53,722 bases of DNA from Selenomonas ruminantium. GTDB lineage: Bacteria > Bacillota > Negativicutes > Selenomonadales > Selenomonadaceae. The position numbers were made by a program, and so were the translations under genes. The DNA lies in NCBI GenBank assembly GCA_902785885.1, contig CADAAS010000002.1, forward strand, positions 1 through 53,722. The letters run 5' to 3'. Below the pieces are notes generated by a model. The model searched no databases and was not told the origin of the DNA. It worked only from the letters and a program-made list of their open reading frames with translations. Shown here one piece after another: positions 1 to 53,722 of this stretch; positions within the stretch are counted from its first letter, which is position 1, and the number at the start of each line of letters is the position of its first letter.

Positions 1-486
1 CTGATTATCCGTGCGGGCGGCAGTTTGGACGGCACGGAGATTGTGGCCATTATCATGGACAAAAAATCCGTGTTCTCGGTCGGCGAAGTAGTTATGTTTA
101 TCAACCTCTTTATTTTGTCCAGTGCAGGGCTGTTGTATGGATGGGACAAGGCCATGTATTCTTTGGTTGCGTACTTTGTCATTTCCAAGATGATTGATGT
201 GGTCATCAAGGGATTGGATGAATCCTATGCGGTGATGATTGTCACCAATGAACATGATGAGATAACCTCGGCCCTCAATGACCGGCTGGGCCGTGGCGTT
301 ACGCTGCTGCATGGTGCCGGCGGTTACACGGGGGAAAGCAAGGAAGTGCTCTACTGCGTGGTCACGCGCCTGGAAGTCGATAAGCTCAAGGAAATCGTGC
401 TCGACAAGGACGAGAACGCCTTTGTTACCATCAATGCTGTCCATGATATTGTCGGCGGCCGGTTTAAGAAGAAGTCCATTCATTAA
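1..486 (+). CDS. YitT family membrane protein with C-terminal DUF2179 (5'-truncated by window)
   Basis: Frame open from base 1; GGSLDGTEI motif, RGVT-LHGAGGYTG and CVVTRLE...DENAFV typical of YitT/DUF2179. Confidence 0.85.
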   Translation: MIIRAGGSLDGTEIVAIIMDKKSVFSVGEVVMFINLFILSSAGLLYGWDKAMYSLVAYFVISKMIDVVIKGLDESYAVMIVTNEHDEITSALNDRLGRGVTLLHGAGGYTGESKEVLYCVVTRLEVDKLKEIVLDKDENAFVTINAVHDIVGGRFKKKSIH

Positions 487-504
487 TAGCGGTGAGGTGG
501 TGCA

Positions 505-1104
505 GTGATGCGGAAAATAACATTGCTTTTCGTCCTGTTTTTTTGTATATTGTCTGTGCAGGTTTTTGCCGCTGAACGCATACCCCTGCGGGTCGCGCAG
601 TTTCCGCTGTTGGTGCAGGGCCGTATGGACCCGGCACAAAATGTGCAGGATAATTTGGAGAAACGCATTGACCGCAGCCTGCATGTTCCGCTGAACAGTA
701 CCTTAAATGCCGTTTTCTACATTCCGGAAAAGGAGTGTCTGGTGGCTCTGGAGGAAGCTGAACAGGAGGCTGTGGGCAAACGGAAACTCAAGGAGCTCAT
801 GCGCCCTGTAGCCGAAAAGCTGCAAGCTGATTTGGTGGTCCTGCCGGTGTTGACGGGCTATGAGCAATATGAAACCATGAGCTGGTACCGCTGGGGCAGG
901 CATATTACCCATAGCTATGCTGCGGTGGAGATTATGGGGTATGACAAGGCAAAGGACGAGGTATTCAGCAAGGGCGCAACACGCCAGTTCCATGACGAAT
1001 ATTCCACGCAGGCGGATGTGAGCCTGTTGGCTTACGAGGCGATGGATGAGGCGTTGCAGCGTGCCAAAATCCATGAACGCATTTGGGCTTGGCGGGAAAG
1101 ATAA
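505..1104 (+). CDS. Exported hypothetical protein (possible TolB-N/CsgG-like alpha/beta fold)
   Basis: RBS GAGGTGG; signal peptide ending VFA-A; RVAQFP...AEKLQADLVV pattern; operonic with neighbours. Confidence 0.7.
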   Translation: MMRKITLLFVLFFCILSVQVFAAERIPLRVAQFPLLVQGRMDPAQNVQDNLEKRIDRSLHVPLNSTLNAVFYIPEKECLVALEEAEQEAVGKRKLKELMRPVAEKLQADLVVLPVLTGYEQYETMSWYRWGRHITHSYAAVEIMGYDKAKDEVFSKGATRQFHDEYSTQADVSLLAYEAMDEALQRAKIHERIWAWRER

Positions 1105-1113
1105 GGAGAAGTA

Positions 1114-1788
1114 ATGGCAGGAAAAAAAGTTTATGCGGTGCGCAATGGGCGCAAGACGGGAATATTTACGAGTTGGGCAGAGTGCAAGGCACAGGTTGAG
1201 GGCTTTCCGGGAGCCCGGTTTAAGGGATTCACCGACCCGAACGAGGCGACAAAATGGCTGAACCTGGATTATGTGCCGCCCTATGGCGGGGGCAGGGCGG
1301 CAGCAGCACCCGCAGGACAGCCAGCAGTAAATATGGACGATGCAGCAGATTACATCATCTATACGGATGGTTCCTGCCTGCGCAATCCCGATGGCCCGGG
1401 CGGCTGGGCGGCGGTGATTGCCGATCAGGTGGACGGCAAGCTCACCGAATTGCATGGCGGGGAACCGTCAACGACCAACAATCGCATGGAACTGACTGCA
1501 GCCCTGCAGGCGTTATCTTTTGCTCGTAAAGGTTCGGTAATCGACCTGTACACCGACAGCCAATACCTCAAAAATGCCTTTACGAAGAACTGGATGGCCG
1601 GGTGGAAGCGCAAGGGCTGGGTGACGGCAGCGGGAACGCCGGTAAAGAACCAGGATTTGTGGCAGCAGCTCGATGCGGCCTTTAGTGCCCATCAGGTGCG
1701 CTTCCATTGGGTTAAAGGCCATGTAGGTGTTGCCCAGAATGAACGCTGTGATGAACTGGCCAAGGCTGAGGCCATGAAATATCAATAA
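1114..1788 (+). CDS. rnhA: Ribonuclease HI with N-terminal hybrid-binding (caulimovirus viroplasmin-like) domain
   Basis: YAVRNGRKTGIFTSWAEC N-domain; IYTDGSC, TTNNRMEL, YTDSQY, WVKGH, NERCDELA catalytic motifs. Confidence 0.95.
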   Translation: MAGKKVYAVRNGRKTGIFTSWAECKAQVEGFPGARFKGFTDPNEATKWLNLDYVPPYGGGRAAAAPAGQPAVNMDDAADYIIYTDGSCLRNPDGPGGWAAVIADQVDGKLTELHGGEPSTTNNRMELTAALQALSFARKGSVIDLYTDSQYLKNAFTKNWMAGWKRKGWVTAAGTPVKNQDLWQQLDAAFSAHQVRFHWVKGHVGVAQNERCDELAKAEAMKYQ

Positions 1789-1802
1789 TTGTTAATGTAT
1801 GC

Positions 1803-1844
1803 AAAAATCCCGTGAACGGCGGCTGGTCGTTCACGGGATTTTTT
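1803..1844. terminator. Bidirectional intrinsic terminator between rnhA and the GH1 gene
   Basis: AAAAATCCCGTGAACG-loop-CGTTCACGGGATTTTT between convergent genes. Confidence 0.85.
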
Positions 1845-1852
1845 ATTCTGCC

Positions 1853-3629
<1,777 letters not shown>

Positions 3630-3656
3630 GGATATAGTCCACCTTTCGACTCGTGA

Positions 3657-3959
3657 TCAGGCCTGCATTTTTTCTTTGGCGAATTTCAGCACACCTGCGC
3701 CGTCCATGCGGCCATACATGCGCATGTCGATGGCATCTACGGGAATACCGGGCAGAAGTTCCTGAATCTTGGCTTTCTGGAAACGTACCTGCGGGCCAAG
3801 GAGGACTACGTCAGAACCGGCAGCTTTTTCCTTTGCTTCAGACGTCGGGTAAGCGGCGATTTCGCATTCAAAATTTTCATCAGCAGCGGCTTTCTGCATA
3901 GCTTTAACCAGCATGCTGGTGCTCATGCCTGCGGCACAGAGTAACGTAATCTTTTTCAT
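3657..3959 (-). CDS. PTS lactose/cellobiose-family EIIB
   Basis: LLCAAGMSTSML P-loop with Cys; LLGPQVRF; YGRMDG. Confidence 0.93.
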   Translation of the reverse strand: MKKITLLCAAGMSTSMLVKAMQKAAADENFECEIAAYPTSEAKEKAAGSDVVLLGPQVRFQKAKIQELLPGIPVDAIDMRMYGRMDGAGVLKFAKEKMQA

Positions 3960-4003
3960 AATAAATCATCCTTTCAACTATTTATCATAAGTTATTGTTT
4001 GTC

Positions 4004-5365
4004 TTAATGATGCAGAGCAGCTTCGCCCGCTTCTTCATGTTCATCTGGCTGACCATTATTGCTGCCTGTTTCACCCATTTCTTCAGCCAGCATAGCCTTG
4101 TCCTGGGCGCGGACGAAGGGGAAGTACACAGCAGTGCTCATGGCGATGACGATAATCTGTACAACTGCGCCCTGCCAGCCGTTCAGGAGCAGGCCGGCGA
4201 TGATGGGCGGCGTCGTCCAGGGAATCTGTACAGCGCTGAACGGGCTCATAAAGCCGATGGCGATGGATGCATAGGTGATGACAATCGCAAGCAGCGGAAC
4301 GAGTACGAATGGCACGAGCAGGAACGGGTTGAATACAATCGGCAGGCCGAAGATAACCGGTTCGTTGATGTTGAAAAGTCCCGGCACCGTAGCCAGTTTC
4401 GTGATGGATTTCATCTGGGAGGACTTAGCGGAAAGCCAGCTGGCAATCAGGAGGCCCATTGTGATGCCGCAGCCGCCGGATTTGATGAATACATCGGTAA
4501 CCTGAATGGTGATGATTTTGGCATCGGGATTGCCCACAAGGCTCATGCCGGCATTGAGCATAGCCTGGTTGTCAAGGGAGTTGGCAATCAGAATGGGGTT
4601 TACCACGCCGCCAACTACGTTGGGGCCATGAATGCCAGCCCAGAACAGGATGCTCTGGAGAGCGGCGATAATGGAACCGCCAATCAGCGTATCGGAGAGA
4701 CCCTGCAATGGCGTCTGTACCATGGCAAAGATAAGTTCCGGGAAGGTGGTGGCGCCCACGAAATGGCAGAGGCCATAGATGACAGCGCCGAGCGTAAAGA
4801 GAACCATGCCCGGAGTCAGGGCTTCAAAAGCCTTGGCTACGCCGCCGGGAACTGCGGGCGGCATCTTGATGCCGATGTGATTTTTCTCACAGTAGCAGAA
4901 GACCCAGGAAACAACGAAACTTACGAGAATTGCGGTGATAACACCGTTGCTGCCTGCCCATGCCTTGGGGATGATGTTGTCCACAACAGCACCGCCCTCG
5001 GCTGCCACGGATGGGGGCAGAAGAATCAAGAAGGTGGAAAGGGCCAAAATCGAGGCCATCATGGCATCGCAGCCTTCGCCTTCCACATATTTGTAAGTGA
5101 TGGCCAGAACGGCAATCAGGGCCAATACACTAAAGGTTGCACCGGAAACAGCATTTAACGGGTCAGTCCAGTTCGGGCCGAAAATTCCGGCCATGAATTC
5201 GGCATAACCCGGAATCGGCAAATTTGCCAGCAGCAGGAAGACTGAGCCGCAGATGGTAAAGGGGGTAGTCATGATAAAGCCATCGCGCAGGGCAGCTACG
5301 GCGCGGATTTCCGCGAAGCGCCCCATGAACTCGATGAACTTGTCGAACATCTCTTGCTTGTTCAT
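4004..5365 (-). CDS. PTS lactose/cellobiose-family EIIC
   Basis: ALRDGF, WAGIHG, LFNINEPVIFGLPIVFNP, PWTTPP motifs. Confidence 0.93.
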   Translation of the reverse strand: MNKQEMFDKFIEFMGRFAEIRAVAALRDGFIMTTPFTICGSVFLLLANLPIPGYAEFMAGIFGPNWTDPLNAVSGATFSVLALIAVLAITYKYVEGEGCDAMMASILALSTFLILLPPSVAAEGGAVVDNIIPKAWAGSNGVITAILVSFVVSWVFCYCEKNHIGIKMPPAVPGGVAKAFEALTPGMVLFTLGAVIYGLCHFVGATTFPELIFAMVQTPLQGLSDTLIGGSIIAALQSILFWAGIHGPNVVGGVVNPILIANSLDNQAMLNAGMSLVGNPDAKIITIQVTDVFIKSGGCGITMGLLIASWLSAKSSQMKSITKLATVPGLFNINEPVIFGLPIVFNPFLLVPFVLVPLLAIVITYASIAIGFMSPFSAVQIPWTTPPIIAGLLLNGWQGAVVQIIVIAMSTAVYFPFVRAQDKAMLAEEMGETGSNNGQPDEHEEAGEAALHH

Positions 5366-5422
5366 TTTGATAACTCCTTTGTGAAAATGTCTGAATAAAT
5401 GCGTTTGCCTTAAGACATGTTC

Positions 5423-5451
5423 ACTATAACACGACTTTTACACCGGTTCAA
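5423..5451 (-). promoter_or_regulatory. sigma70-type promoter of the cellobiose-family PTS operon
   Basis: TTGAAC-17 bp-TATAGT with extended TGn on the minus strand. Confidence 0.6.
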
Positions 5452-5493
5452 TAGATTCAGACGATTGCGGATACTTGTTTCAGAAAAAGAATA

Positions 5494-5530
5494 AAAAAAA
5501 CGAAACGCGCGAAACAACGTTTCGTTTTTT
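5494..5530 (-). terminator. Probable terminator of the rpiR-family gene (may double as operator)
   Basis: AAAAAACGAAACG-loop-CGTTTCGTTTTTT inverted repeat with T-run on the minus strand. Confidence 0.55.
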
Positions 5531-5544
5531 ATTGATTGGTCGGA

Positions 5545-6408
5545 TTACCAAAGGCGGTTCTGGTCATCCGGATGACCAAGATAGTTTTCAAAATCATCAT
5601 AGAAGGTTTCGATATCCTTGAAGTGGCGGGACAGCAGCATGCTGACTAGTACATCAACGTAGTAGCGTACGGCTACGCTGAAGATATTGCCGCCTAAATC
5701 AAGATATTCCAAGGTATTGGCGGCATAGAGGAATTCGTCACAGAGTTCGGCCAGTTCTGTGTCTCGGTTTACGGATATGAGTACGGTTTTGATGCCCCGT
5801 TTTTTGAGAATCCGGGCAGTACGGATAAGGCGCTGATTGAGGCCGGAACGGCTGATGAGGATGGCCAGATGGTGCTTGTCGGATAATAGGGCTGCAGATA
5901 GCTGACTGTTCAGGGAATTGTGGGCTACCGCAGTCTTTTTGACTTGCAGGAAGTTGTAGACGGCCATCTGAGCCAAGGCGAAATTCTGGTCATAGGCGTA
6001 TAGGTCGATGATATCTGCCTGATCCACAAGTTCGGCAATGCGTTCCATCTGTGTGAGGTCCATTTCGTTCTTGGTTTCTTCAATGGCCTCAATTTCGAGC
6101 TGCGCCAGCTTGCGTACGATATCGGAGGTAGAGTCCTTGTCTGTAATGGGGCGGCGCATGATGTGAGAGCCACAGGGAAGCGTTCGATTTATCTCGCTGG
6201 TGAATTTGATTTTAAATTCATTGTAACCCTTTAACCCCAGCTTTTGACACAGACGAAAGATGGCGGCGGGACTGGTATAGGTTTTTTCGGCCAATTCCCG
6301 GGTGGTCATTTCGGAAATTTGGGCGGGATTGGCTAAGATGTATTCGACGATTGTTTCCTCTGTGGAGGAAAAGCGTTCTCCTTCCTGCATGGCTTTTAAC
6401 AGGCGCAC
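5545..6408 (-). CDS. MurR/RpiR family transcriptional regulator
   Basis: HTH TTRELAEKTYTSPAAIFRLCQKLGLKGYNEFK; SIS domain ISRSG; GTG at 6408 is 8 nt from AAGGAG (ORF track starts at 6417). Confidence 0.9.
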   Translation of the reverse strand: MRLLKAMQEGERFSSTEETIVEYILANPAQISEMTTRELAEKTYTSPAAIFRLCQKLGLKGYNEFKIKFTSEINRTLPCGSHIMRRPITDKDSTSDIVRKLAQLEIEAIEETKNEMDLTQMERIAELVDQADIIDLYAYDQNFALAQMAVYNFLQVKKTAVAHNSLNSQLSAALLSDKHHLAILISRSGLNQRLIRTARILKKRGIKTVLISVNRDTELAELCDEFLYAANTLEYLDLGGNIFSVAVRYYVDVLVSMLLSRHFKDIETFYDDFENYLGHPDDQNRLW

Positions 6409-6505
6409 AGCAACCACTCCTTCGTTATTATTCTGTCTTCATTATATAAGAAAAACGTATGATAGCAATATTTTTATTTATTTTTTATTGAAGTAAACGC
6501 TATCT

Positions 6506-6580
6506 ATGACAAATGTCATGCAATTATTTATAAAGTTGTGACATAGTTCAGCTGACTTTGACCGAGTTTGCTATTATAAT
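6506..6580 (+). promoter_or_regulatory. Promoter of mannose/fructose PTS with upstream palindrome
   Basis: ATGACA-AA-TGTCAT at 6506-6519; CTGACT-17 bp-TATAAT at 6552-6580. Confidence 0.5.
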
Positions 6581-6665
6581 TCTTATTGTCAGAAAAAAAC
6601 AAAGCTTAACTATCTTGCATCGATTGGGGAATCATGCAAGAGAAATTCCGAAAGGGGAATGAATT

Positions 6666-7157
6666 ATGGAAATCGCATTTTGCCGTATTGACGACCGTCT
6701 GATTCATGGTCAGGTCGCAACTGTCTGGACGAAGGTAACGGGCTGCAACCGTATCATGTGCTGCAGTGATGAAGTTGCTCAGGACGAAATGAGAAAGAAG
6801 CTCCTGCTGCAGGTTGCTCCTCCGGGAATCAAAGCTTACGTTGTGCCTGTGGAAAAGGCTTGCGAAGCTTACAAGAACCCGAAGTATGATGCATTCAAGA
6901 CGCTGTTCCTGTTCACGAAGCCCGCTGATGTGGTTCGTGCAGTCAAGGGCGGCATTCCGTTCAAGTCCGTTAATCTGGGCGGCATGACCTACAAAGATGG
7001 CGATACGCTGATTTCCAGCGCTGTTGCCGTAAATCCGGACGATGTCAAGGCTCTGCTCGAACTGCAGGAAATGGGCATCGAAGTCGAAATCCGCAAGCTC
7101 GCCAGCGAACCGAAAGGCGATTTGATGTCGGCGCTGAAAGCTAAAGGTTTGGCTTAA
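6666..7157 (+). CDS. PTS mannose/fructose/sorbose-family EIIB (LevE-like)
   Basis: RIDDRLIHGQV phospho-His motif; VNLGGM. Confidence 0.93.
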   Translation: MEIAFCRIDDRLIHGQVATVWTKVTGCNRIMCCSDEVAQDEMRKKLLLQVAPPGIKAYVVPVEKACEAYKNPKYDAFKTLFLFTKPADVVRAVKGGIPFKSVNLGGMTYKDGDTLISSAVAVNPDDVKALLELQEMGIEVEIRKLASEPKGDLMSALKAKGLA

Positions 7158-7218
7158 TTATCGTAATCAGTAATATCAGGGAATTATAGCAAGAATCTCG
7201 AAGGGGGATTAATTCATT

Positions 7219-8016
7219 ATGACGAGTGTACAATTTATTCTGCTCATCGTGGTGGCCGCCATCGCTGGTATGGGAAGTGTGCTCGACGAAGCACAGTTCC
7301 ATCGTCCACTGGTTGCCTGCACGCTGGTTGGTCTTGTTTTAGGTGATATGACGACGGGTATTATCCTTGGCGGCACGCTGGAAATGCTGGCCTTGGGCTG
7401 GATGAACGTCGGTGCAGCAATGGCACCGGATGCGGCTCTGGCTTCCGTAGTTTCCGCAATCCTCGTAATCGTTGGCCATCAGTCCATCGGCGCCGGTATC
7501 GCACTGGCCGTACCTCTTGCCGCTGCTGGCCAGGTTCTCACCATCTTCGTTCGTACCATCACCGTATTCTTCCAGCATTTAGCTGATAAATTTGCTCTGG
7601 AAGGCAATGCTTTCGGTATTGAAATGTGCCATATCGGCGGTCTGCTGCTGCAGGGTATCCGCGTAGCTGTTCCGGCTGCTATCGTTGCTGCTGTTGCTGG
7701 TACGGACACGGTTAACTCCATGCTGGCTTCCATTCCGGAAGTTATCACCCGCGGTCTGCAGGTTTCCGGTGGTTTCATCGTAGTTGTTGGTTATGCAATG
7801 GTTATCAACATGATGAACGCCAAATCCCTCATGCCGTACTTCTTCCTCGGCTTCCTCATCGCTGTATTCACGAACGTTAACCTCATCGGTTTCGGTGCTA
7901 TCGGTCTTATCGCTGCTTTCTTCCACATCCGTGGCCTGCAGCGCGAACTGAACGGCGCAGCTGCTGGCGGCTCCAGTGACCCGCTGGATGCGATTGACGA
8001 TTCTGATTTGATGTAA
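7219..8016 (+). CDS. PTS mannose/fructose-family EIIC (LevF/ManY-like)
   Basis: HRPLVACTLVGLVLGD...GGTLEMLALGWMNVGAAMAPD; acidic C-terminal tail. Confidence 0.93.
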   Translation: MTSVQFILLIVVAAIAGMGSVLDEAQFHRPLVACTLVGLVLGDMTTGIILGGTLEMLALGWMNVGAAMAPDAALASVVSAILVIVGHQSIGAGIALAVPLAAAGQVLTIFVRTITVFFQHLADKFALEGNAFGIEMCHIGGLLLQGIRVAVPAAIVAAVAGTDTVNSMLASIPEVITRGLQVSGGFIVVVGYAMVINMMNAKSLMPYFFLGFLIAVFTNVNLIGFGAIGLIAAFFHIRGLQRELNGAAAGGSSDPLDAIDDSDLM

Positions 8017-8031
8017 GGGGAGGTTCGACTC

Positions 8032-8856
8032 ATGGAAAAACAGCTCACTAAAGGCGATCTCGTATCGATTTTTATCCGTTCCAACTTCCTGCTCGGCTCC
8101 TTCAACTTCGAGCGTATGCAGGCTATCGGTTTCTGCGTGTCCCTGATTCCGGCACTCAAGAAACTCTATAAAGATGACCCTGAAGAATACAAGCGTTCCT
8201 TGAAACGTCACCTCGAATTCTTCAACACCCAGCCGTTCCTGGCAACCCCGATTATGGGTATCATTGCCGCAATGGAAGAAAAGAAGGCCAATGGCGCTGA
8301 TATCGGTGAGGACACTCTGTCCGGCGTTAAAGTAGGTCTGATTGGTCCTCTGGCTGGTGTCGGCGACCCGATTTTCTGGGGCACGCTCCGTCCGGTTCTC
8401 GCCGCTCTCGGTGCCGGCGTTGCGCTGACGGGCAGCCTGGTGGGCCCGCTGATTTTCTTCATCGCGTTCAACGTCATTCGCCTGCTCACGAACTGGTACG
8501 GCGTAATGTACGGCTATGATAAAGGTACGGAACTCGTAAACGAAGTAGGCGGCAACCGCATGCGTTACCTCACGGAAGGTTCCTCCGTACTCGGTCTTCT
8601 CGTTATGGGTGCTCTCGTAGCAAAATGGACCACGGTCAACATGCCTCTGGTACTGTCCTCTTATACGAACAGCCAGGGTGAGCAGGTTGTTACCACGGTT
8701 CAGAGCCTCCTCGACAGCCTGATGCCTGGCATTGTTCCTCTGCTGATGACCTTTGCCTGCATGTACCTGCTGAAGAAAGGCGTTAACCCGCTGGTTATCA
8801 TCCTGGGCCTCTTCGCCCTTGGCATTGCTGGCTACGCTGTTGGTCTTTTCGCCTAA
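8032..8856 (+). CDS. PTS mannose/fructose-family EIID (LevG/ManZ-like)
   Basis: RSNFLLGSFNFERMQ, RHLEFFNT, GPLAGVGDPIFWGTLRP. Confidence 0.93.
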   Translation: MEKQLTKGDLVSIFIRSNFLLGSFNFERMQAIGFCVSLIPALKKLYKDDPEEYKRSLKRHLEFFNTQPFLATPIMGIIAAMEEKKANGADIGEDTLSGVKVGLIGPLAGVGDPIFWGTLRPVLAALGAGVALTGSLVGPLIFFIAFNVIRLLTNWYGVMYGYDKGTELVNEVGGNRMRYLTEGSSVLGLLVMGALVAKWTTVNMPLVLSSYTNSQGEQVVTTVQSLLDSLMPGIVPLLMTFACMYLLKKGVNPLVIILGLFALGIAGYAVGLFA

Positions 8857-8906
8857 GATAAGTCCAGTAGTAGTCTACATACACATTCCATTATATATTC
8901 ATTCCC

Positions 8907-8941
8907 GAAAAGCCCTGCGAAGTTCGTTCGCAGGGCTTTTC
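8907..8941 (+). terminator. Intrinsic terminator of the mannose/fructose PTS operon
   Basis: GAAAAGCCCTGCGAA-loop-TTCGCAGGGCTTTTC. Confidence 0.85.
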
Positions 8942-8969
8942 CTTTTGGTCGGTTGAATATATTTCTCTA

Positions 8970-8998
8970 TTGACCTATACCTGCGGTGCAGGTATAAT
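8970..8998 (+). promoter_or_regulatory. higBA promoter with palindromic operator between -35 and -10
   Basis: TTGACC-17 bp-TATAAT; TATACCTGC-GGT-GCAGGTATA inverted repeat 8976-8996. Confidence 0.8.
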
Positions 8999-9004
8999 AA
9001 AAAT

Positions 9005-9289
9005 ATGATTAAGAACTTCGCTGACAAAGAAACCGAAAAGATTTATAACCAAAACTTTTCACGGAAATTACCGCAAGATATCCAGCGGCTTGCATTACGA
9101 AAACTGATTATGATTGACAATGCCAGTTCACTGAATGACTTAAGAGTGCCACCATCTAATCATTTAGAGCAATTACAAGGCAACAGAAAAGGTCAGTATA
9201 GCATAAGGATTAACGATAAATACCGTATATGTTTTGGCGTTGTTTCCCCATCGGATTTTATAGATGTGGAAATTGTTGACTACCATTAA
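9005..9289 (+). CDS. higB: HigB (RelE/ParE superfamily) toxin
   Basis: MIKNFADKETEKIY, DLRVPPSNHLEQLQGNRKGQYSIRINDKYRICF, VEIVDYH. Confidence 0.93.
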   Translation: MIKNFADKETEKIYNQNFSRKLPQDIQRLALRKLIMIDNASSLNDLRVPPSNHLEQLQGNRKGQYSIRINDKYRICFGVVSPSDFIDVEIVDYH

Positions 9290-9306
9290 AAAGGGAGGGA
9301 TTACCT

Positions 9307-9588
9307 ATGATTGAAACACCAAAAATCAGCGAGATTTTATATGAAGAATTTATGCAGCCATACGGTATTACCGCCTATGGCCTCGCAAAGAGCATTTGCG
9401 TTCCTGTTAGTCGAATACAGGATATATTACATGACCGCCGCAAAATTACTGCTGATACATCTATAAGGTTAGGTCATTATTTTGGCGTTTCCGAACGTTA
9501 TTTTTTGGATATGCAGACGGATATTGATATTCGCAATGCAAGAATGAACTCTGTATATAATATTAAACCATTGGCAGCAATGGCATAA
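9307..9588 (+). CDS. higA: HigA addiction-module antitoxin (HTH)
   Basis: EILYEEFMQPYGITAYGLAK...SRIQDILHDRRKITADTSIRLGHYFG; downstream of toxin. Confidence 0.92.
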   Translation: MIETPKISEILYEEFMQPYGITAYGLAKSICVPVSRIQDILHDRRKITADTSIRLGHYFGVSERYFLDMQTDIDIRNARMNSVYNIKPLAAMA

Positions 9589-9643
9589 CGAAAGAGCGGT
9601 GGATTTTGACATTAGCCAATTAAAAGTATTGCATCAAAAAAGT

Positions 9644-9693
9644 AAAAATCCGGAAGTTTTGCGGATATAATCGAAAAACTTCCGGATTTTTTT
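9644..9693. terminator. Bidirectional terminator between higA and hybrid kinase
   Basis: AAAAATCCGGAAGTTTT-loop-AAAACTTCCGGATTTTT. Confidence 0.8.
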
Positions 9694-9722
9694 ATGTTTT
9701 TGCGGGTATACATAAAAAACTG

Positions 9723-12260
9723 TCAGCTTATGCCAAAGCGTTCCTGTGCTTCAGCGGCCAGTTTTGTGTAGAGGTCAAGGGCTTCGCTGTGATGCTCCCT
9801 GATGTACTGCAGGTGGCTGTCCTTTTCGTCCTCCGGCCCGTCACAGTAGGCGTGGCCTGCCATTTCCAAAGCTTTGGCGGCTTCGGATAGTTTTACGCCA
9901 CCGATGGAGAGAGCGGTGGATTTCAGTGCGTGAACATGGGTGGTGTAATCCGCGATGTTTTGCGTTTCCCAATCGTTGTTGAGCTGTTTGGTTACGGCTT
10001 CCCGGCGGGAAACGAACATCGTGAGGAATTTTTTTTGCATTTCCTCATTGCCGCCGCAGTATTTGAGGGCGGTGGGCAGGTCGATTTGTTCTTCTGCAGG
10101 AGAATCGGTGCTTTCTCCTGCAGGTTTTATCTTTTCCGAGGGAAGGTATTTTTGTACCATGCGTTCCAAGGTTTTGCCGTCTACGGGCTTGGAGAGATAA
10201 TCGTCGAAGCCTTTTTCGAGGAACATTTCCTTGACGCCGGCTACGGCATTGGCGGTCAGGGCGATATACGGTGTATGCGGGCATTGGCTGTTTGGTAGTT
10301 TTTTTGCCCGTTGCAGAGTTTCGATGCCGTCCATTTCTGGCATCATGTGGTCCAAAAAGACGATGTCGTAGTGTTCTTGGGCGATTTTTGCCAGGCATTT
10401 TTTACCGCTGCCGGCGGTATGGATTTGCAGCTGTGTTTTTTCCAACAGGCTTTGCACTACGGTCAGGTTCATGTCGTTATCGTCCACGACCAAAATTTTG
10501 CCTGCGGGGGCGGTGAAGCTTTCCCGGTAACTTTTTTCTTCCCGCAGAGCCGCTTCGATGCGGGCGTTAAAATCGCCGATGGGTTCGTCTTTTTCTACCG
10601 TTTGGGGCAGGCGGATGGTGAAGGTGCTGCCTTCGCCGTAAACACTGTCTACGGCTATGCTGCCCTGCATCATTTCCGTCAGCCGTACGGTGATGGCCAG
10701 GCCTAAGCCTGTGCCTTCGATATTGCGGTTCTTTTCCAAATCCAGCCGTTGGAATTTGGAAAAGAGTTTGGCTTTATCTTCTTCACGGATGCCGATACCG
10801 GTGTCCTGAGTGATAAATTCCAGAACAAGCTGTCCATCTGGCAGATTATCTGCAGCTTGCACCTTGAAGGTCACGGAACCTTTGGGGGTATATTTGACTG
10901 CATTGTTGAGGATATTTACGACCACTTGCCGCAGGCGGACTTCATCGCCGCATAGGGCATCGGGGATACGGGGGTCAACTTCCATGTGGAAGGCGAGTCC
11001 TTTTTGCCCGGCCTTGTAGCTGACCATGTTGTACACATCGTTGAGCACAGAACTCAGGCTGTAGCTGACGGGCACGATTTCCATTTTGCCGGATTCGATT
11101 TTGGAAAAGTCCAAAATGTCGTTGATGATGGACAGCAGAGTATCGCCGGCGCTCTTGATGTTGAAGGCATATTTTTTCATGGTGCCGCTGGCATTGCGCA
11201 TAATCATTTCGTTCATGCCCAGAATGGCGTTGAGGGGGGTACGGATTTCGTGGCTCATATTGGCGAGAAATTCGCTTTTGGCCTGATTGGCCCGCAGGGC
11301 TTCGTCACGGGCTTCCCGCAGGGCGGTGCTTTCCTCGGCAGCAACCTGATTGGCAAAGCTGTAGAGGATGAATACGCAGAACAATACGACCAACAGGCCG
11401 AAGACCCAGAGGACAATCAGGTGAATGTTGGTGATGCCGGTCATCAGGGAACGCCATTCCCGATAGCCGATGGCCAGAAATGGGGTATCGGGAATGGGGG
11501 CAGCAGAGAGCATGTAGTCGGCGTTCAGTTCCGGGTCAAAAATGGATATATCGGCTTCCTGGCCGCTGCTTAGTTTTTCCAGCAGTTTATCCAGCCCTAA
11601 TGGCGCATTTTTGGCTGCATCATAGAAGGGGCTTTCGGTATAGTCTTGGAAGGGGACGATTACTTGTTGGGTGGCCGTATCGTAGAGCAGGACTTTTTCG
11701 TCCTCCTTTTGGGCGGAAAAATGGAAGGGGGATGTGCCATCCTGCAGGCCGGTATCGGTGTAGAGTTTGCAGAGGACATAACGGACGACAGGCCCTTCGT
11801 AGACCGGAACCATGGCGACCAGCCCCATATCCTTGTAATAGCGCCAGCTGGCTTCACCCTGCAGAGTGCGGGCACATTGCAGGCGTGCTTTTTCGGGCAG
11901 GGCAATGCCGATGAGGCTGTTGCCGTTGATATCCAAAAGCCCGCCTTGCTGTCCTGGACTGCTGATGGCCTGCACGCCGTCCGTGGGTGTGATTTTTCCC
12001 GCAGCAATCAGGTTGGCGGCCTTATTCAAATCCGCCATTTCGGCCCGGAACAGATTGTGATAGACGAAGGACAGCAGTTCGCCTTGCCGGGTGCTGAATT
12101 TTTCCGCTTCATGGTTGAGGGATTCCGTCATTTTGCTCTGCAGGGCAAAGCCGATAAACAGCAGAATGGCGAAAAAGAGCAGAAACCGCCCCATAAGGTG
12201 CAGGGTGAAGCTGAGCATTCTTTTTTTCGAGACCGCTTCCGGCAGATTATTTTGCTTCAA
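9723..12260 (-). CDS. Membrane hybrid sensor histidine kinase (extracytoplasmic sensor, HisKA, HATPase, receiver, HPt)
   Basis: Two TM segments; [15 protein letters not shown]-box; [22 protein letters not shown]; [11 protein letters not shown] receiver; HVHALKS HPt. Confidence 0.93.
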
Positions 12261-13362
12261 TGATTTCCACTCCCTTCACCAGCCAGTCCATTTTTTCCCG
12301 CAGGCTGCTGTTGGCGATGACTGCGCCTTCCTGACAGCGGCTATGGCCATCCCGATCAACAATATTTCCGGAAAAGACGGGATAGCCCTGCAGAAGTTCC
12401 TGTCGTGCCCGGATGACCAGCGCTTCTTCACGGGGCGTAAGTTCCGGCGACAGGCGCAGCGTGATTACGTTATCCAACATTCCCTGCCAATAGACATGGG
12501 CCGTAGATTTGGCGGTATGTGTACGGAGAAGCTCATCAAAGACTTTGGTCCAGTCGGTTTCCAGTGCGGCGATGCAGTGTGGGGGCATGGTCAGCCCTGC
12601 CGCATGGAAATCAATGTAATCCAGACCTAAGTCGGCAGCTTCCCGCGAAAGCTGTTGGGAGGCGGCAAAATAGGTGATGACATCGGTATTTTCATGTTTG
12701 AGCAGATAGAGGGCCTGGCGTTCCTTTTCGGCCGAAATCCATTGTCCTGTCCAATGCACGAGAATGCGGGCATCGGGGCGGACTTTTTGCACACCTAAGG
12801 CGAAAGCGTTGAGGTCGCGGCGGGTTTCCAAGGCGGGAAAGGGAGCCAGATACCCAACAATGCCTGTCCGGGTATGGAGTCCAGCTAAAATACCGGCCAA
12901 ATAGCGTACCTCGTAGTAGCGGACGGAGTAGTTGAAGATTTTAGCGGAAATGGTTTCGCCGACTGAGTTGGCATAAAATTCCACCTGCGGATACTGGCGG
13001 GCGATATTTTCCAGATTGCGCTGATAGCCGGGATTGGCCAAAAAGATTTTTTTGACGCCTTTTTTGACCAGTTTTTCCGTGACCTGCGCGAGACTATTGT
13101 CATCGCTGTTTACATGATCTTCGATGTAGAGGGTGTATCCCCGGTTCTGACAGGCTTTTTGCAGGCCCAGCCGCATATCCCGCGGCCAGCCCGGAGCATC
13201 TTTGGCGCTGGCGAGAATCAGGCCGACGGAATCCCGCCGTGACCAGATATCGGAACCAAAATAATTGATGGAAAGAAAGATGGCCAGACAGAGGAGAAAG
13301 GCCTGCAAAAGCGCAAAGGCGATAAATCGCCGCCGCAATAGCGCATGGCTGTCAGGTTTCAT
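12247..13362 (-). CDS. BMP/PnrA-like substrate-binding protein with N-terminal membrane anchor
   Basis: [45 protein letters not shown]; ATG 13362 is 9 nt from GGAGG. Confidence 0.8.
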
Positions 13363-14656
13363 ACGCATTCGCCTCCTCGATGGCATCTTCTTCCCTGGTC
13401 AGCATATTGAACATGATGACAAAGGGGGTGTAGATGACGATATCCAGACTGAGCCACACCAGCTGCAGGACAGCGCCCATGATATCGCCCGTGGAGAGCC
13501 AGCCCTGCAACAGGACAGGTACGGTGGAATCTACGCTGTAGTGGAACAGGGGGACAATGCCCCAATTGATGGCCAGATAGCCGATGTAGACGTTCAGCAT
13601 AGGAGCCAGCAGATAGGGGATGAGAAAGAGCGGATTGAGGACGATGGGCAGGGCAAAGAGAAAGGGCTCGTTGATGGAGAACAGCAGGCAGGGCAGACTG
13701 TAGGCCGAGAGCTGGCGCAGTTTTTCTCGATAAGAAAATACCCATACGGAAATGGCCAGTCCCAAAAGGGAAATGGAATTGGCATCGAAAAATTCAATCG
13801 TGAAAATGTACTTGCTGTTTTCCAATTCATTGGCCAGCTGGGCGGGAATATAGAAGGCTTCGTTCCAGAAAAAGGTGAGGCTGCTGCCGTTGAGCCCAAA
13901 CCACCAAAGGAACCGGCGCAGGCATTCATAAAGAATGGCAGCTGCCGGGATTTGGGCGATATCTGCACCCCAATAGCCCTGCAAGAGAGAGGGCAGGGAA
14001 TGCATGGATTGTTCCACGGAAAGCCAGGCAAAGGAGACGATTAACGAGGAAAACAGCGTCAGCCCCAGCGGGATAAACAGAATCATGGATTGCTGCATGG
14101 CCTGCGGCATTCCCTGGGGAACGGGCAGGTGCAGGCGGCGGATGCGGGCAAGGCGGCTGAATACGAGGACACTGGCTGTGGCGATAAGCAGGGCCAGAAA
14201 AAAGGCGCGTCCGCCAAAGTAGGTGGACAGGCCGTCCAAATTCCCGTTAAATCCGGCCAATAGGAATAGGTAGGAAGAAACGGTGCAGACGATGGAGGCG
14301 GTAACATCTCCATGCCAAAGGCTGGCCAGTTTTTCTGTCAGCACAAGGGAAAAGAGCAGGGAGTTTATCAGCACGGTGACTTTCAGGCAGCTGCGCAGTT
14401 GGGTCATGGTGGCATAAAAAGTCGATTCCCGATAGGCTTCATCATGGAGTCCGCCAGTCAGAACGGAGCCGACTCCGAGCCCTTCATCGCCGAGTACAGG
14501 TCCCGTTGGGTCACAGAACAGGCAGCCAGCCATATCAATGAGGGTCAGCAGGACGATGACTGGCATCAAGGCGCAGAAAGTCTCCCGGATTGCCCGCAGG
14601 TAGGGGATTTTGAGGAGACGGCTGACCAGTGGGATGATGAAGTTATGTGCACCCAT
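13352..14656 (-). CDS. Divergent PTS cellobiose-family EIIC-like membrane protein (no cognate IIA/IIB)
   Basis: YLRAIRETF, LWWFGLNG, FSINEPFLFALPIVLNPLFLIPY, IYTPF; overlaps BMP gene. Confidence 0.8.
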   Translation of the reverse strand: MGAHNFIIPLVSRLLKIPYLRAIRETFCALMPVIVLLTLIDMAGCLFCDPTGPVLGDEGLGVGSVLTGGLHDEAYRESTFYATMTQLRSCLKVTVLINSLLFSLVLTEKLASLWHGDVTASIVCTVSSYLFLLAGFNGNLDGLSTYFGGRAFFLALLIATASVLVFSRLARIRRLHLPVPQGMPQAMQQSMILFIPLGLTLFSSLIVSFAWLSVEQSMHSLPSLLQGYWGADIAQIPAAAILYECLRRFLWWFGLNGSSLTFFWNEAFYIPAQLANELENSKYIFTIEFFDANSISLLGLAISVWVFSYREKLRQLSAYSLPCLLFSINEPFLFALPIVLNPLFLIPYLLAPMLNVYIGYLAINWGIVPLFHYSVDSTVPVLLQGWLSTGDIMGAVLQLVWLSLDIVIYTPFVIMFNMLTREEDAIEEANAYET

Positions 14657-14688
14657 AATGCCTGCTCCTTTCTGCTGAATAGGCCGGC

Positions 14689-15129
14689 TTACAAGCCCAG
14701 ATTATCCAGAGCCTTGAAAATGTCATTGACTTCCGGGTCCTCAATGGGGGGATGGAGATGTTTTTCTACGCGGGCAATTAAATCCTCCGGGACAAACGGT
14801 TTTTTGACATAATCGGCGATTTTCAGCTGGCTGGCTTTAACAATGGTTTCCTTGTCGGCAGCGGCAGTCAGGAAGATGACCTTGCTGTCCCGAAGACTTG
14901 GGTCATTGCGAATCGCTGCGAGGGTCTGCAGACCGTCCATGCCGGGCATGGCGATGTCCAGCAGAATGAGGTCAACAGGCTTTTGCCGCTGGCGGAGTAT
15001 GCCCAGACAGGCACTGCCGCTGGTTGTCGTCAGGATTTCGGCACGGACTTTCATTTCCAGAATGCTCTTGGCCATGACGATATTCATTTCATCATCATCG
15101 ACGATTAAAATAACGGGTAATTTACTCAT
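14689..15129 (-). CDS. Stand-alone response regulator receiver protein
   Basis: ILIVDDD, LILLDIAMPGMDG, VIFLTA, YVKKPF; no output domain. Confidence 0.9.
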   Translation of the reverse strand: MSKLPVILIVDDDEMNIVMAKSILEMKVRAEILTTTSGSACLGILRQRQKPVDLILLDIAMPGMDGLQTLAAIRNDPSLRDSKVIFLTAAADKETIVKASQLKIADYVKKPFVPEDLIARVEKHLHPPIEDPEVNDIFKALDNLGL

Positions 15130-15150
15130 GTCAATTCCTCCTAAATCGCA

Positions 15151-17211
15151 TCAGGTATGGGCGTGTTGCCAAAGTTTTGCCCGGATATTTTGTTCTCTGG
15201 CTTCCTGACAGGCAAGAGCGGCATGTTCTTCCGCCTGTGTCAGGGAAAAGTCTGCCAGTGGGCAGAAGCCTGCGTGCCAGATGATGTTTTGGTCTTCCGG
15301 GGTTAAATCGGTAATGGATTCTGCAGTTAGATTCAGCATCATTTGGGGATTGTCTGCTATGCAGAGGCAGAGCAATTCGCCGGGCATGGTGCCTGCGGCG
15401 GTTTCGACTGTCCAGTCTTTGCCGGCAAGCAGGTGGGCGGCTTCTTTTAGCGCTTCGTCCCAGGCGTGACGGTCGTGGATGGCCGTTCCCTTGGCTGGAC
15501 TGGCGGCAAAGAGAACAAAAAAAACGTGAGTGGATTTCTGTTTGCGCCGGATTCGGCGGAGAATTTGCTCCCGGTGGCGTTCTAAATAGCGTAGATTGGG
15601 GAGCTGATAGCGGCTGTCTGTATAGGTCAATTGTTCCAATTCGGATAGCTGCCGGTCATGCCTGCGGGAGCGGTAGTAAATCGTGCCAGCAATGAGTCCC
15701 ATAATCAGGAAAATCATGAGGACTGCTTGCAGGGGATAGTGGTAAAGCAGATAGACCGGATTCAACTGATGGACATTTTCGTGGGCGGTCTGACTCAGGG
15801 ATTCCGACATCAGGCGTGGCGGCAGGTGATTGATTTCCTTATCCAGTATCTGCCACAACAGGGGATTAGCTTCTTTGGCTACGCCGAGGCTGATGGCTTC
15901 TAAAAAAACGCTTTCGGTGTCGGCAGAAAGATTGTAGGCCGATACGGCTTCCATCAGATAGGGAACTGTAGCGCGGGGCGCATAGGTAATGTCGGCAGTG
16001 CCGCTGCCGACAGCTGTAAAACATTCTTCCCAACTGTTGTGGCTGAGCATTTGTTCGCTGGGATATTGCGTCATGATGAAGGTGGTTGTCTCGAAGTTTC
16101 CCTCGACCGCGGCTACTTTGGGGGTGCGGGGCCTCTGTGCACCATGTCGGGTTATGGGGACATAGCCAATCTCCAAATACGACTGGGTAGGCGTGAGGTC
16201 AAAGTTGTCCAGCCAGCTGAAATCACAGGGAACATCGGCCACGAAATCTATTGTTCCGCGGGTAATCAGGCGGCGCAGTTCATCTGCTGAGCTGACTTCC
16301 TCCAGCTTAATCGTGATGCCCAAATCCTGTTCCAATTGGTTTAGTAAAGCCTGGGTGGCACCCGCCCAGTTACCTTGTTCATCCCGATAGAAATAAGGTT
16401 TTGTCCGCATCAGCACCGCTACATGAAAAGTCTTCTTTTCTTGCAGGTAAGCCTTCTCGGCTGGTGAGAGCACCAGCGGAAATCCTTTGGACCGTTCGTA
16501 TTTATCGTTGAGACGGGTACGGATATTGGGCTGGTTCAAGAGCAGGCTGTCCTGAGCAGCGTTCAGCCTTGCCAAGAGGTCCGGGCGGTCACGATGGACG
16601 AGCAGACGATAACTGACCCGGTCAAAGAGGGCCAGTACGCGACCATTTTTTTCCGGATGGAGCAGGGGGTGAACATAGCCGTCGAGTTGGTGGGCATCAA
16701 AGGCGTTTTTCATATCTGTAGGGTCGCTGAAGGTGACGAGTTCATAGGTGAAGCCATGCTCCTGGGCGGCTTTGCTCAGGTTGGGGGTGGGATAGTTGTA
16801 GTCCAGCGTGCCCAAGTGTACATGACCGCCGCTAAAATCATCCTGTACCACCAGTTCCATTGGAAAGCGGGCAATGACGTGGTCCGTGCGCACGGCAAAG
16901 GGCAATGTCCGGTAATTTCCGGGCATGGCGGGCAGCATGTCGATTTCGTGGTTTTCCAGTTTTGCACCAGCTTCCCACCAGTTCACGCAGGGAACATAGG
17001 AAAAGTTGGCACCCAAAAAACCGGAGAGAAATTCCATATATTCATAGCCGTTTCCGCGCATATGACCCGGCTTGTCCTCCTCTAAAAATCCTGTGCCCGG
17101 CACGTATCCGACTTTTAATTCTGCCATAGCCAGCATGTGGGCTGGCAGAAAAATGCCGAGCAGAAGGAGCAGCAGGGTGCAAAGTGGTATCTTCCGTGAA
17201 AAAATCCCCAT
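15151..17211 (-). CDS. Tandem family-3 periplasmic-binding domains + TM + degenerate GGDEF-like domain
   Basis: Signal peptide; BvgS/EvgS-like tandem PBP pattern (LSPAEKAYL); TM; YTDSRYQLPNLRY start of GGDEF fold but no GG(D/E)EF. Confidence 0.7.
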   Translation of the reverse strand: MGIFSRKIPLCTLLLLLLGIFLPAHMLAMAELKVGYVPGTGFLEEDKPGHMRGNGYEYMEFLSGFLGANFSYVPCVNWWEAGAKLENHEIDMLPAMPGNYRTLPFAVRTDHVIARFPMELVVQDDFSGGHVHLGTLDYNYPTPNLSKAAQEHGFTYELVTFSDPTDMKNAFDAHQLDGYVHPLLHPEKNGRVLALFDRVSYRLLVHRDRPDLLARLNAAQDSLLLNQPNIRTRLNDKYERSKGFPLVLSPAEKAYLQEKKTFHVAVLMRTKPYFYRDEQGNWAGATQALLNQLEQDLGITIKLEEVSSADELRRLITRGTIDFVADVPCDFSWLDNFDLTPTQSYLEIGYVPITRHGAQRPRTPKVAAVEGNFETTTFIMTQYPSEQMLSHNSWEECFTAVGSGTADITYAPRATVPYLMEAVSAYNLSADTESVFLEAISLGVAKEANPLLWQILDKEINHLPPRLMSESLSQTAHENVHQLNPVYLLYHYPLQAVLMIFLIMGLIAGTIYYRSRRHDRQLSELEQLTYTDSRYQLPNLRYLERHREQILRRIRRKQKSTHVFFVLFAASPAKGTAIHDRHAWDEALKEAAHLLAGKDWTVETAAGTMPGELLCLCIADNPQMMLNLTAESITDLTPEDQNIIWHAGFCPLADFSLTQAEEHAALACQEAREQNIRAKLWQHAHT

Positions 17212-17332
17212 GTCCTTTCCTCCGTATATTCATGTATGTCGAAAGCATCAACTAATATTCAGGAATCCGATTGACATTACAAGCTAGGAATAATTTCGTG
17301 CTGGGAAGGTCATAATCCTGCCAAGAGGTATG

Positions 17333-17359
17333 AAAAAAGGACTGCGCTTCCGCAGTCCC
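17333..17359 (-). terminator. Terminator of glucitol-family IIA gene
   Basis: GGGACTGCG-GAAG-CGCAGTCC-TTTTTT on the minus strand. Confidence 0.75.
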
Positions 17360-17372
17360 AAGCTTTTGGTAT

Positions 17373-17735
17373 TTATTTCTTCGTGAAGGTAATATGTGCG
17401 CCGACCGTCAGTACGGGCAGGGAGGGACCTTTGAGGATAATCTGGCCGGGCATGGAGCCTTCGGCGTTGAATACCAGCGTGCAGTGACCTTCCTCACGCA
17501 AGTTTTCGTTAACGGCGTCGCCGACTTTTTCGATGGTATATTTGATGCCGCCCATCAGCAGCTTGTCACCCTTCTTGATGTCTTCTTCCAATTTGCCGGG
17601 CGTGTGTTCGAGTACCATGTCTGAAAGGTTGGGGCGGATGCCTTCGTCTAACAGGATAGCGCTGCTGTTGTTGGTCAGAAAGGTTCTGGCCAGATTGCCG
17701 ATGGAAGTGATTGCTACGTCATACTTAATGTCCAT
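17373..17735 (-). CDS. srlB: PTS glucitol/sorbitol-family EIIA (orphan)
   Basis: YDVAITSIG, VGDAVNENLREEGHCTLVF, MPGQI; ATG 17735 follows AGGAGG. Confidence 0.8.
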   Translation of the reverse strand: MDIKYDVAITSIGNLARTFLTNNSSAILLDEGIRPNLSDMVLEHTPGKLEEDIKKGDKLLMGGIKYTIEKVGDAVNENLREEGHCTLVFNAEGSMPGQIILKGPSLPVLTVGAHITFTKK

Positions 17736-17953
17736 GCTGTTCATTCCTCCTAAAATAATCATTATCTACTACACATACATTCCAAAACCATTATGAGTCT
17801 TACCCCTTATTATATCATATTTTGTCGTAAAAATGCGAGGACATGGGGACTTTGTGAGAATTTTTTTGCAGAAAAGATTCTCACTATAGTAAAATAGCGT
17901 TGTTCGCGGTATAATTTGATTGATATTGACGGAGAAAGGCGGAGTTTGCAGGT

Positions 17954-18919
17954 ATGGAACGGGGGGAAAGGTTGTTTTGGAGCGTGATGGGCGTTCTGTT
18001 GCTTTTTTTGGCTGCGCTGGTTATGTGGCAGATTATGCAGACGGATTATTCCCTGCGGCAGGCGGAGCACCGGCATAAATTCGGTGCCGTCTATATGACG
18101 CTCAACAATCCGTTTTACGAAATCGTGGATGAGGAAATTCGCATGGAAGTCAGCAGGCGGGGCGATATCCTTATCTCCCGGGACCCAGCTCTGTCGGTGG
18201 AGCGGCAGGAAGAGACCGTAAAAGAACTTATCGACAGCGGGGTAGAGCTGATCTTCATCAATCCCGTGGACTGGCAGCGCATTGCCCCCGCTTTGAAATT
18301 AGCCCAAGAGGCCAATGTGCCGGTGATTGCTGTAGATACCAATGTAGAGGATGAAAATTCTGTGGCTGCAACGGTAGTGTCGGATAATTATCTGGCCGGC
18401 CGGCAATGTGCTGAGCATTTGCTGGCACATGCTGCCGGCGGAAAAATAGCCCTGCTCCAGCATTCCGAGGCCCGGTCTTCTGTGGACAGGATTCAGGGGT
18501 TCTTGGATGGCTTGGCGCTTAATCCGAATTTTGTGGTGGTGGATCAGGCTGAGTGCCGGGGGCAGCTGGAACTGGCCATGCCGGCCATGCAGGAAATGCT
18601 CGCCCGGCACCCGGATATTGATGTGGTCATGGCGTTGAATGACCCAACGGCAATGGGCGCGATGGCGGCACTGCAGACTGTTGGCCGGCTGGACAAGGTG
18701 CTGGTCTATGGCGTAGATGGCGTACCGGAGACCAAGGAAATGATAGCGGGTGGGCATATGATGGCCACAGCCGGACAGTCGCCCAGGGCCTTGGGGCGCA
18801 ATGCGGCAGAACAGGCCTATAAGATATTGGCGGGTGAGCAGGTGCCCAAGCTGATGCGACTGCCCACCCAGCTCATTACCAAGGAAAATCTGGGCACCGA
18901 TATGAGAGGATGGGATTGA
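17954..18919 (+). CDS. RbsB-type sugar-binding protein, membrane-anchored (LevT-like)
   Basis: FGAVYMTLNNPFY, IFINPVD, SDNYLAG, LNDPTAMGA, YGVDG. Confidence 0.85.
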   Translation: MERGERLFWSVMGVLLLFLAALVMWQIMQTDYSLRQAEHRHKFGAVYMTLNNPFYEIVDEEIRMEVSRRGDILISRDPALSVERQEETVKELIDSGVELIFINPVDWQRIAPALKLAQEANVPVIAVDTNVEDENSVAATVVSDNYLAGRQCAEHLLAHAAGGKIALLQHSEARSSVDRIQGFLDGLALNPNFVVVDQAECRGQLELAMPAMQEMLARHPDIDVVMALNDPTAMGAMAALQTVGRLDKVLVYGVDGVPETKEMIAGGHMMATAGQSPRALGRNAAEQAYKILAGEQVPKLMRLPTQLITKENLGTDMRGWD

Positions 18920-20253
18920 TGATGGGGAGCTATACGCCGGAACAGCGGCATCTGGAATGGCTCTATGGACTTTTGGGGCTGTACAATGGGCTGGTCGTGC
19001 TCCTGATGGCAGGCTTTATGTGCCTTACGCAGCAAAAGATTGTCAGCACCATGAGTGCCCATGAATTTTTGTCCACTTTGCCCATTGTGCCGCTGCCGGC
19101 GATGAAGGGATTTTGGCTGTCCATGGGAGCCTATGGTCTGTTGCTTTTCCTGGGGAAACTTTACCGGCATGACGGTCTGGAATCGGGACAGCGGCAGCTG
19201 ATATTTGCTGCGGAAATCGGTATCTGCATGCTGTTGATGAAAAGCCTTAACCTGGCTTATGATGGCATCGTCCTCTTGGCGGTGGCAGACCTCATGCACC
19301 GCTATCATGGGGAGAATCAAAGCTGGCTGCTGCTCGTGGCCATGTTGGGCCTTTACTTCATGGCGAATTACAATATGGCCATCTTTCAGCGCCATGTAGC
19401 TCCCTTTGATGTGTATGCGGCGTATTACCGGCCGGAGGTACAGTCGGTTTTGCTGGCGATAAAAAATGCCTTTCAATCGCTGAATATCGTGTTGTTTGTC
19501 CTGTACCTGGTGCTGCTGGTGCAGAGCAAGCACCATGAAAAGGAACGTATTGCCATCCTGAATCAGCAGCTGGAGGAAGCCAATGTGCGCCTGCGGGCGT
19601 ATGCGCTGGAGGCTGAACGCACGGCGGAAACCCGGGAGCGCAACCGCTTGGCAAGGGAAATTCACGATACGCTTGGGCATACCCTGACCGGCATTGCCGC
19701 CGGGCTGGATGCCTGCATTGTGCTGGTGGACGCAGCGCCTGCCGTGGTGAAAAAGCAACTGGAAAAAATCCGGGAAACCGCCCGTCATGGGATTGTGGAC
19801 GTCCGCCGTTCGGTCAAGAAACTGCGTCCGGACGATTTGGAGAAACTGCCGCTGCAGCAGGCAATCAAAAAGGTCATTGCGGAGTTTTCGGCCTCATCCG
19901 GGGTGGAAATCCAGCTGGTGGAGCTGGGTTGGCCGGAAAAATTGCGGGAAGACGAGGAAGAAGTCATCTACCGCATTGTGCAGGAGGGCATCACCAATGC
20001 CCGCCGCCATGGCAAGGCGACGAAAGTGACCGTCACCTGTGGGGTGGAACCGGGCAGGTTCTACATCATCATTGCCGATAATGGCGAGGGCTGTGCAGAA
20101 CCTAAGCAGGGCTTTGGCTTGCGGCATATGGAAGAACGGCTGGAACTGCTGCATGGACGGCTCCGTTATTGGAGCGATAAGGGCTTTACATTGGAGGCAA
20201 CTATCCCAATGGGCAAAAATGTAATGGATAATCATGGGGAGGATACGGAATGA
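18919..20253 (+). CDS. HisKA_3 membrane sensor kinase (LevS-like)
   Basis: Multiple TMs; ERNRLAREIHDTLGHTLT; QEGITNARRHG; DNGEG; GFGL; TGATG coupling to upstream gene. Confidence 0.9.
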   Translation: MMGSYTPEQRHLEWLYGLLGLYNGLVVLLMAGFMCLTQQKIVSTMSAHEFLSTLPIVPLPAMKGFWLSMGAYGLLLFLGKLYRHDGLESGQRQLIFAAEIGICMLLMKSLNLAYDGIVLLAVADLMHRYHGENQSWLLLVAMLGLYFMANYNMAIFQRHVAPFDVYAAYYRPEVQSVLLAIKNAFQSLNIVLFVLYLVLLVQSKHHEKERIAILNQQLEEANVRLRAYALEAERTAETRERNRLAREIHDTLGHTLTGIAAGLDACIVLVDAAPAVVKKQLEKIRETARHGIVDVRRSVKKLRPDDLEKLPLQQAIKKVIAEFSASSGVEIQLVELGWPEKLREDEEEVIYRIVQEGITNARRHGKATKVTVTCGVEPGRFYIIIADNGEGCAEPKQGFGLRHMEERLELLHGRLRYWSDKGFTLEATIPMGKNVMDNHGEDTE

Positions 20254-20921
20254 TAAAAGTTGTTATCGCCGATGACCAGGAACTCATCCGGGAAAGCTTG
20301 AAGATTGTGCTGGACCAAAATGAGGATATCGAAGTGACCGGGGTGGCAGAAAATGGTCAGATTTTGATGGATATGCTCAAAGCGGGGCAGCCGGATGTCA
20401 TTTTGATGGATGTGCGCATGCCGGAACTGGATGGCGTGGAGGCCACGCGGGAAGTCAAGCAGCTCTATCCGGCGGTAAAAATCATCATCCTGACCACCTT
20501 TGACGATGATGAATATGTGTTTAATGCGTTGAAATATGGTGCCAGCGGCTATCTGCTAAAGGGGGTGTCCGTTCCGGAACTTACTGGTGCTATCCGTACT
20601 GTCGTGTCCGGCGGTGCGATGATTAACCCCGGCATTGTAGCCAAAGTGGTGAAGTTCTTCAACCAGATGGCGCAGGGAAACAGCGCTGTGGAGACCGGCC
20701 CGGTCGTTGAGGGGCTTAGCCGTACGGAACGCAATATTGCGCATTTGGTGGGGCATGGCCTGTCCAATAAGGAAATCGCCGAGCGTTTGCGGCTGTCGGA
20801 GGGGACGGTGCGCAACAGCATGTCGAGCACGTTGTCCAAGCTAGGCCTGCGCGACCGTACGCAACTGGCGATTTGGGCTGTGCAGACGGGGCTGGCGGCT
20901 GCTGAGGTGGATGTATCGTGA
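20250..20921 (+). CDS. NarL/LuxR family response regulator (LevR-like)
   Basis: IADDQELIR, LMDVRMP, LTTFDDDEY, GLSNKEIAERLRLSEGTV, LRDRTQLA. Confidence 0.93.
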   Translation: MIKVVIADDQELIRESLKIVLDQNEDIEVTGVAENGQILMDMLKAGQPDVILMDVRMPELDGVEATREVKQLYPAVKIIILTTFDDDEYVFNALKYGASGYLLKGVSVPELTGAIRTVVSGGAMINPGIVAKVVKFFNQMAQGNSAVETGPVVEGLSRTERNIAHLVGHGLSNKEIAERLRLSEGTVRNSMSSTLSKLGLRDRTQLAIWAVQTGLAAAEVDVS

Positions 20922-22213
20922 AGCGCGGCTTTGCCCTTTATCTGGCTTTTTTGGTGTTCCTGACCTGTTTTTTGGGCTGGTATTTGACGCGCCCCAAGGT
21001 GCTCACGGTGGGGCTGTTTGCCGGCAGCAACTGGAACGTGCCGGAAGGTGAACCCTATGCCTTGATGGAAGCTGCCATCAAGCGCTTTGAGGCAGAACAT
21101 CCCGGTGTAAAGGTAAAATATGTCAGCGGCATACGCAAGGAGGACTATTCGGAATGGCTGGCGGAACGCCTGCTGAATGGTGACGAGCCGGATGTCTTTG
21201 TCGTGCCGGGGACGGACTTTGCCTTATATGCCTCGATGGGCGCATTGGCACCCTTGGAACGGTCTATGAACATGGATCACGATTTCAACCCGGACGTTTT
21301 TTATCCGATGGCCCTGGACTATGGACGCTGGCAGGGCGACAGCTATGCCCTGCCTGTGGGGGCAGTGCCGACCCTGATGTTTGTGAATAAAACGCTATTA
21401 GCCAAAGAGGGCATTGCCATTCCCCGCAATGACTGGACATGGCAGGATTTCCTGCGCATTTGCCAGGCCGTAACCCGTGATACGGATGGTGATGGTCGCC
21501 TGGACCAGTTTGGCGTTTATGACTATAATTGGCGCAAGGCAGCATTGACCAATGAGGTGAAAATCTTTTCCGCCGATGGCAAGAAGGCGAATTTTACCAC
21601 GCAAAATATGGAGGAAGTTATGCGGTTTATGGCTGGCCTGCATGCCGTCAATCAGGGGCAGGAGGTTACGGCCAAGGACTTCGATATGGGAAAGGTCGCG
21701 TTTCGTCCGTTTACCTTTGCCGAATACCGCACTTACAAGCCTTACCCTTGGCGCATAAAAAAATACAGTTCCTTTGAGTGGGACTGCATTAAGCTGCCGG
21801 CAGGGCCTTCCGGGCATAATTCCTCCATTATGCAGGTCATGATTATGGGCATCAGTGCGCGCACGAGCGAGCCGCGCTTGTCCTGGGAACTCTTGAAGAC
21901 CATCTGTTATGATCCCGTGATTCAGGAATCGCTGCTCACGATGACCCAGGGGGTGCCCGCCCGTCGTGATGTGGTGGAATCGCCGCGGGCACAGGCGCTG
22001 TTCACGGCGGCTACTCCCGGCAGTGAGGAAATGAATCTGCAAATCGTCAGTCAGGTCATGGATGATTCGATTACTGAACCGAAATTTTCCCGGTATCAGG
22101 AGGCGATGAATCTGGCTGACCATAAGCTGCAGCATATCGTGCAGGAAGGGCTGTCGATAGGCAGTGCCCTGAATCAGGTACAAAAGGAAATCAACAGCTA
22201 TTTGCAGCAATGA
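20918..22213 (+). CDS. Extracellular solute-binding protein family 1 (LevQ-like)
   Basis: FEAEHPGVKV, GDEPDVF, NDWTWQDF, DTDGDGRLDQFG, WDCIKLPAGP; no permease/ATPase adjacent. Confidence 0.85.
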   Translation: MKRGFALYLAFLVFLTCFLGWYLTRPKVLTVGLFAGSNWNVPEGEPYALMEAAIKRFEAEHPGVKVKYVSGIRKEDYSEWLAERLLNGDEPDVFVVPGTDFALYASMGALAPLERSMNMDHDFNPDVFYPMALDYGRWQGDSYALPVGAVPTLMFVNKTLLAKEGIAIPRNDWTWQDFLRICQAVTRDTDGDGRLDQFGVYDYNWRKAALTNEVKIFSADGKKANFTTQNMEEVMRFMAGLHAVNQGQEVTAKDFDMGKVAFRPFTFAEYRTYKPYPWRIKKYSSFEWDCIKLPAGPSGHNSSIMQVMIMGISARTSEPRLSWELLKTICYDPVIQESLLTMTQGVPARRDVVESPRAQALFTAATPGSEEMNLQIVSQVMDDSITEPKFSRYQEAMNLADHKLQHIVQEGLSIGSALNQVQKEINSYLQQ

Positions 22214-22223
22214 CAGGCAAAAG

Positions 22224-22252
22224 AAAAGGCCGCCCTCAAGGGCGGCTCTTTT
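22224..22252. terminator. Bidirectional terminator
   Basis: AAAAG-GCCGCCCT-CA-AGGGCGGC-TCTTTT between convergent genes. Confidence 0.8.
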
Positions 22253-22254
22253 GG

Positions 22255-22740
22255 TTATATCGCTATTGCGTATTGCAGGACCTCATCACTGCCAGCGGCA
22301 ACATCACAGCCGGGGCGGCAGGGCGTAAGTTCCGTTACTTTGTCATAATTGACAACCAGGACAGGCGAAATCATGTTGATGGAGTTCTTCTCGAAAACAG
22401 CCATGTCAATCTTGAGAATGGGCGTGCCGGCAGTTACCCGGTCGCCGGATTCCTTCAAGGCGGTAATTCCCTCGCCGTTCAGGATGATGCTGTCAAGGCC
22501 GACATGAACAAGAATCTGAATACCGTCATCAGTGGTAATGGCGAAGGCATGCTTGGTGTCGAAGAACAGGGAAATCACGCCGTCACAGGGAGCTAACACA
22601 GTATCGCTGCTAAGCTCAATGGCCAGGCCGTCACCTGTGAGCTTTTCTGCAAAGACAGGGTCTGGAACAGCGGCGAGTTCAACGGTTTTGCCGGAGAAGG
22701 GGGCCAAAATTACTTGAGATGGTGATTTCGTTGCAGACAT
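22255..22740 (-). CDS. crr: PTS glucose-family EIIA (Crr-like, stand-alone)
   Basis: VPDPVFAEKLTGDG, TKHAF, ILVHVGLDS. Confidence 0.88.
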   Translation of the reverse strand: MSATKSPSQVILAPFSGKTVELAAVPDPVFAEKLTGDGLAIELSSDTVLAPCDGVISLFFDTKHAFAITTDDGIQILVHVGLDSIILNGEGITALKESGDRVTAGTPILKIDMAVFEKNSINMISPVLVVNYDKVTELTPCRPGCDVAAGSDEVLQYAIAI

Positions 22741-22855
22741 ATTATCATGCCACCTTTCTATAGTCAGAAATTGTATAGTTCATAAGTTAATTGATTGTAT
22801 TTGCGAATTTTCTAACAAGTTTTATATTTTCATTTTACTACGAAACGGAAATAAG

Positions 22856-23830
22856 TCAAGGAAAACTATGAGGCACAGCGCTTAAGGCAGGTTGGGGATG
22901 TTTTTGCTGATGGCCGTATGCCGGGGCTAAGTATTGTGCCCCGGCAGGAACTTCCACGGCATCCAGCTGGGACTGGCGACCCTGCAGGCTCGGAATGATA
23001 TCGTCCTCAATCAGGGCGGCGATATTTACTTTCTGCTGTTTGGTCAGATGGCCGCTCTTGGAGCTGTTGAGCCGCTTAAAACGGGCCTGGAAGACCTCAA
23101 AGCGCTCATTGCTGTCGTTGACAATGTCCTGGGTAGCGGCGATATAATCCGCAATGTCCTTGTTCTGCAAGGGAGCAATCTTATCGAGATAGGCCTTGTA
23201 ATTCTTGATGTAGGCGACCTGCCAATGGCCATCCTCTGCCTGTTCCATAGCCAGTTGCAGGGTGAAGGGGGTTTTGGTGTATTCCTCAATGATTTCGATG
23301 TCAGCCGTGGCACTGCGGCCATTGTGTTCGACCTTGCCCACCTTGGCCAACGTGGTGTTGCGCACCTGGCTTCGCTCCAAAAAGCGCTCAAAGTCGATAC
23401 CCAGCTGGCGACCTTTCAGGATGTCCGTACCTTCTGGCAGGTTCCAACTGCCGGTGGTTATCCGGTTGAGGGCAGCATTTTCGATTCCCTCGGCCAGCTG
23501 CGGCTTTATCATGATGTAGAATTTTTCAAACATGGCGCGGGTCTTGGGGGTAAGTTCCGAATCATAGGCGAACAAATCCACCGTTAGGTCATCATAAGCA
23601 CGGGAAGACAGCAGTTCCGCGTTCACATAGTGGTTGAATTTTTCGCCGTCACGTTCCGTGATGGCTGCCTGAATCTGCTCCAGGGCATATTCAGGGGTGC
23701 GGATAAAGAAAAAGAAATACCATACCACCGCACCGATACATGCTGCCAAAAGCAAAAAGACCAATGACAGCCGCCGTCGTTCCTGCGTGCGACGGGCCCG
23801 AAGCCGCCGTTGCCAGGTATAATCGTCCAT
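22856..23830 (-). CDS. Membrane-anchored hypothetical protein (DUF2939-like N-region); 3' end possibly frameshifted
   Basis: Basic N-terminus + TM, TPEYALEQIQAAI motif; last 22 codons look out of frame (see findings). Confidence 0.65.
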   Translation of the reverse strand: MDDYTWQRRLRARRTQERRRLSLVFLLLAACIGAVVWYFFFFIRTPEYALEQIQAAITERDGEKFNHYVNAELLSSRAYDDLTVDLFAYDSELTPKTRAMFEKFYIMIKPQLAEGIENAALNRITTGSWNLPEGTDILKGRQLGIDFERFLERSQVRNTTLAKVGKVEHNGRSATADIEIIEEYTKTPFTLQLAMEQAEDGHWQVAYIKNYKAYLDKIAPLQNKDIADYIAATQDIVNDSNERFEVFQARFKRLNSSKSGHLTKQQKVNIAALIEDDIIPSLQGRQSQLDAVEVPAGAQYLAPAYGHQQKHPQPALSAVPHSFP

Positions 23831-23924
23831 TATATCGCTCCGTTCATCTAAGTACCCTAATTATACTCGATATGCTAAAATAAGTCTAGGAAACAAAGTG
23901 AGTTTAAGGAGTTAAAGCAACGTA

Positions 23925-24365
23925 ATGAAATGGGTTAATCATGAAATTGTCACCGGTGTTATCGTATATGCCGCTACGGGGGATTTTCTATCCACGGCCT
24001 TTTCCATGGCGGGGGCGATTTTTCCCGATAAAGTAGAAGGAAAGCCCGGAGCAAATTATTGGAGCTGGCGGGCGCGGCACCGCGGCTGGTCACATTGGCC
24101 GGTTATCTATATCGCCATCCTGGCCATCATGCAGATGGGATTGCTGCCGCAGGGAGCGGATGTGGAGCGCGGGGCTACTTTTATCTGTATTGGTGCCCTG
24201 CTGCATATCGTCGAGGATGCATTTTGCGGCAAGGTGCCCTTTCTGTTGCCTGGGCAAAAGGTGGGCATAAAGCTGTTTAAGGTCGGCTCAGTGACGGAAT
24301 ACCTGTTTTCCATGGCGGTGGTTATTCTCACCTATATCATTCACGCACAAGCTATGGTAAAATAA
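23925..24365 (+). CDS. YdjM-like membrane metal-dependent hydrolase
   Basis: WVNH, GAIFPD, HRGWSH, LHIVED motifs. Confidence 0.85.
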   Translation: MKWVNHEIVTGVIVYAATGDFLSTAFSMAGAIFPDKVEGKPGANYWSWRARHRGWSHWPVIYIAILAIMQMGLLPQGADVERGATFICIGALLHIVEDAFCGKVPFLLPGQKVGIKLFKVGSVTEYLFSMAVVILTYIIHAQAMVK

Positions 24366-24404
24366 TAACAAATCAATGGGAATAATGGAGCGGGGGTGGT
24401 CAGA

Positions 24405-26318
24405 ATGGCACGTGGTATAGCGGTAAAGGGCAGGCCCAACAAAGTTATGCGTCTGCTGGCAGAAAAATATCCCACCAAGGAAGCGGTTTATGAACAGCTG
24501 ATTTATTTGCAGTCCAGGCTGTCGCTGCCCAAGGGGATTGAGCACTTCATGAGTGATTTGCATGGGGAGTATGCATCGTTTTTCCACATCCTCAACAACT
24601 GTTCTGGGGTTATCCGGGAGAAGGTCGACTATGTCTTTGGGGAGAGGTTGTCTGCAGAGGAAAAGGCAGAATTCTGCACGCTGATTTACTATCCCAAGGA
24701 AAAAATTGAGCAGGTGACGCAAGGCCACAAGAACACGCCGGCCTGGTATCGGAAAAATCTCTCGCAGCTTTTGAAACTATCCAAGCTGATGAGCTACAAA
24801 TATCCGGCATCCAAGGTGCGTGGGTTTGTTCCCAAGCGTTATGAAGCCGTGATTGTGGAGCTCATGAATACCCGTCCGGAGGCCGATACGGCCCAGTTCG
24901 TTTACCATCAGCGGCTGCTCAATACCATCGTCCAGATTGACAGCGGCGCGGATTTTATCGAGGCGTTTACGGTGCTGATTAAGCGGCTGGCAGTGGACAG
25001 GCTGCATATCGTGGGGGATTTTTTTGACCGGGGCAACCGCCCGGACGCGATTTTGAATCTCCTGATGAAGCATCCTTCGGTGGATATCCAATGGGGCAAT
25101 CATGATGTACTCTGGATGGGCGCGGCCCTGGGGAATGAAACCTGCATTGCCGCCGTAGTGCGCAATTGCCTGCGCTATAACAATACGGACGTGTTGGAGC
25201 GGGGCTATGGCATCAGCCTGCGACCGCTGACGACCTTTGCTTCCCGCAGTTATCCGGACGCCAATCCGGTCAAGGCCGCGGAAAAGGCCATTACCATGAT
25301 GATGTTCAAGCTGGAAGGCCAGCTTATCCGCCGTCACCCGGAATACCAGATGGCGAGCCGCCTGCTGCTCGATAAGATTGACTTCCGTTCCTCGCATGCA
25401 GTGCTTGGCGATGGCAAGCGCTATGAACTGGAGAGCGCGTACTTCCCCACCATTGATGAGGATTGTGGCGACCCCTATCGGCTTACGGAGAAGGAAGCGG
25501 CGATTATTGACGACCTCAAATCGTATTTTGTGGAAAGCGCCGTGCTGCAGCGTCATGTGGATTATCTCTATCAAAAGGGGAGTCTCTATACCCGCTATAA
25601 CGGCAATCTGCTGTTCCATGGCTGTGTGCTGCTAAATGAAGATGGCAGTATGCGTTCCGTGTCCTATGACGGGCAGGAGTACAAGGGGCGGTCATGGTTT
25701 GACCATTGCGATAGAATTGCCCGGGAGGCGTATCTCTATCGCAAGCCGGAGACGGTGGACTTTATGTACTTTTTATGGTGCGGGCGGCTCTCGCCGGTTT
25801 CGGGGCGGGAGTTCAAGACCTTTGAGCGCGCCTTTATCGCCGATGAATCCACCTGGAAAGAGCCTTCTGACCCGTATTTCAAGTACATTAACCAGGAAGA
25901 AACCTGCGCAATGGTGCTGCAGGAATTTGGCCTTGACCCGGAGCGCGGGCATATCATCAACGGCCATGTGCCCGTCAAGGTCAAAAAAGGCGAAACCCCC
26001 GTCAAGGCTGGCGGCAAAGCCATTATCATTGACGGAGGTTTCTGCAAGGCCTATCATAGCAAGACGGGCATATCCGGTTATACGCTGATTTCCAATTCCC
26101 GCGGCCTGCGCCTGCTGCAGCATCAGAAGATTGCCGATGTCCGCGAGGCTTTGCGCGAGAACCAGGATATTGAGTCCGTATCGGAAACCGTGGAACTACA
26201 GGCCTGCAGGACGACACTTGGGGATACGGACGAGGGCAAGATTATACAGGACGAGATTACCGACTTGTATAACCTGTTGCTGGCTTATCAGAACGGGCTG
26301 ATTAAGCCGCAGGAGTAA
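24405..26318 (+). CDS. fbp: Fructose-1,6-bisphosphatase class 3
   Basis: LPKGIEHFMSDLHGEY, LHIVGDFFDRG, IQWGNHD, HIINGHVPV, IDGGFCKAY. Confidence 0.93.
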   Translation: MARGIAVKGRPNKVMRLLAEKYPTKEAVYEQLIYLQSRLSLPKGIEHFMSDLHGEYASFFHILNNCSGVIREKVDYVFGERLSAEEKAEFCTLIYYPKEKIEQVTQGHKNTPAWYRKNLSQLLKLSKLMSYKYPASKVRGFVPKRYEAVIVELMNTRPEADTAQFVYHQRLLNTIVQIDSGADFIEAFTVLIKRLAVDRLHIVGDFFDRGNRPDAILNLLMKHPSVDIQWGNHDVLWMGAALGNETCIAAVVRNCLRYNNTDVLERGYGISLRPLTTFASRSYPDANPVKAAEKAITMMMFKLEGQLIRRHPEYQMASRLLLDKIDFRSSHAVLGDGKRYELESAYFPTIDEDCGDPYRLTEKEAAIIDDLKSYFVESAVLQRHVDYLYQKGSLYTRYNGNLLFHGCVLLNEDGSMRSVSYDGQEYKGRSWFDHCDRIAREAYLYRKPETVDFMYFLWCGRLSPVSGREFKTFERAFIADESTWKEPSDPYFKYINQEETCAMVLQEFGLDPERGHIINGHVPVKVKKGETPVKAGGKAIIIDGGFCKAYHSKTGISGYTLISNSRGLRLLQHQKIADVREALRENQDIESVSETVELQACRTTLGDTDEGKIIQDEITDLYNLLLAYQNGLIKPQE

Positions 26319-26320
26319 TT

Positions 26321-26887
26321 TTATTTGTCATAGCCGTTTTCCACCACATCAATCTTGCCTGTGCGGGGGTGGAAAATCAGGCCGTGGATGGGAACATCAT
26401 CAGGAATGAGGGGATTCAGGCGGATGTATTCCACGGTATCGCGGACATTCTGTTCCGGGTGATGGAATTCGTCGGCCCATTCCTGTAATTCCTTCTTGAC
26501 CATATGGATGGCTTCTTTGGCAATGCCGCGTTCCAGCATGGATTGTATCAGGCTTTCGGAGGTGGTATGGGCCATGCCGCATTCGTGGTGGCCGATAACG
26601 ATGATTTCCTTGACGCCAAGTTCATAAATACAGACCAAAAGGCTCCTGATGGTGCCATCGAATACGCCGGTAACGCCGTTGCCGGCGGTTTTTATTACCT
26701 TGGCTTCGCCACGGCCAATGCCCAAGGCCGGCTCCAAAAAGTTTACCAGCCGCGTGTCCATGCAGGTAATGATGGCTACCTGCTTTTGCGGCAGCTTGCT
26801 TTTTTTCTGGTCTTCCTGCGTGTAATCTGCTGGCGGATGGGCACAGAATTCGGCGTTGGCAGATAGCATGTCATCCAAAATTGACAT
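26321..26887 (-). CDS. Beta-class carbonic anhydrase
   Basis: TCMDTRL, KTAG, GHHECG zinc ligands. Confidence 0.92.
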   Translation of the reverse strand: MSILDDMLSANAEFCAHPPADYTQEDQKKSKLPQKQVAIITCMDTRLVNFLEPALGIGRGEAKVIKTAGNGVTGVFDGTIRSLLVCIYELGVKEIIVIGHHECGMAHTTSESLIQSMLERGIAKEAIHMVKKELQEWADEFHHPEQNVRDTVEYIRLNPLIPDDVPIHGLIFHPRTGKIDVVENGYDK

Positions 26888-26908
26888 AATGAACCCTCCC
26901 TTTATGGT

Positions 26909-27466
26909 TTAAAGAAATCCCGGACGGATTTTGATGTTTTGGCCGTTTTTCAAGGTGATTTTTTCCACCAGGCAGGTGCGCATGCCCACCATGAACAGTT
27001 CAAATTCATCAACCTGGGGCAGTTTTTTCAAAAATTCATCACGGGCCATTTTTTCGCTGAGGTTTTGGGTGATTTCATGCCCATTGGGGTCCAGGATGAC
27101 CACATAGTAATCGGCAGCGGGAACATCCTTGAAGGCAAATTGGCCCTTTTCGTCGGCGATTGCATGGTAAATCGGCTGATTGGCCGGAATAACCTTTTCC
27201 TGATACCATTTTTGTACAGAGGCATAGGGGAGCGCGACGAAATTGATGCCCCGCTCGATAAGCCATATTTCTGCCCGTTCCGTGTTTTTGCGATTGGGGG
27301 GAGCGGTCATATTCCACATTACTCCGGCACCGGCTTCCCCTTTGGCGACCTTCATTCCGCGTTCGGTATTGGGCGGATAGACGTTTCCGGTGATGGAGCC
27401 AGCAGCTGCAGCCAGGGCAGCGATACTCCAAAGGCATAAGGCCAATATGATGGTTATACGTTTCAT
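26909..27466 (-). CDS. Exported hypothetical protein (possible carboxypeptidase-regulatory/transthyretin-like beta domain)
   Basis: GGAGG RBS; signal peptide MKRITII...AAA; GSITGNV and ADEKGQFAFKDVPAADYYVV. Confidence 0.65.
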   Translation of the reverse strand: MKRITIILALCLWSIAALAAAAGSITGNVYPPNTERGMKVAKGEAGAGVMWNMTAPPNRKNTERAEIWLIERGINFVALPYASVQKWYQEKVIPANQPIYHAIADEKGQFAFKDVPAADYYVVILDPNGHEITQNLSEKMARDEFLKKLPQVDEFELFMVGMRTCLVEKITLKNGQNIKIRPGFL

Positions 27467-27632
27467 GGTAAGCATCCTCCTTCGGTTAATTTTCTTTATC
27501 GGTATTTTTCGCTTTTTATGAGAAAATTTCCTGCTCGATTTGCCTGCAGATTCATTTTGCGGTACACTAGAGAGCGACGGTATGCGCTGCATAAAAATTC
27601 AGGGCGCAACTGTACGAAAGGAGAATTCATTT

Positions 27633-27896
27633 ATGACCGATTGGGAAAAGTATCAGCAGATTCGCCGCGAAGCCGCGTATACGGGGCTGGCACTGCTGGT
27701 ACTTATTTTGTTTTGGTGCTGGGCAGGTTTTGGCCTGGCCGATGTGGAGTTGGAGATTTTTGGCCTGCCTTTATGGGCGGTTACGTCCAGTATCGGGGTA
27801 TGGCTGTTTGCCATTGTGCTGGTGAAACTTTTGTTGAAATTCGTGTTCCGGGATATGCCCCTGGACGAAGAAAAGGGGGCTGAGGAACATGAGTAA
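27633..27896 (+). CDS. yhdT: YhdT (DUF997) small membrane protein
   Basis: YQQIRREA, GLPLW, FRDMPLD; precedes panF; AAAGGAG RBS. Confidence 0.85.
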   Translation: MTDWEKYQQIRREAAYTGLALLVLILFWCWAGFGLADVELEIFGLPLWAVTSSIGVWLFAIVLVKLLLKFVFRDMPLDEEKGAEEHE

Positions 27897-29391
27897 TGGC
27901 GGCAATCTGGCAGCGCTTTTGCCCCTGCTTATCTTTATGGCCGTGATGATTGGCATTGGCTTTTATGTGCGGCAGGTGCAGGCGCGGGGCTTTGGCAAGA
28001 ATTTTGTGCAGCAGTATTTTATCGGCAACCATGATTTGGGTGGCTTTGTGCTGGCCATGACCACGGTTGCGACATATAGCTCGGTTAGTTCCTTTGTCGG
28101 CGGGCCGGGGATGGCCTGGCAGATTGGCTTCGGCTGGATTTATATGGCCGTGGTGCAGGTTACGGCCATCTTCCTCGTGCTGGGCATTTTTGGCAAGCGC
28201 GTGGCCTTGCTGTCCCGCAAGTTCGATGCCGTGACGGTGGTGGATATCATCCGGGAACGCTTCCAGTCCGATGGGCTGGCAAGCCTGGCGGCGTTTATCA
28301 TTGTGCTGTTTTTCTGTGCGACCATGACGGCGCAGTTCGTGGGCGGTGCCAAGCTCTTTGCGGCTGTGACGGGATATAGCTACGAAATGGGGCTGCTGCT
28401 CTTTGGCCTGGCGGTTGTAGTCTATACTACCGTGGGCGGTTTCCGGGCCGTAGCGCTCACCGATACCTGTTGTGCGCTGATTATGATGGTGGGCATTGTC
28501 CTGCTTTTGTATCATGTTCTGTTAGCTGGTGGTGGTTACAGCAATTTGATGGCCAATCTCCACCTGAACCATCCGGAAATGTTTGAGCCGTTCTCCGGCG
28601 GCCATATGCCGGCTGGCCTTTACCTGACCCAGTGGATTCTGGTGGGTATCTGTACGATTGCCCTGCCGCAGTCGGTGGTGCGTGGCATCAGCTACAAGGA
28701 CACGGCCAGCCTGCACAAGGCCATGCTTATCGGTACGGTGGTCGTGGGCTTTATGAATATCGGCATCAATTTCACGGGCATTTTGGCCCATGGCGTGCTT
28801 ACGGGGGATTTGGCCACCTATGGCGGCGTGGACAACATCATTCCGAAAACCATCGTCACGGTTATGCCGCCGGCCTTGGTCGGGCTGGCCATTATCGGTC
28901 CCTTGGCGGCCTCCATTTCCACGATTTCGGGGCTGCTCATTGTCGCATCTTCGGCGATTATCAAGGATGTGTATCTGCATCAGCAGCATAAAAGAGGCAA
29001 GGAGCCGGGCACAAAGCAGCTGCGCCTGCTCTCCATGCTGGCGACGGCCGTTATCGGCGTCGTGGTCTTTATCATTGCGCTGACCCCGCCAAGCCTTATC
29101 TGGATTATCAATATGTTCGCCTTTGGCGGCTTGGAAACGGCGTTTTTCTGGATGCTGCTGCTCGGCCTGTTCTGGCGGCGGGCCAATAAGCTCGGGGCAA
29201 TCCTCTCCATGGGCGGCGGTACAGTGGTCTACTGCCTGACACAGGGGATGGGCTTTAAGGTCATGGGCCTGCATCAGATTACCATTGGCATTACCGCCTC
29301 GCTGCTGTTCTTCCTGCTTGGCACTTATTTGGGCAAGCCGCAGGACGAGCAGGTGCTGAACGAGTTTTTCCCGCATAGGAAAAATCAATAA
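27889..29391 (+). CDS. panF: Sodium/pantothenate symporter (SSS family)
   Basis: LGGFVLAMTTVATYSSVSSFVGGPG, GGFRAVALTD, SYKDTASLHKAM, FAFGGLE; yhdT synteny. Confidence 0.88.
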   Translation: MSNGGNLAALLPLLIFMAVMIGIGFYVRQVQARGFGKNFVQQYFIGNHDLGGFVLAMTTVATYSSVSSFVGGPGMAWQIGFGWIYMAVVQVTAIFLVLGIFGKRVALLSRKFDAVTVVDIIRERFQSDGLASLAAFIIVLFFCATMTAQFVGGAKLFAAVTGYSYEMGLLLFGLAVVVYTTVGGFRAVALTDTCCALIMMVGIVLLLYHVLLAGGGYSNLMANLHLNHPEMFEPFSGGHMPAGLYLTQWILVGICTIALPQSVVRGISYKDTASLHKAMLIGTVVVGFMNIGINFTGILAHGVLTGDLATYGGVDNIIPKTIVTVMPPALVGLAIIGPLAASISTISGLLIVASSAIIKDVYLHQQHKRGKEPGTKQLRLLSMLATAVIGVVVFIIALTPPSLIWIINMFAFGGLETAFFWMLLLGLFWRRANKLGAILSMGGGTVVYCLTQGMGFKVMGLHQITIGITASLLFFLLGTYLGKPQDEQVLNEFFPHRKNQ

Positions 29392-29440
29392 GCATATAGG
29401 GAAAAATATTCTTAAATATAAGCTAAATTGCAAAAATAGC

Positions 29441-29469
29441 TTGCGCAATTAGGACTTTTGGGGTAAAAT
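29441..29469 (+). promoter_or_regulatory. sigma70-type promoter of 94-aa gene
   Basis: TTGCGC-17 bp-TAAAAT. Confidence 0.5.
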
Positions 29470-29558
29470 TACAACGTATTTTTTATAAAGATGTATATTA
29501 TAGAAATCTAATGGGATAATGTTGTGGAAAAGATGTTTGGAGAGGAGAAAAATTAACC

Positions 29559-29843
29559 ATGATTGTTGCGGTGAATAGTGCCACCAACAAGTTGTTCAAG
29601 TTCAAGACTGGCAAGTATAATCTGAAGGAGCAGGCGGCTTGGAAGTCCCGTACGGCATTTGTGGAAGATACCCTGCGGGAGATTATCCGTGAAGCGGCCA
29701 ATAAAGAGGCAGCTGTGTTTGCTAAGTGCTGCTACGGTATCGAGCTGGGGAGAAGTGAAGTCGAGGACCGCTACCTTCTGTCCTATGATGATGCCGTGAG
29801 CTATTGGAAGAATTTTGATGCCCGCGTGTATCAGATTGCCTAA
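29559..29843 (+). CDS. Hypothetical protein, 94 aa
   Basis: GAGAGGAG RBS, own promoter and terminator. Confidence 0.7.
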   Translation: MIVAVNSATNKLFKFKTGKYNLKEQAAWKSRTAFVEDTLREIIREAANKEAAVFAKCCYGIELGRSEVEDRYLLSYDDAVSYWKNFDARVYQIA

Positions 29844-29854
29844 ATAAATAGATG

Positions 29855-29896
29855 AACAGCCCATGAAGCAAGGGATATGCTTCATGGGCTGTTTTT
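29855..29896. terminator. Terminator between 94-aa gene and azlD
   Basis: AACAGCCCATGAAGCA-loop-TGCTTCATGGGCTGTTTTT. Confidence 0.85.
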
Positions 29897-29899
29897 GGG

Positions 29900-30208
29900 T
29901 TATAAGATAAGCAGTTCTACGCCAAAGACTACCAGACAGCAGGCGGCTGCTACTTTGAACAGGCTGAAGCCCTTCCAGGCAAGGCCGATGCCGACAATGA
30001 GGGCCAAAAGCCCCGCATAGGGGCTGCGGGTGGCATCCATAATGGCGGGAAAAGTCATGACTGCCAATGTCACATAGGGAACGTAGAACAGAAATGACCG
30101 CAAAAATCGATTCTTGATGGGACGGCGGATGAGGGTGACGGGCAGTATGCGGATGGCCAGCGTCACCGCGCTCATAACAAGCAGGTAGATATAGATGTCG
30201 TGGTTCAT
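29900..30208 (-). CDS. azlD: AzlD branched-chain amino acid exporter small subunit
   Basis: VTLAIRILP, RSFLFYVPYVTLAVMTFP. Confidence 0.85.
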   Translation of the reverse strand: MNHDIYIYLLVMSAVTLAIRILPVTLIRRPIKNRFLRSFLFYVPYVTLAVMTFPAIMDATRSPYAGLLALIVGIGLAWKGFSLFKVAAACCLVVFGVELLIL

Positions 30209-30241
30209 AGTAAGAGTCCTTTCCTCATTTTATATGTATTC

Positions 30242-30270
30242 ATTGTAGGTGTGCGGCGGGGAATTGTAAA
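30242..30270 (-). promoter_or_regulatory. sigma70-type promoter directly upstream of azlD
   Basis: TTTACA-17 bp-TACAAT on the minus strand. Confidence 0.55.
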
Positions 30271-30425
30271 GAAAAAATAATAACACTTTGCCTGATTTAG
30301 GGATATAAAGAGAAAAGAACACAGTCTGCAGGCTGATGAAATAAAAATTGCTGATGGCAGGAGATATCAACACCTTGGGCGAAATATTTACAAGGTGTTT
30401 TTTATTAGGGAAGGGTGTGTTGAAC

Positions 30426-31376
30426 ATGAATAAACTATTGCCAATCAGATGGCTGTCTGTTTTGATTTTAGGCGTATTCCTGCTGCTGAGCGGAAAAAGC
30501 TGGGCTGCAGAATTTGAGCCGGTTTCTTATACGGCTTATACGTCGCTGTTCTGGCTGCGGGAGGCCGGTGTGCCGGAGGCGGCTGAATATGCCAAGGCTA
30601 CGGGCAAGCAGCATCTGTTGTTCACGGGGAAAATCAAGAATTTTTATACGCTGCAGCCGGTGAATATGCTCTACCATGAGATGCGTTATGCCGCACTCAA
30701 TCAGTATATCCGGCAAAATGGTTATAAGAATGTTATGGACATTGCCTGTGGTTTTTCCTCCCGTGGACTTTATATGGCACGGCATGGGATTCGGTTTGTC
30801 GGGGCGGAGTTCCCGGCTGTGGCAGTCTATGGCAACAATTATCTGAAAAAATGCCTGAAGCCTGATGAACTGAAGCTGGCTTCGTATGAAGTCGCAGATG
30901 CAACCGATAAGGAGCAGATGATGGCGGCGGCAGATTTGATGAAAGGACCTGTCTGCATTACTATGGACGGCCTGATGATGTATCTGACCCATGAACAGCA
31001 GGCCAGCGTCCTGCAGAATATCAAGGCTATTTTGCAAAAACATGGCGGCTGCTATATTACTACGGACTTTTCTGCCCGTGATTTTGTCATGGATGCATCC
31101 AAAGTGGTTTATGGGGAGAAACATGCCCGTGAAGTCTATCGTGAATCGGCCAAGGTCTATGAAGATATTGCGGATGCAGATTTTGATGAGAAGTTTTTTG
31201 CCAATGATGAAGAAGCAACAAAATTTATTGCCGCGCAGGGCTTAAAGGTGCAGCGCATTCCGTTGTTCAGCCAGCCGATAACGCTTTACAGCGAAAAGGG
31301 CTTGAATAAGCAGCAGCTGCAGCGGTTGGATAAGATGAAGAATGAGAAAATCGTATGGCTGATTACAATCGAATAA
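30426..31376 (+). CDS. Class I SAM-dependent methyltransferase (leucine-carboxyl-MTase-like) with N-terminal signal peptide
   Basis: MDIACGFSSRG motif I, AEFPAV, ADATD, DGLMMYL; N-terminus MNKLLPIRWLSVLILGVFLLLSGKSWA-A. Confidence 0.78.
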   Translation: MNKLLPIRWLSVLILGVFLLLSGKSWAAEFEPVSYTAYTSLFWLREAGVPEAAEYAKATGKQHLLFTGKIKNFYTLQPVNMLYHEMRYAALNQYIRQNGYKNVMDIACGFSSRGLYMARHGIRFVGAEFPAVAVYGNNYLKKCLKPDELKLASYEVADATDKEQMMAAADLMKGPVCITMDGLMMYLTHEQQASVLQNIKAILQKHGGCYITTDFSARDFVMDASKVVYGEKHAREVYRESAKVYEDIADADFDEKFFANDEEATKFIAAQGLKVQRIPLFSQPITLYSEKGLNKQQLQRLDKMKNEKIVWLITIE

Positions 31377-32980
31377 CGGATAAACACTTTGTTATGTCCT
31401 TGGAAACCTTCGCTCAGGCAATGGACTGGATAGAAGAATGTCTGAGCGGAGAAAAGGCGAAACCAAGGGAAATCTATGTGATGCAGCTCCTGGCAGAAGA
31501 AATCTTTCAGCGCTGTGTCAAACATGCGGAAGATTCGGCAACGTTCAGTATGAGCCTGTCCTGGAAAAAACGGTTTCATCGGGTGAGCCTTGTCCTCAAA
31601 GCAAAAGGGGAAGCTTATAATCCTTTGACGGTCATAGATGAAGACACGGAGGATGAGCTGATTGGCTATGCGATATTGGAGGCACATAAAAAGAAGCTGA
31701 AGTACACCCGCAGACGGTGGACACGGGAAAATGCAATCACCATCCGGTTGCGTGACCCGGGGCATCAGGAAGTGCGCAGAATTTTGTATGGTCTTGCACT
31801 GGGGGCTTTGACCGGAACCCTGTTGTATTTTTTCGCCGCTCCGGAGTTTAAAAATTGGTTGGAGAATATCATCATAGAACCGATACAGTCGATATTTATC
31901 AGTGCGCTGATGATGGCGATTGCGCCGATGATTTTCTTTTCGGTTATCTCAGGGATTTCCAGTATGTCCTATTCGACCAATCTGGGGCGTATTGGCTGGC
32001 GCGTGGTGATATGGTCGCTAATCAAATTAGGTTTTTTTGTGGCTGCCGGGATGCTGGCAGGGTATCTTTTGGGCGGGATGCCGGAACTGTTGACCACGCT
32101 CACGATTGATGAGGGGACCAGTCATGTTGCAGGACTCACGATTCATTCCCTGATTACGGGCATTGTCCCGGGAAATGTGATTTCGCCCTTTGCCAATAAC
32201 AACATCATGCAGACGTTGTTTTTAGCCTGCTTTTGCGGCGTTGTCCTCAATCGGATGGGAGAACAGCTGGATTGGGCCAGGGAAGGGGTAAATTTTATGA
32301 GCAGCTTTACCATGAATGTGGTTCAGACGGTAAGCTGCCTGCTGCCCTTTCTGGTGGGCATATCCACGGTCAAAATGGTTATGCAAATGGGGCCTGTGGG
32401 CTTGCTGGCTTATGGCTGGCTGATTCTGGTCATTGCGTTGGGGCTGCCGTTGAGTTTCATTGTATCGGCCCTGCTGGTTTGTCTCGTTTCCCACTGGCAG
32501 CCGTTGGCCTTTTTGCAAAAAACGGTGCGTTTCAGCGCATTGCCTTTTTCGAGCAGTAATTCCAGTGCCTGCCTGCCGGCAACGCTGAAATTTTGCACGG
32601 AAAAACTGGGCATGAATGAACGGATTGTGAAGTTTACGGTGCCGGTGGGCATGCAGTTCAATATGGATGGTACGGCCTATTATGTTTCCGTGATATCCAT
32701 GGTACTGGCCTGCACGTTTTCGGTAACGATTGATGCGGACTTTTTGTTTTCTTTGTTCTGCGTTGAATTCCTGATGGCGATGACCGGCGTGGGGCTGCTC
32801 GTTATGCCGCCGCTACTCGAAAGCATGGGGATTCCGGGAACGGCAGTCATGCACTTTATCGGGATTGAGCCGATTATTGATATGCCGGGAACTGCGCAGA
32901 ATGTGGTGGGGGATATTACCTCGGCCTTTCTGGTGGCACAACAGGAAGGGCAGGTGGATGAGGCCGTTTATCATTCCTAG
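31355..32980 (+). CDS. Dicarboxylate/amino acid:cation symporter (DAACS) fused to N-terminal RsbW-like domain
   Basis: PMIFFSVISGI, SSSNSSACLP, NMDGT, NVVGD; N-terminal ~130 aa with LLAEEIF...GEAYNP...GYAIL pattern. Confidence 0.85.
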   Translation: MADYNRITDKHFVMSLETFAQAMDWIEECLSGEKAKPREIYVMQLLAEEIFQRCVKHAEDSATFSMSLSWKKRFHRVSLVLKAKGEAYNPLTVIDEDTEDELIGYAILEAHKKKLKYTRRRWTRENAITIRLRDPGHQEVRRILYGLALGALTGTLLYFFAAPEFKNWLENIIIEPIQSIFISALMMAIAPMIFFSVISGISSMSYSTNLGRIGWRVVIWSLIKLGFFVAAGMLAGYLLGGMPELLTTLTIDEGTSHVAGLTIHSLITGIVPGNVISPFANNNIMQTLFLACFCGVVLNRMGEQLDWAREGVNFMSSFTMNVVQTVSCLLPFLVGISTVKMVMQMGPVGLLAYGWLILVIALGLPLSFIVSALLVCLVSHWQPLAFLQKTVRFSALPFSSSNSSACLPATLKFCTEKLGMNERIVKFTVPVGMQFNMDGTAYYVSVISMVLACTFSVTIDADFLFSLFCVEFLMAMTGVGLLVMPPLLESMGIPGTAVMHFIGIEPIIDMPGTAQNVVGDITSAFLVAQQEGQVDEAVYHS

Positions 32981-33006
32981 TTAAATTAACATCGTAGTAT
33001 AAAGGC

Positions 33007-33087
33007 GCCCGTGGGGGCTGACCATATTTTTCTTCGCTGAGACAGGCTTGTCAAACGCTACGAAAAACACGGTCAGCCCCCACGGGC
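33007..33087. repeat. Palindromic element with perfect 17-bp arms (REP/MITE-like)
   Basis: GCCCGTGGGGGCTGACC...GGTCAGCCCCCACGGGC with partly paired 47-nt interior. Confidence 0.75.
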
Positions 33088-33195
33088 TTAGTATGATATA
33101 ATTGCTCCGCCGTAGACACAATTGTTAAAAGCTGCGGAAAAGCATTACCGGCCTCATGGGCTTATTACGATACACATTTGCTTCGTTTTCGTTGT

Positions 33196-33915
33196 TTATT
33201 CTTTTACCGGGTGCAGGATGGCGCCTATGGCGGCGATGGCTACGGTCAGGATAATCGTTCGTGTGCCGCTGGACAGGTCGCTGATTACAGGCAGGTGGGC
33301 GCAGGCGAAGCTGGCGATGAAGCTGATGGCGACGAGGGCGCCGATAATGCGGTTGTCGCGGGCAGGGGGGATGATTACCCAGATGAACATGCCGAACAGG
33401 GCTACGCTCAGGGCGCTGACGGCGGCTACAGGCAGGAGGTTGCCGGCCATTACGCCGAGGGCGGTGCCGACAGACCAGCCCGGCAGGGCCAGGCTCATGG
33501 CGCCGTAATTGTAATAGGGATTCAAGGGACCTTTTCGCGCGATGGTGATACCGAAGATTTCATCGGTGATATCGAAGCCGACCAGTACGCGGTGGAGAAT
33601 GTTGGTATCCGGGGCGAATTTTTGGCTGACTACGCAGCTCATCAGGAGGTAGCGGGCGTTGGCCACCAGCGTCATAACCGCCAGTTCCAGATAGGGAGCA
33701 TCGGCGGCAATGATGGTAAAGGCGGCGTATTCGCCTGCCGAGGCGTTGTTGAACAGGCTGGCCAGGAATCCTTCAAAGGGCGTGAGCCCTGCATTGCGGG
33801 CGGCAATGCCCAAGGTAAAGGCTACTACGAAGTAGCCAAGGGCGATGGGAAAGCCGTCGTGCATTCCGTCTACAAAAGCCTCCCGGCGAGGTGAGTCTGT
33901 GGTCGTCAGTGTCAT
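33196..33915 (-). CDS. azlC: AzlC branched-chain amino acid exporter permease
   Basis: PIALGYFVVAFTLGI, ASAGEYA, ANARYLLMS, DITDEIFG. Confidence 0.9.
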   Translation of the reverse strand: MTLTTTDSPRREAFVDGMHDGFPIALGYFVVAFTLGIAARNAGLTPFEGFLASLFNNASAGEYAAFTIIAADAPYLELAVMTLVANARYLLMSCVVSQKFAPDTNILHRVLVGFDITDEIFGITIARKGPLNPYYNYGAMSLALPGWSVGTALGVMAGNLLPVAAVSALSVALFGMFIWVIIPPARDNRIIGALVAISFIASFACAHLPVISDLSSGTRTIILTVAIAAIGAILHPVKE

Positions 33916-33929
33916 AAAGTCCCTTCTTT

Positions 33930-35258
33930 CTAATCTTCTGATTCGGCATAGCGTTTAGCCAGCAATTTATGCACATTATCCTGCTTGCGCCGTTCAATCT
34001 GGCGATGGATAAAGATATTGGGAATCGCCACACCTACGGCAATGCCGATGATGATGGTGACGGCATTGATGCCGCTTCGCAGGCTGATGAAAAATTCCTC
34101 GGTCGTGATGAAGTCAAGGTTCAGCAGGGCAAAGAGCAGGCGGTAGAGCAGTACCCCGGGAATCATGGGGATGGCCGAGGGAATGGTGATGACGATATTG
34201 GGCGTATGGAACCAGTGGATGGCCTTTAAGGCAATAAGCCCGACCACGGCAGCACCCAAAAACGAACCTGCTGTTTGTGAAAAGCCAAACTCCAGTACCA
34301 CGATATTGCGAATTAGTACGGTGATGATACCGCCCACCGCTACTACGGGGAGAATCCGGGGCGGGACATTGAAGATGATGGAAAAGCCTACGGCACCAAT
34401 GGCGGCGGCTATTGCCTGGGAAAAATACACCGTGTCCGGCGTCAGCTGCACGCTGGTAAAATCCGTTACGCCACAGAGCCGGATGGCAATTACGATGCCA
34501 AACGTCATGCTGCTGACGACCAGTACCGTATGCATGGCACGGGTCATGCCTGCTACGATAAAGTTGTTGAGCAGGTCGTCAACGGCGTTAATCAGCGGTA
34601 TCCCCGGCACGAGGAATAAGGTGCAGGCAATCAGGGGATACCAGTTGAGTCCGCCGGTCAAAAACTGGGTGCTCCAGGCCAAAATGGTCGTTATAAAGGA
34701 GGTAATGGCGATGGTGGCGTAGGTGTTAAAGGCATACGCCGTGCAGAGCCGTCGCACATAAAAGCCCAGCAGGGAGCAGATAGTCGTCAGGAGAAAATCC
34801 AGCCAGCTGCCGCCAAAGAGCTTGCAAAAGCCGCCACAGGCCGCGCCGGCCCCTAAGGCGGTCAGCCATACCGGATAAGCCCGCGGCAGATTGCGGATAT
34901 TGTTCAGCTGCCGCCGAAAGGCCTCCAGGCTGTAGTTTTGTGCCAGTGCCCGCCAGGTCAGCTTGCTGACAGCCGACAGGGTGGTCATATTGATTCCATG
35001 TTTTTGATACTTGCAAAATTCGGTATAGGAGTGACGGCTGTCGCTGACATTTAACATCAAGGTCGTGTAGAGTACATGCTGATGCATATGCTCGCTGTCA
35101 ATGCCCATAAAGGCAGCTGCCCGCCGCATATCCCGTACGGTGCGGTCGCTGTCCGCGCCGTTTTCCATTAACAGTGCGCCCGTCTGCAGAAGCAGGTGCA
35201 GCTTTTCGCCGATTTCTGCAAAGGGCTTGTTTAGTATCTCATCCTTGTCGTCACTCAA
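33930..35258 (-). CDS. Threonine/serine exporter (fused ThrE + ThrE_2)
   Basis: LLMENGADSDR, FCKLFGG, LVPGIPLINAVDDL, IPMIPGV; TTG start after GGAAGGG. Confidence 0.88.
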   Translation of the reverse strand: MSDDKDEILNKPFAEIGEKLHLLLQTGALLMENGADSDRTVRDMRRAAAFMGIDSEHMHQHVLYTTLMLNVSDSRHSYTEFCKYQKHGINMTTLSAVSKLTWRALAQNYSLEAFRRQLNNIRNLPRAYPVWLTALGAGAACGGFCKLFGGSWLDFLLTTICSLLGFYVRRLCTAYAFNTYATIAITSFITTILAWSTQFLTGGLNWYPLIACTLFLVPGIPLINAVDDLLNNFIVAGMTRAMHTVLVVSSMTFGIVIAIRLCGVTDFTSVQLTPDTVYFSQAIAAAIGAVGFSIIFNVPPRILPVVAVGGIITVLIRNIVVLEFGFSQTAGSFLGAAVVGLIALKAIHWFHTPNIVITIPSAIPMIPGVLLYRLLFALLNLDFITTEEFFISLRSGINAVTIIIGIAVGVAIPNIFIHRQIERRKQDNVHKLLAKRYAESED

Positions 35259-35413
35259 AATATCCCTTCCCTCTCCAAAAGTGTAAACATGATTGTAAAT
35301 GTATGTAAACTATTGTAGGACAGTGCTGGATAGATGTAAAGGTTTTGAGGGAGGAAAAATTGTGATAGAATGAATACGACTATAGATGAAATTTTAACCT
35401 AAAGGAGAAGCTT

Positions 35414-36175
35414 ATGGAGTTTTTGGATGCGGGAACGCTGGCCTTTTTGCTTTTTTTTGGCTTTATGGCGTCCTTTATTGATTCAGTGGTGGGCGGCGGT
35501 GGCCTTATTTCCGTGCCGGCCTTGCTTTGGACGGGCTTGCCGCCAGTTCTGGCCTTGGGCACCAATAAGTGCGCGGCGGTCATGGGCAGCTTTACCAGTT
35601 TTATCACCTTTGTGCGCTCGGGAAAGGTGGACGGCTATCTGATGCGGCGGCTGTTTCCGCTGTCCTTTATTGGTTCCGCTTTGGGCGTGTTTACCGTGCA
35701 GCTCCTGCCGCCGGAAATCCTGCGCCCGCTGGTGGTCGTCATGCTGATAGCCGTACTGCTCTACAGCATTTTCAAAAAGGACTGGGGCAGGGAAAATAAA
35801 TATGCAGGGCTGTCCACAAAAATGCTGTTACTAGCAGGATTGGTGGCGTTTTCACTAGGCTTTTACGATGGCTTTTTCGGGCCCGGTGCGGGTTCGTTTA
35901 TGCTTTTTGGCCTCCTGATGGTTGGCTTTGATTTTTTAGGTGCTGCGGCCAATGCCCGAACGCTTAATTTTGCCAGCAATATTTCGGCGGTGATTTTCTT
36001 TGGCTATTTTGGGCAGATTGACTTTGCCCATGCGATTCCCATGGGCATTGCCATGATTGCCGGTGCTTACTGCGGTGCAAATATGGCACTCAAAAAGGGC
36101 GTCGGTTATGTACGCCCTTTGTTTATCGCTATGACCACCGTGCTTATCGGCAAATTGGTGTGGAGCTTGTTTTAG
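35414..36175 (+). CDS. TauE/SafE (TSUP) family transporter
   Basis: FIDSVVGGGGLISVP, ALGTNK, GFYDGFFGPGAGSF, NFASN. Confidence 0.92.
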   Translation: MEFLDAGTLAFLLFFGFMASFIDSVVGGGGLISVPALLWTGLPPVLALGTNKCAAVMGSFTSFITFVRSGKVDGYLMRRLFPLSFIGSALGVFTVQLLPPEILRPLVVVMLIAVLLYSIFKKDWGRENKYAGLSTKMLLLAGLVAFSLGFYDGFFGPGAGSFMLFGLLMVGFDFLGAAANARTLNFASNISAVIFFGYFGQIDFAHAIPMGIAMIAGAYCGANMALKKGVGYVRPLFIAMTTVLIGKLVWSLF

Positions 36176-36726
36176 CCTTCCCAGCGTGGGAATAAATCGG
36201 CATCAATGCCAAGCTGGTCGCAGATTTTGCCCACCAGCATATTGACGAGGTCGTCGATGGTCTGGGGACGGTGATAAAAGCCTGGGGATGCCGGGACGAT
36301 TTTTACGCCCAGTTTTGCTAGTGTCAGCAAGTTATCCAAATGGATGGCATGCATGGGTGCTTCACGCGGAACGAGGACAAGCGGGCGCCCTTCCTTCAGC
36401 ATGACGTCAGCGGCCCTGGCCAGCAGGTTATCCGAAAGGCTGTGGGCGATGCAGGCAGTCGTCTTCATGGAACAGGGCAGCACGACCATGGCATCGGCCT
36501 TGAAGGAACCGCTGGCGATGGCGGCGCCAATGTTGGCGTTGTCGTAGAGTACATCCACCCGATTTTTTATTTCTTCGCGGGAGACGTTGCATTCATAGGC
36601 CAGTACCTGCCAGCCACTGTCCGTAACCACGCCATGAACTTCATGGCCGAGCTTTTTTAGGACGTCAATCAGTCGCAGGGCGTAAATGCTGCCGCTGGCC
36701 CCGGTTACTCCGACTACTATTTTCAT
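36172..36726 (-). CDS. ubiX: Flavin prenyltransferase
   Basis: GVTGASG, IASGS, PCSMKT, RAADVMLKE, LVPRE, PGFYHRP. Confidence 0.93.
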   Translation of the reverse strand: MKIVVGVTGASGSIYALRLIDVLKKLGHEVHGVVTDSGWQVLAYECNVSREEIKNRVDVLYDNANIGAAIASGSFKADAMVVLPCSMKTTACIAHSLSDNLLARAADVMLKEGRPLVLVPREAPMHAIHLDNLLTLAKLGVKIVPASPGFYHRPQTIDDLVNMLVGKICDQLGIDADLFPRWEG

Positions 36727-36901
36727 AAATCAGAACCTCTCTAAAATCATAATCTTTATTTGCATAATTATAACGCCGCAGTTCCTGTTTTGCTATAGGA
36801 AAAATAGGAGCAACGGATTTTATGTGGATGAAGGAAACATTCTTGATTTTTCTGTACATCAACAGTAGGATGTGCTAAAATTAAAAAAAAATTAAAATTT
36901 A

Positions 36902-36928
36902 GCAGGAGATTACAGGGGGGCGTAGAAT
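36902..36928 (+). promoter_or_regulatory. sigH-like promoter upstream of exported-protein cluster
   Basis: GCAGGAGAT-N14-GAAT matches the Bacillus sigma-H consensus; similar motifs at 17293, 27506, 30357, 52843. Confidence 0.5.
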
Positions 36929-36991
36929 TCTATCCTCATGGTGAAATTTATTCACATGCTAGAGTTTTAGAGTTTTATGGAGGGATGATCT

Positions 36992-37780
36992 ATGAAGAAG
37001 AAAAATCTGCTGGCAGCTGTGGGAATGGCTGGTGTATTCGCAGTATCAGGCGCTTTTATGCCGGGTGTTACTGGGCATGGCTTCATTGGGGCATCTGTGG
37101 CAGAGGCTGGCTTTGGCTTAGGTGATATTGGTGGTGCTGTCAAGGGAGAGGCAAAGAAAGCTGCTGCCAAGGCCTTTCATGTGGATCTTGATGGCATGCA
37201 GGATAAGCGCCAGAATATGATGTTGAATCTTTATAGGGCTGCTGTTTGTTATGGGTACGCTTCGGCAAATGTGCAGCAGGCGCTAGGCCTGGGGGATGGC
37301 GGCGCGAAAGCAAAAGCTGCGATTAAACAGGCTGCAAGCAGCAAGACCAATTTGGGCTCCATCACATCTGTAGTTGATTCCTCGAAAGTTGATGCTAAGC
37401 TGATTGAAGGAGCTGCAAAAAAATTGCTGGATAGTGGTGATGCTGCCAAGATTCAGCAGGCCAATGGATTGTTGCAGACAGCTAAAACGCAGCGTAAAGC
37501 AGCCAATATTTATAAAATCCTAGCTGCACGTGATGCAGTGTCGATTGTCAAGGATGCTGGCACAGCAATGGCAAAAGGTGGCGACAGTATTCAGGATAAA
37601 ATGGATATTATAAAGGATTTGTCTTCTGTGGCTAAAAATGCCGAGTCATTGACGAAGGTTATTGGAGCACAACATAAAGGCATGTCTGGGGCATTAAAGA
37701 CATACGAGAAAAAACAAAATATTAATGATGTTAGTGATGAGCAAGCAAAAAAGGAAGCATCTAGCTGGACTGAGGGTTGA
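36992..37780 (+). CDS. Exported Ala/Lys-rich helical hypothetical protein
   Basis: GGAGG RBS; long signal peptide ending AEA-G; no recognisable family. Confidence 0.8.
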   Translation: MKKKNLLAAVGMAGVFAVSGAFMPGVTGHGFIGASVAEAGFGLGDIGGAVKGEAKKAAAKAFHVDLDGMQDKRQNMMLNLYRAAVCYGYASANVQQALGLGDGGAKAKAAIKQAASSKTNLGSITSVVDSSKVDAKLIEGAAKKLLDSGDAAKIQQANGLLQTAKTQRKAANIYKILAARDAVSIVKDAGTAMAKGGDSIQDKMDIIKDLSSVAKNAESLTKVIGAQHKGMSGALKTYEKKQNINDVSDEQAKKEASSWTEG

Positions 37781-37802
37781 TTGAATAAATGCCGTGAGTC
37801 GG

Positions 37803-37836
37803 CAAGGAGCGGCATTAGTCGCTCCTTGTTTGTTTT
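37803..37836 (+). terminator. Internal terminator after first cluster gene
   Basis: CAAGGAGCGGC-ATTA-GTCGCTCCTTG-TTTGTTTT. Confidence 0.75.
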
Positions 37837-37852
37837 ATGGGAGGTGGAGAGT

Positions 37853-39076
37853 GTGTCGCAAATTAATAGAGGGCTAAAAAGGGTAATAGTGGGGGCATTC
37901 ACTATTATGTCATTGGCTGCTATTTTTACCATGTCTGTTTTGGAAGCGGCAGAAAAGCCGGAGGTCCTTTGTGCTGACGAAGTATTGGTTGTCAATAAGG
38001 GAACGAATCGTTTGTTTTTGCTAGGCAATACGCGCAAACGGATACAGGAAGCTATAACGGCTAAAATCGCAAGTGAAGAAATGGCAGGCTCATTGCCCTT
38101 TAAGGTAAAACAAGCTGGAAGCTATGAATATGAAGGCGTAATGACTGATGTGGATGCTCAAGTGCCAGTGGCACTTATACCATTGTCGATAATTTCGGAT
38201 ACGTTGGATTCAAGTTATCAGCTAAAGGACAAAACTTTATATAAATCAGTAGTGGTAGGAAGCCTTTACTTGGCAATTTGTCGAGGCGGGAGCACGGCTA
38301 ATAATTGGACTATGGTAGGCGCAATACCGGTTAGTGGCTTTGACCCTGTAAGCTTGGGGGGAGATATAAACAAGCCATGGCTAGTGCAGCCGTCAGATAC
38401 ACAAAAAGCAGATGTTTATGCGACCATGATGGAAAAATTGATACGCGAGAAACTGGACCTTAGCCAGTTAAAAACCTATTTAAAGAATATTAACCAACCG
38501 ACCAATGATACTTATGAAGTGGTTGATGTGTCTATGAGTGCAAAACGGGCACCGGAGATTTTTGGGAGCCAGCGCGAAACGATAAAAGCGTTGATGGGCA
38601 GTCTTTATAGTGCCAGGTTCCAGGAGACAAGCAAAAAAATAGTCTATCCGCCGATTACTATGATGGGACAGAAAGTGGGCAATGCAGATAGGACCAATGA
38701 GGGGAACAAATCTGTAGCTGATGACGTTTCGGATAGTATCTATTCCTTGACTGGTGGCTATTCAACTTCTGGAGCTACGATGACCTTGACTGTACCAGAG
38801 CCTGCACATAAAATCAGGCTTAATTTTTCGGGGGCAGTTTGGAAGGAGTTGCCAAGCAAGAAAGAATCCCTAGCTGTAAAAAATATGGGATATAAAGCAT
38901 GGCTTAGAAGCCAGGTTGATGGCCAGGCAGAAAAAGTGGCTGATGATGTAAAAGCGGTACAATATATTTTGCCAGAATCGGGGTCTATTGCGGCGGCAGA
39001 GAAGGAACAGCTGCCGGATATTTATACGGAACTATTGATAAGGCTGGCAGATAGATTGGCCACACAGAAAAAGTAA
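37853..39076 (+). CDS. Exported hypothetical protein
   Basis: GTG 37853 after GGAGGT; signal peptide ending LEA-A. Confidence 0.75.
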   Translation: MSQINRGLKRVIVGAFTIMSLAAIFTMSVLEAAEKPEVLCADEVLVVNKGTNRLFLLGNTRKRIQEAITAKIASEEMAGSLPFKVKQAGSYEYEGVMTDVDAQVPVALIPLSIISDTLDSSYQLKDKTLYKSVVVGSLYLAICRGGSTANNWTMVGAIPVSGFDPVSLGGDINKPWLVQPSDTQKADVYATMMEKLIREKLDLSQLKTYLKNINQPTNDTYEVVDVSMSAKRAPEIFGSQRETIKALMGSLYSARFQETSKKIVYPPITMMGQKVGNADRTNEGNKSVADDVSDSIYSLTGGYSTSGATMTLTVPEPAHKIRLNFSGAVWKELPSKKESLAVKNMGYKAWLRSQVDGQAEKVADDVKAVQYILPESGSIAAAEKEQLPDIYTELLIRLADRLATQKK

Positions 39077-39096
39077 CGATATCAAGGAGTGACAGG

Positions 39097-40284
39097 ATGA
39101 CGCGGAAAAGGATTATGGCAGGAGTTTTGGCTATGCTGCTGTCGGGGGGATTTTTTTGTCAAAGTCCTGCAGCAGAAGCGGCGATTGTACGTGGGAGTGC
39201 TGCCATTGTAAATGGCGATATAGCCAAGGCAAGACGAGAAGCCAAAGAGGATGCAATGAGAACCTGCATAGAACAGGAAGTTGGGACCCATGTAAAAAGC
39301 AGTACGGAAACAAGTATGGGCATGCTGGTAAGTGATCGCATTATGGCTGAAGCTGATGGCTATGTTATGGCTAAGGGGCAGCCTCGCGAGTGGCAGGAAG
39401 GTGGCCTGTTCTTTGTTGAATTGGATCTTGTTGCTAGTGCACAGAAAATAGGAGTTGCAGTAGAGGATGTCAAATCCCAGTTGCAAAACGCGCTTAATGC
39501 GGATACCACAGGGCGGTCACATGTAGTTGTGGCTGTTAGTGGCCGAAATGCTGAAGGTCATTTGGAAAATAACAACATGACCAATATCATCAGTACTTAT
39601 GTGGCCCAGGCCTTGTCGACACAAGGCTTTACTACGCATGATACGGATGCGGTGGCTGCTTATATTGCCCGGCAGGATTTTGATGATCCGATTGCTCGGG
39701 CAAATGCCAGAAAAGAAGTTCGCAATGAAATGCCTGATGTGAATGCTATTTTACGAGGGTCTTTGTCAACTGTTAAAGTGGAACACGTTGGTGGCAATTG
39801 GGCAGCGACCGTTAGTGCGGCGTTTCAGTTGGTAGGGATTGTGTCATCAGAAACAAATTCTTTCTCGGAATATTTCACTGCAGTGGACACTGACAGGGAA
39901 ATGGCCATAAAAAAGGCACAAGAAAGAGCTACACAAAAAGCTATAGCACATATAGGCTCAAGAGCGGCGGAAACAATGCAGGGGGAAACTAAAGGCGGTG
40001 TGCTGCACCTAAAAATTGCCGTTCATATCAGCGGCGTAGTTGATAGGACAGGCCAGGGAAAGGCTATTTTGGCTGGCTTGCAAAATTCTGGCTGCCGTGT
40101 TATTCGTTCCATGTATGATAAAAAAGACCCCACAACGTTGAAGGTTTTTGTGGATGCTAGTTCGGTTGGGTCCTTGCAGGAACTAATTGATAAAATACAG
40201 GGACAGTTGCCCATGCTAGAAGAAGGGGACAATGATACAGATGCAGCTGGTGCACAAAAGTTATACTTCCGTTTGCGTCGTTAA
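39097..40284 (+). CDS. Exported protein with flagellar assembly protein T (FlgT) N-terminal-like domain, TolB-N/CsgG-like middle domain
   Basis: Signal peptide AEA-A; VRGSAAIVNGDIAKARREAKEDAMRTCIEQEVGTHVKSST pattern. Confidence 0.7.
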   Translation: MTRKRIMAGVLAMLLSGGFFCQSPAAEAAIVRGSAAIVNGDIAKARREAKEDAMRTCIEQEVGTHVKSSTETSMGMLVSDRIMAEADGYVMAKGQPREWQEGGLFFVELDLVASAQKIGVAVEDVKSQLQNALNADTTGRSHVVVAVSGRNAEGHLENNNMTNIISTYVAQALSTQGFTTHDTDAVAAYIARQDFDDPIARANARKEVRNEMPDVNAILRGSLSTVKVEHVGGNWAATVSAAFQLVGIVSSETNSFSEYFTAVDTDREMAIKKAQERATQKAIAHIGSRAAETMQGETKGGVLHLKIAVHISGVVDRTGQGKAILAGLQNSGCRVIRSMYDKKDPTTLKVFVDASSVGSLQELIDKIQGQLPMLEEGDNDTDAAGAQKLYFRLRR

Positions 40285-40297
40285 GAGGGGGATGACC

Positions 40298-41155
40298 ATG
40301 TGCAGAATATTGGCGTTAATATCATTGATGATAGCTTTGTTCTCCAGTACAGTTTTTGCGAAACCCATGGACATTATGGCCGTGGGGTTCGATAAAGCTG
40401 GCAACGAGAATATGGCGATAGAAAGGATGTGTATGGCAGCGGTTGGGCACAGCCTGGCTTTTATCATACCGCCTAGCCAGGATCCAGGCAGTGACTTTGT
40501 TCGTTTGATAAAAAATCATTACAAGGAAGTGACCTCTAATCCACAGGTTAAGAACAAAAAAAATGGTCCCCCCTTGGTTGTTACAGGATATGTAACCGTG
40601 GATTTTGATCGTTTAAAGTCTATTGTCAGAACTGAGATAAAGGGGGTACAGAATGATAATACGGATGCAGCTGCATGTTTTTTGATTAGGGTTAAGGGGA
40701 TTGATAATCCTCAGCAACTACGCCATGCATATGGTGACATTATTCAGACATACAGTGCAGTTTTTGAAAATCTTGGCTTCAAGGTGAAAGCTGGAGAGGA
40801 AGTTACGCCAGAGGTACTTAAGGCATCATCGGAAGAATCTTTTGATGACTATTGCCGCAGGGTAAGTGAAGCTGCAAAGGAGGATGTGGAGATAACTTAT
40901 GCCATTGTTGGAGAGATTTCTGTGGAAAAGTTGGCTGAGTCACCTGCGGGAATAACCTGGGGGAGCAGTGCGCATTTACAAGCACGGGACTTTACGACTG
41001 GCGGGGACAAGATTATCTTTGATTTTGGCGATGATTATAAGTTGAAGGGGCGAGGCGAGTTAATTGGCTTTTTTGCCATGCGTAAAGCTGCCATGAATTC
41101 ATCTCGTGCTTTGGCGGAACATACATTGGCCTATTGGAAGTCAATGCGAAGATGA
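40298..41155 (+). CDS. Exported hypothetical protein, possible distant paralogue of the FlgT-N-like protein
   Basis: GAGGGG RBS; signal peptide VFA-K; FENLGFKV...YAIVGEI...LQARDFTTG pattern. Confidence 0.7.
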   Translation: MCRILALISLMIALFSSTVFAKPMDIMAVGFDKAGNENMAIERMCMAAVGHSLAFIIPPSQDPGSDFVRLIKNHYKEVTSNPQVKNKKNGPPLVVTGYVTVDFDRLKSIVRTEIKGVQNDNTDAAACFLIRVKGIDNPQQLRHAYGDIIQTYSAVFENLGFKVKAGEEVTPEVLKASSEESFDDYCRRVSEAAKEDVEITYAIVGEISVEKLAESPAGITWGSSAHLQARDFTTGGDKIIFDFGDDYKLKGRGELIGFFAMRKAAMNSSRALAEHTLAYWKSMRR

Positions 41156-41177
41156 TGTAGAAAGGGTTGTGTAAATC

Positions 41178-42011
41178 ATGTTTTTGCAATTTGGTCGTAT
41201 TTTGGGTGCGGTTTTAGCGGTATTGGCATTGAATGTTATGCCTGTTTTTGCCGCAGAAGGAAATGTGGACTGGGATAGTCGCGTTATTACAGTAACTGGT
41301 ATGGGGGCGGCACCGACTAACGTCGTGAATCCAGCACAGGCAAGGATGATGGCTCGCCGTGCGGCCGTGGTAGATGGCTATCGTCAATTGGCTGAAGCGG
41401 TCAAGGGCGTTAACGTAGATTCAGAGACTACGGTTGAAAATATGATGGTGACCAGTGATGTGATAAAAACTAAGGTTTCGGGGTTGATTCAAGGTGCATC
41501 GGTAGTAGCGGAACAGGTGATTCCTGGTGGCGGTTACGAGGTTACTATGCAGATGCCGATGTTCGGTGGCAACAATTCTTTGGCCAGTGCAGTAATGCCG
41601 GCGGCGCAGGCTGCCCCTGAGGCTTTTCCGGCACCGGCTTCCAATGGGTCATCTGCAGCTGATGCACCCGCTGGACATGCGGAAGGTGTTTATACTGGCT
41701 TAGTTGTTGATTGTCGTGGCTTGGGCTTGAAGCCAATTATGAGCCCGGTTATCAAGAATGAACAGGGCAGCCCGATATACGGTTTTAAGAATCTTGATTA
41801 TGATAAGGTGATTCAATACGGGATGGCTAGCTACAGCAATGATCCTGCCAATGTTGCAAGAGCTGGCGCGCATCCATTGGTCGTTAAGGCTGTAAGGGTG
41901 GAGAACCATAATGGTTATCCCGTGATTAGCTTGTCTGATGCCAATAAAGTCCTGATTGAAAATGGGGCAACGCATTTTTTGGATGCCACTTGTGTAGTAT
42001 TTATCAGATAA
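41178..42011 (+). CDS. LPP20-like exported protein (paralogue 1)
   Basis: VDWDSRVITVTGMG, ARRAAVVDGYRQLAEAVKGV, TGLVVDCRG; signal peptide without lipobox Cys. Confidence 0.75.
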   Translation: MFLQFGRILGAVLAVLALNVMPVFAAEGNVDWDSRVITVTGMGAAPTNVVNPAQARMMARRAAVVDGYRQLAEAVKGVNVDSETTVENMMVTSDVIKTKVSGLIQGASVVAEQVIPGGGYEVTMQMPMFGGNNSLASAVMPAAQAAPEAFPAPASNGSSAADAPAGHAEGVYTGLVVDCRGLGLKPIMSPVIKNEQGSPIYGFKNLDYDKVIQYGMASYSNDPANVARAGAHPLVVKAVRVENHNGYPVISLSDANKVLIENGATHFLDATCVVFIR

Positions 42012-42023
42012 GGAGGCTTAGCC

Positions 42024-42803
42024 ATGAATTTAAAAGCATGCGCAGGCGGGGTGATGATAGGCCTTTGGCTGGGAACCTTTGCCCCGAACCTGGCTATTGC
42101 AGAAATGGCTCCTTATGCAGATAAGGGGAATAGCTTGCAGCAGCCGCATGGTCGTATATTCTATCTTTATCGCAAGGTACAAAATGTGAATACAGAGGAG
42201 CACAAAAACAAGGCAAGGCAGTTAATCATGACAGGGCAGGATTATTCTCTGGCTTTGGCAGAGCTCAATTTGGTTATCGACCTGGATAAGGAAGATGCAG
42301 AAGCGTTTCTTTTAAGAGGCTTGGCCTATACAGAAATGGACAAATTTGAGGAAGCTGAAGCTGATTATAAGGCAGCCCTTATGCTGGAGCCAGAAAATCC
42401 CACGTTTTATTATTTTCGTGGACAGAATTTTCTCCTTTGGCCAAGTTCAGGAAGTACCACGGGCACAAATTTTACAGGCCAGTACGATTGGGTCTCCACG
42501 CACAAGGTACAGGCATTGGAAATGTTCCAAAAGGCCTTGGAAATTGAGCCGGGGTATATTGATGCCATTGTAGGCATCGGCGACGTTTGTTATACAATAG
42601 GGACCAAGAAGCAAGAAATGTTGCGTGGCAAGGAGCCATGGCTTGGAAAGGCAATTGACCAATACAATAAGGTCCTGGTATTGTTTGGCAATAATGATGT
42701 GATAAAGGCTAAAAAGGAACTTGCCGAGCAAACGCTTAGGGCAGGGCAAGAAGCTGAGCAGGAGAGAAAGAGGAAGGAGGAAATCAGGAGTAGAATAGGG
42801 TAA
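42024..42803 (+). CDS. Exported tetratricopeptide-repeat protein
   Basis: AEAFLLRGLAYTEMDKFEEAEADYKAALMLEP, ALEMFQKALEIEP; signal peptide AIA-E. Confidence 0.85.
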   Translation: MNLKACAGGVMIGLWLGTFAPNLAIAEMAPYADKGNSLQQPHGRIFYLYRKVQNVNTEEHKNKARQLIMTGQDYSLALAELNLVIDLDKEDAEAFLLRGLAYTEMDKFEEAEADYKAALMLEPENPTFYYFRGQNFLLWPSSGSTTGTNFTGQYDWVSTHKVQALEMFQKALEIEPGYIDAIVGIGDVCYTIGTKKQEMLRGKEPWLGKAIDQYNKVLVLFGNNDVIKAKKELAEQTLRAGQEAEQERKRKEEIRSRIG

Positions 42804-42854
42804 AGGCATAAGTGCTTGATAGTAGGAGAGTTTGCTAGTAGGAGGATGTAGAAG

Positions 42855-43829
42855 ATGAAAAAAATGTCAATAATCAGGTATCTATTGTTAATGATAGTGG
42901 CCGTAATGCTGGTATTGCCAGGAAGTATTGTCAAGGCATCTGGGGTTGACTGGAATGATGCCAAGATTAGGGTCCAAGGCATGGGAATTGCACCAGCCAG
43001 GGCAATGAATCCTGCGCAGGCAAGAATGATGGCTCGGCGTGCGGCTGTGGTAGATGGTTACAGGCAATTAGCAGAGGCTGTGCAAGGGGTAAATGTAGAT
43101 GCGGAAACCACAGTAGAAAACATGATGGTAACCAGTGATGTTATAAAAACCAAGGTCAATGCGATGATTAAGGGCGCCAGGGTAGTAGCGGAAGGTGTTA
43201 CGCCTGATGGTGGTTACCAGGTTACTATGGAAGTATCCATGTTTGGTGTATCAAACTCTGTGGCACAGGCTGTTATGCCGAAACCCGCTGCTGTTGAAGC
43301 TTTTCCTGCTCCGGTAGCATCAGTAGCTCCGGCGGTTCCGTCCGTAAGCGTTAGCGTGAATGTCAATACGAGCGTAACACCGGCGTCCAATCTGCCGGCA
43401 AATCCATCTATCCCGGCAGTTACGGTACCTGCAACTCCGGTTAGCCCGGCGCCGGCACCACAGGCACCTACTCAGCCTGCAGTTAGCAATGCTGGGGCCA
43501 TTGGTGGATTTACTGGATTGGTAGTTGATTGCCGTGGCTTGGGGCTGAAACCTGTTATGAGCCCTGTGATAAAAAATGCTGAGGGCCAGGCTATTTATGG
43601 CTATAAGAACCTTGATTATGATAAAGTGGTTTCTGAGGGCATGGCGGCATATACAACCAGCCCGGACAAGATTTCGCGTGCTGGCAGCAATCCGCTGGTA
43701 GTGAAAGCTGTTTCGTTGGATAACCACAATGGCAACCCTGTCATTTCTGTAGCAGATGCAAATCGTGTATTAATGGAAAACGGCAAAACAGCTTTCCTGG
43801 ATAACTTAAAAGTTGTGTTCCTGCGCTGA
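42855..43829 (+). CDS. LPP20-like exported protein (paralogue 2) with long Pro/Ala/Val linker
   Basis: Long identical blocks with 41178-42011 (NPAQARMMARRAAVVDGYRQLAEAV, ETTVENMMVTSDVIKTKV, TGLVVDCRGLGLKP). Confidence 0.75.
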   Translation: MKKMSIIRYLLLMIVAVMLVLPGSIVKASGVDWNDAKIRVQGMGIAPARAMNPAQARMMARRAAVVDGYRQLAEAVQGVNVDAETTVENMMVTSDVIKTKVNAMIKGARVVAEGVTPDGGYQVTMEVSMFGVSNSVAQAVMPKPAAVEAFPAPVASVAPAVPSVSVSVNVNTSVTPASNLPANPSIPAVTVPATPVSPAPAPQAPTQPAVSNAGAIGGFTGLVVDCRGLGLKPVMSPVIKNAEGQAIYGYKNLDYDKVVSEGMAAYTTSPDKISRAGSNPLVVKAVSLDNHNGNPVISVADANRVLMENGKTAFLDNLKVVFLR

Positions 43830-43851
43830 TTAGGCAAAACATAGCAATAGA

Positions 43852-43886
43852 GATAACGCCCATCATTTCGTTAGATGGGCGTTATC
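43852..43886 (+). terminator. Stem-loop after second LPP20-like gene
   Basis: GATAACGCCCATC-loop-GATGGGCGTTATC; weak T-tail. Confidence 0.6.
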
Positions 43887-43911
43887 ATTATTCGTTTATG
43901 GAGGTGGAACT

Positions 43912-44625
43912 ATGAACATTTTTAAAATGCTTATAGTGGTTATGGCGTGCCTGTGTATGGGGATGGGGTGTGTCCTGGGAGCAGCAAATGATAAGCTGGC
44001 AGGAGAATATGATCGCAAGACTGGGACAAACTGGTATTTCCCGGGGTTGAAGGTAACTTATGAAGTTAGTGATAATCAAGTGGCGGAGATTATACAGGAC
44101 AAAAAGGGACAGTACATTGTACGCTTTATTGGGGCCGGCGATGTATATGTACAGGCAACATTTTATTCGCAAGGAAAGCCATTGCCTCCGGAAACATATT
44201 TGTTTCATATAACGGGGGATAAAAAGGGTGAAGATGCCACGGATTGGGGAACCTTTGCCATGGATATTTTGCGCCTTACTAATGAAGAACGTAAAAAGGC
44301 AGGATTGTCGCAATTAAAGGCAGACTTTGCCTTGTCGGAGGCAGCGGCCATTCGTGCTGAAGAGGCTGTGCAGTTATATTCACATACTCGTCCTGATGGA
44401 AGCCCGTATAATACTGTGTTGAAAGGCATAAATTATCGGCAAGCTGGAGAGAATTTGCAGGCAGGGGCGGCTACTCCCAAGGACGCGATATACCAATGGA
44501 TGAATTCGCCAACGCATAGGGAAAATATACTTTATCCAGATTATAATTCCTTGGGGGTAGGGTATATTTATGTACCAAATAGCAAGTATCATCATTATTG
44601 GGTGCAAATTTTTTTACAAAAATAG
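43912..44625 (+). CDS. Exported CAP (SCP/Tpx-1/Ag5) domain protein with Ig-like N-domain
   Basis: NEERKKAGL, SHTRPDG, AGENL, WMNSPTHRENIL, YWVQIF. Confidence 0.9.
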   Translation: MNIFKMLIVVMACLCMGMGCVLGAANDKLAGEYDRKTGTNWYFPGLKVTYEVSDNQVAEIIQDKKGQYIVRFIGAGDVYVQATFYSQGKPLPPETYLFHITGDKKGEDATDWGTFAMDILRLTNEERKKAGLSQLKADFALSEAAAIRAEEAVQLYSHTRPDGSPYNTVLKGINYRQAGENLQAGAATPKDAIYQWMNSPTHRENILYPDYNSLGVGYIYVPNSKYHHYWVQIFLQK

Positions 44626-44634
44626 GAGGCTGTT

Positions 44635-45396
44635 ATGTGTAAGTGCTTGGTTTCATTATGCATTTGCTTGTTGTTATCTACCTATGCATCGGCAGAGACT
44701 ATAGTCAGGCATGAGCATTCGGCAAGGAGGGCAGCATCAAGTGAACCAACAACATCTGCTGAAGTTGTTGGTTCGTATTCGCCTGTTGAAGTTGTTGATT
44801 CGTCTGCTGGGGAGAGGGATGCTGATGACGTGTTGGTGGTGTATGGTCCTTTAAAGGAGCCTGCACTTGATGTTCCGGAAAATAATGGAGTTGTGGCGGG
44901 AGAAGAGATAGGGGAAAATCGTGTAGACAAATTCCTCGGGGATTATAGCGGCAAAGATAATCCTGGCTTGAGGAGAGGCAAGGACAATGGGGTTGATTAT
45001 GTTGATAGTATTTATTTGCTAGGCACAGATGCTGGCAGGGAGGATTATGTTATAGCCCTTCGTAAACAGCTAGAACATGAAAAAAGGCAAGCGACTTATG
45101 TCTCGTTTATTATGCTCATGGGGCGTGGGGCAAAAGATGGCGTGGTATTTGAAACAGATAAGCTGCCCCAGCTGGAGTTGTTGAATAATGGCGTGGAAAA
45201 AATAGTTTCATTTGAACATGCCTGGGTTAAGCAGCCATGGGGGTTTATGTTAAGAATGAATTCAGAAATAATGACAGAAACGCTAAATGCAGATATGGTT
45301 AACCTTTTGTTTGGCACATCGGTGGGAACGAAGAAAATACTTATTCCGAAGCCAGTTATAGATCAGTGGAAAGTGGTTGGCAATTTACAGAAATAG
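44635..45396 (+). CDS. Exported hypothetical protein
   Basis: AGGAGG RBS; signal peptide ASA-E. Confidence 0.72.
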   Translation: MCKCLVSLCICLLLSTYASAETIVRHEHSARRAASSEPTTSAEVVGSYSPVEVVDSSAGERDADDVLVVYGPLKEPALDVPENNGVVAGEEIGENRVDKFLGDYSGKDNPGLRRGKDNGVDYVDSIYLLGTDAGREDYVIALRKQLEHEKRQATYVSFIMLMGRGAKDGVVFETDKLPQLELLNNGVEKIVSFEHAWVKQPWGFMLRMNSEIMTETLNADMVNLLFGTSVGTKKILIPKPVIDQWKVVGNLQK

Positions 45397-45497
45397 TATC
45401 ATCCGATACGGATCGCAAGTGAATTAGTACCTGCTTTCAAGACATGCGTATCCTTTTCTGCTATAATGGGGTGTGGTTTTTATGAAAGGATGACAAT

Positions 45498-46460
45498 ATG
45501 AATCAACATAGAATCACTCCCTTGACGGAGAGCGGACTCTTGACGGCGCTGAGTGTGGTGCTGGCACTGATGGCGGTTTACTTGCCGTTCATCGGCTTTT
45601 TGCTGGTGTTGTTTTGGCCTTTGCCGCTGATTGTTTTGGTGGTGCGCCATGGCTTGCGCTGGGGCGTTATGGCAACGGCAGTCGCTGGCATATTGGTGGG
45701 GATGTTAGTGGAACCATTGTTGTCGCTGCGATTGGTCATTGCCTTTGCCCCGGCAGGATTGCTTTTAGGCTGGGCCTTTGCCCAAGGCTGGCCAGGCGTG
45801 CGGTCGTTTATGCTGACACTGCTGGCCGCTATTGCCGGACAGCTGGCGGCAGTCGGACTTTTGCTGTTGGTGACGGATGTGAATCCGCTGGCCATGCAGG
45901 TGGATCTGCTGCAATCGTCCTTTGACTCAACACTGCAGGTTTATGAAGGATTGGGCATGAACGAGGCGGATTTGGCGCAGGCACGCTCAGATATTGAGCA
46001 GGGGCTGAAGATGCTCAACTATCTGTTCCCGCTGGTCTTTATCCTGATGGGGGTCCTTTATGCGGCTGCCGCCTATATTTCCGGCAGCAAGGTGCTGCGG
46101 CGGCTGGGGCATCGTGTGCCGCAGTTCCCCGCCGTTCATGAGTGGCGTCTGCCGCAAGGCTTTTTGTACCTTTTCGGCTTTGCGCTGGTGGGGCTTTACT
46201 GGGGCGGAACACGGCAAATCATGTGGCTCTATCAGATTTCACTGAATGCCAATGCGTTGGCGATTATTGCAGGATTAGTGCAGGGGATAGTTTTGGTCCA
46301 TTGTTTGTTCCGGCATTTTAAGGTAAAGCTGTTCCTGCGTATTGTATTTTATGTGTTTATTTTGATGAATCCCTTTTTGGCACAGGTTACAGCAATGACG
46401 GGGCTTATCGATATGCTCTTTGACTATCGGCAGCGCTTTGCCGCCCGTAAGCAGAAATGA
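45498..46460 (+). CDS. yybS: YybS (DUF2232) membrane protein
   Basis: LTESGLLTAL, PLPLIVLVVRHG, GLIDMLFDYR; synteny with gdpP-rplI. Confidence 0.87.
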   Translation: MNQHRITPLTESGLLTALSVVLALMAVYLPFIGFLLVLFWPLPLIVLVVRHGLRWGVMATAVAGILVGMLVEPLLSLRLVIAFAPAGLLLGWAFAQGWPGVRSFMLTLLAAIAGQLAAVGLLLLVTDVNPLAMQVDLLQSSFDSTLQVYEGLGMNEADLAQARSDIEQGLKMLNYLFPLVFILMGVLYAAAAYISGSKVLRRLGHRVPQFPAVHEWRLPQGFLYLFGFALVGLYWGGTRQIMWLYQISLNANALAIIAGLVQGIVLVHCLFRHFKVKLFLRIVFYVFILMNPFLAQVTAMTGLIDMLFDYRQRFAARKQK

Positions 46461-46470
46461 GGTGCGCTAA

Positions 46471-48480
46471 ATGCCACGAAATCTTTCGGCGTGGATCGAT
46501 TTAACTATACATTTGCTGATCATGCTGATTCTTATCGGCGTGCTATCCTACTACAATCTTTACATTGCTGCCATTGCCGGCCTGGTATGGCTGGCGTTGG
46601 CCTCCTTTGCCCGGGAGCGTTGCGCGGACCGCTCACGGCGGTTTGAGCGCTATTGCCGCAATGTAGTGCGCAATATCAATGAAATGCTCAATTATGCCGT
46701 GGATGAACTGCCGCAGGCCATTATGATTGTCAATGAAGATGGGCGCATCCAGTGGTGCAATGACCGCATGGAAGCTTATTTTGGCAAGAAGCCGGAGCAG
46801 GATACCGATGTGAAGGATTTGCTGCCCGGGATTATCGTTGCACCAATCTGGGGACAGGAAGGCGAGTATGTCTTTGCGAATTCGGATAGGTATTATCATG
46901 TCTACTATCATCCAGTGCAGATGGCGCCGCGACAGGAACCATTGATGACGCTGTACATCCAGGATGTGACCAGCCATGAGCAGCTAAAGAATACCTTTCA
47001 GCAGAGCCGTACGGTGCTGGTGTATATCCAGATTGATAACTATGACGAAGTCATGCAGGGGCAGACGGAGGCAGAACGTACTTCCTTGCTGTTGGCGGTT
47101 AATCAGACCATAGACAAGTGGATGAAAAATCTCGGCGGGTTTATGCGCAGGATTAATGAGGACCTCTATGTGGTCATTTTGAATCGTGCTGGACTGGACC
47201 AGGCCTTGAATGATAAATTTGATGTGCTGGATAAGGCACGGCAGCTGCAGAGTACCAACCGCCTGCCGGTTACCCTTTCCATGGGGATTGCGGTAGCGGA
47301 AAACCAGACCATGGCTGAGCTCGGCGCGCAGGCGCAGGCTGGCTTGGACTTGGCCTTGGGGCGCGGCGGCGACCAGGTGGCCGTGCAGATGAATGGCAAG
47401 ACGCAATTCTTTGGCGGCAAGGCCAAGGCCGTGGAAAAGCATACGCGCGTAAAGGCCAGGGTGGTCGCGCATGCCCTGCGGGAAATCATGGAAGGTGCCG
47501 ATGAAATCTATATCATGGGGCACCATAATGAAGATTTTGACTGCTTTGGTGCGGCTATGGGCGTGGCAAAAATGGCCCGCCAGCTGGAAAAGAGCTTTCA
47601 TATTGTCCTGTCCGACATGAATGACGGCATTGACAAGTTCCATGATTTGCTTAAGGACAAAGAAGAATATGAGGGCGTATTTGTCCATGCAATGGACGTA
47701 AAAAATTCTACGGCCTTAAGCCCGGTGCTCATTGTGGTCGATACCCATATTCCGCATTTGGTCGCAGACCCCACGCTCTTGGAGCGTGTGCATCAGGTGG
47801 TCGTTATTGACCATCACCGCCGCAGCGAGAACTTTATCAAGAATCCGTTGCTGGTGTACATTGAACCGGGTGCCAGCTCCACGAGTGAGCTGATTACGGA
47901 ACTGTTGATGTACTTTGGCGAGGATATCCGCCTGGGACGGCTGGATGCAACGGCGCTCTATTCCGGCATTGTGGTCGATACGAAGAACTTTGCGATACAG
48001 ACTGGCGTGCGTACCTTTGATGCCGCGGCCTTCCTGCGGCGCAGCGGTGCTGACCCCGTGATGGTGCGCCATCTGTTCCGTTCCGACTACGAAACGACTG
48101 TGGCGCTGGCGAAAACCAAGGCTCGGGCAGAGCTTTTCCCCGGTGGGCTGATTATTTCCACCATCCCGGAAACGATGCCCAATATTCAGGTTATCGCAGC
48201 GCAGGCTGCAGATGGGCTTTTGCGCATTGAAAACGTGCGCATGAGCATCTTGATTTTCCAGCTTACTGAGGACACCATCGGGCTAAGTGCCCGCTCTACT
48301 GGTGACCTCAATGTGCAGGTCATCATGGAGGCTTTGGGTGGCGGCGGCCACCAGAATGTGGCCGGCGCGCAGGTTAAGGGTGCTTCTTTGGCGGATATTA
48401 AAGCCAAGGTTATTGAAATCAGTGAAAAATATATAGAGGAGAATGATAAAGATGAAAGTGATTCTGCAGCAGGACGTTAA
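46471..48480 (+). CDS. gdpP: Cyclic-di-AMP phosphodiesterase (TM-PAS-GGDEF-like-DHH/DHHA1)
   Basis: DNYDE, RGGDQV, DFDCFG, IDHHRR, GGGGH. Confidence 0.93.
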   Translation: MPRNLSAWIDLTIHLLIMLILIGVLSYYNLYIAAIAGLVWLALASFARERCADRSRRFERYCRNVVRNINEMLNYAVDELPQAIMIVNEDGRIQWCNDRMEAYFGKKPEQDTDVKDLLPGIIVAPIWGQEGEYVFANSDRYYHVYYHPVQMAPRQEPLMTLYIQDVTSHEQLKNTFQQSRTVLVYIQIDNYDEVMQGQTEAERTSLLLAVNQTIDKWMKNLGGFMRRINEDLYVVILNRAGLDQALNDKFDVLDKARQLQSTNRLPVTLSMGIAVAENQTMAELGAQAQAGLDLALGRGGDQVAVQMNGKTQFFGGKAKAVEKHTRVKARVVAHALREIMEGADEIYIMGHHNEDFDCFGAAMGVAKMARQLEKSFHIVLSDMNDGIDKFHDLLKDKEEYEGVFVHAMDVKNSTALSPVLIVVDTHIPHLVADPTLLERVHQVVVIDHHRRSENFIKNPLLVYIEPGASSTSELITELLMYFGEDIRLGRLDATALYSGIVVDTKNFAIQTGVRTFDAAAFLRRSGADPVMVRHLFRSDYETTVALAKTKARAELFPGGLIISTIPETMPNIQVIAAQAADGLLRIENVRMSILIFQLTEDTIGLSARSTGDLNVQVIMEALGGGGHQNVAGAQVKGASLADIKAKVIEISEKYIEENDKDESDSAAGR

Positions 48481-48895
48481 AAAATTAGGCAAAAAAGGTG
48501 ACATTGTGGAAGTTTCCGAAGGCTACGGTCGCAACTTCCTCCTGCCCCGCAAGGCAGCAGTGCTGGCCAATGCCGAGAATATGAACGTGGCCAAGGCACA
48601 GGCCGGTTCCAAGGCCCGCAAGGAGGCCATGGCTACGGATGAAGCCAAGCTTATGGCAGCGCAGCTTGAAAAAGTGTCCGTGACCATTCCGGTAAAAATC
48701 GGTGAAAATGGCAAGCTCTTTGGGTCCGTTACGGGCAAGGATGTGGCAGAAGCCCTGAAGAAGGAAAAGATTGACATTGATCGCCGGAAAATCACCATCA
48801 AGGGTGATGTGGTCGGCACAGGTGAATACGAAGCCGTAATCAAGGTACATCCTTCGGTTACCAGCACCATCAAGGTCAATGTAGTGGCAGGTTGA
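48452..48895 (+). CDS. rplI: 50S ribosomal protein L9
   Basis: MKVILQQDVKKLGKKGDIVEVSEGYGRNFLLP, KLFGSVT. Confidence 0.97.
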   Translation: MKVILQQDVKKLGKKGDIVEVSEGYGRNFLLPRKAAVLANAENMNVAKAQAGSKARKEAMATDEAKLMAAQLEKVSVTIPVKIGENGKLFGSVTGKDVAEALKKEKIDIDRRKITIKGDVVGTGEYEAVIKVHPSVTSTIKVNVVAG

Positions 48896-48896
48896 T

Positions 48897-50879
48897 ATGA
48901 AATTACTGGATTTTATTCGCAATCTATTTACGAAAAAACAGGAGCAGGCATTGCCTGCTCCTGCTTCACGCAGTGCAACGCCTTTGGACAGGCAGATTGA
49001 AGCGCTCTATGCCATTTTGGTGGATGTCATGGGCACGGAGAAATTGGTGATCCAGGCCGGAAAGATGAAGGCGCTCGACTTAATGCGCTCTGCTGACCCG
49101 TGTGACAGGGTGCTGGCCCTGCAGCGCATATTGGGAGAAGACCCACTGATTGCGCCTGCACCAAAGGCGGAACAAGTGCCACAGATTATGGATGCGCTCT
49201 CTGAGCGCGTGGCCGATTTGGTGGCACGCCGCAATGTCGAGGACAGCATCGAAAAAAAGGTCAACGAAAAGCTTGAAAAAGACCATGCAGATTATGTCAA
49301 CGATATTCGTCAGCAGGTCATCAAGGACGAAAAAGGTGGCAACGAAAGTCCGCAGGACAAGGAAAAGCGGGAGAAGCTCGAAAAGCTCGAAAGCATCAAG
49401 CTGACCCAGTCCATTATGGAACTTCTGCGCCCGCAGGACTTTAGTGAAATCGTGGGGCAGGAACGGGCCGTCAAGTCCCTGATGGCGAAATTAAGCTCGC
49501 CCTATCCCCAGCATTTATTGCTCTATGGGCCGCCGGGAGTTGGCAAGACCACGGCAGCGCGCCTTGTGCTCGAAGCGGCCAAGAAAAAGGCGGTATCGCC
49601 CTTTGGTGATGAAGCACCTTTTGTGGAAACTGATGGCACGACGCTGCGCTGGGACCCGCGCGATATCACCAATCCCTTGCTGGGCTCTGTCCATGACCCC
49701 ATCTATCAGGGGGCGCAGAAAACGCTCGCGGACAGCGGAATTCCTGAACCAAAGCCGGGCCTTGTCACTGATGCCCACGGTGGCATTCTGTTCATTGACG
49801 AAATCGGCGAAATGGACGAAATGCTGCAGAACAAGCTGCTGAAGGTCTTGGAGGACAAGCGTGCCTACTTCGAGTCGGCTTATTATGACCCCACGGACCC
49901 CAAGGTGCCGCCTTATATCAAAAAGCTCTTTGAGGAAGGCGCGCCGGCAGACTTCGTGCTGATTGGCGCGACGACGCGGGATGCAGGGCATATCAATCCC
50001 GCCCTGCGCTCCCGCTGTGCGGAGATTTACTTTGAACCATTGACGCCGAAGCACATTCAGCAGATTGTGCGCAATGCGGCGGAAAAACTGCATGTGGAGG
50101 TCAGCGACGAGGTGGCTGGACTTATCAGCGAGTACACCATTGAAGGTCGCAAGGCCATCAATATTCTGGCTGATGCATATAGCCTTGCCTTGGAACGCTG
50201 TGGTGTCGGCGAGCAGTTCAAGCTTGAGGAATTGGGCACGGAAAACGGTCCGCAGGTGGAAATCAGCAAGGCAGATATCTATGAAGTTACGCAGGTCAGC
50301 CGCCTGACACCATATGTGACGAAAAAAGCATCCGATACGGCGCTGCAGGGGCATATCTTTGGCCTGGGCGTAGCCGGTTTCCTGGGTTCGGCCATCGAGA
50401 TTGAAGCCGTAGCCTTCCCCGCCAAGGAAAAAGGCAAGGGGACGGTGCGCTTCAACGAAACCGCCGGTTCCATGGCCAAGGACTCTGTATTCAACGCGGC
50501 ATCTGTTATGCGTCAGTTGACGGGCAAGGATTTGCACGATTATGATGTGCATATCAATGTCATCGGCGGCGGCAATATTGACGGGCCCAGCGCAGGAACG
50601 GCAATCCTGGCGGTTATCACCAGTGCCGTAACTGGTCGGAAAATACGGCAGGATGTGGCCGTAACCGGCGAGATTTCCCTGGCCGGTCGGGTGCGCCCCG
50701 TAGGCGGGGTCTTTGAAAAGGCCTATGGAGCCAAGCAGGCGGGCATAAAGACGCTCGTTATTCCCAAGGAAAACAGCAAGGATATCCCCAAGGAACATTT
50801 GGGCCTGGATATTCACCCGGTAGCGACGGCAGAGGAGGCTTTTGCCTATATCTTTGAGCCGGAAAATAAAGAGGAGTAA
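48897..50879 (+). CDS. lonC: Lon-family ATP-dependent protease (LonC/LonB type)
   Basis: GPPGVGKT Walker A, LFIDEIGE Walker B, IDGPSAG catalytic Ser, GGVFEK. Confidence 0.9.
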   Translation: MKLLDFIRNLFTKKQEQALPAPASRSATPLDRQIEALYAILVDVMGTEKLVIQAGKMKALDLMRSADPCDRVLALQRILGEDPLIAPAPKAEQVPQIMDALSERVADLVARRNVEDSIEKKVNEKLEKDHADYVNDIRQQVIKDEKGGNESPQDKEKREKLEKLESIKLTQSIMELLRPQDFSEIVGQERAVKSLMAKLSSPYPQHLLLYGPPGVGKTTAARLVLEAAKKKAVSPFGDEAPFVETDGTTLRWDPRDITNPLLGSVHDPIYQGAQKTLADSGIPEPKPGLVTDAHGGILFIDEIGEMDEMLQNKLLKVLEDKRAYFESAYYDPTDPKVPPYIKKLFEEGAPADFVLIGATTRDAGHINPALRSRCAEIYFEPLTPKHIQQIVRNAAEKLHVEVSDEVAGLISEYTIEGRKAINILADAYSLALERCGVGEQFKLEELGTENGPQVEISKADIYEVTQVSRLTPYVTKKASDTALQGHIFGLGVAGFLGSAIEIEAVAFPAKEKGKGTVRFNETAGSMAKDSVFNAASVMRQLTGKDLHDYDVHINVIGGGNIDGPSAGTAILAVITSAVTGRKIRQDVAVTGEISLAGRVRPVGGVFEKAYGAKQAGIKTLVIPKENSKDIPKEHLGLDIHPVATAEEAFAYIFEPENKEE

Positions 50880-50884
50880 GGAAA

Positions 50885-52213
50885 ATGGCATTACCAGAAC
50901 GGGTGCCCCCACAGAATATCGAGGCCGAACAGGCGGTCTTGGGGGCTATGCTCATCAAAAAAGAGGCCATCATCGAGGTGCAGGAAATCTTGCAGCCGGA
51001 TGATTTCTATCGGGAAACGCACCGTATTATTTATGAGGCTATGGTGCGCCTGCAGAATAATGATGAGGCAGTAGACCTTGTAACGCTGACTGAGGAATTG
51101 CGGAAAACCGATATGCTCGACAAGGTGGGCGGGCTAGGCTTTATCACCCAGCTGGCCAATATTGTGGGCACAGCCGCCAATGTCAGCTATCATGCAAAAA
51201 TCGTCAAGGAAAAGGCAGAACTGCGCAATCTCATTAATGTGGCCACGGAAATCGCAGGCAAGGCTTACGAGGATAGCGACGAAGTCGAAAATATCATGGA
51301 TGAGGCGGAGAAGAAGATTCTCGCGGTCGCCAGCCGCCAGGGCGGCGGCGCCTTTGAACCCATGAAGAATATCGTCATGCGTACCTTTGAGCGCATCAAT
51401 GTGCTCTATGAGTCAAAGGGTGGCCTTACGGGGATAAGCTCCGGTTTTAAGGATTTGGACAAGCTCACGGCAGGCTTGCAGAAGTCCGACCTTATCCTTG
51501 TGGCAGCGCGTCCGTCCATGGGCAAGACGGCCTTTACGTTGAATATCGCTAGTTATGTCGGCCTGCATGGCGGCAATGTGGCGTTCTTCTCTCTGGAAAT
51601 GAGCAAGGAGCAGTTGATGCAGCGTATGCTCTGCTCCGAGGGCGGCATTGATGCCTCCCGTCTGCGTACAGGCCAGCTGGATGAAGTGGAATGGAACAAA
51701 TTGGTAGGGGTAGCGGACAAGATGAGCAGGGCGCCCATCTACATTGACGATACGGCAGGCATCACGGTTATGGAACTGCGTTCAAAGGCGCGCCGCCTGA
51801 AGGCCGAACATGGCCTTGACCTGATTATCATCGACTATCTGCAGCTCATGCAGGGGCGGGCCAGCAAGAACAGCGACAATCGCCAGCAGGAAATCTCCGA
51901 GATTTCCCGTTCGCTCAAAGCATTGGCGCGTGAGCTCGACGTGCCGGTTATTGCGCTCTCCCAGCTCTCCCGTTCCGTGGAAAGCCGTCAGATCAAAAAA
52001 CCGATGCTCTCCGACCTGCGTGAATCCGGTTCCTTGGAGCAGGATGCGGATATCGTTATGTTCCTTTATCGTGAGGATTACTACGACAAGGATACGGAGA
52101 ACAAGAACATCACCGAAATCATCGTGGCCAAGCACCGTAACGGCCCTGTGGACAGCGTGCAGCTGTTCTTCCAGAAAGAATACACCAAGTTCCGCGATTT
52201 GCTTATGCAATAA
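50885..52213 (+). CDS. dnaB: Replicative DNA helicase
   Basis: PPQNIEAEQAVLG, ARPSMGKT, IDYLQLM, SQLSR, DLRESGSLEQDAD. Confidence 0.97.
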   Translation: MALPERVPPQNIEAEQAVLGAMLIKKEAIIEVQEILQPDDFYRETHRIIYEAMVRLQNNDEAVDLVTLTEELRKTDMLDKVGGLGFITQLANIVGTAANVSYHAKIVKEKAELRNLINVATEIAGKAYEDSDEVENIMDEAEKKILAVASRQGGGAFEPMKNIVMRTFERINVLYESKGGLTGISSGFKDLDKLTAGLQKSDLILVAARPSMGKTAFTLNIASYVGLHGGNVAFFSLEMSKEQLMQRMLCSEGGIDASRLRTGQLDEVEWNKLVGVADKMSRAPIYIDDTAGITVMELRSKARRLKAEHGLDLIIIDYLQLMQGRASKNSDNRQQEISEISRSLKALARELDVPVIALSQLSRSVESRQIKKPMLSDLRESGSLEQDADIVMFLYREDYYDKDTENKNITEIIVAKHRNGPVDSVQLFFQKEYTKFRDLLMQ

Positions 52214-52226
52214 TTACCGGTATCTT

Positions 52227-52490
52227 GGTTCGCGTTCGAGTATTGTTCGTGGCTGGCGGGGCGGCTGGGGCGGTATTCAGGCTCTGCTTAGGCTGCTGGC
52301 TAAAAATCATTTTTGCCTTTTATAAAACTCAAAGCATCTAAACTCACTGCGTTCAGACAAAGATGCTTTGAGTTTTTTCGTATGTGGGCAAAAATGCTTT
52401 TCTTAACGCCAGCAGTCAAACGCGTCGCCTGAACACCACCCCAGCCGCCCCGCCAGAAGGTCGTGCTGACTTATCGGCAAACATCGAACC
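52227..52490 (-). repeat. Long imperfect palindrome, copy 1 (structured RNA/ssDNA element)
   Basis: Nested stems from CTGGCGGGGCGGCTGGGG/CCCCAGCCGCCCCGCCAG to AAAACTCAAAGCATCT/AGATGCTTTGAGTTTT; apical TGTCTGAACGCAGTGAGTTT on the minus strand. Confidence 0.8.
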
Positions 52491-52509
52491 TAAAAAGCAC
52501 CTTGGCAGT

Positions 52510-52707
52510 GCCGGAGCAGCGGGGACAGGCACAGCGGAGCGTATGCCGACGGGCGTTAAGAAACGGATTTTTATCTACCGCTAAAAGTCACTGGAAAAGT
52601 CTACTGTTTGAGCGCAGCGAGTTTTGACTTTTCCAGTGACATAAGAGATAAAAATCAGGTTTAGCCCGGCGGCTTAGCGCAGTCGTGCCTTTTGCCCCCG
52701 TTCCGGC
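52510..52707 (+). repeat. Long imperfect palindrome, copy 2 (same family, opposite orientation)
   Basis: Stems GCCGGA/TCCGGC, GATTTTTATCT/AGATAAAAATC, GTCACTGGAAAAGTC/GACTTTTCCAGTGAC; apical TGTTTGAGCGCAGCGAGTTT. Confidence 0.8.
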
Positions 52708-52780
52708 TGTACGCATTACCTTTTTCAGTAAGGCGAGGGGGACTTTTGACCGATTTTGACGATTTTTTTCAATCTTAATC

Positions 52781-52835
52781 TTGACAAAGCGATATGGAAC
52801 TTGTAAACTGTAAATATGAAATTGGTTTCATATTT
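52781..52835 (+). promoter_or_regulatory. sigma70 promoter and LacI-type operator of the sucrose-family PTS gene
   Basis: TTGACA-17 bp-TAAACT (52781-52809); AAATATGAAA-TTGG-TTTCATATTT palindrome over +1 (52812-52835). Confidence 0.75.
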
Positions 52836-52891
52836 TACCCTTGCAGGAATTATATTTTGAAGACGCGAATATTTAGAAGGAGGCATTTCCT

Positions 52892-53722
52892 ATGAAGGAA
52901 ATTCGTTTGGACAGCCCGCTTAATGGCGAACTGGTAGAACTGTCCCAGGTGAATGACCCGGCTTTTGCCAGTGGGGCCATGGGCTTTGGTGCAGCGGTGA
53001 AGAATCCGGACGGCAAGGTTTATTCCCCCGTTGATGGTGAAGTGACGGTGTTTTTTGAGACGAAACACGCAATCGGCATTCATGGTGAGAACGGTGAAGA
53101 CCTGCTGATTCATGTTGGCCTGGATACCGTGAAACTGAACGGTGAGCATTTCAAGGCTCATGTGGAACAGGGCGCTACGGTAAAAAAAGGTCAGCTGTTG
53201 CTGGAATTTGATGGCGAGGCTATCAAGGCTGCTGGTTACGATATTACTACGCCTATGGTTGTAACCAATTCCACAGAGTTTGACAAAATCACCATCGCGC
53301 TGAACGGTGTGGAGATTTGTTCGGCAACAGCGGCTAAGGCTGAAGCCAAAACGGCAACGGCTGATGACGAATACGCTGGCCTTCCGAAGGAAGTCCGCGT
53401 AGCCAAGCTCATTGAAAAATATGTTGGTGGCATGGACAACGTGCGCAATGCAGAACACTGCGCTACGCGCCTGCGCCTCATCATTAACGACAAGTCCAAA
53501 ATCGATGAAAAAGCCATTGAAAACATTGACGGCGTAAAAGGCCAGTTCTTTGCGGCTGCCCAGTATCAGATTATCCTGGGCACGGGCTTTGTAGACAAGG
53601 TCTTTGACGAATTCGTCAAGGGCACGAATTTCTCCGGTGTCAGCAATAAGGAAGAAGCTTACGCACAGATGACGCCGCTGCAGAAGATTTCCCGTACGCT
53701 CGGTGACGTATTCGTCCCCATC
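52892..53722 (+). CDS. Sucrose/beta-glucoside-family PTS transporter, IIA-IIB-IIC order (3'-truncated by window; absent from ORF track)
   Basis: Manual translation MKEIRLDSPLNG...DPAFASGAMG...TKHAIG...LIHVGLDTV (IIA), HCATRLRL...QYQIILGTG (IIB), ISRTLGDVFVPI (IIC start); AGGAGG RBS. Confidence 0.9.
   Translation, partial: MKEIRLDSPLNGELVELSQVNDPAFASGAMGFGAAVKNPDGKVYSPVDGEVTVFFETKHAIGIHGENGEDLLIHVGLDTVKLNGEHFKAHVEQGATVKKGQLLLEFDGEAIKAAGYDITTPMVVTNSTEFDKITIALNGVEICSATAAKAEAKTATADDEYAGLPKEVRVAKLIEKYVGGMDNVRNAEHCATRLRLIINDKSKIDEKAIENIDGVKGQFFAAAQYQIILGTGFVDKVFDEFVKGTNFSGVSNKEEAYAQMTPLQKISRTLGDVFVPI

Follow-up and report, generated by a model that had tools for sequence, protein, structure and literature searches.

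A strain-variable island of Selenomonas ruminantium encodes predicted FlgT-, FlgP- and CsgG-type envelope proteins independent of flagella

What is built by a run of nine adjacent genes whose products all begin like exported proteins? The question is raised by the 53,722-nucleotide stretch of Selenomonas ruminantium DNA analysed here (the window), in which a first-pass annotation had picked out positions 36992-45396 as a candidate ring machine of diderm Firmicutes, possibly a motor-reinforcing disc. The locus holds nine consecutive open reading frames, all on the + strand (Table 1). Two start codons were revised, most likely to GTG 37853 for gene 2 and ATG 40298 for gene 4, each with a ribosome-binding-site-like motif upstream, and the intergenic gaps across the nine genes are then 9-82 bases.

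Each of the nine proteins carries, at its N-terminus, a hydrophobic segment whose best 19-residue Kyte-Doolittle mean is 1.4-2.4, a heuristic for a signal peptide, and none has a later stretch above 1.5. Based on these signal-peptide-like N-termini, called by hydropathy rather than by a signal-peptide predictor, we infer that the nine proteins are exported, presumably by Sec. A pattern search found no lipobox in any of them; among 125 core proteins from 24 loci the pattern occurs in 3, none conserved. Pfam families match genes 3, 5, 6, 7 and 8, and none match genes 1, 2, 4 and 9. Neither Pfam nor NCBIfam places an ATPase, channel, enzyme or flagellar-operon family among the nine proteins, and no SLH domain, beta-barrel or lipid anchor was found (Pfam, lipobox pattern). 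NCBIfam hits to LipL46, MamA and MagA scored far below their respective cut-offs and were discounted. The earlier description of tightly spaced, same-strand genes with signal-peptide-like starts, with no recognised ATPase, channel, enzyme or flagellar-operon family among them, stands.

Table 1. Features of the island and its nine genes (positions in the window)
Feature	Position	Strand	Description	Basis
Island	36728..45421	.	8.7 kb, between ubiX-like and yybS-like genes	empty site in relatives
Gene 1	36992..37780	+	core; putatively exported 262-aa protein of no recognised family	no Pfam/NCBIfam family
Hairpin between genes 1 and 2	37801..37830	+	terminator-like	13-pair stem, T-rich tail, z -5.2
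Gene 2	37853..39076	+	core; two predicted tandem CsgG/LptE/FlgT-M/HpaA-type domains	predicted model and Foldseek
Gene 3	39097..40284	+	core; FlgT-like: predicted SHS2 with beta-hairpin insert, CsgG-type middle, own C-terminal alpha/beta domain	
Gene 4	40298..41155	+	core; gene 3 paralogue without the C-terminal domain	hhalign
Gene 5	41178..42011	+	core; predicted non-lipidated; FlgP-like LPP20 domain, Pro/Ala linker, Tp0624-D2-like domain	
Gene 6	42024..42803	+	accessory; putatively exported TPR protein	Pfam TPR
Gene 7	42855..43829	+	second FlgP-like/D2-like protein, longer linker	Pfam LPP20, 28 bits
Hairpin after gene 7	43852..43886	+	strong; possible transcript end	z -7.2
Gene 8	43912..44625	+	accessory; putatively exported CAP/YkwD-like protein	Pfam CAP, E 4e-21
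Gene 9	44635..45396	+	accessory; rare, putatively exported protein of no recognised family	no Pfam/NCBIfam family

The 8.7 kb block is a strain-variable island. The ubiX-yybS site is empty in the close relatives G691, G692 and G040, G690 carries the whole block at 98% identity, and the GC3 of the island genes is 0.40-0.49 compared to 0.60-0.68 in six other genes of the window. Alignment of the junctions at the island ends showed no obvious duplication, and gene 3 gave no plasmid match. RNA contigs from three studies end at 43852-43862, a weak hint of a transcript end after gene 7; the sparse RNA cover of genes 8-9 is not read as a result.

The conserved unit within the island consists of genes 1-5 only. 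Gene 2 and gene 3 share one distribution, being present in an identical set of 14/301 Negativicutes genomes; in such genome counts kin are not independent, and most of the sequences behind the profiles come from genomes that the profiles then recovered. Only G022 and G004 depart from the order 2-3-4, and across four families genes 1-4 remain neighbours at 16-30% identity. The TPR protein, the CAP protein and gene 9 are accessory: relatives of gene 6 are found in 5/64 loci and those of gene 8 in 6/64, gene 9 has 4 homologues including its own cluster (2/64 loci), and all three vary in presence and order among loci. One locus (L104) encodes a TPR-CAP fusion. In Selenomonas and Mitsuokella, gene 7 relatives mostly occur singly, without the core, so the gene 7 protein does not need it. 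A loose set of exported genes, travelling together on the island with no common function, would partly describe genes 6, 8 and 9 and would suit the mostly solitary gene 7 relatives. For the locus as a whole it is hardly credible, given the identical distribution of genes 2 and 3 and the persistent adjacency of genes 1-4 at such low identity. Co-conservation is borne out for genes 1-5; the view of all nine genes as one machine is not supported.

The core is independent of flagella. In five core-bearing genomes (G046, G192, G285, G022 and G004) FlhA is missing together with one or more other flagellar markers, and 134/142 FlhA-bearing genomes lack the core, as does the close flagellated relative G040. 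MotA/ExbB matches were obtained in 4/5 of the non-flagellated core genomes, in a search that cannot separate MotA from ExbB/TolQ, and were set aside. G173, which has no FlhA but does have flagellin and FlgI, was dropped from the count. The motor-reinforcing disc first suggested would agree with FlgT and FlgP being the closest solved relatives and with the FlhA and FlgI present in the genome under study. Secondary recruitment to a motor is also conceivable, as interactions with FlgP and FapH are reported for H. pylori HP1454 and HP1456 (PMC11756786). Nevertheless, the distribution of the core makes such a disc very improbable.

In Bacillota, gene-3-like relatives are restricted to outer-membrane-bearing genomes: in a set of 401 genomes, the match was found together with Omp85 in 28/28 cases and in 0/301 genomes without Omp85. 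The link to diderm Firmicutes is to that extent supported; that this kind of cluster is special to them is not, a related cluster being present in Calditrichota. Outside Negativicutes, a FlgP-like gene lies at most two genes from a FlgT-like gene in 8/9 fetched loci. Contig C77 of the same genome carries a further, more widespread FlgT/CsgG-type cluster that includes a CsgG/LpoB-like gene, and clusters of this type adjoin the core in four loci (L004, L030, L040 and L118).

Among the core proteins, predicted models and profiles show FlgT-, FlgP- and CsgG-type folds. Gene 3 matches Pfam FlgT_N at E 6e-5, below the cut-off, and its model has FlgT as its best Foldseek matches (8Z5N, E 4e-8; 3W1E, E 1e-7). 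Residues 29-295 of this predicted model align on FlgT 26-289 with a Z of 10.7 and an rmsd of 6.4 (210 aligned), and in the predicted domain order FlgT-M comes after FlgT-N (SHS2 with insert). The alignment ends at FlgT residue 289, before FlgT-C, and Pfam FlgT_C does not match, the C-terminal part having been compared within the full-length model. The model has a pTM of 0.46, and its insert region is two strands at pLDDT <50. The middle domain matches the CsgG-type fold (6LQH) at Z 10.7, with an rmsd of 3.5 and 127 aligned, compared to only Z 6.5 for gene 2.

The gene 2 model (pLDDT 76) finds FlgT and LptE at E 1e-4 in Foldseek, and each half matches CsgG-type folds at a Z of about 6-7, values that common arrangements also reach. 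Both domains have long predicted hairpins. An hhalign comparison of the gene 2 and gene 3 profiles gave nothing (6%). Gene 4, on the other hand, is recovered by the gene 3 profile at 97% (E 3e-11), compared to 65% for the LPP20 profile, and appears from its sequence to have a shorter segment in place of the hairpin insert.

Of the core genes, gene 1 varies most, with a mean column identity of about 22%, and it is triplicated in locus L040. Judged from its sequence, its product is probably all-helical. We found 85 relatives. In G284, G098 and G224 the wider gene-1 profile does not match the gene that takes its place, and these three are not counted as gene 1. In two natural proteins (P0097 and P0108) a gene-1-like domain is fused to an SHS2/FlgT-N-like domain. 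No solved structure matched at E <0.004, weak helical matches were taken as chance, and the Atlas returned unnamed clusters at 0.92-0.93.

These features could also describe a CsgG-like outer-membrane channel for export or uptake, in which genes 2-4 would form the pore and gene 1, perhaps with the CAP protein and gene 9, would be cargo or plug. CsgG, PelC and TraT are among the fold matches of genes 2 and 3, the long hairpins of gene 2 would suit a pore, and a variable gene 1, triplicated in one locus and followed by a terminator-like hairpin, would suit a cargo. The domain fold of the CsgG curli channel and the PelC ring is common to genes 2 and 3, and to gene 4 by paralogy. However, Pfam CsgG matches none of the nine proteins at E 0.1, and the best match over a full architecture is FlgT, not CsgG. 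CsgG and PelC are lipidated, whereas the island proteins have no such anchor, and no curli or polysaccharide export (Pel) family is found among the nine genes. We consider a channel unlikely.

The similarity to LPP20 and FlgP proposed earlier is borne out, like that to FlgT-N, by Pfam, profile and Foldseek matches for genes 3, 5 and 7. Pfam LPP20 (PF02169, curated cut-off 25.9) scores 29.6 bits in gene 5 and 28.0 bits in gene 7, and the two proteins share 63% identity. Searched against solved structures, the gene 5 profile matches FlgP (8Z5N, E 3e-11), 9HMF chain C (E 5e-24) and 5JIR (E 1e-9). The last of these is Treponema pallidum Tp0624, an exported envelope protein of unknown function (PMC5104382), whose D2 domain (residues 130-261) is matched by profile positions 165-283 at E 1.3e-9. 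Genes 5 and 7 thus differ from FlgP by the added D2-like domain, and from Tp0624 in that this domain is preceded by a FlgP-like one and ends the protein, with no OmpA (D3) match and no D1 sequence match listed. A quick LPP20 tree of 79 rows did not settle the placement of genes 5 and 7, and we claim no donor.

Ring oligomerisation is reported to correlate with the SHS2 insert (PMC12222027). Genes 3, 5 and 7 retain the stretch that joins the SHS2 helix to the second strand, ungapped against 9HMF chain C; in genes 5 and 7 it is also aligned ungapped to FlgP of 8Z5N. By analogy, we infer that the products of genes 3, 5 and 7 may form rings. The CsgG-type fold is shared by proteins such as LptE and TolB-N, which are not known to form large rings.

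Periplasmic adaptors that form no rings, and that would control enzymes of the cell wall or outer membrane or present an adhesin, have a precedent in the H. pylori hp1454-hp1457 and C. jejuni cj0089-cj0091 operons. These are likewise reported as non-flagellar operons that mix exported Lpp20/SHS2-like, TPR and CsgG/LpoB-clan proteins, LpoB-like ones among them (PMC11756786, PMC11394524, PMC3100323), and Cj0091 is reported to affect adherence and colonisation (PMC3100323, PMC11394524). LptE, HpaA, GNA1162 and LpoB are among the fold matches of genes 2 and 3, and a strain-variable island fits a niche function. Yet the precedents are reported to be largely lipoproteins together with an LpoB homologue, whereas the island has neither lipobox nor LpoB match among its nine proteins. 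Genes 3, 5 and 7 have the FlgP/FlgT-type insert, and profile searches of solved structures with gene 3 and gene 5 type profiles list FlgP among the matches and not Lpp20 or HP1454. We therefore regard adaptors as unlikely.

With moderate confidence, we favour a non-flagellar ring or arc scaffold, non-lipidated and periplasmic, that would brace the outer membrane and carry the gene 1 protein. The nine proteins would reach the periplasm via Sec. The products of genes 5/7 and 3 would polymerise side by side in the manner of FlgP and FlgT, using the SHS2 beta-hairpin. Those of genes 2 and 4 would join through their CsgG-type domains, and gene 4, which has no hairpin, might cap an arc. Gene 1 would provide a tethered or abundant cargo subunit, the TPR protein may act as an adaptor, and the scaffold would be attached to the outer membrane without a lipid anchor. 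It would add to the FlgT/CsgG-type cluster of contig C77. The nearest structural parallels are the H-ring of the Vibrio polar flagellum (FlgT and FlgP; 8Z5N, 3W1E) and the basal disk that FlgP builds in Campylobacter: gene 3 has FlgT-like N and M domains, and genes 5 and 7 have a FlgP-like SHS2 domain with the insert. The island differs from both in that its core is not tied to flagella, its proteins lack the lipobox and genes 1, 2 and 4 have no counterpart. Deletion of the related H. pylori hp1456 reportedly gave no motility or barrier phenotype (PMC11756786), and analogues thus offer no direct support for a bracing role.

No description of this system was found in the literature, in agreement with its earlier nomination as new. 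LolA and LolB are reported to be missing from Negativicutes (PMC5007114), which raises the question of how these bacteria build structures at the outer membrane; LolA had no match in the genome under study, which is 86% complete. As a broader and tentative possibility, clusters of FlgT, FlgP and CsgG folds may be a widespread motor-independent machine of the outer envelope, from which flagellar H-rings and basal disks would have been co-opted. The island would then represent a form of it that moves laterally, has no lipid anchor, assembles into polymers beneath the outer membrane in Lol-less bacteria, and exports or displays the helical gene 1 proteins as a new family. With FlgT- and FlgP-like folds in non-flagellated genomes, the island is relevant to the origin of the outer rings in high-torque flagellar motors, and its presence or absence among close Selenomonas relatives offers a natural comparison for the roles of these folds outside the motor.

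The stretch that the first-pass annotation had described as nine tightly spaced, same-strand genes with signal peptides is indeed occupied by nine such open reading frames. With the starts of genes 2 and 4 corrected to 37853 and 40298, the intergenic gaps are 9-82 bases, and a heuristic scan finds a hydrophobic N-terminal stretch in all nine proteins, with no lipobox and no membrane-spanning-like stretch beyond the N-terminus in any of them. The domain content proposed earlier agrees with Pfam, which assigns gene 3 to FlgT_N (weakly), genes 5 and 7 to LPP20, gene 6 to TPR and gene 8 to CAP; genes 1, 2, 4 and 9 have no Pfam match. The closest named locus, from a Selenomonas ruminantium MAG (L001), encodes proteins 95-100% identical. 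Consistent with the claim of an undescribed system, no published description was found in the literature, judged by titles and abstract starts in a coverage that leaves out most subscription papers.

The first-pass annotation had read all nine genes as one assembly; co-conservation holds for genes 1-5, which form a real and conserved core. Among the 64 loci found by gene 7 (partners counted inside the fetched DNA), a gene-3 relative is present in 13, genes 2 and 4 in 11 and gene 1 in 9. CAP, TPR and gene 9 occur in just 6, 5 and 2, and the remaining loci contain the LPP20 gene without those partners. In a sample of 301 Negativicutes genomes, some gene-3-profile match is found in 103 and a near-full-length match in only 14, among them the source genome; these 14 all reach at least E 1e-56, whereas the strongest match below them is at 3e-20. 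Gene 2, searched with a profile partly built from these genomes, is found in exactly the same 14. The order 2-3-4 is maintained except in two genomes, G022 and G004, whose gene 2 is separated from the other two; gene 3 is frameshifted in G224.

The core is non-flagellar. The source genome has FlhA and FlgI on contigs other than that of the window, and FlhA is found in 8 of the 14 core-bearing genomes. Nonetheless, the motor-reinforcing flagellar disc suggested by the first-pass annotation is very improbable: the core is missing from 134 of the 142 Negativicutes genomes with FlhA and present in five without flagellar markers (completeness 92-99%). FlhA, flagellin and FlgI were all not found in three of these (G046, G192 and G285), FlhA and flagellin in G022, and FlhA and FlgI in G004; in their families, FlhA is present in 0/15, 0/70 and 0/2 genomes. 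All five carry FlgP-like/D2-like genes. A further genome, G173, has no FlhA and was left out of this count, as flagellin and FlgI are present.

Gene 3 resembles FlgT. The best structural matches of its model (pLDDT 69, pTM 0.46) are FlgT (8Z5N, E 4e-8; 3W1E, E 1e-7), residues 29-295 aligning with FlgT 26-289 (Z 10.7), and the last 90 residues are predicted to fold as a distinct alpha/beta domain. Gene 4, a gene-3 paralogue (hhalign 97%), has an SHS2 insert that looks shortened. PelC and CsgG tie with FlgT at Z 10.7 for the gene-3 middle domain. The gene-2 model (pLDDT 76) has two domains, both of which resemble CsgG, LptE, HpaA and FlgT-M with Z scores of about 6-7, a level that by itself might reflect no more than a common arrangement; the tandem-domain gene 2 is new here. 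That the cluster builds a CsgG-like channel is unlikely in our judgment.

A profile of 22 gene-5/7 sequences, searched against solved structures, matches FlgP (8Z5N, E 3e-11; 9YDS, E 2e-7) and, at E 5e-24, 9HMF chain C, labelled 'Lipoprotein, putative', which we take to be Campylobacter FlgP. Its C-terminal half matches Tp0624 (5JIR, E 1e-9). Genes 3, 5 and 7 contain an insert after the SHS2 helix, a feature that is reported to correlate with ring oligomerisation in this family (PMC12222027). Non-ring adaptors or an adhesin seem improbable.

Among 401 Bacillota genomes, 28 match the gene-3 profile at E 1e-8, mostly N-terminally, and all 28 fall within the 100 with Omp85 (G330 via partial matches only; kin are not independent). 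Eighteen are non-Negativicutes, spanning 10 families. In 8 of 9 loci fetched from non-Negativicutes, a FlgP-like/D2-like gene is at most two genes away from the FlgT-like one; genes 1, 2 and 4 have no match in these nine. Two distant loci, from Calditrichota (L061, L062), show the order LPP20, TPR protein (SLH too in L061), FlgT-like, CsgG. The source genome has a second cluster, on contig C77, which may be chimeric (Table); genes of this type adjoin the core in four loci (L004, L030, L040, L118).

Features and their locations (G000, source genome; other G, genomes; C, contigs; L, loci)
Feature	Location	Content
Nine-gene stretch	window:36992-45396	nine ORFs, all + strand
Second FlgT_N/CsgG-type cluster	G000:C77:107-4615 (L108)	five exported-type genes: FlgT_N-like, CsgG, FlgT_M/CsgG-like, two without family
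ORFs at contig end	G000:C77:8865-10238	two, minus strand; possibly Bacteroidota-like
Lone FlgT-like gene	G000:C98:6988-8067	
Gene with N-terminal SHS2-like domain	G000:C45:15759-16889	domain 36% identical to that of gene-1 fusion P0097
Genes upstream of core, G046 (non-flagellated)	L096:5343-10872	two gene-1 relatives, several exported or zinc-ribbon genes
Long all-exported run, G182	L101:2658-13761	core, three gene-1 paralogues, CsgG-like genes, carboxypeptidase-regulatory-like gene
Similar exported genes upstream of genes 3-4-1, G022 and G004	L099:465-3139; L100:6983-10311	four or five

Gene 1 matches no known family and has 85 relatives among 50% representatives. Two of these, P0097 and P0108, bear an N-terminal SHS2-like domain (gene-3 profile run against these 85, E 7e-11 and 1e-11), and the family with its SHS2 fusions is new here. 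Gene-1 relatives are confirmed adjoining the core in all five non-flagellated core-bearing genomes, and not confirmed there in G284, G098 and G224. In G022 and G004, gene 1 has extra N-terminal repeats and the similar exported genes upstream read like small beta-barrel proteins; the two scanned have no Pfam match. Gene 9 has 4 homologues.

The island is variable within the genus (23 other genomes compared). In G691, G692 and G040, ubiX adjoins yybS, with about 70 bases replacing the window's 8.7 kb, and yybS of G691 and G692 is 99% identical to the window's. In G689, yybS is adjoined by tauE. G690 has the entire block at 98% identity; it is possibly one genome with L001 and was counted once. 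Such a natural presence/absence pair of close relatives is new here. Acquisition is tentatively favoured over loss elsewhere because the island's composition differs (GC3 0.40-0.49 versus 0.60-0.68 in six other window genes). Loose island cargo is the least probable reading. Part of the stretch is present in 16 RNA runs from 7 studies. In the 8 compared, genes 1-7 are partly covered by contigs, of which one bridges 41022-43862, and contigs from three studies end at 43852-43862, at a hairpin 3′ of gene 7. This pattern is a weak hint, because the contigs come from RNA libraries alone and cover the flanks too.

Some non-flagellar, outer-membrane-linked multi-protein system is what the cluster quite probably encodes. 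Its specific form, in the best reading, on which our confidence is evenly balanced, would be a periplasmic scaffold beneath the outer membrane, non-lipidated and shaped as a ring or an arc, polymerising via FlgP/FlgT-type hairpins and carrying the gene-1 protein. By analogy with the H-ring and basal disk, such a scaffold may work likewise, differing from them in having neither flagellar linkage nor, as the missing lipobox suggests, lipidation.
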